From Actinoplanes sp. NPDC049681 (lineage in GTDB: Bacteria > Actinomycetota > Actinomycetes > Mycobacteriales > Micromonosporaceae): DNA of 32,000 bases. The position numbers and the translations under genes were made by a program. Of this stretch, positions 1 to 32,000 are shown one piece after another (position 1 is the first letter of the stretch; each line of letters opens with the position of its first letter). The notes below the pieces were generated by a model. It searched no databases. It saw only the letters and a list, made by a program, of their open reading frames with translations, and was not told the origin of the DNA. Where the stretch lies: NCBI RefSeq assembly GCF_044465265.1, contig NZ_JBITLP010000001.1:1-32000 (forward strand), in the 5' to 3' direction.

Positions 1-33
1 TTCGTCCTGAGCCAGGATCAAACTCTCCAACAA
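1..33 (-). rRNA. rrs: 16S rRNA, 5' end only; the gene continues leftward out of the window
   Basis: The reverse complement of 1-33 reads TTGTTGGAGAGTTTGATCCTGGCTCAGGACGAA. This contains the universal 16S 5' primer site AGAGTTTGATCCTGGCTCAG. The exact mature 5' end is uncertain by a few nt. Confidence 0.9.
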
Positions 34-143
34 AAACCTTTGTTGTGAATCCATCCCGGCAACAAAAAATGCTGCCAAAGGAATCCCACCAGACACACAA
101 AGCATCTGGCCGGGGTAAATCAAATTGGCACTGGCTTATCAAG

Positions 144-170
144 CACCCTGTTGAGTTCTCAAAGAACAAC
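144..170 (-). promoter_or_regulatory. rrn leader element resembling the actinobacterial BoxA antitermination region
   Basis: The minus strand reads GTTGTTCTTTGAGAACTCAACAGGGTG. It is very similar to the conserved TTGTTTGAGAACTCAATAG leader box I recall upstream of mycobacterial and streptomycete 16S genes, and it lies about 110 nt upstream of the 16S start. Confidence 0.45.
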
Positions 171-227
171 CACACACCGAGAAACTTGCCGCCTCACTCA
201 GCGGCCCGCCCCCGGGGCACTCGTTCA

Positions 228-256
228 ACTTTACTAGGTCCTTCAGGCCCTGTCAA
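228..256 (-). promoter_or_regulatory. Candidate rRNA operon promoter (housekeeping sigma type)
   Basis: The minus strand has TTGACA (256-251), a 17-nt spacer and TAAAGT (233-228), upstream of the 16S leader. A weaker second candidate, TTGGCG-17 nt-TAATGT, lies at about 488-460 on the minus strand. Confidence 0.55.
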
Positions 257-540
257 CCGGTATTTCCCGGTTCGTGCCGTTCGTTCCTAGCGCACCCTTC
301 GTACCGGGCCCGGGGCGGCACTGCACAGGGCAGCATCGCTACGATCCCGAAGTTCGAAGGATTTGGCAGGACGGCCGGTCCGCGGTCTTCCTGGTTACTG
401 GTCTCCCAGTCCCTCAGGCCGTTCCGCTTGCCTCGCCCGTTTCCCTGCCGGCTCGGAAAACATTACCCGAGCGTTCCCGCAGCGCCAAATCGGCCCCCCG
501 TGTGCCGCACCACAGGGGGCTTGAGCTGGGCGAACGGGTG

Positions 541-1395
541 TCAGGGAGTGGCGATGGACAGCACGCCGTCCCGGATACGCGTACGCAACGTCGGCTGATC
601 ACCCGCCGCGGGACCGTGCATGACCACGCCGTCGCGCAACCGGAAGGTGCTTCCGTGCCACGGGCAGACCACACACGCGTCCCGCCCGGAGCCTTCAACC
701 TCTCCCTCTCCCAGGGGACCGCCCTGGTGCCCGCACTGCTCGACCATGGCTGTCACGTCGTCACCCAGGCGGTACAGGAGAACCCGAACGCCGTCGATCG
801 TGCGTACCGTCGGACGGCCTTCCGGGAGCGAAGCGACCTCCCCCACCTCGGCCCAGTCCTCGGGCAGGCGGAACAGCTCCGGGGAGGCGACATTCATGCC
901 GGCGCCCTGCTCGTACGAGAGGTGCCCGCCCAGGTAGGCCCCGCCGCCGGCGACCGACAGACCGGCGTACGCGAGAAGGCGCCCCATCCCGTAACGCCCG
1001 GAGGAGCGGGCGACGAGCGACCCCACATACAGCCCGAGTGCGACGGCGTTGGCCGTCGCGTGCACGAGGCCGACCCGGCGCTGATCCTTGGCCAGCGACG
1101 ACCAGTCGACCCAGCCCGCCGCGATGGCCGGCGCCGTGGCGGCTGTCCCGACCGCGATGAGGGTGGTGGCAGCCTTGCGCTGGCCGGGCAGAGCGTCCAG
1201 GACGGCGGCACTCATGAATGCGCCCACCGGGACCTGGACCAGGACCGGGTGCAGAGGGTGCCCGAGCCAGGTTCCGTGCAGCAGGTCACGCAACCGCTTG
1301 GGCTTGGCGACGCTCTGGACGGCGCCCTGAAGGCGCTCGCTGATCGGGTCCAGGGCCGTGGCCTTCTCGAGCCGGGAGATCATCTGCCGCAACAT
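541..1395 (-). CDS. Membrane DUF2231-like domain fused to a C-terminal Rieske [2Fe-2S] domain
   Basis: The C-terminus carries CGHQGGPL ... CPWHGSTF, the Rieske CxH ... CxxH pattern. The N-terminal half is hydrophobic with LGHPLHPVLVQVP. The start is ambiguous: the ORF is open to 1533, with in-frame ATGs at 1488, 1428 and 1395. I chose 1395 (MLRQMISRLEKATALDP) as it resembles homolog N-termini I recall. Confidence 0.75.
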   Translation of the reverse strand: MLRQMISRLEKATALDPISERLQGAVQSVAKPKRLRDLLHGTWLGHPLHPVLVQVPVGAFMSAAVLDALPGQRKAATTLIAVGTAATAPAIAAGWVDWSSLAKDQRRVGLVHATANAVALGLYVGSLVARSSGRYGMGRLLAYAGLSVAGGGAYLGGHLSYEQGAGMNVASPELFRLPEDWAEVGEVASLPEGRPTVRTIDGVRVLLYRLGDDVTAMVEQCGHQGGPLGEGEVEGSGRDACVVCPWHGSTFRLRDGVVMHGPAAGDQPTLRTRIRDGVLSIATP

Positions 1396-1488
1396 GCGTA
1401 CGAGGTACCCCGGATGCGGCGTCCCCATGCCGGCGCATGAAGCTCGAACCTGACGGGTACTCAGCGGGCCCTCGACACGGGAGGACAT

Positions 1489-2346
1489 ATGGCCGCCACG
1501 ACGCCGGTAGACCGGTTGCGTCCCGGCGATCACGCGTGCTTGACCTTCTCCGATCCGCAGGAGCGGCTTGACATCCTGGCCGCCTTCGCCGCGGCCGGCC
1601 GGGACCGGGGGGACAAGGTGGTGTGCTTCACGGACGCGCTGAGCGTCGACGAGCTCACGGCCGATCTCCTCGAGCGGGGCCTCGACCCGGGACCCGACAT
1701 CAGCGTGGTTCCCGTCGACCGGCTGTGGGGCGGAGTGGCGGCACCGGAGGCGGCCACCATGGTCGAGCTGCTGGCGCGCGAGGTGCGGCAGGCCGAGGCG
1801 GAGGGGCGCAGCGGGCTACGGATCACGGCCGACATGTGCTGGGCGGCGCGGCCGCAGGCCAACGCCGAGCAGCTGCTCGTGTTCGAGTCGGAGATCGGCC
1901 GCCTGTTCGCCGACGGCCGGCTTACCGCCGTCTGTGAGTACGACCGTGAGAGCTTCGACCCGGTGACACTCGGCTACGCGGCACGGGTTCACCGGCGTAC
2001 GGTCGCGGCGACGGTCTACCACGAGGATCCGGTCCTGCGGATCTGCCGCCAGCACGTGCCCCCGGGCGTACGCGTAGCGGGCGAGCTCGACCACACGCGC
2101 GCCGATGTGCTGAGCGACGCCCTCGCCGAAGCCGTACGCCTGGATCCCGACATCCACCTGAACCTGAATCAGCTGCACTTCCTCGACGCGGCCGCCGCGG
2201 CGGTCATCCTGCGCACCGCGGCGAACCTGCCGACCGGCCGCAGGATGGTCGTGGTTTGCGGGGAACCGATCGAGCAGGCCTTGACGACCGCGGGGGCGGC
2301 AGGCGTCCCGGCATTGCGGATGCTGGTTCGCCATGGTGAGCGCTGA
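1489..2346 (+). CDS. MEDS domain protein with a C-terminal STAS-like (anti-sigma antagonist-like) domain
   Basis: The N-terminus GDHACLTFSDPQERLDILAAFAAAGRDRGDKVVCF fits the MEDS signature. The C-terminus LNLNQLHFLDAAAAAVILRTAANL resembles STAS. A GGGAGGA Shine-Dalgarno sequence lies 5 nt upstream of the ATG. Confidence 0.75.
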   Translation: MAATTPVDRLRPGDHACLTFSDPQERLDILAAFAAAGRDRGDKVVCFTDALSVDELTADLLERGLDPGPDISVVPVDRLWGGVAAPEAATMVELLAREVRQAEAEGRSGLRITADMCWAARPQANAEQLLVFESEIGRLFADGRLTAVCEYDRESFDPVTLGYAARVHRRTVAATVYHEDPVLRICRQHVPPGVRVAGELDHTRADVLSDALAEAVRLDPDIHLNLNQLHFLDAAAAAVILRTAANLPTGRRMVVVCGEPIEQALTTAGAAGVPALRMLVRHGER

Positions 2347-2821
2347 CCTGGCGGGCTCGGCCCCGAGCCGCGGCCTTCGGAACAGACCTCCGCGGGTCGC
2401 CTCCCGGGATGTTCGCCGCCCCAAAGCTGATGCGACTCGCATCCTGCTCGACCAGACGTTCGAGCGGACCGGCCTGACCGCCCTCCGCCTGGCAGTGGCC
2501 GCACAGGCCGCCGCCGTGACGGACGAGCAGACCGCCGAGGTGGTGATGCTCATCGCGCACGAGCTCTCCAGCAACTGCGTGCGGCACGGCGGCGGAACGG
2601 GGCGGCTCCGCCTGTGGGTCGCCGCGGGCAGCCTGCATTGCGAGCTCAGCGACAACGGCCCGGGCATCACCGACCCGGGCGACGCGGGCCACCACCTGCC
2701 GACGCCGGCCAACTCCGGTGGGCGCGGCCTGTGGATCGCCCGGAAGATGTCGGATCTGCACATCTCGACCGACGCCTCCGGCACGACGGTGACTGCGGTC
2801 GTCGCCCTCAGCCAGGCTTGA
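2333..2821 (+). CDS. HATPase_c-type anti-sigma regulatory factor (RsbW/SpoIIAB-like Ser kinase)
   Basis: Motifs: HELSSNCVRHGGG (N-box-like), LSDNGPGITDP and GGRGLWIARKMSD (G-boxes). It overlaps the upstream MEDS-STAS gene by 14 nt. Confidence 0.75.
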   Translation: MVSADLAGSAPSRGLRNRPPRVASRDVRRPKADATRILLDQTFERTGLTALRLAVAAQAAAVTDEQTAEVVMLIAHELSSNCVRHGGGTGRLRLWVAAGSLHCELSDNGPGITDPGDAGHHLPTPANSGGRGLWIARKMSDLHISTDASGTTVTAVVALSQA

Positions 2822-2822
2822 C

Positions 2823-4184
2823 TCAAAGCTGCCGCATCGCGTCTCCGATCGCCCGGTGGAACGTCGGGTAGGCCCAGATCGTGGCCTGGAGGGTGGCGAT
2901 CGGCACGGCAGCCTTGACCGCCACCGACAGGGCCCCCAGCACCTCCCCGCCGGACGGGCCGGCGCTGGTCGCCCCGACGAGCACACCGCGGGAACGGTCG
3001 GCGACCACCTTGATGAACCCGTCATTGCCCGGTCCGTGGATGAAACCGCGAGACGACGACGGCAGGCTCGAGAACCCCACCTGCACATCGATGCCCGCGT
3101 CCCGGGCCTGCTTCTCGGTGAGTCCTACGGCGCCGATCTCCGGATCGGTGAAGGTGACCCTGGGCCGCGCGTGGTAATCCGCGGCGGGTCCGCCCTGGCC
3201 GAGGATGTCCCGGACGACCACGTCGGCCTCGTACATGGCCATGTGGGTGAAGGCGCCGTTGCCGGTCACGTCACCGGCGGCCCAGATGTTGTCGCCCGCG
3301 CGCATCCGGTCGTCCGTCGTGAGGAATCGAGCTGCCGGGTCGAGTCCGACGTTCTCGAGTCCCAGGCCGTCGAGCCGGGCGGCGCGGCCGGTGGCGACGA
3401 GCATGCGTTCGCCCGTGACCGTCGAGCCGTCGGAAAGCGTGACCGTGAACAGGTCGCCTGAGTGCTCGACCTGCTGTGCCCGTACCCCGGTATGGGTTTT
3501 GATCCCGTCTTTTGCGAGGGCGGCGGCGACCGTGTCGGAGCTTTCCGGCTCCTCCATCGCGAGGAGGCGGTCGCTGCCTTCGATGATCGTGACGGCGACG
3601 CCGAAACGGGCCATGACCTGGGAGAGTTCCACCCCGATGGCACCCCCGCCGAGAACGACGAGCGTGGCGGGCAGGCTCTCGGTCTCGACGGCCTCACGGT
3701 TCGTCCAGTACGGCGTGCCGGCCAGCCCGGGGATCGGCGGAATCACGGCAGCGGTCCCGGTGGCGATGACGATGCCGCGGCCGGCCACGAATTCCTCATC
3801 GCCCACGCGCACGCGGCCCGGTCCGGTGATCATGGCCCGGCCCCGGACGAACCGGCCGCCCTTGCCGACGAATCGGTCCACAGCGACCTTGTCGTCCCAG
3901 GTGTCGGTCGCCTCCTCGCGGATCCGGCGAGCGACCGGCGACCAGTCGGGTTGGACCTGCGAGGCTCCGGCCAGCCCCGGGATGCGCCTGGCTTCCGCGA
4001 GCGCGTTGCCCGCGCGGATCATCATTTTTGTCGGGATGCATCCCCAGTAGGGGCATTCGCCGCCGACCAGCGTGTGCTCCACGCCGACCACCGACAGGCC
4101 CGCCTCGGCAAGCCGGCCCGCGGCCTCCTCGCCCCCCACGCCGAGCCCGATGACGATCACATCAACCTGCTGTCTCTCAGCCAT
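2823..4184 (-). CDS. Class I pyridine nucleotide-disulfide oxidoreductase (dihydrolipoyl dehydrogenase / mercuric reductase-like family)
   Basis: MAERQQVDVIVIGLGVGGEEAA is a FAD GxGxxG motif. GGECPYWGCIPTK is the redox CxxxxC motif, and VVLGGGAIGVE is the NAD site. The start is placed at the internal ATG at 4184 because the 5' extension of the ORF has no similarity to this fold. Confidence 0.85.
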   Translation of the reverse strand: MAERQQVDVIVIGLGVGGEEAAGRLAEAGLSVVGVEHTLVGGECPYWGCIPTKMMIRAGNALAEARRIPGLAGASQVQPDWSPVARRIREEATDTWDDKVAVDRFVGKGGRFVRGRAMITGPGRVRVGDEEFVAGRGIVIATGTAAVIPPIPGLAGTPYWTNREAVETESLPATLVVLGGGAIGVELSQVMARFGVAVTIIEGSDRLLAMEEPESSDTVAAALAKDGIKTHTGVRAQQVEHSGDLFTVTLSDGSTVTGERMLVATGRAARLDGLGLENVGLDPAARFLTTDDRMRAGDNIWAAGDVTGNGAFTHMAMYEADVVVRDILGQGGPAADYHARPRVTFTDPEIGAVGLTEKQARDAGIDVQVGFSSLPSSSRGFIHGPGNDGFIKVVADRSRGVLVGATSAGPSGGEVLGALSVAVKAAVPIATLQATIWAYPTFHRAIGDAMRQL

Positions 4185-4215
4185 ACGGGTCAGCCTTCCA
4201 CTTTTCGCGGGTACG

Positions 4216-5322
4216 GTGCGCGGCGTGGCTGACGAGCTGTGGATAACTGGGAAGATCGCCCCCGGATACGAGGCGGCGCGCGAGGCGTTCGTGCAGCACC
4301 TGAGCGGTGGATCGGCATTGTGTGTGCTGCGCCACGGCGAGGTGGTCGTGAATCTGGTCGAGGGTTGGCGCGACGCCGGACGCACCCGGCCGTGGGACGC
4401 GAAAACGCTGGTCAACGTCTATTCGGTCGGCAAGCCGATCATCGCCGTGGCGGTCCTGATGCTGGTCGCGCGGGGATTGGTCCGGCTCGACGATCCGGTC
4501 GCCCGGCACTGGCCCGGATTCCGGACGGATGCCTCCGTACGCCAGGTGCTGACCCACACGTCGGGCCTGCCGAGCTTTCCGGTCCCGCGCGATTCGTCCA
4601 CGTGGGCGGACTGGGAGTTGCTCTGCGGCGATCTGGCCGAGGCCGAGCCGGAATGGCCGCCGGGCACGGTGGCAGCGGAGCACGCGCTCACCTACGGACA
4701 TCTTCTCGGCGAGATCGTGCGGCGGGTGACCGGGCGGGAGCCGGGCGCCTTCGTCGCCGAGGAGATAGCGCGGCCCTGGGGCCTCGATCTCTTCTTCGGT
4801 GTGGATCCAGCCGACCTCGCGCGGTGCGCCGACCTGGAGTTCGACCGCCCGGACCGGCCGGAACTCATGCTCGGCGAGCCGGGTTCGGTCCACGCTCGTG
4901 CCGTCTCGAATCCCGCCGGCGCCCGCGACCTCGCGGTCGTCAACAGCGACCGGTGGCGCACCGCCGTGGTGCCGGCCGTGAACCTGCACTCGACCGCCGA
5001 GGGGATCGCGCGCTTTTATGCCGGTCTTCTCGCGGGTGGTGACCTCGACGGCCACCGCCTGCTCAGCCGGTCGCTGGTCGAGGAACTGACCGCCGCCCAG
5101 TTCACCGGTATGGATCGGTTCATCGGTCGCGAGACGACGTGGGGCCTCGGTGTGCAGCTCGAGAGCGACGGCACGTGGGGCATGGGCGGACTCGGCGGCA
5201 ATGCCGGTTGGGCCGATCCCGCACGCGGGCACGCCATCGCCTATGTCACCCGGCAGCTCGGGGACTTCGACCGGGTCAACGCGATCGAGGCCGCGATCTC
5301 GTCGGTCGAACCTCTCAACTAG
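4216..5322 (+). CDS. Serine hydrolase, beta-lactamase/esterase (class C-like) family
   Basis: The SxxK motif YSVGKPI is followed by the typical LTHTSGLP. The start is set at GTG 4216 (alternative 4225). The upstream part of the ORF overlaps the divergent flavoprotein gene. Confidence 0.8.
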   Translation: MRGVADELWITGKIAPGYEAAREAFVQHLSGGSALCVLRHGEVVVNLVEGWRDAGRTRPWDAKTLVNVYSVGKPIIAVAVLMLVARGLVRLDDPVARHWPGFRTDASVRQVLTHTSGLPSFPVPRDSSTWADWELLCGDLAEAEPEWPPGTVAAEHALTYGHLLGEIVRRVTGREPGAFVAEEIARPWGLDLFFGVDPADLARCADLEFDRPDRPELMLGEPGSVHARAVSNPAGARDLAVVNSDRWRTAVVPAVNLHSTAEGIARFYAGLLAGGDLDGHRLLSRSLVEELTAAQFTGMDRFIGRETTWGLGVQLESDGTWGMGGLGGNAGWADPARGHAIAYVTRQLGDFDRVNAIEAAISSVEPLN

Positions 5323-5383
5323 CCCTCGCCGCAACCGATCCTGAACCCCCGCGGAAGAGGAATCACCGAGAAGGGGGGCGGTC

Positions 5384-6244
5384 GTGAGGGGGCGATGGCA
5401 GGCCGGGCTGGTGTCTGTCATCCTCGCGACCGCCGCTCTGGCGCTGCCCGCGGCATCGTCCGCGGGCAGCGCCGGCCTCACCGCCGCGCCCGCCGGCACC
5501 AGGGCGATGTGGCTGTGGGGCGACGACCCCGCCGACGAGGTGGTGGACTGGGCGTCCCGCAAGCACGTGTCGGAGATCTTCGTCTACGTGTCGCCGTCCG
5601 TGCTGACCAACGGTGACCTGGCCCGGCTGCAGGAGATGCACGAGCTGGCCGCTCCACTGAACATCAAGCTGCGCGCGCTCGGCGGCGATCCCACCTGGGT
5701 CACCAACCATGCGGCGGCCCTCGCCTGGCAGCGGGCGGTCGTGTCCACCGGGCTCTTCTCCGGGATCCACGCCGACGTCGAGCCTTACCTCACCCCCGGC
5801 TGGACGTCGAGCCTCCAGTCCACCGAGACGTCCTACTTGAAGCTGCTCGACAAGCTGCGTCTCGGCAGCACGCTGCCGCTCGAGGTCGACGTGCCGTTCT
5901 GGTTCGGCGAATACCGGGTCGGGCGCACGAATCTGGCGGACGAGGTGCTGCGTCGCGTCACCGCCGTGACCGTCATGAGCTACCGCGACACCGGCACCGG
6001 GCCGAACTCCATGCTGGCGATCAGTCAGGACTGGCTGGCGCGTGGCAAGGCGGCGGGCAAGCGGGTGCGTCTCGGGGCGGAGACCGGCCCGTTGGCGGAC
6101 TGCGCCTACTGCACATTTGCCGAGGAAGGCGAGACACGCCTCCAGGAGGCGATGACCGAAGTGGACGCCGCGACGCGTACGACGGCGGCCTTCGCCGGCA
6201 TCGCGGTGCACCACTACAGCGCGTGGCAAGCGCTGCCCGACTGA
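5384..6244 (+). CDS. Secreted protein of unknown function (possible TIM-barrel glycosidase-like fold)
   Basis: GTG start with a GAAGGGGGG Shine-Dalgarno sequence. The N-terminus RWQAGLVSVILATAALALPAASSAGSA looks like a signal peptide. Third-position GC is high throughout. No catalytic motif was recognised. Confidence 0.65.
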   Translation: MRGRWQAGLVSVILATAALALPAASSAGSAGLTAAPAGTRAMWLWGDDPADEVVDWASRKHVSEIFVYVSPSVLTNGDLARLQEMHELAAPLNIKLRALGGDPTWVTNHAAALAWQRAVVSTGLFSGIHADVEPYLTPGWTSSLQSTETSYLKLLDKLRLGSTLPLEVDVPFWFGEYRVGRTNLADEVLRRVTAVTVMSYRDTGTGPNSMLAISQDWLARGKAAGKRVRLGAETGPLADCAYCTFAEEGETRLQEAMTEVDAATRTTAAFAGIAVHHYSAWQALPD

Positions 6245-6278
6245 GGTTTCCGGCCCAGGATCCGGGGGCAGGTTGTCG

Positions 6279-6328
6279 CGGGTCCTGCCGGCCTTCAACG
6301 GACGAACGCAACGGGCCGGCAGGACCCG
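6279..6328. terminator. Large perfect hairpin between convergent genes (bidirectional terminator candidate)
   Basis: CGGGTCCTGCCGGCC (6279-6293) and GGCCGGCAGGACCCG (6314-6328) are perfect reverse complements (15 bp) with a 20-nt loop. The hairpin is nested inside a second 10-bp inverted repeat, TGAGGTTTCC (6242-6251) / GGAAACCTCA (6351-6360). Confidence 0.5.
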
Positions 6329-6357
6329 CTTTCCACCCGGCGAACCGCGTGGAAACC

Positions 6358-7692
6358 TCATGGCCGCAACCAGACCGCTTCGTCGCGGTGCGACTCCAGC
6401 GGCGCCGGATAGTCGAGGCCTGCACGCACCGTATCCGGCAAGCGCCATGGTTGGTGCACGGCCTTGCCGGAGATCGATGTCAATTCCGGTACGTAACGAC
6501 GAACGTACACGCCGTCGGGATCGAAGCGCTCGGCCTGGCGGATCGGATTGAAGCGCCGATACGGCTTGGTGTCGTTCCCGGTGCCCGCCACCCACTGCCA
6601 GTTGCCGGAGTTGTTGGCGACGTCGCCGTCGTTGAGCCAGCGGAAGAACCACTTCACCCCGTCGCGCCAGTCGAGGCCGAGGTGCTTGGTCAGGAACGCG
6701 GCGGTGATCAGGCGCGCCCTGTTGTGCATGTAGCCCTCGGCCCGTAGCTGGCGCATACCGGCGTCGACGACGGGCACGCCGGTGAGTCCGTCCTGCCAGT
6801 GCTGCAGCGCGTCCGCGTCGGCACGCCATTCGCTGTCGCCCGCCGCACGGTAGGCCTCAGTCGAGATCTTCGGGAACGCGTGGGCGACCTGGTAGTAGAA
6901 GTCCCGCCAGCCGAGCTGGCGGAGAAAGGCCGCCGGTCCGGCGCCGTCCAACGCTCGCGCCGCGTTCGCCACGGTCAACGGCGAAAGACAACCGAAGCGA
7001 AGGTACGCACTGAGCCGCGAGGTGCCGTCAGCAGCCATGTCGTCGTGGAGGTCGTCGTACGGCCCGACATGGCGCAGCCAGGTCTTGAGGCGCCGCTGCC
7101 CCTCGGCCTCGCCGCCGTCCAGTGCCGCCGCCGACTCCCCCGCCGGAAGCTCGGGCAAGCGGCCGACGTCGAGCCCCTCCGGCAACGTGATTCTGGTCGG
7201 CGCCGCGACCTCGTCCCGCCACTTCGCCGACTCCCACGCGCGGTAATAGGGCGAGAAGACCCGGTAATGCGCTCCACCACCGCCGGGGCTCACGTCTCCC
7301 GGCGGCACGACCGTGGTGCCCGGGAAGAGTCGGAGCGATATGCGGTGCCCTTCGCATTCCTGAGCCAGGCGGCGCTCCCGGCGCTGCGCGTATCCGCTGA
7401 CGTCCTGCGTGAGCGCAATGCCGTCGGCCTCCACCTCGCGGGCCAGCTTGAGGGTCTCGGCCACCGGGTCGCCCTCGCGGATGACCAGGTCGCCGCCGAG
7501 CCGGCGAAGGCTCGCGGCCAGATCCCCGAGGCTCTGATGCAGGAAGCGTGCGCGGTTGGGAGACAGCGCCAGCAAGTGGGGGTCCAGGACGAAGAGCGGC
7601 ACGATCCGTTCGGCGTTGACACAAGCCGCCGCGAGCGCTGGGTTGTCGTGCACCCGCAGGTCGCGGGTGAAAAGGACGATGACCGTACGCAT
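6358..7692 (-). CDS. phr: Deoxyribodipyrimidine (CPD) photolyase
   Basis: MRTVIVLFTRDLRVHDNPAL is a typical N-terminus. The FAD-binding C-terminal part reads NNSGNWQWVAGTGNDTKPYRRFNPIRQAERFDPDGVYVRRYVPEL. The start ATG at 7692 lies 1 nt after the crtB stop. Confidence 0.9.
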   Translation of the reverse strand: MRTVIVLFTRDLRVHDNPALAAACVNAERIVPLFVLDPHLLALSPNRARFLHQSLGDLAASLRRLGGDLVIREGDPVAETLKLAREVEADGIALTQDVSGYAQRRERRLAQECEGHRISLRLFPGTTVVPPGDVSPGGGGAHYRVFSPYYRAWESAKWRDEVAAPTRITLPEGLDVGRLPELPAGESAAALDGGEAEGQRRLKTWLRHVGPYDDLHDDMAADGTSRLSAYLRFGCLSPLTVANAARALDGAGPAAFLRQLGWRDFYYQVAHAFPKISTEAYRAAGDSEWRADADALQHWQDGLTGVPVVDAGMRQLRAEGYMHNRARLITAAFLTKHLGLDWRDGVKWFFRWLNDGDVANNSGNWQWVAGTGNDTKPYRRFNPIRQAERFDPDGVYVRRYVPELTSISGKAVHQPWRLPDTVRAGLDYPAPLESHRDEAVWLRP

Positions 7693-7693
7693 G

Positions 7694-8599
7694 TCAGCCG
7701 CGCACAAGAGCCGGAACCGGCGTGCCGGCGCGGGTCAACAGGGATTCGAGCGCGACCCGGGCCCGGCGCTGGTTGGGGACGGTCGCGCGACGCATGAAGA
7801 CGTCATAGTCGGCGGCGACCACCTCGTCGAGGATTCCGGCATACAGGCGGTAGGCGGTCCGCATGCAGGCCTGAGAGCCGGGCAGCAGCAAGGGGATGCC
7901 GGGGGCCGCGGCGGCGTAGTGCTCGTCGGCCCGGGCCACCTCGGCGCGGATGAGCGCCTTGATGGCCGGCGTCGACCGGGCGACGGCACGTGCCTGCAGC
8001 AGGTCTTCACGGGTCACGCCGAACTCGGCGAGGTGCGCGTCGGGGAGATAGGTGCGCCCCCGGTCGAGGTCCTCGCCGACGTCTCGGATGAAGTTGGTCA
8101 GCTGGAAGGCGAGCCCGAGCTGACGTGCCGGTTCTCGGGCGGCGGCCGGGTCGCGGGAACCGAGGATCGGCAACATCATCGTGCCGATGACGGCGGCCGA
8201 ACCCTCCATGTAGCCGAGGAGGTCGTCGTAGGTCGCGTACGAGGTGACGGTGAGGTCCATCGCCATGCTGCGCAGGAACGCGTCGAAGTCGTCCACGTCC
8301 AGGTCGAAGACCGCGATCGTGTGGAGGATCGCCGGGAGCAGCGGGTCCTCGACGTGTTCGCCCCGGAGGCCCGCGAGGAAGTGATCGGACCACTCCGTCA
8401 GCCGCTCGGCCCGCTCCGCCGGTGGAAGGTCATCGGTGCGGTCGACGATCTCGTCGGCGTAGCGGGTGAACCCGTAGAGAGCGTGGACATGCCTGCGCTT
8501 CCACGCGGGTAGTAGCCGTGTCGCCAGGTAATAGGTGCGGCCGTGGCGCCGATGCAGCTCGCGGCAGCGTTCGTAGGCCGCTGCCAGATCTGTCTCCAC
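7694..8599 (-). CDS. crtB: Phytoene synthase
   Basis: YERCRELHRRHGRTYYLATRLLP and ALYGFTRYADEIVD (first Asp-rich region), followed by FQLTNFIRDVGEDLDRGRTYLP (second). GTG start with a GGAGG Shine-Dalgarno sequence 5 nt upstream. Confidence 0.9.
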   Translation of the reverse strand: METDLAAAYERCRELHRRHGRTYYLATRLLPAWKRRHVHALYGFTRYADEIVDRTDDLPPAERAERLTEWSDHFLAGLRGEHVEDPLLPAILHTIAVFDLDVDDFDAFLRSMAMDLTVTSYATYDDLLGYMEGSAAVIGTMMLPILGSRDPAAAREPARQLGLAFQLTNFIRDVGEDLDRGRTYLPDAHLAEFGVTREDLLQARAVARSTPAIKALIRAEVARADEHYAAAAPGIPLLLPGSQACMRTAYRLYAGILDEVVAADYDVFMRRATVPNQRRARVALESLLTRAGTPVPALVRG

Positions 8600-8631
8600 C
8601 CGAGCCTCCTGGAAATAAATCGACTCACGAA

Positions 8632-8660
8632 TCGACGCAACACGCAGCCTACGGTAATCT
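8632..8660 (+). promoter_or_regulatory. Candidate crtE promoter giving a leaderless transcript
   Basis: TCGACG (8632-8637), a 17-nt spacer and TAATCT (8655-8660). The GTG at 8668 follows 7 nt later, so the transcript would start at or next to the start codon. This is motif reading only. Confidence 0.35.
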
Positions 8661-8667
8661 CCTCCTC

Positions 8668-9903
8668 GTGGCCAACGACATCCTCGTGGGAACCCGCCGC
8701 TGCGGGGTCCCCTACCAGCCGATCCCCTCGGACGGCCTGGTCAACGCCGTCGAGGGGACGCTGGCCGAGTTCCTGGCCGGCCAGATTGCCGCCTTCGACG
8801 CCGTCGACCCGGCCCTCGGCCGCTTCGCCCGCATCACCCGCGACCTGGTGCTGGCCGGCGGCAAACGACTCAGGCCCACCTTCGCCTACTGGGGTTGGCG
8901 TGGCGTGATCGGAGGTCGTGAGCCGGTCGACTCCGTCCTGCCGGCCCTGGCGGCACTCGAGCTCATGCACACCTTCGCGCTGGTGCACGACGACGTGATG
9001 GACGGTTCCGCGACCCGCCGCGGCCGTCCCACCGCCCACCGTCTCTTCGCCGCCGAGCACGCCGGCGCCGGCCGGCTCGGGGACCCCGGCCAGTTCGGCG
9101 AGACGTCGGCGATCCTCGTCGGTGACCTCTGTCTCGTCTGGGCCGATCAACTGATCGCGCAGACGGCGGTTACCACGGCGACGCTCTTCGGAGTCCGCGC
9201 GTGCTACGACCGGATGCGGGTCGAGACCGTCGCGGGCCAGTATCTCGACGTGCTGGGCGAGACCCAGCCGCAGGAGTGGTCGCTCGACCGGGCGCTGGTG
9301 GTCGCCCGCCACAAGACGGCAAGCTACACGGTGCAGCGTCCGCTCCAGTTCGGGCTGGCCTTGGCCGGGCCGATGCGCGGCGCCGCACCCGCCATCAACG
9401 ACGCCTATCAGACCTACGGCCTCGCGATCGGCGAAGCCTTCCAGCTGTGCGACGACCTCCTCGGGGTCTACGGAGACCCGGAGATCACCGGCAAGCCGGC
9501 GAGCGACGACCTGCGCACCGGCAAGCCGACCGCCCTGCTGATGCTGGCCCATCGGCTCGCGACCCCCGCCCAGCGCGCCGAGCTGGCACAGACTCCCGCC
9601 GGAGCCGTCATCCCCGCCGACGGCTCCGGCGGGCTTTTCTCCTCGGCTCTTCCGTCACCCAACGGTGATGCCGGAGACGTCGCGACTCCACAGCGCGCGC
9701 CCCTGCGGCTTACGCCGTCGGAGGCACAGATTGCCCGGCAGGCGGAAATCATCGCGGAGACCGGGGCGGTGGCCGAGGTCGAGGCGATGATCCGGCAGCG
9801 CGTCGACACCGCAGTCGCCGCTCTGCGCGACGCACCCATCCACCCCGACGCGCGCGCCGCGCTCATAGACCTGGCGGTCACCGCCACCCACCGGCCAGCA
9901 TGA
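8668..9903 (+). CDS. crtE: Polyprenyl (geranylgeranyl) diphosphate synthase
   Basis: First Asp-rich motif LVHDDVMDGSATRRG and second FQLCDDLLGVYGD. It sits in a crt cluster. The start is GTG 8668 (alternative GTG 8686); the ORF extends to 8518, but that part overlaps crtB on the other strand. Confidence 0.85.
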   Translation: MANDILVGTRRCGVPYQPIPSDGLVNAVEGTLAEFLAGQIAAFDAVDPALGRFARITRDLVLAGGKRLRPTFAYWGWRGVIGGREPVDSVLPALAALELMHTFALVHDDVMDGSATRRGRPTAHRLFAAEHAGAGRLGDPGQFGETSAILVGDLCLVWADQLIAQTAVTTATLFGVRACYDRMRVETVAGQYLDVLGETQPQEWSLDRALVVARHKTASYTVQRPLQFGLALAGPMRGAAPAINDAYQTYGLAIGEAFQLCDDLLGVYGDPEITGKPASDDLRTGKPTALLMLAHRLATPAQRAELAQTPAGAVIPADGSGGLFSSALPSPNGDAGDVATPQRAPLRLTPSEAQIARQAEIIAETGAVAEVEAMIRQRVDTAVAALRDAPIHPDARAALIDLAVTATHRPA

Positions 9904-11471
9904 TGGGACGCCGATCCGAGGCGTTGCGGCCGCCCCCCCAACCGTTTGGAGCTGGTGACGTGCGGACAGTGACAGGACCGACCGACCATGTGGTGGTCGT
10001 CGGTGCCGGGCTGGGCGGCCTGGCCTGTGCGCTGCACCTCGCGGCGGCCGGGCGTCAGGTGACGGTCGTGGAGCGCGAGCCGGTGCCCGGCGGCCGGGCG
10101 GGACGCCTTTCCGTCGACGGATACGAGTTCGACACCGGTCCGACCGTGCTCACCATGCCGGAGCTCATCGCCGAGCCGCTCGCCGCCGTCGGTGAGAAGT
10201 TGTCCGACTGGCTGGAGCTCACGCCGCTCGACCCGGCCTACCGGGCGTACTACCCCGACGGCTCCACACTGGACGTGCTGACCGACACGGTCCGCATGGC
10301 GGGCGAGATCTCCCGGGTCTGCGGGCCTCGCGAGGCGGACGGCTACCTGCGGTTCGTGGACTTCGCCCGCGGACTGTGGCGGCTCGAGCGCGACCACTTC
10401 ATCGATCGCAATCTCGACAGCCCGATCGACCTGCTCAACCTCAACCTGGTGAAGCTGCTGGCGATGGGCGGGTTCCGCCGGCTCCAGCCGAAGATCAACG
10501 AATACTTCCGTGATCCCCGTACCCAAAGGATCTTCTCCTTCCAGGCCATGTATGCGGGCCTGGCGCCGCACGACGCTCTCGCCATCTACGCAGTGATCGC
10601 GTATCTCGACTCGGTCGCCGGGGTCTTCTTCCCTCGCGGCGGCATGCATGCCGTGCCGAAGGCGCTGGCCGGCGCCGCCGAGAAGCACGGCGTCCAGTTC
10701 CGTTACGAGACCACGGTCACCGGGGTCGAGACGCGCCACGGCCGCGCAACCGGCGTCATCACCGACACGGGTGAGCGCATCGCCGCCGACGTCGTCGTCC
10801 TGAACCCGGACCTTCCGGTCGCCTACCGCGATCTGCTGCCGCCGCGGCGACCCCGGAAGCTGCGGTATTCGCCCTCGTGCGTGGTGCTGCACATCGGCTC
10901 CGACCGCACATATTCCAAGATCGCGCACCACAACATCCACTTCGGTGCCGCGTGGCGGGGCACGTTCGACGAGGTCATCCGGCAAGGTCTGCTGATGAGC
11001 GACCCGTCACTGCTGGTGACCAACCCCAGCCGCAGCGACCCTGGGGTGGCGCCGGCCGGCCGGCAGACCTACTACGTGCTGGCGCCCACGCCGAACCTCG
11101 ACACCGCGCCGTTCGCCTGGCAGGGCGGGCTGGGCCGGCGGTACGCGGACGAACTGCTACGCGTGCTGGAGCAGCGCGGATACGTAGGATTCCGAGACGG
11201 CGTCGAGGTCGAACGGATCATCACGCCGGACGACTGGTCGGCGCAGGGCATGGCCGCCGGCACGCCGTTCGCGTCGTCGCACACGTTCGCGCAGACGGGA
11301 CCGTTCCGGCCGGGAAATCTGCATCCGTCGCTACCCAACGTGGTTTTCACCGGCTCGGGCACACAGCCCGGCGTCGGAGTCCCGATGGTGTTGATCTCGG
11401 GGAAGCTGGCGGCCGGCCGCATCACCGCGGCAACGGCCGAGGGAGAGCTGGTGGGCGTACGCCATGAATGA
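9900..11471 (+). CDS. crtI: Phytoene desaturase
   Basis: HVVVVGAGLGGLACALHLAAAG is the FAD dinucleotide fold, and the C-terminus FTGSGTQPGVGVPMVLISGKLAA is typical of CrtI. ATG 9900 overlaps the crtE stop (ATGA). An alternative start is GTG 9960. Confidence 0.9.
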   Translation: MMGRRSEALRPPPQPFGAGDVRTVTGPTDHVVVVGAGLGGLACALHLAAAGRQVTVVEREPVPGGRAGRLSVDGYEFDTGPTVLTMPELIAEPLAAVGEKLSDWLELTPLDPAYRAYYPDGSTLDVLTDTVRMAGEISRVCGPREADGYLRFVDFARGLWRLERDHFIDRNLDSPIDLLNLNLVKLLAMGGFRRLQPKINEYFRDPRTQRIFSFQAMYAGLAPHDALAIYAVIAYLDSVAGVFFPRGGMHAVPKALAGAAEKHGVQFRYETTVTGVETRHGRATGVITDTGERIAADVVVLNPDLPVAYRDLLPPRRPRKLRYSPSCVVLHIGSDRTYSKIAHHNIHFGAAWRGTFDEVIRQGLLMSDPSLLVTNPSRSDPGVAPAGRQTYYVLAPTPNLDTAPFAWQGGLGRRYADELLRVLEQRGYVGFRDGVEVERIITPDDWSAQGMAAGTPFASSHTFAQTGPFRPGNLHPSLPNVVFTGSGTQPGVGVPMVLISGKLAAGRITAATAEGELVGVRHE

Positions 11472-12066
11472 CGCAGAAAGGCAAGCCGACATGACGGGCT
11501 CCCGCGAAGCGCACCTCGTCGAGCTGGTCGACCCCGACGGGGCGGCCGTGGGCGAGGTCACGGTCGACGAGGCCCACCGCGCGCCGGGCCTGCTGCACCG
11601 CGCCTTCTCCGTGTTCCTGCAGGACTCGTCCGGCCGGGTGCTGCTGCAACAGCGCGCAGCCGTCAAGACCCGCTTCCCGCTGCGCTGGGCCAACACCTGC
11701 TGCGGTCACCCCGTGCCCGGCGAGCCCCTCGACGTTGCCGCCAAGCGCCGGCTGGTCGAGGAGATCGGCGTGGACGGCGTCGAACTGCACGAGGTGGGGG
11801 TGTATTCCTACTACGCGGAAGACCCCGCGACCGGGCGCGTGGAGTATGAGTACGACCACGTACTGGTGGGCCGCCTGGATGCTGACGCGGCCCTCCTCCC
11901 CGACCCGGACGAGGTGGCCGACGTGCGCTGGGTGTCGCTCGACGAGCTCCGGCTCGCCGTTTCGCAGGAGCCGCGGGCGTACGCGCCGTGGCTGTCCGGT
12001 GTCGCGGGTCGCCTCCACGAGCACCTCCACCCCGACGACACTACGGAGCGGTCAGGTGGCCGATGA
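11464..12066 (+). CDS. idi: Isopentenyl-diphosphate delta-isomerase, type 1 (Nudix)
   Basis: GLLHRAFSVFLQDSSGRVLLQQRAAVKTRFPLRWANTCCGHP contains the catalytic Cys region, followed by EYEYDHV. The start overlaps the crtI stop (ATGAATGA). Confidence 0.9.
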   Translation: MNDAERQADMTGSREAHLVELVDPDGAAVGEVTVDEAHRAPGLLHRAFSVFLQDSSGRVLLQQRAAVKTRFPLRWANTCCGHPVPGEPLDVAAKRRLVEEIGVDGVELHEVGVYSYYAEDPATGRVEYEYDHVLVGRLDADAALLPDPDEVADVRWVSLDELRLAVSQEPRAYAPWLSGVAGRLHEHLHPDDTTERSGGR

Positions 12067-13456
12067 GGCCCTGACGGCCGGGGCGGTGGCGCGCCGTCTG
12101 GGGGTGGCCGTCACCACTCTGCGTACGTGGCACCAGCGGTACGGGCTGGGGCCGAGCCACCACGTGCCCGGACAGCACCGGCGGTACACGCCGGAAGATA
12201 TGGAGCGGCTGCAGGTCATGCGCCGGCTGACGGCGCAGGGCGTGGCACCGGCCGAGGCGGCGGCGTGGGCGCGGCGCGTGCCTGTGCCGATCGACGTGCC
12301 GCGGCCTGCTGCCGGGACAGAGGCTGTGTCCGGCCAGTCGCCGGGGCTAGTCGAAGCGACCGGTGGACCGCAGTCGTCCTCGGCCGCCGGAGTGGGCTCC
12401 CCTGGCGGAACAAGCGCGACCGGCGAATCGAACCCAGCCAGTGAGTCGGGGTCGGCCGGCGGGCCGCGGCCGGCCGGTGAGCCAGGACCGACCGGTGGGC
12501 CGGGGTCGGCCGGTGGAACCGACGCACCTGGGGAATTCGTCTCCCCCGGATCCGGCTCACCCAGCGCCTCCTCATCGGTGACTGCCGCAGAGACCCCGCT
12601 CGAGAGCCCTCACCCGAACGAGTGGCACGCCGAACGCGAAGCGAGCCTGGATCCCGAGCCCGGTTCCGGCGGCGAGGCGGAATTCGGACGGCCGGCGAGC
12701 TCGGGACGCGGGATGACGATCGACACCGCGTGGCCGGAGGTCACCGGCCGCCTCCGGGTGACCATGCGGGACGGCGGCGGGCACACCATCCGTACCGGCA
12801 GGGCCGGACCCGCGGCCCGAGGCCTTGCCCGCGCCGCCATGCGTCTCGACGGGCCGGCCGTGCGCGACCTGCTCGAGATGACCGTGGTCAGTCGCGGCGT
12901 CATGGGTGCATGGGACGAAGTGATCATGCCGGTGCTGATCGGAATCGGTGAGCGGTACGAGGCCACCAGGCGCTTCATCGAGGTGGAGCACCTGATCTCG
13001 CGTTGCGTGACGGAGGTGCTGGGTTCGGTGCCCCGGCCGCCGAGCAGCCGCACCCCGCGGGTCCTGCTTGCCGCCGCCGACGAGGAGCAGCACACCCTGC
13101 CTCTCGAGGCTTTGGCCGCGGCGTTGGCCGAGAGCGGGGTGCCCAGCCGTCTGCTCGGCGCACGGGTGCCGCCGCAGGCTTTGAACGACGCGGTGGCGCG
13201 TACCGGGCCGATCGCGGTGGTGCTGTGGTCGCAGCTGCCCGACACCGGGGACCCGGTGCAGTGGGTGCGGTTGTTGTCCTCCGGGCATGCGCCGCTGCTT
13301 GCCGGGGCTGCCGGGCCGGGATGGCCTGCCGAGCGTCTGCCGGAGGGAGTCGTGCGGCTCGGCAGCCTGCGCGAGGCGGTCCATCTCCTGGCGATGGCGG
13401 TCAGCCCGGACACGCCCGACCCGGCACAAGCGGAAGAAGCGCATCGACGCACCTGA
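12056..13456 (+). CDS. litR: MerR-family, cobalamin-binding light-responsive regulator (LitR/CarH family) with a long low-complexity linker
   Basis: The N-terminus LTAGAVARRLGVAVTTLRTWHQRYGL is a MerR HTH. The C-terminus has WDEVIMPVL ... FIEVEHLISR (helical bundle with an EH motif) and LLAAADEEQHTLPLEALAAAL (B12-binding ExH with the putative lower-ligand His). GTG 12056 has a GGAG sequence 7 nt upstream and overlaps the idi stop by 11 nt. Confidence 0.8.
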   Translation: MADEALTAGAVARRLGVAVTTLRTWHQRYGLGPSHHVPGQHRRYTPEDMERLQVMRRLTAQGVAPAEAAAWARRVPVPIDVPRPAAGTEAVSGQSPGLVEATGGPQSSSAAGVGSPGGTSATGESNPASESGSAGGPRPAGEPGPTGGPGSAGGTDAPGEFVSPGSGSPSASSSVTAAETPLESPHPNEWHAEREASLDPEPGSGGEAEFGRPASSGRGMTIDTAWPEVTGRLRVTMRDGGGHTIRTGRAGPAARGLARAAMRLDGPAVRDLLEMTVVSRGVMGAWDEVIMPVLIGIGERYEATRRFIEVEHLISRCVTEVLGSVPRPPSSRTPRVLLAAADEEQHTLPLEALAAALAESGVPSRLLGARVPPQALNDAVARTGPIAVVLWSQLPDTGDPVQWVRLLSSGHAPLLAGAAGPGWPAERLPEGVVRLGSLREAVHLLAMAVSPDTPDPAQAEEAHRRT

Positions 13457-13621
13457 GCTCCGTAAGGGCGCAACCACGAAAGGCGAAGCGCCGAGCCGGG
13501 ACTGTCACGGCCCTAAGAAGGCGACGCAGGGAGTGGCGCTCGGCACACCGTCGCCCCGATCGCCTCAGCTCACCGTTGTTTTGGCTGGTCAGGACCAACG
13601 CCGCGAGGAGGGGATACCGGT

Positions 13622-13651
13622 TTGGATGACGGGCACGGCATCACGTATGCT
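13622..13651 (+). promoter_or_regulatory. Candidate promoter for the tRNA cluster
   Basis: TTGGAT (13622-13627), an 18-nt spacer and TATGCT (13646-13651), about 70 nt upstream of tRNA-Glu. Motif reading only. Confidence 0.3.
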
Positions 13652-13722
13652 TTCCAAGCCTCAAGCGGGGCCGGTTGGGGCCCACACCGCAGGAATTGCG
13701 AATGTGCAATGATGGCGGAGTT

Positions 13723-13795
13723 GCCCTCATCGTCTAGTGGCCTAGGACGCCGCCCTTTCAAGGCGGTAGCACGGGTTCGAATCCCGTTGGGGGTA
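13723..13795 (+). tRNA. tRNA-Glu (anticodon TTC)
   Basis: The cloverleaf can be folded by eye: acceptor GCCCTCA / TGGGGGT, T-arm ACGGG-TTCGAAT-CCCGT, anticodon loop CTTTCAA. No CCA is encoded. Confidence 0.95.
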
Positions 13796-13844
13796 CGGAC
13801 CGACCTCGGTCAGAGCACGTGGTAAGAATGAGCAACATCAGCAA

Positions 13845-13921
13845 GGTCCTGTGGAGCAGTTGGAGTGCTCGCCGCCCTGTCAAGGCGGAGGTCGCGGGTT
13901 CAAGTCCCGTCAGGACCGCCA
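13845..13921 (+). tRNA. tRNA-Asp (anticodon GTC), CCA encoded
   Basis: Acceptor GGTCCTG / CAGGACC, anticodon loop CTGTCAA, T-loop GGTTCAAGTCC, discriminator G, then CCA (13919-13921). Confidence 0.95.
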
Positions 13922-13952
13922 GTGCCCAGCCGCGCGGAGTTTCATGCGGCAC

Positions 13953-14029
13953 GGCCAGGTAGCTCAGTTGGTACGAGCGTCCGACTGAAAATCGGAAGGT
14001 CGGCGGTTCGACCCCGCCCCTGGCCACCA
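13953..14029 (+). tRNA. tRNA-Phe (anticodon GAA), CCA encoded
   Basis: Acceptor GGCCAGG / CCTGGCC, D-arm GCTCAGTTGGTACGAGC, anticodon loop CTGAAAA, T-loop GGTTCGACCCC, discriminator A, then CCA (14027-14029). Confidence 0.95.
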
Positions 14030-14037
14030 GCGAAGAT

Positions 14038-14071
14038 GAGCCCCGACCAGCGGAAACGCCAGTCGGGGCTC
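14038..14071 (+). terminator. Hairpin terminator after the tRNA cluster
   Basis: GAGCCCCGAC (14038-14047) pairs perfectly with GTCGGGGCTC (14062-14071) around a 14-nt loop, followed by TCGCTTATT. Confidence 0.55.
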
Positions 14072-14102
14072 TCGCTTATTCCCCGCTCAGAGCCATGCGA
14101 CC

Positions 14103-14590
14103 TCACGGATTGCTCACAGCGACTCTTCGAGCCGGTCGATGATGCGTCAGAGGCTTGGCCGCCTCCTCCGACCTGAGCGGCAGTCTGCGAGCGCATCAGG
14201 GGCGTGGACCCGGTCGGGTGACCTCCGGCGAGGAATACCCGAGGATCATCTGCACGATCTCCATCGGGACAACGCCGGCCAGCATGAGCGAGCGCGCGCC
14301 GCGCCGGGCGTCACGCGGCCGGCACGGCGGCAGGCCGCAGCGGCCACGTGCTGCTCGAACTGACTGTCACACGGCCTGGCCCGGAGCGGGATGCCGTCCG
14401 GACGGCAGAACACCAGGCCGTGATCCCGGTAGTCGATGCCGAAGAACTGACGTTCCACCTGTTGCGTGGCGCGGCACGGCGAGCGGCACCGCTCTCGTCC
14501 ACTTTGAAGTACTCCACTCCATCACGCCAGCCTGATCAGCCGTTCGGCAAAGTCACCAAAGACTCGGGCCTCGCTTGCCGTTCTGCAGCA
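14103..14590 (-). pseudogene. Tyrosine recombinase (phage/ICE integrase), C-terminal catalytic half only, frameshifted and with mutated catalytic residues
   Basis: Stitching three minus-strand frames gives DYRDHGLVFCRPDGIPLR..SQFEQHVAAA / LPPCRPRDARRGARSLMLAGVVPMEIVQMILGYSSPEVTR / RVHAP / LMRSQTAAQ / SEEAAKPLTHHRPARRVAVSNP-stop. This is collinear with the integrase box II region (LPPIRLHDLRH ... LGHSS ... TxxVYxHL), but the His, His and Tyr positions read R, Y and H. At least three frameshifts are present and there is no N-terminal half. It directly abuts the tRNA-Phe 3' end. Confidence 0.7.
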
Positions 14591-14808
14591 GCCCTAGGAA
14601 CTTTCACCGCGCCGGCAGCGGCACGCGAACCGGATCGTGTTGACCATCGGAGACGAGCATCAGCTCGTGGAGATCCGGGAGCTGGTCGACCATCAGGACC
14701 ATTAGGGGGAACGACCCGTCGGCCACCACCCTCTGATCGTCAGCCTCGGCGGGCACCGGGCCCTCATGGTCGGGCCGTGTCATGCCATCAATGGACCAGT
14801 ACTGGCTG

Positions 14809-14990
14809 ATGTGCCGGGCGTCGGATCTCGGGCGAGTTGAGCTGAGGGACAAGGCATGGCGGTGATCGAGCTGCTGCTGCCGGCGCCGGATCGCAGGTGC
14901 GACCGGTGGCGTCATCACCATCAGGTGATCAACCGGATCCTGTGGAAGGTCCGGACCGGCGCGCTGTGGCGGGAGCTTCCGAAAGCGACA
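14809..14990 (+). mobile_element. IS5-family transposase N-terminal stub (DUF4096-like), frameshifted and truncated
   Basis: MCRASDLGRVELRDKAW (frame 2) continues after a frameshift as AVIELLLPAPDRR.DRWRHHHQVINRILWKVRTGALWRELP. This matches the recalled LxDxxWxxIEPLLP...RWRDHRxVINxIxWKxRTGxPWRDLP N-terminus of IS5-group transposases. No DDE domain follows and no inverted repeats were identified. Confidence 0.6.
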
Positions 14991-15044
14991 CATGATCCAG
15001 TCACCGTGTGCACCATTTATGTCTATTTGACGTATTCTGCGACC

Positions 15045-17093
15045 ATGGCATACGTGGTAATGGCGGAGGACAACCCGCAACATCAGCGGGTCATCACCGA
15101 GATCCTTCATCGCCTTCACCACGAAACGGTCATGGTGCCCGATGGTCGAGCGGCATTGGCCGCTATCGCCGTGCGGCGACCGGACTTGGTGATCGCCGAC
15201 GTCGACATGCCGCGGCTCGACGGGGTGCAGTTGTGCCGGGCGATCCGGCGTGATCCGGAGCTGGCCGGGCTTCCTGTGCTGCTGGTCACCGCCTATCTCC
15301 CGCCCAGCGACCCGGAGCTGGAGACGGCGGGCGCGACGATGCTCCTGCGTAAGCCGTTCGGTGTGCAGCAGTTGGCCGAGGCGGTGCAGCGCTGCCTCGA
15401 TACCTGCCGTGCTGACCCTCAGGGCGCTGGTGCGGGTGCGTCGGCCGACGCACCGGCCGCGAGCGGTGAGGACTCTGCCGGGCTGCTCAGCAGCCCGGAT
15501 CTTGTCAGCGCCTTGTTGCACAGCATCGACATCGGGATAGCCGTCTGCGACCGGCAGGGCCGGCTGGTGCTGCTCAACAACAAGCTGCGTACGTTCTTCG
15601 GCGAGGACAGTGCAGGCGTCGCGCTGGCCGACTGGCCGCACCATTTCGTCCTGCGCCACCACGATGGCACACCGTTGAGCGCCGAGGCCCTCCCGCTGGT
15701 ACGCGCCCTGGCCGGTGAAACCGTCACCGGCGCCGACCTGCTGGCCTACGACCAGCACCAGCGGCCCCACTGGCTGCTGGTCAACGCTGAGCCCATCCAC
15801 GACAGCGCCGGAGAGCCGATCGGCGCGGTCGCCGCGGTGCACGACGTGAGCACCGAACATCAGACCCAGCGCTACCAACGGTGCAAGAACGCGGTTCTCG
15901 AAGCCCTGACGACCGCCGCCGATGCGACCGGCGCCGCCACTGCCGCGCTGCACGCCATGGGCACCTGGCTGCAGTGGCCGTACGTGCGGTTGTGGCTGGC
16001 CGACCCGGTCAGCGACCGGCTGCTACCAGCGGCAACCTTCACCGCCCCCGGGGCCACGCCGCTGCCTATCCCGGCCAGCATCACCCGTGGTCACAGCCTC
16101 GCCGGCAGCTGCTGGCAGCGCGGTGAACCGATCTGGGTACCCGACGTCCACGCCCCCGACTCCCCGATACTGCCCGAGGTCGCCCGGGCGGCGCCCTACC
16201 AAGCCGCCGGGGCGATACCGGTCCGGAGCGGCGCCCAAGTCATCGGCGTCCTGACGTACTTCTCGCATGACCGGCAGGAGCCCGAACCCGCCCTGACCGT
16301 TCTGCTGACCGGCATCACCGGACATCTCGGCGCCCACCTGGAACGCCGCCGCGCCGAGGAGCTGGCACACCAACTGGCCGCCAGCATCGACGAGTATGTC
16401 GCGTTGGTCGGCCACGAGCTGCGCACCCCGCTGACATCCATCACCGCCTGCACCGACCTGATCTGCCAGGAACCTGACGACACGACGCTTGGCGACCTGC
16501 GCAACCTGCTCGACGTCGTCGTACGCAACAGCGCCGAACTGCTGACCCTGGTAGACCAACTCCTGGACCTGGTCGCACTGGAATCCGGCCACGCTCGACT
16601 CACCAGCGCCCCCGTCGACCTCGTCGCCATTGTCACCGACGCCGTCAGCGCCACCCGACCAGCCGGGGACGCCCGCCACATCACCCTCCGTACCGACCTG
16701 CCGGACCAGCTCACCGTGCCCGGCGACGACACCCGGTTGCGTCAGGTCCTGGACCACCTGCTCGACAACGCCATCAAGTACAGCCCCGACGGGGCAACCG
16801 TCAGTGTCACCCTCCACAGCCGCGACAACGCGGCAGTCCTCGCCATCACCAATCCGGGCGCACCCACCGACGAGCACGACCATCTGCTACGTCGGCTGTA
16901 CCGCGGCAGCAACGCCCGACACCAAGGCATTCCCGGCTCCGGTCTCGGTCTCACCCTCAGCCGTGCCATCATCGACCGCCACCACGGCACCCTCACCGTC
17001 AAACCGAACCCACCCACCGGCACGAGCGTCACCATGCGCCTACCCCACATCGCCCATGCCGATCCCACACCGCACCAAAGACAGACCACGTAA
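15045..17093 (+). CDS. Hybrid sensor: N-terminal receiver (REC) - PAS - GAF - HisKA - HATPase_c histidine kinase
   Basis: REC: VMAEDNPQHQRVITEIL ... DLVIADVDMPRLDG ... LLRKPF. PAS: IDIGIAVCDRQGRLVLLNNK. GAF: AGSCWQRGEPIWVPDV ... VIGVLTYFS. H-box: LVGHELRTPLTSI. N/G boxes: LLDNAIKYSP and GSGLGLTLSRAII. The track ORF starts at 14856 only because it reads in-frame through the IS stub, so I place the start at ATG 15045 (alternatives 15054 and 15060). Confidence 0.85.
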   Translation: MAYVVMAEDNPQHQRVITEILHRLHHETVMVPDGRAALAAIAVRRPDLVIADVDMPRLDGVQLCRAIRRDPELAGLPVLLVTAYLPPSDPELETAGATMLLRKPFGVQQLAEAVQRCLDTCRADPQGAGAGASADAPAASGEDSAGLLSSPDLVSALLHSIDIGIAVCDRQGRLVLLNNKLRTFFGEDSAGVALADWPHHFVLRHHDGTPLSAEALPLVRALAGETVTGADLLAYDQHQRPHWLLVNAEPIHDSAGEPIGAVAAVHDVSTEHQTQRYQRCKNAVLEALTTAADATGAATAALHAMGTWLQWPYVRLWLADPVSDRLLPAATFTAPGATPLPIPASITRGHSLAGSCWQRGEPIWVPDVHAPDSPILPEVARAAPYQAAGAIPVRSGAQVIGVLTYFSHDRQEPEPALTVLLTGITGHLGAHLERRRAEELAHQLAASIDEYVALVGHELRTPLTSITACTDLICQEPDDTTLGDLRNLLDVVVRNSAELLTLVDQLLDLVALESGHARLTSAPVDLVAIVTDAVSATRPAGDARHITLRTDLPDQLTVPGDDTRLRQVLDHLLDNAIKYSPDGATVSVTLHSRDNAAVLAITNPGAPTDEHDHLLRRLYRGSNARHQGIPGSGLGLTLSRAIIDRHHGTLTVKPNPPTGTSVTMRLPHIAHADPTPHQRQTT

Positions 17094-17352
17094 CAGGCGG
17101 GTCACCGCCCCGAGGCGCGCCCCCATTGGGGTCGAGGCGACACCAGCGAGCGGGGGCCGCCGGAACCCCGCCTGGCCGCGTCGACGCCGGCGCCTGGGAT
17201 CCCGCGCGGCTGGCGCTGGAGCCGCTCGTCCGGGGCATAGGCGGCCTGCACGGCTTCACCTGAACCACGCGGCTGGCCGAGGAGGTGCGCCTGGGCCGCA
17301 AGCCGCGGGGTGACCACGGCCGCTCCGGCGGGAGGACCCGATCGGCCGGCCG

Positions 17353-17769
17353 TTACGGCTTCAGGTCGATCGATGCCCGGAACGAGCCGTCCATCTCGAA
17401 CGGCACCGACAGGTGCTCGTGGGTCACCAGCCACCGGCCCTCCCGCTTGCACAACCCCAGCGTCGCCCGGAACCACAGACTGAAGCTCTCCGCCTGCCCC
17501 GCCGGCGTAGCCGTCAGGCAGTTGAGACTGGTGCAGTACGCGACATCCCCGCCCACCGTGATCGCCAGGTCCGTGACCTCCATGCTCATCGGCCCCTGGA
17601 ACGTCCCCAGCCATGCCGTGACCCCCTCGGTCGTGCTGGCCGACTGGCGCAGCGGCGGCGCCAGCGAGTATTCGACGATGTCCGGGGCGTTGTCCTTCAG
17701 CATCGCCTCGGGGTCCTTGGCTGCCACGGCCGCGGCGCGGTTCAGGACGAGGCTGCGGATCTCTTCCAT
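17353..17769 (-). CDS. NTF2-like / SnoaL-like (DUF4440-type) small protein
   Basis: 138 aa. The C-terminus RATLGLCKREGRWLVTHEHLSVPF is typical of ketosteroid-isomerase-like folds. A strong AAGGAGGAA Shine-Dalgarno sequence lies directly upstream of the ATG. Confidence 0.75.
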   Translation of the reverse strand: MEEIRSLVLNRAAAVAAKDPEAMLKDNAPDIVEYSLAPPLRQSASTTEGVTAWLGTFQGPMSMEVTDLAITVGGDVAYCTSLNCLTATPAGQAESFSLWFRATLGLCKREGRWLVTHEHLSVPFEMDGSFRASIDLKP

Positions 17770-17803
17770 GGTTCCTCCTTGAGGAAGTGTTTGTCGTTCA
17801 GGA

Positions 17804-17830
17804 TGTCGAAGCCGGGTTCGTGGTTTCGAC
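17804..17830 (+). promoter_or_regulatory. Candidate ECF (ECF42-type) promoter upstream of the YCII-sigma operon
   Basis: TGTCGA (17804-17809), a 17-nt spacer and CGAC (17827-17830). As I recall, the ECF42 group was reported with a TGTCGA -35 element and a CGA/TC -10 element upstream of DGPF/YCII genes. That recollection needs checking. Confidence 0.4.
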
Positions 17831-17867
17831 GTGTCGGGGAAAGATGACCGGAAGCCGAGGAGGCGTC

Positions 17868-18239
17868 ATGAAGTACCTGATCCTGATCCAGTCGAACGAG
17901 CGGTCCCTCGCCGTGTGGGAGACGCTCACCGATCAGCAGCGCACCGACTTCGGGGTCGGGCATCTGAAGCTGACCGAGGAGATGGCCGAGGCCGGGGTGC
18001 TCGTCGCGTCCGAGGGGCTCGCCGATCCCTCGCTCGCCAAGTGGGTTTCCGTGCGGGACGGGCGTACGGTCGCTTCCGACGGGCCGTTTGCCGAGGTCAA
18101 GGAGCATCTGGCCGGGTTCTATCTGATCGATTGCGCCGAGCAGGACGAGGCCGTCGGGTGGGCTGCCAAGGTGCCGGATGCCGCGTACACGCAGGTGGAG
18201 GTGCGGCCCGTGCTCGACATGAGCGGGTGGGAGTTCTGA
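17868..18239 (+). CDS. YCII-related (DGPF domain) protein
   Basis: MKYLILIQSNE ... VASDGPFAEVKEHLAGFYLIDCAEQDEAVGWAAKVP contains the DGPF motif. A GAGGAGG Shine-Dalgarno sequence lies 5 nt upstream of ATG 17868. Confidence 0.85.
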   Translation: MKYLILIQSNERSLAVWETLTDQQRTDFGVGHLKLTEEMAEAGVLVASEGLADPSLAKWVSVRDGRTVASDGPFAEVKEHLAGFYLIDCAEQDEAVGWAAKVPDAAYTQVEVRPVLDMSGWEF

Positions 18240-19432
18240 TCGAGGACCTGCTGCGCGAGTGCGCGCCGCAGGTGCTGGCCGCTGTGGTGCGGCGGTACGG
18301 GGACTTCGACGCTTGTGAGGACGCCGTGCAGGAGGCGCTGCTCGCCGCCGCCCAGCAGTGGCCGGTCGAGGGGGTGCCGGAGCGGCCGAAGAATTGGCTG
18401 ATCACTGTTGCGGCGCGGCGGCGGGTCGAGGTCGTGCGGAGCGAGGTCGCGCGGCGGCGGCGGGAGGACGCCGTGCGGTACGAGCCGCCCGCCGCGCCGG
18501 TGTCGTCCGTCGACGACTCGCTGACGCTGCTGCTGTTGTGCTGCCATCCGGCGTTGACCGTCGCCTCGCAGGTCGCGCTGACGTTGCGGGCCGTCGGCGG
18601 GCTCACGACCGGGGAGATCGCCCGGGCGTTGCTGGTGCCCGAGGCCACCGTCGGGCAGCGGATCAGCCGGGCCAAGCAGCGGATCCGGGACGCCGGGGCC
18701 ACGTTCCGCCTCCCGCCTCCGGAGGAGCGCGAAGCGCGGCTGGTCGCCGTACGGCAGGTGCTGTATCTGATTTTCAACGAGGGATACACCGCCAGCTCCG
18801 GGGCCCGGCTGCAGCGGGTCGAGCTGACCGCTGAGGCCGTACGGTTGACCCGGCAGTTGCGGGCCCGGCTTCCCGACGACGGTGAGACGGCCGGGTTGCT
18901 CGCGTTGATGCTTCTGACGGATGCGCGGCGGCCGGCGCGGAGCCGACCGGACGGTGCCCTCGTGCCGCTCGCCGAGCAGGACCGGTCGGTGTGGGACCAC
19001 GCCGCGATCGCCGAGGGCGTCTCTCTGATCACGGAGACGCTGGCGCGGGCGCCGATCGGGCCGTACCAGATCCAGGCCGCCATCGCGGCGATCCACGACG
19101 AGGCCCCGCGGGCCGAGGACACCGACTGGCCGCAGATCCTGCGCCTGTACGAGATCCTCGAGGCCCTGGCACCGGGGCCGATGGTCACGCTGAACCGGCT
19201 CGTCGCCGTAGCCGAGGTGCACGGGCCCGGGACGGCGCTGGAGCAGCTCACCACCGTGGCCGGCGAGCCGGCGCTGCGCGCCCATCACCGGGTGGCAGCG
19301 GTGCGCGCCCACCTGCTGGAGAAGTCGGGCGATCGGGTCGCGGCGCGGGCCGCCTACCTGGAGGCGGCCCGCCGCACCCTGAGCGCACCCGAGCAACGCT
19401 ATCTGACGGCCCGGGCGGCCGCGCTCGGTTGA
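18227..19432 (+). CDS. ECF sigma factor with a long C-terminal TPR-like extension (ECF42 group, COG4941-like)
   Basis: Region 2: EDAVQEALLAAAQQWP..PKNWLITVAARRRVE. Region 4: LTLRAVGGLTTGEIARALLVPEATVGQRISRAKQRI. About 200 further aa follow (YQIQAAIAAIHDEA...). GTG 18227 overlaps the YCII stop by 13 nt. Confidence 0.85.
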   Translation: MGVLIEDLLRECAPQVLAAVVRRYGDFDACEDAVQEALLAAAQQWPVEGVPERPKNWLITVAARRRVEVVRSEVARRRREDAVRYEPPAAPVSSVDDSLTLLLLCCHPALTVASQVALTLRAVGGLTTGEIARALLVPEATVGQRISRAKQRIRDAGATFRLPPPEEREARLVAVRQVLYLIFNEGYTASSGARLQRVELTAEAVRLTRQLRARLPDDGETAGLLALMLLTDARRPARSRPDGALVPLAEQDRSVWDHAAIAEGVSLITETLARAPIGPYQIQAAIAAIHDEAPRAEDTDWPQILRLYEILEALAPGPMVTLNRLVAVAEVHGPGTALEQLTTVAGEPALRAHHRVAAVRAHLLEKSGDRVAARAAYLEAARRTLSAPEQRYLTARAAALG

Positions 19433-19572
19433 GGCCGGGGTCGGACTTCCTGTCCTCCACGCCGGCCCGGCTCGCTGTTCTCCTGGTGACATGCACCTCT
19501 ATCACAACTCACGGCTACCGGGCGGAAATCGTGTCGCGGCGGCCCCGGCCGATCTTCCAGACGTCTGAGCAG

Positions 19573-20610
19573 ATGGCGATCGGGGGGTACGTCGTGGGGA
19601 TTTCCGGGCAGCGGTGGACCGGCGCGCGCCGGCTGGGCATCAAGACCATGACCGGTGTGCTCGCCGCGGGCCTGGTGGTGGGCTTCGGCGCACCTCGGAT
19701 CGCCTCCGCGGAAACCCCCGCCGCCCCCGCTCCCGCCGTGGTGCAGGGCGCGGCGCCGCGGATCCAGTCGTTCGAGGCCACCCGGGTCATGCCCCTGGGT
19801 GACTCGATCACCCGCGGCACCGGTTCCCCGACCGTGAGCTCCTACCGAATGGCCCTCGCCGAGCGCCTGCTCAAGGGCGGGATGCAGATCAACTACGTGG
19901 GGTCGCAGAACAACGGCACCGGCTCGGACACCAGTCACGAGGGCCACGGCGGCTGGACCATCGACGAGCTCTCCGCCGAGCTGGACGGCTGGCTCGCGGC
20001 GTACCGCCCGGACGTCGTGCTGGTGCACGCCGGCACGAACAACATCACCCAGGGCGACAGCCCGTCCGCCACGGCCCGCAAGCTGTCGGCGATGATCGAC
20101 CAGATCCGCACGGCGCGGCCGGAGGCGTACATCTTCGTCGCGAAGATCATCACGTCGCGGGTGCCGGTGGAGGCCGCCCGGGACCGCGTCTACAACCGGC
20201 TGATCCCCCAGCTCGTCGCGAAGAAGAACGACGCCCGGATCACGGTGGTCGACCAGTCCTCGGTCGCCGGCATCGACCTGCACGACCTGCACCACCCGAA
20301 CGACTTCGGCTACTCGAAGATGGCGTGGAACTGGTACCAGGCCATGTCTCGGGTGTTCGGCACCTCGGGCGACACCGGCCTCAACCCGTACCTGATGCGG
20401 AACACCGTCCGCTGCCTGGCTACCAAGGTCACCGTCAACGGTGCGCCGCACCACCGCACGGAGTGCCGCGCCTGGACGCTGCGCACCGCGACGGTCAAGG
20501 TCGACGGCGTCAACCGCCAGGTTCGCGTCTGGCAGACGCTTCGGGAGTACAAGGAGAACGGCCGCATCGTCCGGCGCTGGACCGGCGCCGGAAACCTGCT
20601 GAACGTCTAA
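19573..20610 (+). CDS. Secreted SGNH/GDSL hydrolase with an extra Cys-containing C-terminal domain
   Basis: Block I VMPLGDSITRG, block II HEGHGGW, block III HAGTNN, block V DLHHPN. The signal-like segment is RRLGIKTMTGVLAAGLVVGFGAPRIASA. The start is ambiguous (ATG 19573, GTG 19594 or ATG 19648). Confidence 0.8.
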   Translation: MAIGGYVVGISGQRWTGARRLGIKTMTGVLAAGLVVGFGAPRIASAETPAAPAPAVVQGAAPRIQSFEATRVMPLGDSITRGTGSPTVSSYRMALAERLLKGGMQINYVGSQNNGTGSDTSHEGHGGWTIDELSAELDGWLAAYRPDVVLVHAGTNNITQGDSPSATARKLSAMIDQIRTARPEAYIFVAKIITSRVPVEAARDRVYNRLIPQLVAKKNDARITVVDQSSVAGIDLHDLHHPNDFGYSKMAWNWYQAMSRVFGTSGDTGLNPYLMRNTVRCLATKVTVNGAPHHRTECRAWTLRTATVKVDGVNRQVRVWQTLREYKENGRIVRRWTGAGNLLNV

Positions 20611-20927
20611 CCGTCCGACACCATTTCGAGGACGCCGGACACCTCGAGAACCCGCAGGACGATCCCGCGCGCGTTGACGACGGACAGCTTCACGCCGGCA
20701 GCGCGCGCGGCGACGTACCCGTCGATCAGCGCTCCCAGGGCCTCGCTGTCCAGGAACTCGACCTGGTCGAAGTCGACGACGATCCCCCCGGAGCCGTCCT
20801 GCTCGATCGCCGCCACCAGCACGGAGCGCAGCTCGTCCCGGGCGTTGATGTCGAAGTCCCCGGACAGGCGGACGACACCGGCGTTCCGGGTGATCCGATG
20901 GTAGGCGTTGGTCATCGACGTGATCAT
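20607..20927 (-). CDS. STAS-domain anti-sigma factor antagonist (RsbV/SpoIIAA-like)
   Basis: VVRLSGDFDINARDELRSVL ... VVDFDQVEFLDSEALGALI carries the conserved phosphorylatable Ser context (DSxxLG). It lies 3 nt downstream of the kinase-like gene. Confidence 0.85.
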   Translation of the reverse strand: MITSMTNAYHRITRNAGVVRLSGDFDINARDELRSVLVAAIEQDGSGGIVVDFDQVEFLDSEALGALIDGYVAARAAGVKLSVVNARGIVLRVLEVSGVLEMVSDG

Positions 20928-20930
20928 AGG

Positions 20931-21359
20931 TCAGCCGGGTACGGGAAACTCCGCCCAGACGTGCTTGGTGTTGCCCTCCACGTACCAGCCCATCTCCAGC
21001 GAGAACTTCTGGGCCAGCTGCAGTCCCAGCCCGCCCTGGCCGAGCGGCCGGCCCTCGGCGTACTCGGGCACCGAATCCGGCGAGTGGTCGGCGACGTCGA
21101 GGTAGAACCGGTCGCCGGCCCGCCCGAGACGCACGATCGTCGGCGGCAGGCCGTGCCGCAACGCGTTGGTGGCCAGTTCGGTCGCGACCAGGACGACCTT
21201 CTCGGGCACCTCGTCCAGGGCGGCGCCCTCCGCCAGCACCTCGCCGGTGAGGGCGCGGTGCAGGTTCGCCCTCAAGATCTTCAGCTGCCGAGGACTGTCC
21301 AGCACCCAGTGCTGCAGCTCGGTCATGCTCGGCGGACTCTGCGCGCTGATGTTGGCCAT
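20931..21359 (-). CDS. RsbW-like anti-sigma factor / Ser kinase (HATPase_c_2)
   Basis: VLVATELATNALRHGLPP is N-box-like, followed by DVADHSPD and GQGGLGLQLAQKFS (G-box). Confidence 0.8.
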   Translation of the reverse strand: MANISAQSPPSMTELQHWVLDSPRQLKILRANLHRALTGEVLAEGAALDEVPEKVVLVATELATNALRHGLPPTIVRLGRAGDRFYLDVADHSPDSVPEYAEGRPLGQGGLGLQLAQKFSLEMGWYVEGNTKHVWAEFPVPG

Positions 21360-21493
21360 GCAGGGTTAATGCCCGCCGCGTACGCCGATCATGTACGCGC
21401 GCCGGACGGTTTGACCTTTCTTGCAGGGACCTAGCGCAACCGGCATGTCTTCCGTACCTCTATCCGGGAACCAAGTTCGCGGGAGGAACGACG

Positions 21494-21808
21494 TTGAAAT
21501 TCACCAACGCCGAGGAGCAGGCCGCCTGGAAGCTCGCCGAGGCGCTCAGTGAGAAGGGGATGGGGTGCATGCGGGAGGCGGAGCAGGCCGCCGAGAACTT
21601 CCGCCTCGGCAAGATGCAGATGCGGCGCAACTTCAAGGCCCGGGGGCTGTCCGAGGTGGACGCCGACATCCGCTGGTCGGGGATGACGCAGGCCAAGAAG
21701 GCGCTAGCCGACAACGGCTGGTACATGTCGCAGGCGACCATGTACAACGAGGCGGCCGCCGCCCAGTACGCGAAGGCGCTCTACCTCAAGAATTGCGAAG
21801 ACCTCTAG
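21494..21808 (+). CDS. Small helical Lys/Met/Ala-rich protein of unknown function
   Basis: TTG start with a GGGAGGA Shine-Dalgarno sequence 6 nt upstream. Almost all third positions are G/C despite a lower overall GC, which supports real coding. No family was recognised. Confidence 0.6.
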   Translation: MKFTNAEEQAAWKLAEALSEKGMGCMREAEQAAENFRLGKMQMRRNFKARGLSEVDADIRWSGMTQAKKALADNGWYMSQATMYNEAAAAQYAKALYLKNCEDL

Positions 21809-22466
21809 CGCCACCCAGGTCCGCGGCACGGCCGGCCGCGTAACCGTGGCGACGGCCGGTCCCCGCCAGCCGGCGGGGGCCGAGGCGGGTCAGCTTCGGG
21901 TACGTCTCGTCGCGCCGGCGCTCGACCAGCTCGGTGCGGTCCACGAGGACGAGCTCCGCACCCGGGGCCGCGGCGGCCGCTTCCTGCTCCGCGGCGGTGA
22001 GGCGGGCCCGGATGGCCTCGGTGAAGCCGGCCAGCCAGGACCGGCGGAACGCGGCCGGATGGTCGTAGCTGGGCACCGCGGCCGCGGCCAGGCCGTGCGC
22101 CGCCTGGATCAGCAGCGAGGTGAAGAGCAGCTCCACGCGTTCCAGGTCGGCGCCGTGCCCGAAGAGATGCACCCGGGCGGTGCCGCGCCGGTCGAGGTGC
22201 ACGACCTTGCAGCGCAGCGCGATGGCGACGGCGCCGAGCAACGAGGCCTTGTCGCGGGAGTACGGCGGCTCGACGGTCAGCACGCGATCACCGACCGGGT
22301 CCAGGGCGGGATCGGCGCCGGCGAGCAACGCCTGGTCGATGCCGTACTTGGCGATGAGCTCGGCGGCCTTCGCCATGAACGCCTCGGCCTCGGGCGGCGT
22401 GCAGGCGGGGTCCTCGGCCTTGGCGAGCAGCTTACGAACGCGGGCGAGCAGCGGATCTTCCGTCAT
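21786..22466 (-). CDS. DUF2786 domain protein
   Basis: The N-terminus LLARVRKLLAKAEDPACTPPEAEAFMAKAAELIAKYGI matches the DUF2786 signature (KIxxLLAKAExxxxxxEAEAxxxKAxELMxxH) as I recall it. Confidence 0.75.
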   Translation of the reverse strand: MTEDPLLARVRKLLAKAEDPACTPPEAEAFMAKAAELIAKYGIDQALLAGADPALDPVGDRVLTVEPPYSRDKASLLGAVAIALRCKVVHLDRRGTARVHLFGHGADLERVELLFTSLLIQAAHGLAAAAVPSYDHPAAFRRSWLAGFTEAIRARLTAAEQEAAAAAPGAELVLVDRTELVERRRDETYPKLTRLGPRRLAGTGRRHGYAAGRAADLGGARGLRNS

Positions 22467-22520
22467 GCTGAGCCGCCAAGGGCACGCCCTCCTGGCCCTG
22501 CTTCGCCGCGGTGCGGTCGG

Positions 22521-22913
22521 TCATGCCGCCCGATGCCGCAGGGTGGCGATCGTCGAACCGGCGAGGGCGAGCAGGCAGTCGGGAAGCTGGCCGTCGGCGA
22601 TGGCGGCGCCGAAGAGCGCCTCGCCGGTCGGGATGTCACCGTTCACGTACGCGCTCACGAACCGGGCCACCCAGCGCTTGTCGTAGCGCGCGTCGTCGAT
22701 CCCGGGGAAGTCGAGGGTCCACGCGCCGCCGGTCGGTACGTTCCGTCCCACCATGGTCGCGGCGAGGCACCACGCCACGTCGTACGCCCCCACGACACCC
22801 GACCGGTCCACGACCGCGTCGAACGTGCCGACCACAGCGTCGCTGTCGCCGCTGAGCGCGCAGTGGAGCACCTGCGCCGCGTCGTCCAGTGCGTGCTGTG
22901 GTACGTCGGTCAC
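22521..22913 (-). CDS. Hypothetical protein (130 aa)
   Basis: High third-position GC. The start is placed at GTG 22913 because the longer ORF would overlap the upstream thioesterase gene. No motif was recognised. Confidence 0.55.
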   Translation of the reverse strand: MTDVPQHALDDAAQVLHCALSGDSDAVVGTFDAVVDRSGVVGAYDVAWCLAATMVGRNVPTGGAWTLDFPGIDDARYDKRWVARFVSAYVNGDIPTGEALFGAAIADGQLPDCLLALAGSTIATLRHRAA

Positions 22914-22950
22914 GTCAAGAAAGGTACGCGGATTCGTCAACCGACGCCGC

Positions 22951-23379
22951 TCAAGCGCCCCGCAGGAGGCACGTGAGCCGCGCGGTGCAGACCCGGTCGC
23001 CGTCTTCGTCGGTGATGACGACCTCGTAGGTGACCGCCGTGCGGCCGCGGTGCACCGGGGTCGCGACACCGGTGACGACTCCCGACCGGACGGCCTTGTG
23101 GTGGGTGGCGTTGATGTCCACCCCGACGGCGAACGGACGGTCGACGGTCGCGCCGTGCATCACCGCACCCACCGAACCGAGGGTTTCCGCGAGCACGCAC
23201 GAGGCGCCGCCGTGCAGCAGGCCGTACGGCTGGGTGTTGCCCTCCACGGGCATCGTGGCGACCACGCGTTCCGGGGTCGCCTCGGTGATCTCGATGCCCA
23301 TCCGCTCGCCGAGGGCGCCCGCGCCCCCGCTGCCGAGGAGGGCCTGCATGCCGTCCGCCGCTGTACTCACGTCGGGCAA
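22951..23379 (-). CDS. PaaI-family hotdog-fold thioesterase
   Basis: LGIEITEATPERVVATMPVEGNTQPYGLLHGGASCVLAETLGS is the PaaI/4HBT type II core motif. Confidence 0.8.
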   Translation of the reverse strand: MPDVSTAADGMQALLGSGGAGALGERMGIEITEATPERVVATMPVEGNTQPYGLLHGGASCVLAETLGSVGAVMHGATVDRPFAVGVDINATHHKAVRSGVVTGVATPVHRGRTAVTYEVVITDEDGDRVCTARLTCLLRGA

Positions 23380-23448
23380 CGTTACCGGGGGGTTGACCGG
23401 GGTCCTACGTTGAACGGATCACGTCCGCAGCTCAGCGAGGAGACAACC

Positions 23449-23697
23449 ATGAGCGAGCCCCAGGAGATCGTGGAGACCCGCGGGGACGACCGCGTCGACC
23501 TGCTCGCCTCCGACACCAACGGCGACGGAAGGCCGGACGTCTGGGTCTCGGACACCGACGGTGACGGCAAGGCCGACCTGTTCCAGTTCGACACCGACAA
23601 CGACGGCAAGGTCGACATCACGATGGTCGACCTGGACCAGGACGGCACCCCGGACACCATCGTCGACGGCGACGGAGGGCTGCCGCCGGCCGTCTGA
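23449..23697 (+). CDS. 82-aa acidic protein made of four DxDxDG calcium-binding-type loops
   Basis: The loops are DTNGDGRPD, DTDGDGKAD, DTDNDGKVD and DLDQDGTPD, spaced about 13 aa apart. A GAGGAG Shine-Dalgarno sequence lies 6 nt upstream of the ATG. There is no signal peptide. Confidence 0.7.
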   Translation: MSEPQEIVETRGDDRVDLLASDTNGDGRPDVWVSDTDGDGKADLFQFDTDNDGKVDITMVDLDQDGTPDTIVDGDGGLPPAV

Positions 23698-23707
23698 CGC
23701 CCGCGGG

Positions 23708-25003
23708 TCAGCCGCCGCCGAGCGCGCTGATCGCCGCCCAGAGCACCGCGACGGCGAGGGCCGTGGAGAAGGCCGCCGAGGCGGTACGCCGCCACGGCCC
23801 CTTGCCGTCGGGCACGACCGCCTCCGGGTGCCCGAGCCGGGTGAGGGTGCGGCGCTGCCGGCGTACCTCGTGACACCAGCGGCTCAGGTCCGGCGTACCG
23901 CGGCTGATCTCGACCGCCAGCCGGGCCTGCGCGCGTTGCAGCCGGCGTACCGCTGCCCGGGCGCGGAATCCCGCCCGGACCCGGGCGTGCCAGCGGGCGC
24001 TGGCCCGGCGCGACCCGAATTTCAGTGCTTCGAGCTCGGCCGGCGTGACCAGCTCCGGGTCGTCGAGCGTCGCGAGCTGCGCGGTGTAGTAGTCGGCCTC
24101 GCGGTCGTGCGCCGCCCGCACGAGCAGCCAGATCAGCAGCAGCGGCGGTAGCCCCTTGAGGACGAGGACGGCCAGCAGCGCGACGGCGCCGTTGCCGAGC
24201 CCGTCGCGCAGCAACGGTGAGTTCCACAGCACGTGGGACGCCCAGGCGCCCAGGACGGCGAGCATGGCGACGCCGAGCCGGGTGCGCAGCGTACGGTCAC
24301 CGCGCACGACCAGATATCCGATCCCGGCCCCGGCGAGCGCGCCGAACAGGGTGTGGCTCCACACCCCGGACAGGAACCCGCGGAGCAGGAACGTGGTGAT
24401 GACCGGCTCGACGTGGTCGCCGCGTCCGGCCAGCGCGACGGCGCCCATCGCGTACACGATGTCCTCGACGATCTGGAAGCCCAGGCCGACCATCGCGCCG
24501 TAGACGACGCCGTCGAGCACGCTGTTGACCTGCTCGCGGGCGATCAGCACGACGGCGACCACGCCGAGCGTCTTGGCGACCTCCTCGACGGTCGGGCCGG
24601 CTAGCGCGGCGCCCCAGTCGGCGGCCAGGTGCGGCGATCCGAGCTTGGCGATGATGTCGTCGAGTGCCGCGCTGCCGGGGATGGAGACGGTCGTGGCCAC
24701 CAGGCCGCCCCAGGCGAACGCCAGGACCATCAGGGCGGGCGGTTCCCGCTCGAGGAAGTCGAGCTCCGAGACCACGAACCAGAACGGCACGGCCAGCACG
24801 GCGAAAAGGGTGGTCGCCGTGACCAGCGCCCAGGGGTACGCAGCGGCGAACTGCGCCGTGATCGTCGTCATCCGCCAGGCGCCGGCGAGGAGCACGGCGA
24901 GCACGATCCAGAACGCGGGGCGGCGCACCAGCCCGAGGTCGGGGTCGGGGCCCGGTTGTACGGGCGCGGACCGGGCGCTGCGCAACCGGGGCTCCGCCGT
25001 CAT
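23708..25003 (-). CDS. PrsW-family intramembrane protease
   Basis: Polytopic hydrophobic protein with PTVEEVAKTLG (EExxK), GVWSHTLFGALAG (HxxF) and ASHVLWN motifs, followed by a cytoplasmic Arg-rich tail. Confidence 0.8.
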   Translation of the reverse strand: MTAEPRLRSARSAPVQPGPDPDLGLVRRPAFWIVLAVLLAGAWRMTTITAQFAAAYPWALVTATTLFAVLAVPFWFVVSELDFLEREPPALMVLAFAWGGLVATTVSIPGSAALDDIIAKLGSPHLAADWGAALAGPTVEEVAKTLGVVAVVLIAREQVNSVLDGVVYGAMVGLGFQIVEDIVYAMGAVALAGRGDHVEPVITTFLLRGFLSGVWSHTLFGALAGAGIGYLVVRGDRTLRTRLGVAMLAVLGAWASHVLWNSPLLRDGLGNGAVALLAVLVLKGLPPLLLIWLLVRAAHDREADYYTAQLATLDDPELVTPAELEALKFGSRRASARWHARVRAGFRARAAVRRLQRAQARLAVEISRGTPDLSRWCHEVRRQRRTLTRLGHPEAVVPDGKGPWRRTASAAFSTALAVAVLWAAISALGGG

Positions 25004-25575
25004 CCGGTCCGCTCCGGCGCGTACCGGAGGGTTCTGGTGCTGGCGTCGATGGCCGGCAGGGTGCGGCCCAGGTCCAGGTCGTCGCCGCTGACCGTGACCT
25101 CGATGGTGTGGCCGTCGGCGACGAAGACCGCGTACCGCCCGCCGCGACCGGGGGCGCTGTAGCCGCCCTGGACACCGGCCAGGCCGCCGGCCGTCGCGAC
25201 GGTCAGCTCGGTGCCGGTGACCTGGTAGCCGGACGTGCCGGTGATGCGCTGGCGCAGCCGCAGGACGGCCGTCTGCAGGGTGCCGTCGAAGGGCTGGACG
25301 GTGACGAGGTAGCGAACGGGCCCGAGCCGGAACAGCACGGTTCCCGCGTCCTCGGCGGGCCTGGTCTCCGTGACGTCGATCCGCGCGCCGGGCGGCGGCA
25401 CGACGGTCACCCCACCACCGATTTCGTACGGGCGGTCCATGCGTACCGCGCGATCGGCGGGCAGCATCCGGTTGATCGCCGGCAGCCCGAAGGCGAGGCC
25501 ACCGAGGGCCGCGACGAGGGCGATCGCACCCAGGAGATTCGTTCGCTGACTCCCGGTAACCCTCCCCATCCCCAT
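25000..25575 (-). CDS. Membrane-anchored protein of unknown function
   Basis: A single N-terminal TM segment (NLLGAIALVAALGGLAFGL) is followed by a beta-rich domain. Its stop overlaps the PrsW start (ATGA). Confidence 0.6.
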   Translation of the reverse strand: MGMGRVTGSQRTNLLGAIALVAALGGLAFGLPAINRMLPADRAVRMDRPYEIGGGVTVVPPPGARIDVTETRPAEDAGTVLFRLGPVRYLVTVQPFDGTLQTAVLRLRQRITGTSGYQVTGTELTVATAGGLAGVQGGYSAPGRGGRYAVFVADGHTIEVTVSGDDLDLGRTLPAIDASTRTLRYAPERTG

Positions 25576-25625
25576 ACGCTAACGGTCCGCGCCGACGGGC
25601 TTCGGATGGAGAGTGTTTTGTCCGT

Positions 25626-26186
25626 TTACTCGGAACGTTCGCGGAAATGTCCCGGCGGCACGACGGCGGTGAGCCACACGCCGTTGGCGCTGAGGTGGAA
25701 GACGTGCCCGGACGCGGTCATGGCGGCGGCATCCACCTCGAGAACCGCGACGTCCGCGGACCGGCGGCGACCGACGCGCAGGGCCGTGAGCACGTCCGGC
25801 GAGAGATGGACATGGTGACGGCTCCGCGGCCGGAGGCCCTCGCGCATGATCGAGGGCAGGTTGGCGCGCGGGGTGCCGTGATACAGGGTCGCGGGCGGAT
25901 CCGCCGGCGGCAGGTCGAGGTCGACGTTCACGCGCCGGGAATGCCCCTGGCTGGCGCGGATGCGGTCCACCCCGTCGGCGCCGGTGGCGACCGCGAAACG
26001 GGACTTGTCGTTACCGGCGACGACGACGTCGAGCTCGGCCCGGGTGATCTCGAGGGCGGCGAGCAGGTCGGTGACGGGGACCCAGCCGGCGGGGTCCAGG
26101 GCCAGGCCGGCGACCTCGGGCCGGTGCCGCAGCACGAGCGACATGCGCCTGCTGAGGCGTACCTGATCCCGGGTCAGCTCGCTCAC
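25626..26186 (-). CDS. kptA: RNA 2'-phosphotransferase (Tpt1/KptA family)
   Basis: LSRRMSLVLRHRPEVAGLALDPAGWVPV, RIRASQGHS and LYHGTPRANLPSIMREGLRPRSRHHVHLS carry the R-H-R-R catalytic tetrad context. GTG 26186 overlaps the upstream stop (GTGA). Confidence 0.85.
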   Translation of the reverse strand: MSELTRDQVRLSRRMSLVLRHRPEVAGLALDPAGWVPVTDLLAALEITRAELDVVVAGNDKSRFAVATGADGVDRIRASQGHSRRVNVDLDLPPADPPATLYHGTPRANLPSIMREGLRPRSRHHVHLSPDVLTALRVGRRRSADVAVLEVDAAAMTASGHVFHLSANGVWLTAVVPPGHFRERSE

Positions 26187-26959
26187 GGATGCAACTCCAT
26201 GACCGCAAGGTAGTAAGGCCGGTCCTGGGTGTCGACGGATTTCAGACGCCACGGGGTGCCCTCGAGCAGCTTCTCCAGCTCGTCCACCGAGCAGTTCAGG
26301 TAGTCGAACCACTCCGTCGCCAGCAGGCGATACCGCAGGCGCAGGCGCAGCTGGCCGCCGAGCCGGCCTCGCTCGCGATTGCGCCGGTGATAGGCCACGT
26401 GCACCGGGTCCGTCGTCCCGTACGGGTCCGAGCCCTGCGCCACGATTCGCGCGCCCGGCCGGGCCAGGGCCGCGAGCGCCGCGAGGAATCCCGGGGCGCG
26501 CTCCGGCCCTTCGAGCAGGCCGAGGTTGTTGCCGAGCAGCAGGAACGTGTCGTAGCGGGTGGTCGTACGGGCGTAATCGTCGACGGTGGCGATGACGGTG
26601 TCCCGCAGCCCCCGCTCGCGTGCGATTTGGACTGCGCCGGGTGAGATGTCCAGCCCGGTCACGGCCATGCCCCGGCGCTGCAGCTCGAGCGCCGTACGCC
26701 CGGCCCCGCACCCGACGTCGAGCACGGCACCCCGGCAGAGTCGCAGAGCGCGTACGTCGTGCGGCTGCCATTCGGCGGGCTCGGCGAGGTAGTGGTCGGC
26801 GGGAGCGCCGTTGATCAGGCCGTCGTCGCGCTCGATGATCTCGATGACCGGACGCGGCACCCGGCCGCCCGCCAGGGGGCGCGGGCCGATTCCGGTCCGC
26901 ACGGCGTACGCGTCCCGGATCAACTCGCCGAACACGTCGCCGATGGGTGGCTGATCCAT
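26183..26959 (-). CDS. Class I SAM-dependent methyltransferase
   Basis: Motif I is VLDVGCGAGRTALEL, followed by VTGLDISPGAV and TFLLLGNNLG. The start is placed at ATG 26959 (MDQPPIG), since the upstream part of the ORF overlaps the divergent PPOX gene. Confidence 0.8.
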   Translation of the reverse strand: MDQPPIGDVFGELIRDAYAVRTGIGPRPLAGGRVPRPVIEIIERDDGLINGAPADHYLAEPAEWQPHDVRALRLCRGAVLDVGCGAGRTALELQRRGMAVTGLDISPGAVQIARERGLRDTVIATVDDYARTTTRYDTFLLLGNNLGLLEGPERAPGFLAALAALARPGARIVAQGSDPYGTTDPVHVAYHRRNRERGRLGGQLRLRLRYRLLATEWFDYLNCSVDELEKLLEGTPWRLKSVDTQDRPYYLAVMELHP

Positions 26960-26978
26960 TGTCACTACTCTTGAGGAC

Positions 26979-27350
26979 ATGCCGACGCTCGAGCAACTCG
27001 GTGCCGAGAAATACGTCCTGCTGACGACGTTCCGGAAGGACGGGCGCGCCGTGCCGACCCCGCTGTGGGTCGTGCCCGACGGTGCGGGCCTGGCGTTCTG
27101 GACGCCGAAGGGCACGGGCAAGCTGAAGCGCATCCGCAACAGCGGCCGGGTCACGGTCGCGGCCTGCGATGTCCGCGGCAACGTGAAGGGCGAGGCGATC
27201 GAGGCGACCGCGCGCATCGGTGCCGAGGCCGATCGGGTACGGGTCGGAGAGCTGCTCAAACGCAAGTACGGCCTGATCGGCCGCCTCTCGCTCATCGGCA
27301 GCCGGATCCGCCGGGGTGAGCACGGCACGACGACGATCCTGGTGTCCTGA
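26979..27350 (+). CDS. PPOX-class (pyridoxamine 5'-phosphate oxidase-like) probable F420-dependent protein
   Basis: YVLLTTFRKDGRAVPTPLWVV ... KLKRIRNSGRVTVAACD is typical of the small actinobacterial PPOX/FDOR family. Confidence 0.8.
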   Translation: MPTLEQLGAEKYVLLTTFRKDGRAVPTPLWVVPDGAGLAFWTPKGTGKLKRIRNSGRVTVAACDVRGNVKGEAIEATARIGAEADRVRVGELLKRKYGLIGRLSLIGSRIRRGEHGTTTILVS

Positions 27351-27359
27351 GAGACGAAA

Positions 27360-27393
27360 AAGGGGCGATCGCCTTCCCCGGCGCTCGCCCCTT
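27360..27393 (-). terminator. Intrinsic terminator of bldC (possibly bidirectional)
   Basis: AAGGGGCGA (27360-27368) pairs with TCGCCCCTT (27385-27393), extendable to 13 bp with one mismatch around a 6-nt loop. On the minus strand the hairpin runs into a TTTTTCGTC tract. Confidence 0.6.
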
Positions 27394-27423
27394 CATTCGA
27401 TCTTTCGGTCGACTGCGGTTCGT

Positions 27424-27633
27424 TCAGTCGCCCTGCCGCTGCGTGGGAATCTGTCCCTGCAGCAGGGCGCGAACCTCCGACTCCCGGTAGCGACGGTGCC
27501 CGCCCAGGGTGCGAATTGCGCTGAGCTTGCCCGCCTTGGCCCACCGGGTGACGGTCTTCGGGTCGACACGGAACATCGACGCCACCTCGGCCGGTGTTAG
27601 TAGCGGCTCAGGATCGTGCGTACGCGATGCCAT
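27424..27633 (-). CDS. bldC: BldC developmental regulator (small MerR-like DNA-binding protein)
   Basis: EPLLTPAEVASMFRVDPKTVTRWAKAGKLSAIRTLGGHRRYRESEVRALL is near-identical to the Streptomyces BldC sequence as I remember it. A GGAGGAG Shine-Dalgarno sequence lies upstream. Confidence 0.9.
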   Translation of the reverse strand: MASRTHDPEPLLTPAEVASMFRVDPKTVTRWAKAGKLSAIRTLGGHRRYRESEVRALLQGQIPTQRQGD

Positions 27634-27936
27634 CGGTCACTCCTCCACAGGTACCTAAAGACAACGGCCGGGGTCCCGCCGGCCGGTGCGTCTCTCATGG
27701 TCCGGCTAGTCCCCGATGTCCGACATGGGCCGAACGGCCGAACGTCCCTAGATAGACGGTTGAAGCATGCCCGATTTATCCCGGTTTTATACGCCAGAAA
27801 GTGTCTTGTTTGGACCGAAAATCACGCTTCGGCAGTCGCTGATTACGAAGAGTATTCGCCTTGGAAGCGGTTCCCGAGGTGCCGATCCGTGCCCGTTCGT
27901 CCTATTTTCGCTGGTCAACAGCGTCACCAGTGTCGA

Positions 27937-28776
27937 TCAATTGCAGCGCTCGAGCAACTGCACCGCCCGCCAGCGCGCGACGAGCTTCTCGTACGCCTCC
28001 GTGGCCGCGTCGGCGTCACCCCGGGAGAGTGCCGTCAGGCCGGCCGCCACCAGTCCGGGTGAATCGTCACCCTGCAGGGCGTCGTCCGGAAGAAGACCGG
28101 TGAGGCCGCCGTAGTCCAGCTCGACGATCGAGCGCGGGTGGAACTCCTCCAGCCAGCGCGTGCCCTCCTCGACCGCCTCGGTGATCGGGGCGTCCCCCAG
28201 CGACTTGCGCAGCACCGAGACGCCGCGGTGCGCCCGGCGGCGAGCTTTGGAGATCTCCGTGCGGTAGCGCAAAGTACGCCGCTCGCCGGTGAGGTCGATC
28301 TCCCGCTCGTCCAGATCCACGAAGACGAACCAGCGCAGTGGCACACCCCAGGTGGCGATCTGCTCGTGCACCCGGGGCACGCCGCGCTCCAGCACCTTGG
28401 CGCCGCTGCGCCAGTCCTCCACGATCGCCTTGGCCTGCCCGGCGAGCACCGGCGGCACGAACGCGTCGGCGAGCACGCTCGGCACCCCGTCCCGGGCGTT
28501 CAGCGCCGCCTCGGCGACGCGCAGCCGCAGGTTCCACGGGCAGACGAGCAGGGTGTCGCCCCACTCCAGGACGTAGGCCTCGTCGGGCAGGTCGGGCAGC
28601 CGGGTCCAGCCCGCACCGAGCGCCTCGAGCACGGCGGTGCGCTGCCGGACCGGCCCCTCGGCGGGGCCCAGGGCCCGCCCCTCCCGGGCATAACGGCGCC
28701 AGAAAACCTGACGGTCCCGGTCGAAGGCGGTCAGCGGCTCGTAAACGCGCAGGTACGACGCGAACAGTGACGGCAC
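27937..28776 (-). CDS. Conserved actinobacterial hypothetical protein (sits between bldC and vdh, as in Streptomyces)
   Basis: 279 aa with high third-position GC. The N-terminus is MPSLFASYLRVYEPLTAF. No catalytic motif was recognised. The position matches the bldC-vdh synteny I recall from S. coelicolor (SCO4089-4091). Confidence 0.7.
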   Translation of the reverse strand: MPSLFASYLRVYEPLTAFDRDRQVFWRRYAREGRALGPAEGPVRQRTAVLEALGAGWTRLPDLPDEAYVLEWGDTLLVCPWNLRLRVAEAALNARDGVPSVLADAFVPPVLAGQAKAIVEDWRSGAKVLERGVPRVHEQIATWGVPLRWFVFVDLDEREIDLTGERRTLRYRTEISKARRRAHRGVSVLRKSLGDAPITEAVEEGTRWLEEFHPRSIVELDYGGLTGLLPDDALQGDDSPGLVAAGLTALSRGDADAATEAYEKLVARWRAVQLLERCN

Positions 28777-28988
28777 GGCGCGATCCTTTCACGAAACCGC
28801 GGTCGATTGCCCCTCCGCGCGCAGCCAATCGGGTGGCTCGGGGCACGCCTGTCGTGGGCGCGGCTCGTCGTGAGCCGTCATGAAGCGACCCCGGAGGGCC
28901 TAAGCTCGCTCATGTCCGGCACACCCCGCCGGAGCAGGCAGCGCGCCCCACAAGGGCGTACACCGCACACACTCAGGAGAGAGCAGTC

Positions 28989-30071
28989 ATGGGCGTGTTC
29001 GTAAGCAGCGACGGCACCGACGCCGCCGGGCACGAGCAGGTCGTCTTCTGCCAGGACCGGCACACCGGTCTGAAGGCGATCATCGGTATCTACTCCACGG
29101 CCCTCGGGCCCGCGCTGGGCGGCACCCGGTTCTACCCGTACGAGAGCGAGGAGGCGGCCGTCACCGACGTGCTGAACCTTTCGCGCGGCATGGCGTACAA
29201 GAACGCCCTGGCCGGCCTCGACCTCGGCGGCGGCAAGGCAGTGATCTGGGGCGACCCGGTGCAGGACAAGTCGGAGGGGCTGCTGCGGGCGTACGGACGC
29301 TTCGTGGAGTCGCTCCGCGGCCGTTACTACACCGCCTGTGACGTCGGCACGTACGTGCCGGACATGGACGTCATCGCGCGCGAGACCCGCTACGTGACCG
29401 GCCGCAGCGTCCAGCACGGCGGCGCCGGTGACTCCTCGGTGCTGACCGCCTGGGGTGTCTTCCAGGGCATGCGCGCGGCCGCCGAGCACACCTGGGGCAG
29501 CCCGACGCTGGCCGGGCGCCGGGTCGGCATTGCGGGCCTCGGCAAGGTCGGCAAGTACCTCGCGGGTCACCTGATCGAGGACGGCGCTGCCGTGGTCGCC
29601 ACTGACGTCAGCCCTGCCGCGCTCGAGTGGGCCCGCACGACGTACCCGCAGATCGATCTCGTCGCGGACACCCAGACCCTGATCACCAGCGACATCGACG
29701 TGTACGCCCCGTGCGCGCTGGGCGGTGCCCTCGACGACGACACGGTGCCGGCGCTGCGCGCCAAGATCGTGACCGGCGGGGCGAACAACCAGCTCGCCCA
29801 CCCCGGCATCGAGAAGCTGCTCGAGGAGCGCGGCATCCTCTACACGCCGGACTACGTGGTGAACGCCGGCGGCGTCATCCAGGTGGCCGACGAGATCGAG
29901 GGCTTCAACTTCGAGCGCGCCAAGCTCCGTGCCACCAAGATCTTCGACACCACGAGCCAGATCCTGCGTCTCGCCGACGACGAGGGCGTGCCGCCGGCGG
30001 TGGCCGCCGACCGTCTCGCCGAGCGCCGGATGGCCGAAGTCGGACGGCTCCGCAGCATCTACCTGGGTTGA
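28989..30071 (+). CDS. vdh: Valine/leucine dehydrogenase (Glu/Leu/Phe/Val dehydrogenase family)
   Basis: [12 protein letters not shown] and [11 protein letters not shown] (catalytic Lys), the NAD fold [13 protein letters not shown], and the C-terminus [13 protein letters not shown]. Confidence 0.9.
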
Positions 30072-30077
30072 GGCTTT

Positions 30078-30132
30078 TGTACACCGTCGTGCGTCGCGTC
30101 CCCGACGAGTCGCGACGCGCGACGGTGGTACA
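30078..30132 (+). terminator. Long imperfect hairpin after vdh
   Basis: TGTACACCGTCGTGCGTCGCG (30078-30098) and CGCGACGCGCGACGGTGGTACA (30111-30132) pair over about 20 bp with 2 irregularities and a 12-nt loop. There is no U-tract, so a role as a terminator or processing site is uncertain. Confidence 0.4.
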
Positions 30133-30250
30133 CGTAACCCGAGGTGCCGAAGGCGGCATCGTCCATGTACCGTAAGACCCACGAGAGATGCCTGACGTCA
30201 TCGGGGCCCGCCTTCGGGCTGCCCCGAATTCTGTGCGAGGGGGTCGAGCC

Positions 30251-30466
30251 ATGGGGCGCGGCCGTGCTAAGGCCAAGCAGACAAAGGTGGCCCGGGAGTT
30301 GAAGTACCACTCCCCGAACACCGACCTCACCGCCTTGCAGCGCGAACTGGCGGGTGCTGGTAAGTCCGACCATCACTTCGACGACGACGACGACAACTTC
30401 GTCGACGACGAGGATGACGACGATCTGGACGACGAGCCCGACCGTTGGTCGCCTTCGAGGCGCTGA
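30251..30466 (+). CDS. DUF3073 family small protein (basic N-terminus, poly-acidic C-terminus)
   Basis: MGRGRAKAKQTKVARELKYHSPNTDLTALQRELAG is the conserved actinobacterial DUF3073 N-terminus as I recall it. It is followed by DDDDDNFVDDEDDDDLDDE. Confidence 0.8.
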   Translation: MGRGRAKAKQTKVARELKYHSPNTDLTALQRELAGAGKSDHHFDDDDDNFVDDEDDDDLDDEPDRWSPSRR

Positions 30467-30480
30467 CCCGTATTGCACAG

Positions 30481-30502
30481 AGCACGCGGCTTCCCGCGTG
30501 CT
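30481..30502 (+). terminator. Hairpin terminator after the DUF3073 gene
   Basis: AGCACGCGG CTTC CCGCGTGCT is a perfect 9-bp stem with a 4-nt loop, followed by TCCGTGTGT. A second inverted repeat, CATGATGCCC (30531-30540) / GGGCATCATG (30558-30567), follows. Confidence 0.5.
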
Positions 30503-30705
30503 TCCGTGTGTCGCGGTCGTTCCGGCAGTTCATGATGCCCACGCAGCGTGATCGCGCGGGCATCATGTTCTGCTCGTAGTCCTTCACCCCTCCACCGCGC
30601 CGACGGCGTGGCCCTCCGGATGCCCTTCGCAGGCCCCGGGTGCCTTTCGCGAGCGCGGGTGTCCCCCGTGGTCGCGGCGCCCTATCGCGGGCCCGGTGCT
30701 CTCTT

Positions 30706-30933
30706 GGGTGCGGGCCGCGCTTCGTAGGACGCTGGAACGCGAGGCCGGGATGGCCCTGGCTGGTGCGGGCCGCGCTTCGTGGATGCTGGCGCCACTTTGT
30801 GGGTGCGGGCCGCCATCGCGGGCGCCTGGGTGCGGGCCGCCATCGCGGGCGCGTGGGTGCGGCCGCCATCGCGGGCGCCTGGATGCCGGCCGCCATCGCG
30901 GGCGCCTGGATGCCGGCCGCCATCGCGGGCACC
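30706..30933. repeat. Tandem repeat array: five head-to-tail copies of a 27-bp unit (30801-30933), preceded by two diverged half-related copies
   Basis: The units are GGGTGCGGGCCGCCATCGCGGGCGCCT (30801-30827), a near-identical copy (30828-30854), a 26-nt copy lacking one G (30855-30880), and GGATGCCGGCCGCCATCGCGGGCGCCT twice (30881-30933). The related copies GGTGCGGGCCGCGCTTCGTnGGAnGCTGG start at 30707 and 30762. Confidence 0.85.
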
Positions 30934-31167
30934 GGTCGGGGCCTGAGCTGCCATGGCATGCCCTGACGACCCTTGCTCCTCTGCGGCGCAGCTGGTCATC
31001 CCGGGCGGCATCACGGTGGTGATTCGGCCGCCGACAGCGCCTTCAGGCATGTCCGGCCTCGGCCGCACGATGGCGCCTCCGATCCCGGGCGCGGGTGGCG
31101 GCTCTCGCATGTCCAGATTCGGTCAGCGACGGCGCCCGCCCCCGGCCGCCGTCGCCGCCGGGCCCGC

Positions 31168-31392
31168 TCAGCGGGGCCGGTTGTTCCAGTTGTAGAACGT
31201 CGGGATGTTCTCGAAGTGGTTCCAGGCGCAGACCGCCGACCCTTCCCCGGCCGCCGTCTCCTCGCGCTGCCGCCGCGCCTCGTCCGCCTCCTGGATGAGG
31301 GCGGCCAGACCCGTACGGGTGTCGCGCACCCGCGCCGTCACGGGATCCGTCTCCACGCGGTCAGACGGCCGTGGGCTCGTGATCTCGGGCAT
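31168..31392 (-). CDS. Candidate RiPP precursor peptide (74 aa) with an aromatic/Asn-rich C-terminal core
   Basis: MPEITSPRPSDRVETDPVTARVRDTRTGLAALIQEADEARRQREETAAGEGSAVCAWNHFENIPTFYNWNNRPR. Of 74 codons, 68 end in G/C. A GGAGGGAG Shine-Dalgarno sequence (31409-31402) lies 9 nt before the ATG. The ORF overlaps the last 32 nt of the rSAM/SPASM gene. Confidence 0.6.
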   Translation of the reverse strand: MPEITSPRPSDRVETDPVTARVRDTRTGLAALIQEADEARRQREETAAGEGSAVCAWNHFENIPTFYNWNNRPR

Positions 31393-32000
31393 GGTCCAGC
31401 ACTCCCTCCAGTAGGCGAATCTTGCTGTTGCGGCAGTGGTCCGTGATCGTGACATCGAACCGGCCGCGCTCGAAATAGCGGTTGGCCGCGTGGGCGCCCC
31501 CGCAGAAACCGAAATAGGGGCACTGGGCCCGGCACGCCTCCACACCGTTCAGGAACTCGCGGATCCACGGCGTCCCCGTCGCCGCGGCGAGGATCTCCGC
31601 GAGCGGGGTGGCGAGCACGTTACCGCTGCTGAAGTCGCCGTACCGGGCGTCGGAGAAGCCGGCGAGCTCGGGCGAGAGCAGGACCACGCTGCCGTCGTGC
31701 GCCACGGTCGGGATCGGATCGAGGCGCCGGGGCAGCACGTCGTCCGCCGTACCGTCGAGGACCGCCGCCGTGTAGCGCAGCGACCATTCGATTTCGCGCA
31801 GGTGGATCCGCGGATCGCGCCGCCAGGCGCCGACCAGCTCGGCCCAGAAGGCGGTCACGTCCTCCTCCGGGTGCCGGTTCGCGCGGACGTTCACGCCCTC
31901 CAGCTCCTCGACGTTGATCCCCAGCACGTCGCAGCCGAGGTCGAGGAAGTAGTCGTACAGCTCGGTGGCCAGCCCCGGCAGCGGCCGGCCGACCACGCAC
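31361..32000 (-). CDS. Radical SAM/SPASM-domain peptide maturase, C-terminal part only (5' end beyond the window)
   Basis: The C-terminal Cys cluster GVEACRAQCPYFGFCGGAHAANRYF ... TDHC is SPASM/twitch-like. The upstream part, LGINVEELEGVNV, resembles anSME/cyclophane-maturase-type enzymes. The reading frame is open to the window edge. Confidence 0.8.
   Translation of the reverse strand, partial: CVVGRPLPGLATELYDYFLDLGCDVLGINVEELEGVNVRANRHPEEDVTAFWAELVGAWRRDPRIHLREIEWSLRYTAAVLDGTADDVLPRRLDPIPTVAHDGSVVLLSPELAGFSDARYGDFSSGNVLATPLAEILAAATGTPWIREFLNGVEACRAQCPYFGFCGGAHAANRYFERGRFDVTITDHCRNSKIRLLEGVLDHARDHEPTAV

Follow-up and report, generated by a model that had tools for sequence, protein, structure and literature searches.

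Among the relatives of the enzyme described here, cyclophane formation starts with the abstraction of a hydrogen atom at an aliphatic residue, and continues with addition to an aromatic ring located two residues upstream (PMC12257519). Each cross-link of this kind lowers the mass of the peptide by 2 Da (PMC12912966; the subject of that study is minviopeptin, a Mucilaginibacter triceptide unrelated to AmcA, and we cite it for the general chemistry only). For two of these enzymes the residues joined can be stated: OscB makes links between Trp-C7 and the beta-carbon of Asn or Asp as well as between Phe and the beta-carbon of Asn, and MscB joins Phe to the Ser beta-carbon (PMC11002830). For a further enzyme, ChlB, a radical-SAM synthase of multiple cyclophanes, PMC12912966 cites Ruel et al. 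2025. According to PMC12257519, triceptides had no established bioactivity as yet.

The gene pair that concerns us here is already known, as it is covered by two NCBIfam equivalogs and one Pfam family and is routinely named in RefSeq. The NCBIfam models are NF041722 for the precursor (phane_AmcA_3a, ‘multiple cyclophane-containing RiPP AmcA’) and NF041718 for the enzyme (rSAM_phane_AMC, ‘cyclophane-forming radical SAM peptide maturase AmcB’). The cyclophane chemistry of the pair is presumptive, and derives from the name given by the curators together with homology. The family may have been described by Phan & Morinaka 2022, a guess that we make from the title of the article. In the open-access literature that can be searched, we found no occurrence of ‘AmcA’ or ‘AmcB’ as RiPP terms, nor of the core sequence, and the SPECO reviews provide no details about the family.

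Family assignment and neighbourhood of the locus

The DNA analyzed (hereafter, the window) is a stretch of 32,000 nucleotides from Actinoplanes sp. NPDC049681, in which a 74-codon open reading frame overlaps the end of a radical-SAM gene that runs beyond the window edge. We interpret this locus as an amcB-amcA cassette, of which the window contains the 3′ half, belonging to the curated AmcA/AmcB ‘multiple cyclophane-containing RiPP’ family, and we assign to this reading a probability of about 0.88.

The 74-aa peptide, AmcA, matches NF041722 over the entire model (positions 1–58 of 58) with 111.2 bits and an E-value of 2.7e-32, thus exceeding the equivalog cut-off of 65 bits by 46 bits. The homologs of AmcA make up 1032 clusters, and a homology search with AmcB yielded 625; Pfam family PF28164 (AmcA_3a) is recorded on all 120 AmcA matches listed. 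Homologs in RefSeq and UniRef already bear the names AmcA and AmcB, and the top matches to the peptide, which are 97% identical, are among the proteins that RefSeq names AmcA.

The enzyme is represented by the 3′ part of amcB (31361..32000, minus strand), which encodes a cyclophane-forming radical-SAM maturase by family assignment and comprises 212 codons followed by the stop codon TGA (31361–31363). Its frame remains open up to the window edge, and the N-terminal ~155 codons, together with the CX3CX2C motif, lie beyond that edge. G or C occupies the third position (GC3) in a proportion of 0.92 of the codons in the fragment. The fragment matches NF041718 with 273.4 bits (E 2.7e-81) across model positions 158–361 of 362, which is the half that the window can hold. 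This score is 172 bits above that of the next family; it was obtained with 212 of ~367 residues, and the cut-off of 425 bits applies to the whole protein. In a full-length ortholog encoded on a contig of Actinoplanes sp. NPDC051475, residues 156–367 are 98% identical to the fragment, and the complete ortholog scores 521.4 bits on the same model.

A scan in which each species was represented by a single genome provided 249 confirmed loci, and the best 80 correspond to 80 species of Micromonosporaceae from the genera Actinoplanes, Paractinoplanes, Couchioplanes, Krasilnikovia, Winogradskya, Pseudosporangium, Micromonospora, Plantactinospora, Verrucosispora and Asanoa. The survey of co-occurrence suggested in the initial annotation had a clear outcome: amcA adjoins amcB in 80/80 of these best loci (80 of 249). 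The gene order purF-purM-amcB-amcA, convergent with DUF3073-vdh (the latter encoding a Glu/Leu/Phe/Val-type dehydrogenase), is found in 79–80 of the best 80, and in nearly all of them the AmcA match begins ~32 nt before the amcB stop codon. The window contains the same DUF3073-vdh side of the locus, in reverse orientation. Across the best 80 loci, identity to the reference is 76–100% for AmcB and 83–100% for PurM; AmcB identity tracks PurM identity, as expected from vertical inheritance.

A protease, a transporter or a second maturase had been anticipated upstream of the enzyme gene. This expectation was not borne out, as none of them appears in the neighbourhoods of amcBA in the relatives, where purM and purF are the upstream genes. 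With neither a protease nor an exporter encoded close by, there is no clear sign that a mature product is released.

The amcA gene, its leader and its core

The amcA gene (31168..31392, minus strand) runs from the ATG at 31392 to the stop codon TGA at 31168–31170, and its 74-aa product is MPEITSPRPSDRVETDPVTARVRDTRTGLAALIQEADEARRQREETAAGEGSAVCAWNHFENIPTFYNWNNRPR. A Shine-Dalgarno sequence, GGAGGGAG, can be read at 31402..31409 on the minus strand, inside the amcB coding sequence, and a 9-nt spacer (TGCTGGACC) separates it from the ATG. The overlap of amcA with amcB spans 32 nt (31361–31392). Of the 74 codons of amcA, 68 have G or C in the third position, which gives a GC3 of 92%; G+C content at the first and second positions is 66% and 55%, respectively. 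All the figures given in the initial annotation for the length of the frame, the ribosome-binding signals, third-position composition and overlap could be reproduced.

The longest open reading frame in the amcA frame is 125 aa long and starts at a GTG at 31545. However, GC3 in this frame rises from 0.65 on the 5′ side of the ATG at 31392 to 0.92 on its 3′ side, and MPE is the N-terminus in 75 of 77 distinct AmcA orthologs. Hence, we consider the ATG at 31392 the true start. The location of the Shine-Dalgarno sequence inside amcB suggests that translation of amcA is coupled to that of amcB.

The last 22 codons of amcA exist in 57 distinct DNA versions, and V54L is the sole amino acid change that they produce. 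Such near-purely synonymous variation indicates that amcA is translated and that it is under very strong purifying selection. A chance open reading frame was considered and is ruled out by the synonymous-only variation of the core codons. The early view that the small frame is very likely translated is therefore upheld, all the more so as the frame is conserved in 80/80 loci (the best 80 of 249).

Directly 3′ of the amcA stop codon, a G+C-rich hairpin is found at 31121..31160 (minus strand). RNAfold predicts a long stem in the 31080–31167 interval of the minus strand (−48.9 kcal/mol), and ~70 nt of the region are 85% identical in the nearest relative. The hairpin lacks a T tract and might possibly mark the end of the amcA transcript. 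A pattern-based scan for promoters and terminators between 30400 and 32000 gave no match, and an Rfam scan of the window detected only three tRNAs, all of them away from the amcA/amcB locus. A tandem-repeat expansion is present in the intergenic spacer downstream, and this genome is the only one to show it among the relatives compared.

The precursor is divided into two regions with contrasting conservation. The leader (residues 1–52; 31237..31392, minus strand) is variable in sequence (60–97% identity) but retains a conserved amphipathic helix motif. Column counts in 77 distinct orthologs yield the motif G28-L-x-x-L-[LI]-x-E-A-x-x-A-R-x-x-R-x-E45, in which L32, A39, R40 and R43 are invariant. 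An AlphaFold2 model predicts a helix from residue 17 to residue 49, with a mean pLDDT of 89–92 over residues 21–40.

The core comprises residues 53–74 (AVCAWNHFENIPTFYNWNNRPR; 31171..31236, minus strand). Its C-terminal 20-mer CAWNHFENIPTFYNWNNRPR (residues 55–74) does not vary among the 77 different peptides encoded by 81 genomes. All four of the aromatic-X-(Asn/His) triads pointed out in the initial annotation are indeed there, at residues 57–59, 60–62, 66–68 and 69–71, and they are the candidate cross-link sites: W57-N-H59, F60-E-N62, F66-Y-N68 and W69-N-N71. An invariant core is atypical among RiPP antibiotics, an observation that we counted against a plain AmcA/AmcB RiPP reading.

An exhaustive search of 50%-identity representatives found only 26 clusters that match AmcA. 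In most clusters of this kind the core is nearly unchanged despite strong divergence of the leader. Two variants are informative: one (P0146) ends in ...FEDAFPTFYQFSNRPR, has no Cys, and has the sister model AmcA_3b as its nearest model; in the other (P0122, a metagenomic cluster) Ser replaces Cys55. The triads common to the 3a and 3b-like forms are FE[ND], FY[NQ] and [WF]xN. By sequence comparison, these would be the most likely ring sites, and WNH would be an extra candidate in the 3a form. A 678-aa repeat protein (P0138) that shows weak, repeated likeness to the core (ACSWEYWKNLPTLSSWH) was discarded as a chance match whose score had been inflated by summing over repeats.

The AmcB enzyme and alternative readings of the pair

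In 62/62 AmcB orthologs the CX3CX2C motif (C19, C23, C26) is invariant. Six additional cysteines are invariant in the same set: C102, C178, C311, C315, C321 and C344. The canonical SPASM motif has seven cysteines, arranged as CX9-15GX4C...CX2CX5CX3C...C. In contrast, the C-terminal domain of AmcB has only four conserved cysteines, CX3CX5C...C (C311, C315, C321 and C344 of the ortholog), accompanied by His325, and this segment lies in the window. Judged by motif spacing rather than by alignment to a solved SPASM protein, the invariant His325 would stand where the CX2CX5CX3C block has its fourth Cys. The upstream Cys pair of SPASM domains is absent from AmcB orthologs. A plausible interpretation is that, of the two auxiliary [4Fe-4S] sites, AmcB retains only one, and the loss of the other would explain why the NCBI name does not include ‘/SPASM’. 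The designation of the enzyme as SPASM-type thus holds in part: its C-terminal domain can be aligned from end to end with the radical SAM/SPASM model of GrrM/OscB, but the Pfam SPASM family PF13186 gives no match even at E ≤ 10, and four cysteines are found instead of seven. Given this non-canonical set of cysteines, AmcB may handle redox steps in a different way from OscB or ChlB.

When the full-length ortholog was compared with models of other families, GrrM/OscB ranked first (230 bits), followed by DynA (112), anSME (99), YhhB (92), FxsB (80), DarE (66) and XyeB (44), and all these scores fall under the cut-offs of the respective models. Models of sactipeptide and ranthipeptide maturases scored far lower than GrrM/OscB. 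An AlphaFold2 model was obtained for an AmcB ortholog of 93% identity (pLDDT 75, pTM 0.78), and the predicted structure has as top full-length fold matches anSME (TM 0.71) and the ChlB-ChlA complex (TM 0.69–0.70). Among solved structures, anSME is the best match to AmcB both by sequence and by fold. Altogether, the NCBIfam names, the position of GrrM/OscB as the nearest family and the fold match to anSME and ChlB agree with the original proposal of a precursor accompanied by a triceptide-type radical-SAM maturase.

By analogy with OscB, XncB and ChlB, we infer a radical mechanism for AmcB. Translation of amcA would be coupled to that of amcB through the 32-nt overlap and the Shine-Dalgarno sequence within amcB, and the helical, conserved leader of AmcA would be bound by the enzyme. 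The [4Fe-4S] cluster of the CX3CX2C motif would cleave SAM and give rise to a 5′-deoxyadenosyl radical, which would abstract a hydrogen atom at the beta-carbon of residue three in an aromatic-X-X triad. The resulting beta-carbon radical would add onto the aromatic ring two residues upstream, and re-aromatisation, with the electron leaving via the C-terminal auxiliary cluster, would yield a three-residue cyclophane, with a change of −2 Da for each ring. The cycle would recur at several of the triads WNH, FEN, FYN and WNN of the invariant 20-mer. The same analogy suggests that AmcB installs several rings on the invariant core, and guides any statement about their number and positions. The use of a single auxiliary cluster and any later proteolysis, export or biological role we likewise infer.

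An alternative is that the same pair carries out a different or additional chemistry, either a thioether at Cys55 or a darobactin-like ether or C-C link at Y67-N-W69, in which case ‘multiple cyclophane’ would be an incomplete description of the product. We consider this improbable. Cys55 is invariant in 77/77 distinct peptides of Micromonosporaceae, the Y-N-W sequence of the core is an aromatic-X-aromatic triad like those on which darobactin-type enzymes act, DynA comes third among the models on the AmcB ortholog (after AmcB and GrrM/OscB), and the auxiliary-cluster region of AmcB is unusual. However, the top non-Amc model is that of GrrM/OscB, a C-C cyclophane former that aligns over the full length, and the sactipeptide and ranthipeptide maturase models score far lower. 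In addition, Cys55 is dispensable in some relatives, since it is Ser in one of the variants described above and no Cys exists in the other. A sactipeptide reading of AmcA/AmcB had also been entertained and was dropped, as the corresponding maturase models score far lower.

A second alternative, raised in the initial annotation, is that the peptide defines an undescribed class of cyclophane precursors, apart from all catalogued families. Some observations favor this view: the AmcA core is unlike the precursors of the Xye, Grr and Fxs families and unlike the darobactin and dynobactin cores, its string is absent from the open-access literature searched, and a Pfam scan of AmcA gives no match if the release used predates PF28164. 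The empty scan is, however, explained by the absence of PF28164 from that release; the AmcB fragment gave no match either, a result that is informative for the missing SPASM domain only. The family exists in newer Pfam, the peptide clears the NF041722 equivalog cut-off by 46 bits, RefSeq gives the name AmcA to proteins that are 97% identical to it, and its partner is AmcB by NF041718. A new class is therefore very improbable, and the proposal has to be abandoned in favor of full-scoring membership in the AmcA family.

Lastly, the idea that the enzyme is related to anaerobic sulfatase maturases and has a sulfatase as its substrate, with the small frame as an incidental companion, draws on anSME being the best solved-structure match and on 99 bits for TIGR03942 on the radical-SAM core, but can be practically dismissed, because that score is confined to the N-terminal core and compares with a cut-off of 349 bits, the neighbours of amcBA are purF, purM, DUF3073 and vdh with no sulfatase gene nearby, and the small frame is co-conserved with the enzyme and shows purely synonymous variation in its core.

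Possible role and comparison with known systems

With the AmcA/AmcB assignment as the preferred reading, the locus is one more ortholog in a family of >1000 sequence clusters, and standard NCBI annotation would label both genes correctly. What may be of interest to RiPP specialists is the triceptide-type core, which is frozen throughout a whole bacterial family and encoded among housekeeping genes; this points to a conserved function in the cell. A tentative proposal, possible rather than probable in our opinion, is that the AmcA product is a fixed, lineage-wide physiological molecule of Micromonosporaceae and not a variable antibiotic; it might, for example, be a cofactor derived from the peptide, a factor that binds metal, or a signal in development. 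Several observations fit this proposal: all 80 species share one and the same core, whereas identity in the leader falls to ~60%; the cassette keeps a fixed core-genome position, with purM on one side and DUF3073-vdh on the other; neither a protease nor an exporter adjoins it; and the first SPASM auxiliary-cluster site appears to have been lost in the maturase. With its reduced auxiliary-cluster domain, AmcB may also offer a convenient minimal system for studies of cyclophane formation.

A pattern of this sort is familiar from PqqA/PqqE and MftA/MftC, in which a short peptide with an invariant C-terminal core is paired with an adjacent radical-SAM enzyme, and which are vertically inherited and highly conserved. 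Their likeness to AmcA/AmcB is one of pattern only, with no homology seen past the level of the radical-SAM superfamily, and the accessory genes that complete the PQQ-type (PqqA/PqqE) and MftA/MftC pathways are absent at the AmcA/AmcB locus.

DarE and DynA are homologous radical-SAM enzymes that act on Trp/Asn-rich cores, and the dynobactin core also starts with WN. However, the ortholog of AmcB reaches 112 bits against a cut-off of 450 with the DynA model (NF041298), and 66 against 650 with the DarE model (NF038005). Besides, the DarE and DynA clusters contain transporter genes, reside in Gram-negative hosts and direct the synthesis of antibiotics that target BamA, a context without counterpart at the AmcA locus. 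The XyeB model (TIGR04496) is also distant, with 44 bits against a cut-off of 450.

FxsB/MscB (TIGR04269/TIGR04268) is, like AmcB, an actinobacterial enzyme, and forms three-residue cyclophanes. The FxsB model gives 80 bits on the AmcB ortholog, against a cut-off of 370, and aligns with the N-terminal core only. FxsA peptides end in FxSxx-COOH, whereas the C-terminus of AmcA is ...WNNRPR. The distinction from the Fxs family that had been drawn on the basis of the peptide alone can thus be extended to the enzyme.

ChlB/ChlA (PDB 9GM3, 9GMC) shares with anSME the position of best fold match to the predicted structure of the AmcB ortholog (TM 0.69–0.70), even though ChlB and AmcB are only ~21% identical in sequence. 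ChlB is leader-dependent and forms several cyclophanes on one peptide. The title of Morishita et al. 2024, cited for ChlB, speaks of fused radical-SAM and alphaKG-HExxH proteins; AmcB, with 367 aa, has no such additional domain.

GrrM/OscB (TIGR04261), the maturases of cyanobacterial triceptides, are the nearest other enzyme family, with an end-to-end alignment to the AmcB ortholog. The score of 230 bits is nevertheless below the cut-off of 310 that defines the family. Precursors of GrrM/OscB contain several aromatic-X-X triads, as does AmcA, and the residue pairs joined by OscB match the triads FEN, FYN and WNN. On the other hand, those precursors have Gly-rich repeats; AmcA lacks them, and in place of a repetitive or variable core it has an invariant one. 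The enzymes differ as well, since NCBI names GrrM/OscB ‘radical SAM/SPASM’ and AmcB ‘radical SAM’, in line with the four C-terminal cysteines of the latter.

The closest counterparts are found within the AmcA/AmcB family itself. The peptide encoded here passes the equivalog cut-off, the enzyme fragment is 98% identical to a protein that passes its own, and the gene order and 32-nt overlap agree with those of the annotated relatives in the best 80 of the 249 loci. Compared with the nearest RefSeq AmcA, the peptide encoded in the window carries a few substitutions in the leader (97% identity) and shows no substantive difference.

Intergenic DNA around amcBA

Hairpins recur in the gap between purM and amcB, the gene for the radical-SAM peptide maturase, in related loci outside the window. 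In many Actinoplanes-type loci, a conserved hairpin of 13-16 bp (GATCCGYGTGTGYCGATG...GGCACAYGCGGATC) followed by TTT is found around 115-150 nt upstream of amcB; examples are L003 (4775-4809), L010, L011, L013 and L048, among others. Micromonospora loci carry a different strong hairpin, placed directly before an AGGAGGG site. Judging from these sequences, amcBA would probably be transcribed separately from purFM, or else be subject to attenuation.

On the other side of amcBA lies the DNA directly 3' of the DUF3073 gene (30467-30560). Identity over the first ~50 nt past the DUF3073 stop codon is 85-96% across many genera, which is unusually high for intergenic DNA. The conserved DNA contains a hairpin, GCACGCGG-CUUC-CCGCGUGC, and the fold of a 101-nt stretch has a z-score of -2.3. 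This segment may serve as a terminator or as an element of the 3' UTR.

The spacer between DUF3073 and amcA varies widely in length between genera, and measures ~700 nt in the window compared with ~215 nt in the closest relative. A tandem array (30762-30930) with 4.9 copies of the 27-nt unit TGGGTGCCGGCCGCCATCGCGGGCGCC (94% matches) lies in the spacer, adjoined by a degenerate 20-nt array; the closest relative lacks the tandem array. Elsewhere in the window, three consecutive tRNA genes on the forward strand (13723-14026; Rfam RF00005, 63-71 bits) are unrelated to amcA and amcB.

Reading frame and variants of AmcA

Within amcB, the 51 codons before the amcA ATG, read in the frame of the precursor peptide AmcA, contain no stop (open frame 31168-31545, reverse strand), so that ORF callers may return a 125-aa product. 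A metagenomic "protein" of 413 aa, P0144, joins AmcB and AmcA into one chain through a frameshift. The 125-aa product and this fusion are annotation artefacts without biological meaning.

Sequence variation among AmcA precursors takes several forms: an extra C-terminal Gln (NRPRQ) in one species (L031, 6001-6234), replacement of Cys55 by Ser in one cluster (P0122), and Gly/Asp-rich insertions of 40-50 residues that separate the leader helix from the core in some precursors. Such variants (the L031 and P0122 sequences together with clusters P0121 and P0140) are rare. P0138, a 678-aa protein from a metagenome contig outside the window, is made of eight repeats of ~85 residues, each with ACSWEYWKNLPTLSSWH. 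The repeats resemble the AmcA core pattern C-x-W-x-x-[FW]-x-N-x-P-T-x-x-x-W with a weak score per repeat, and the likeness is probably due to chance.

Predicted architecture of the AmcA core and AmcB

In an AlphaFold2 model of moderate confidence (pLDDT ~70), the unmodified AmcA core (31171-31236) forms a beta-hairpin with strands 53-58 and 63-68 and a turn at E-N-I-P. Such an arrangement would place the WNH and FEN triads on the strand opposite to FYN and WNN.

As for the maturase, residues 300-367 of AmcB (31361-31560, and orthologs) contain only four invariant Cys residues, arranged as CX3CX5C...C. An invariant His occupies the place of the fourth SPASM Cys, as assigned by motif spacing, and the C-terminal domain has no Pfam SPASM match. 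Altogether, these traits suggest that AmcB harbors a single auxiliary Fe-S cluster.
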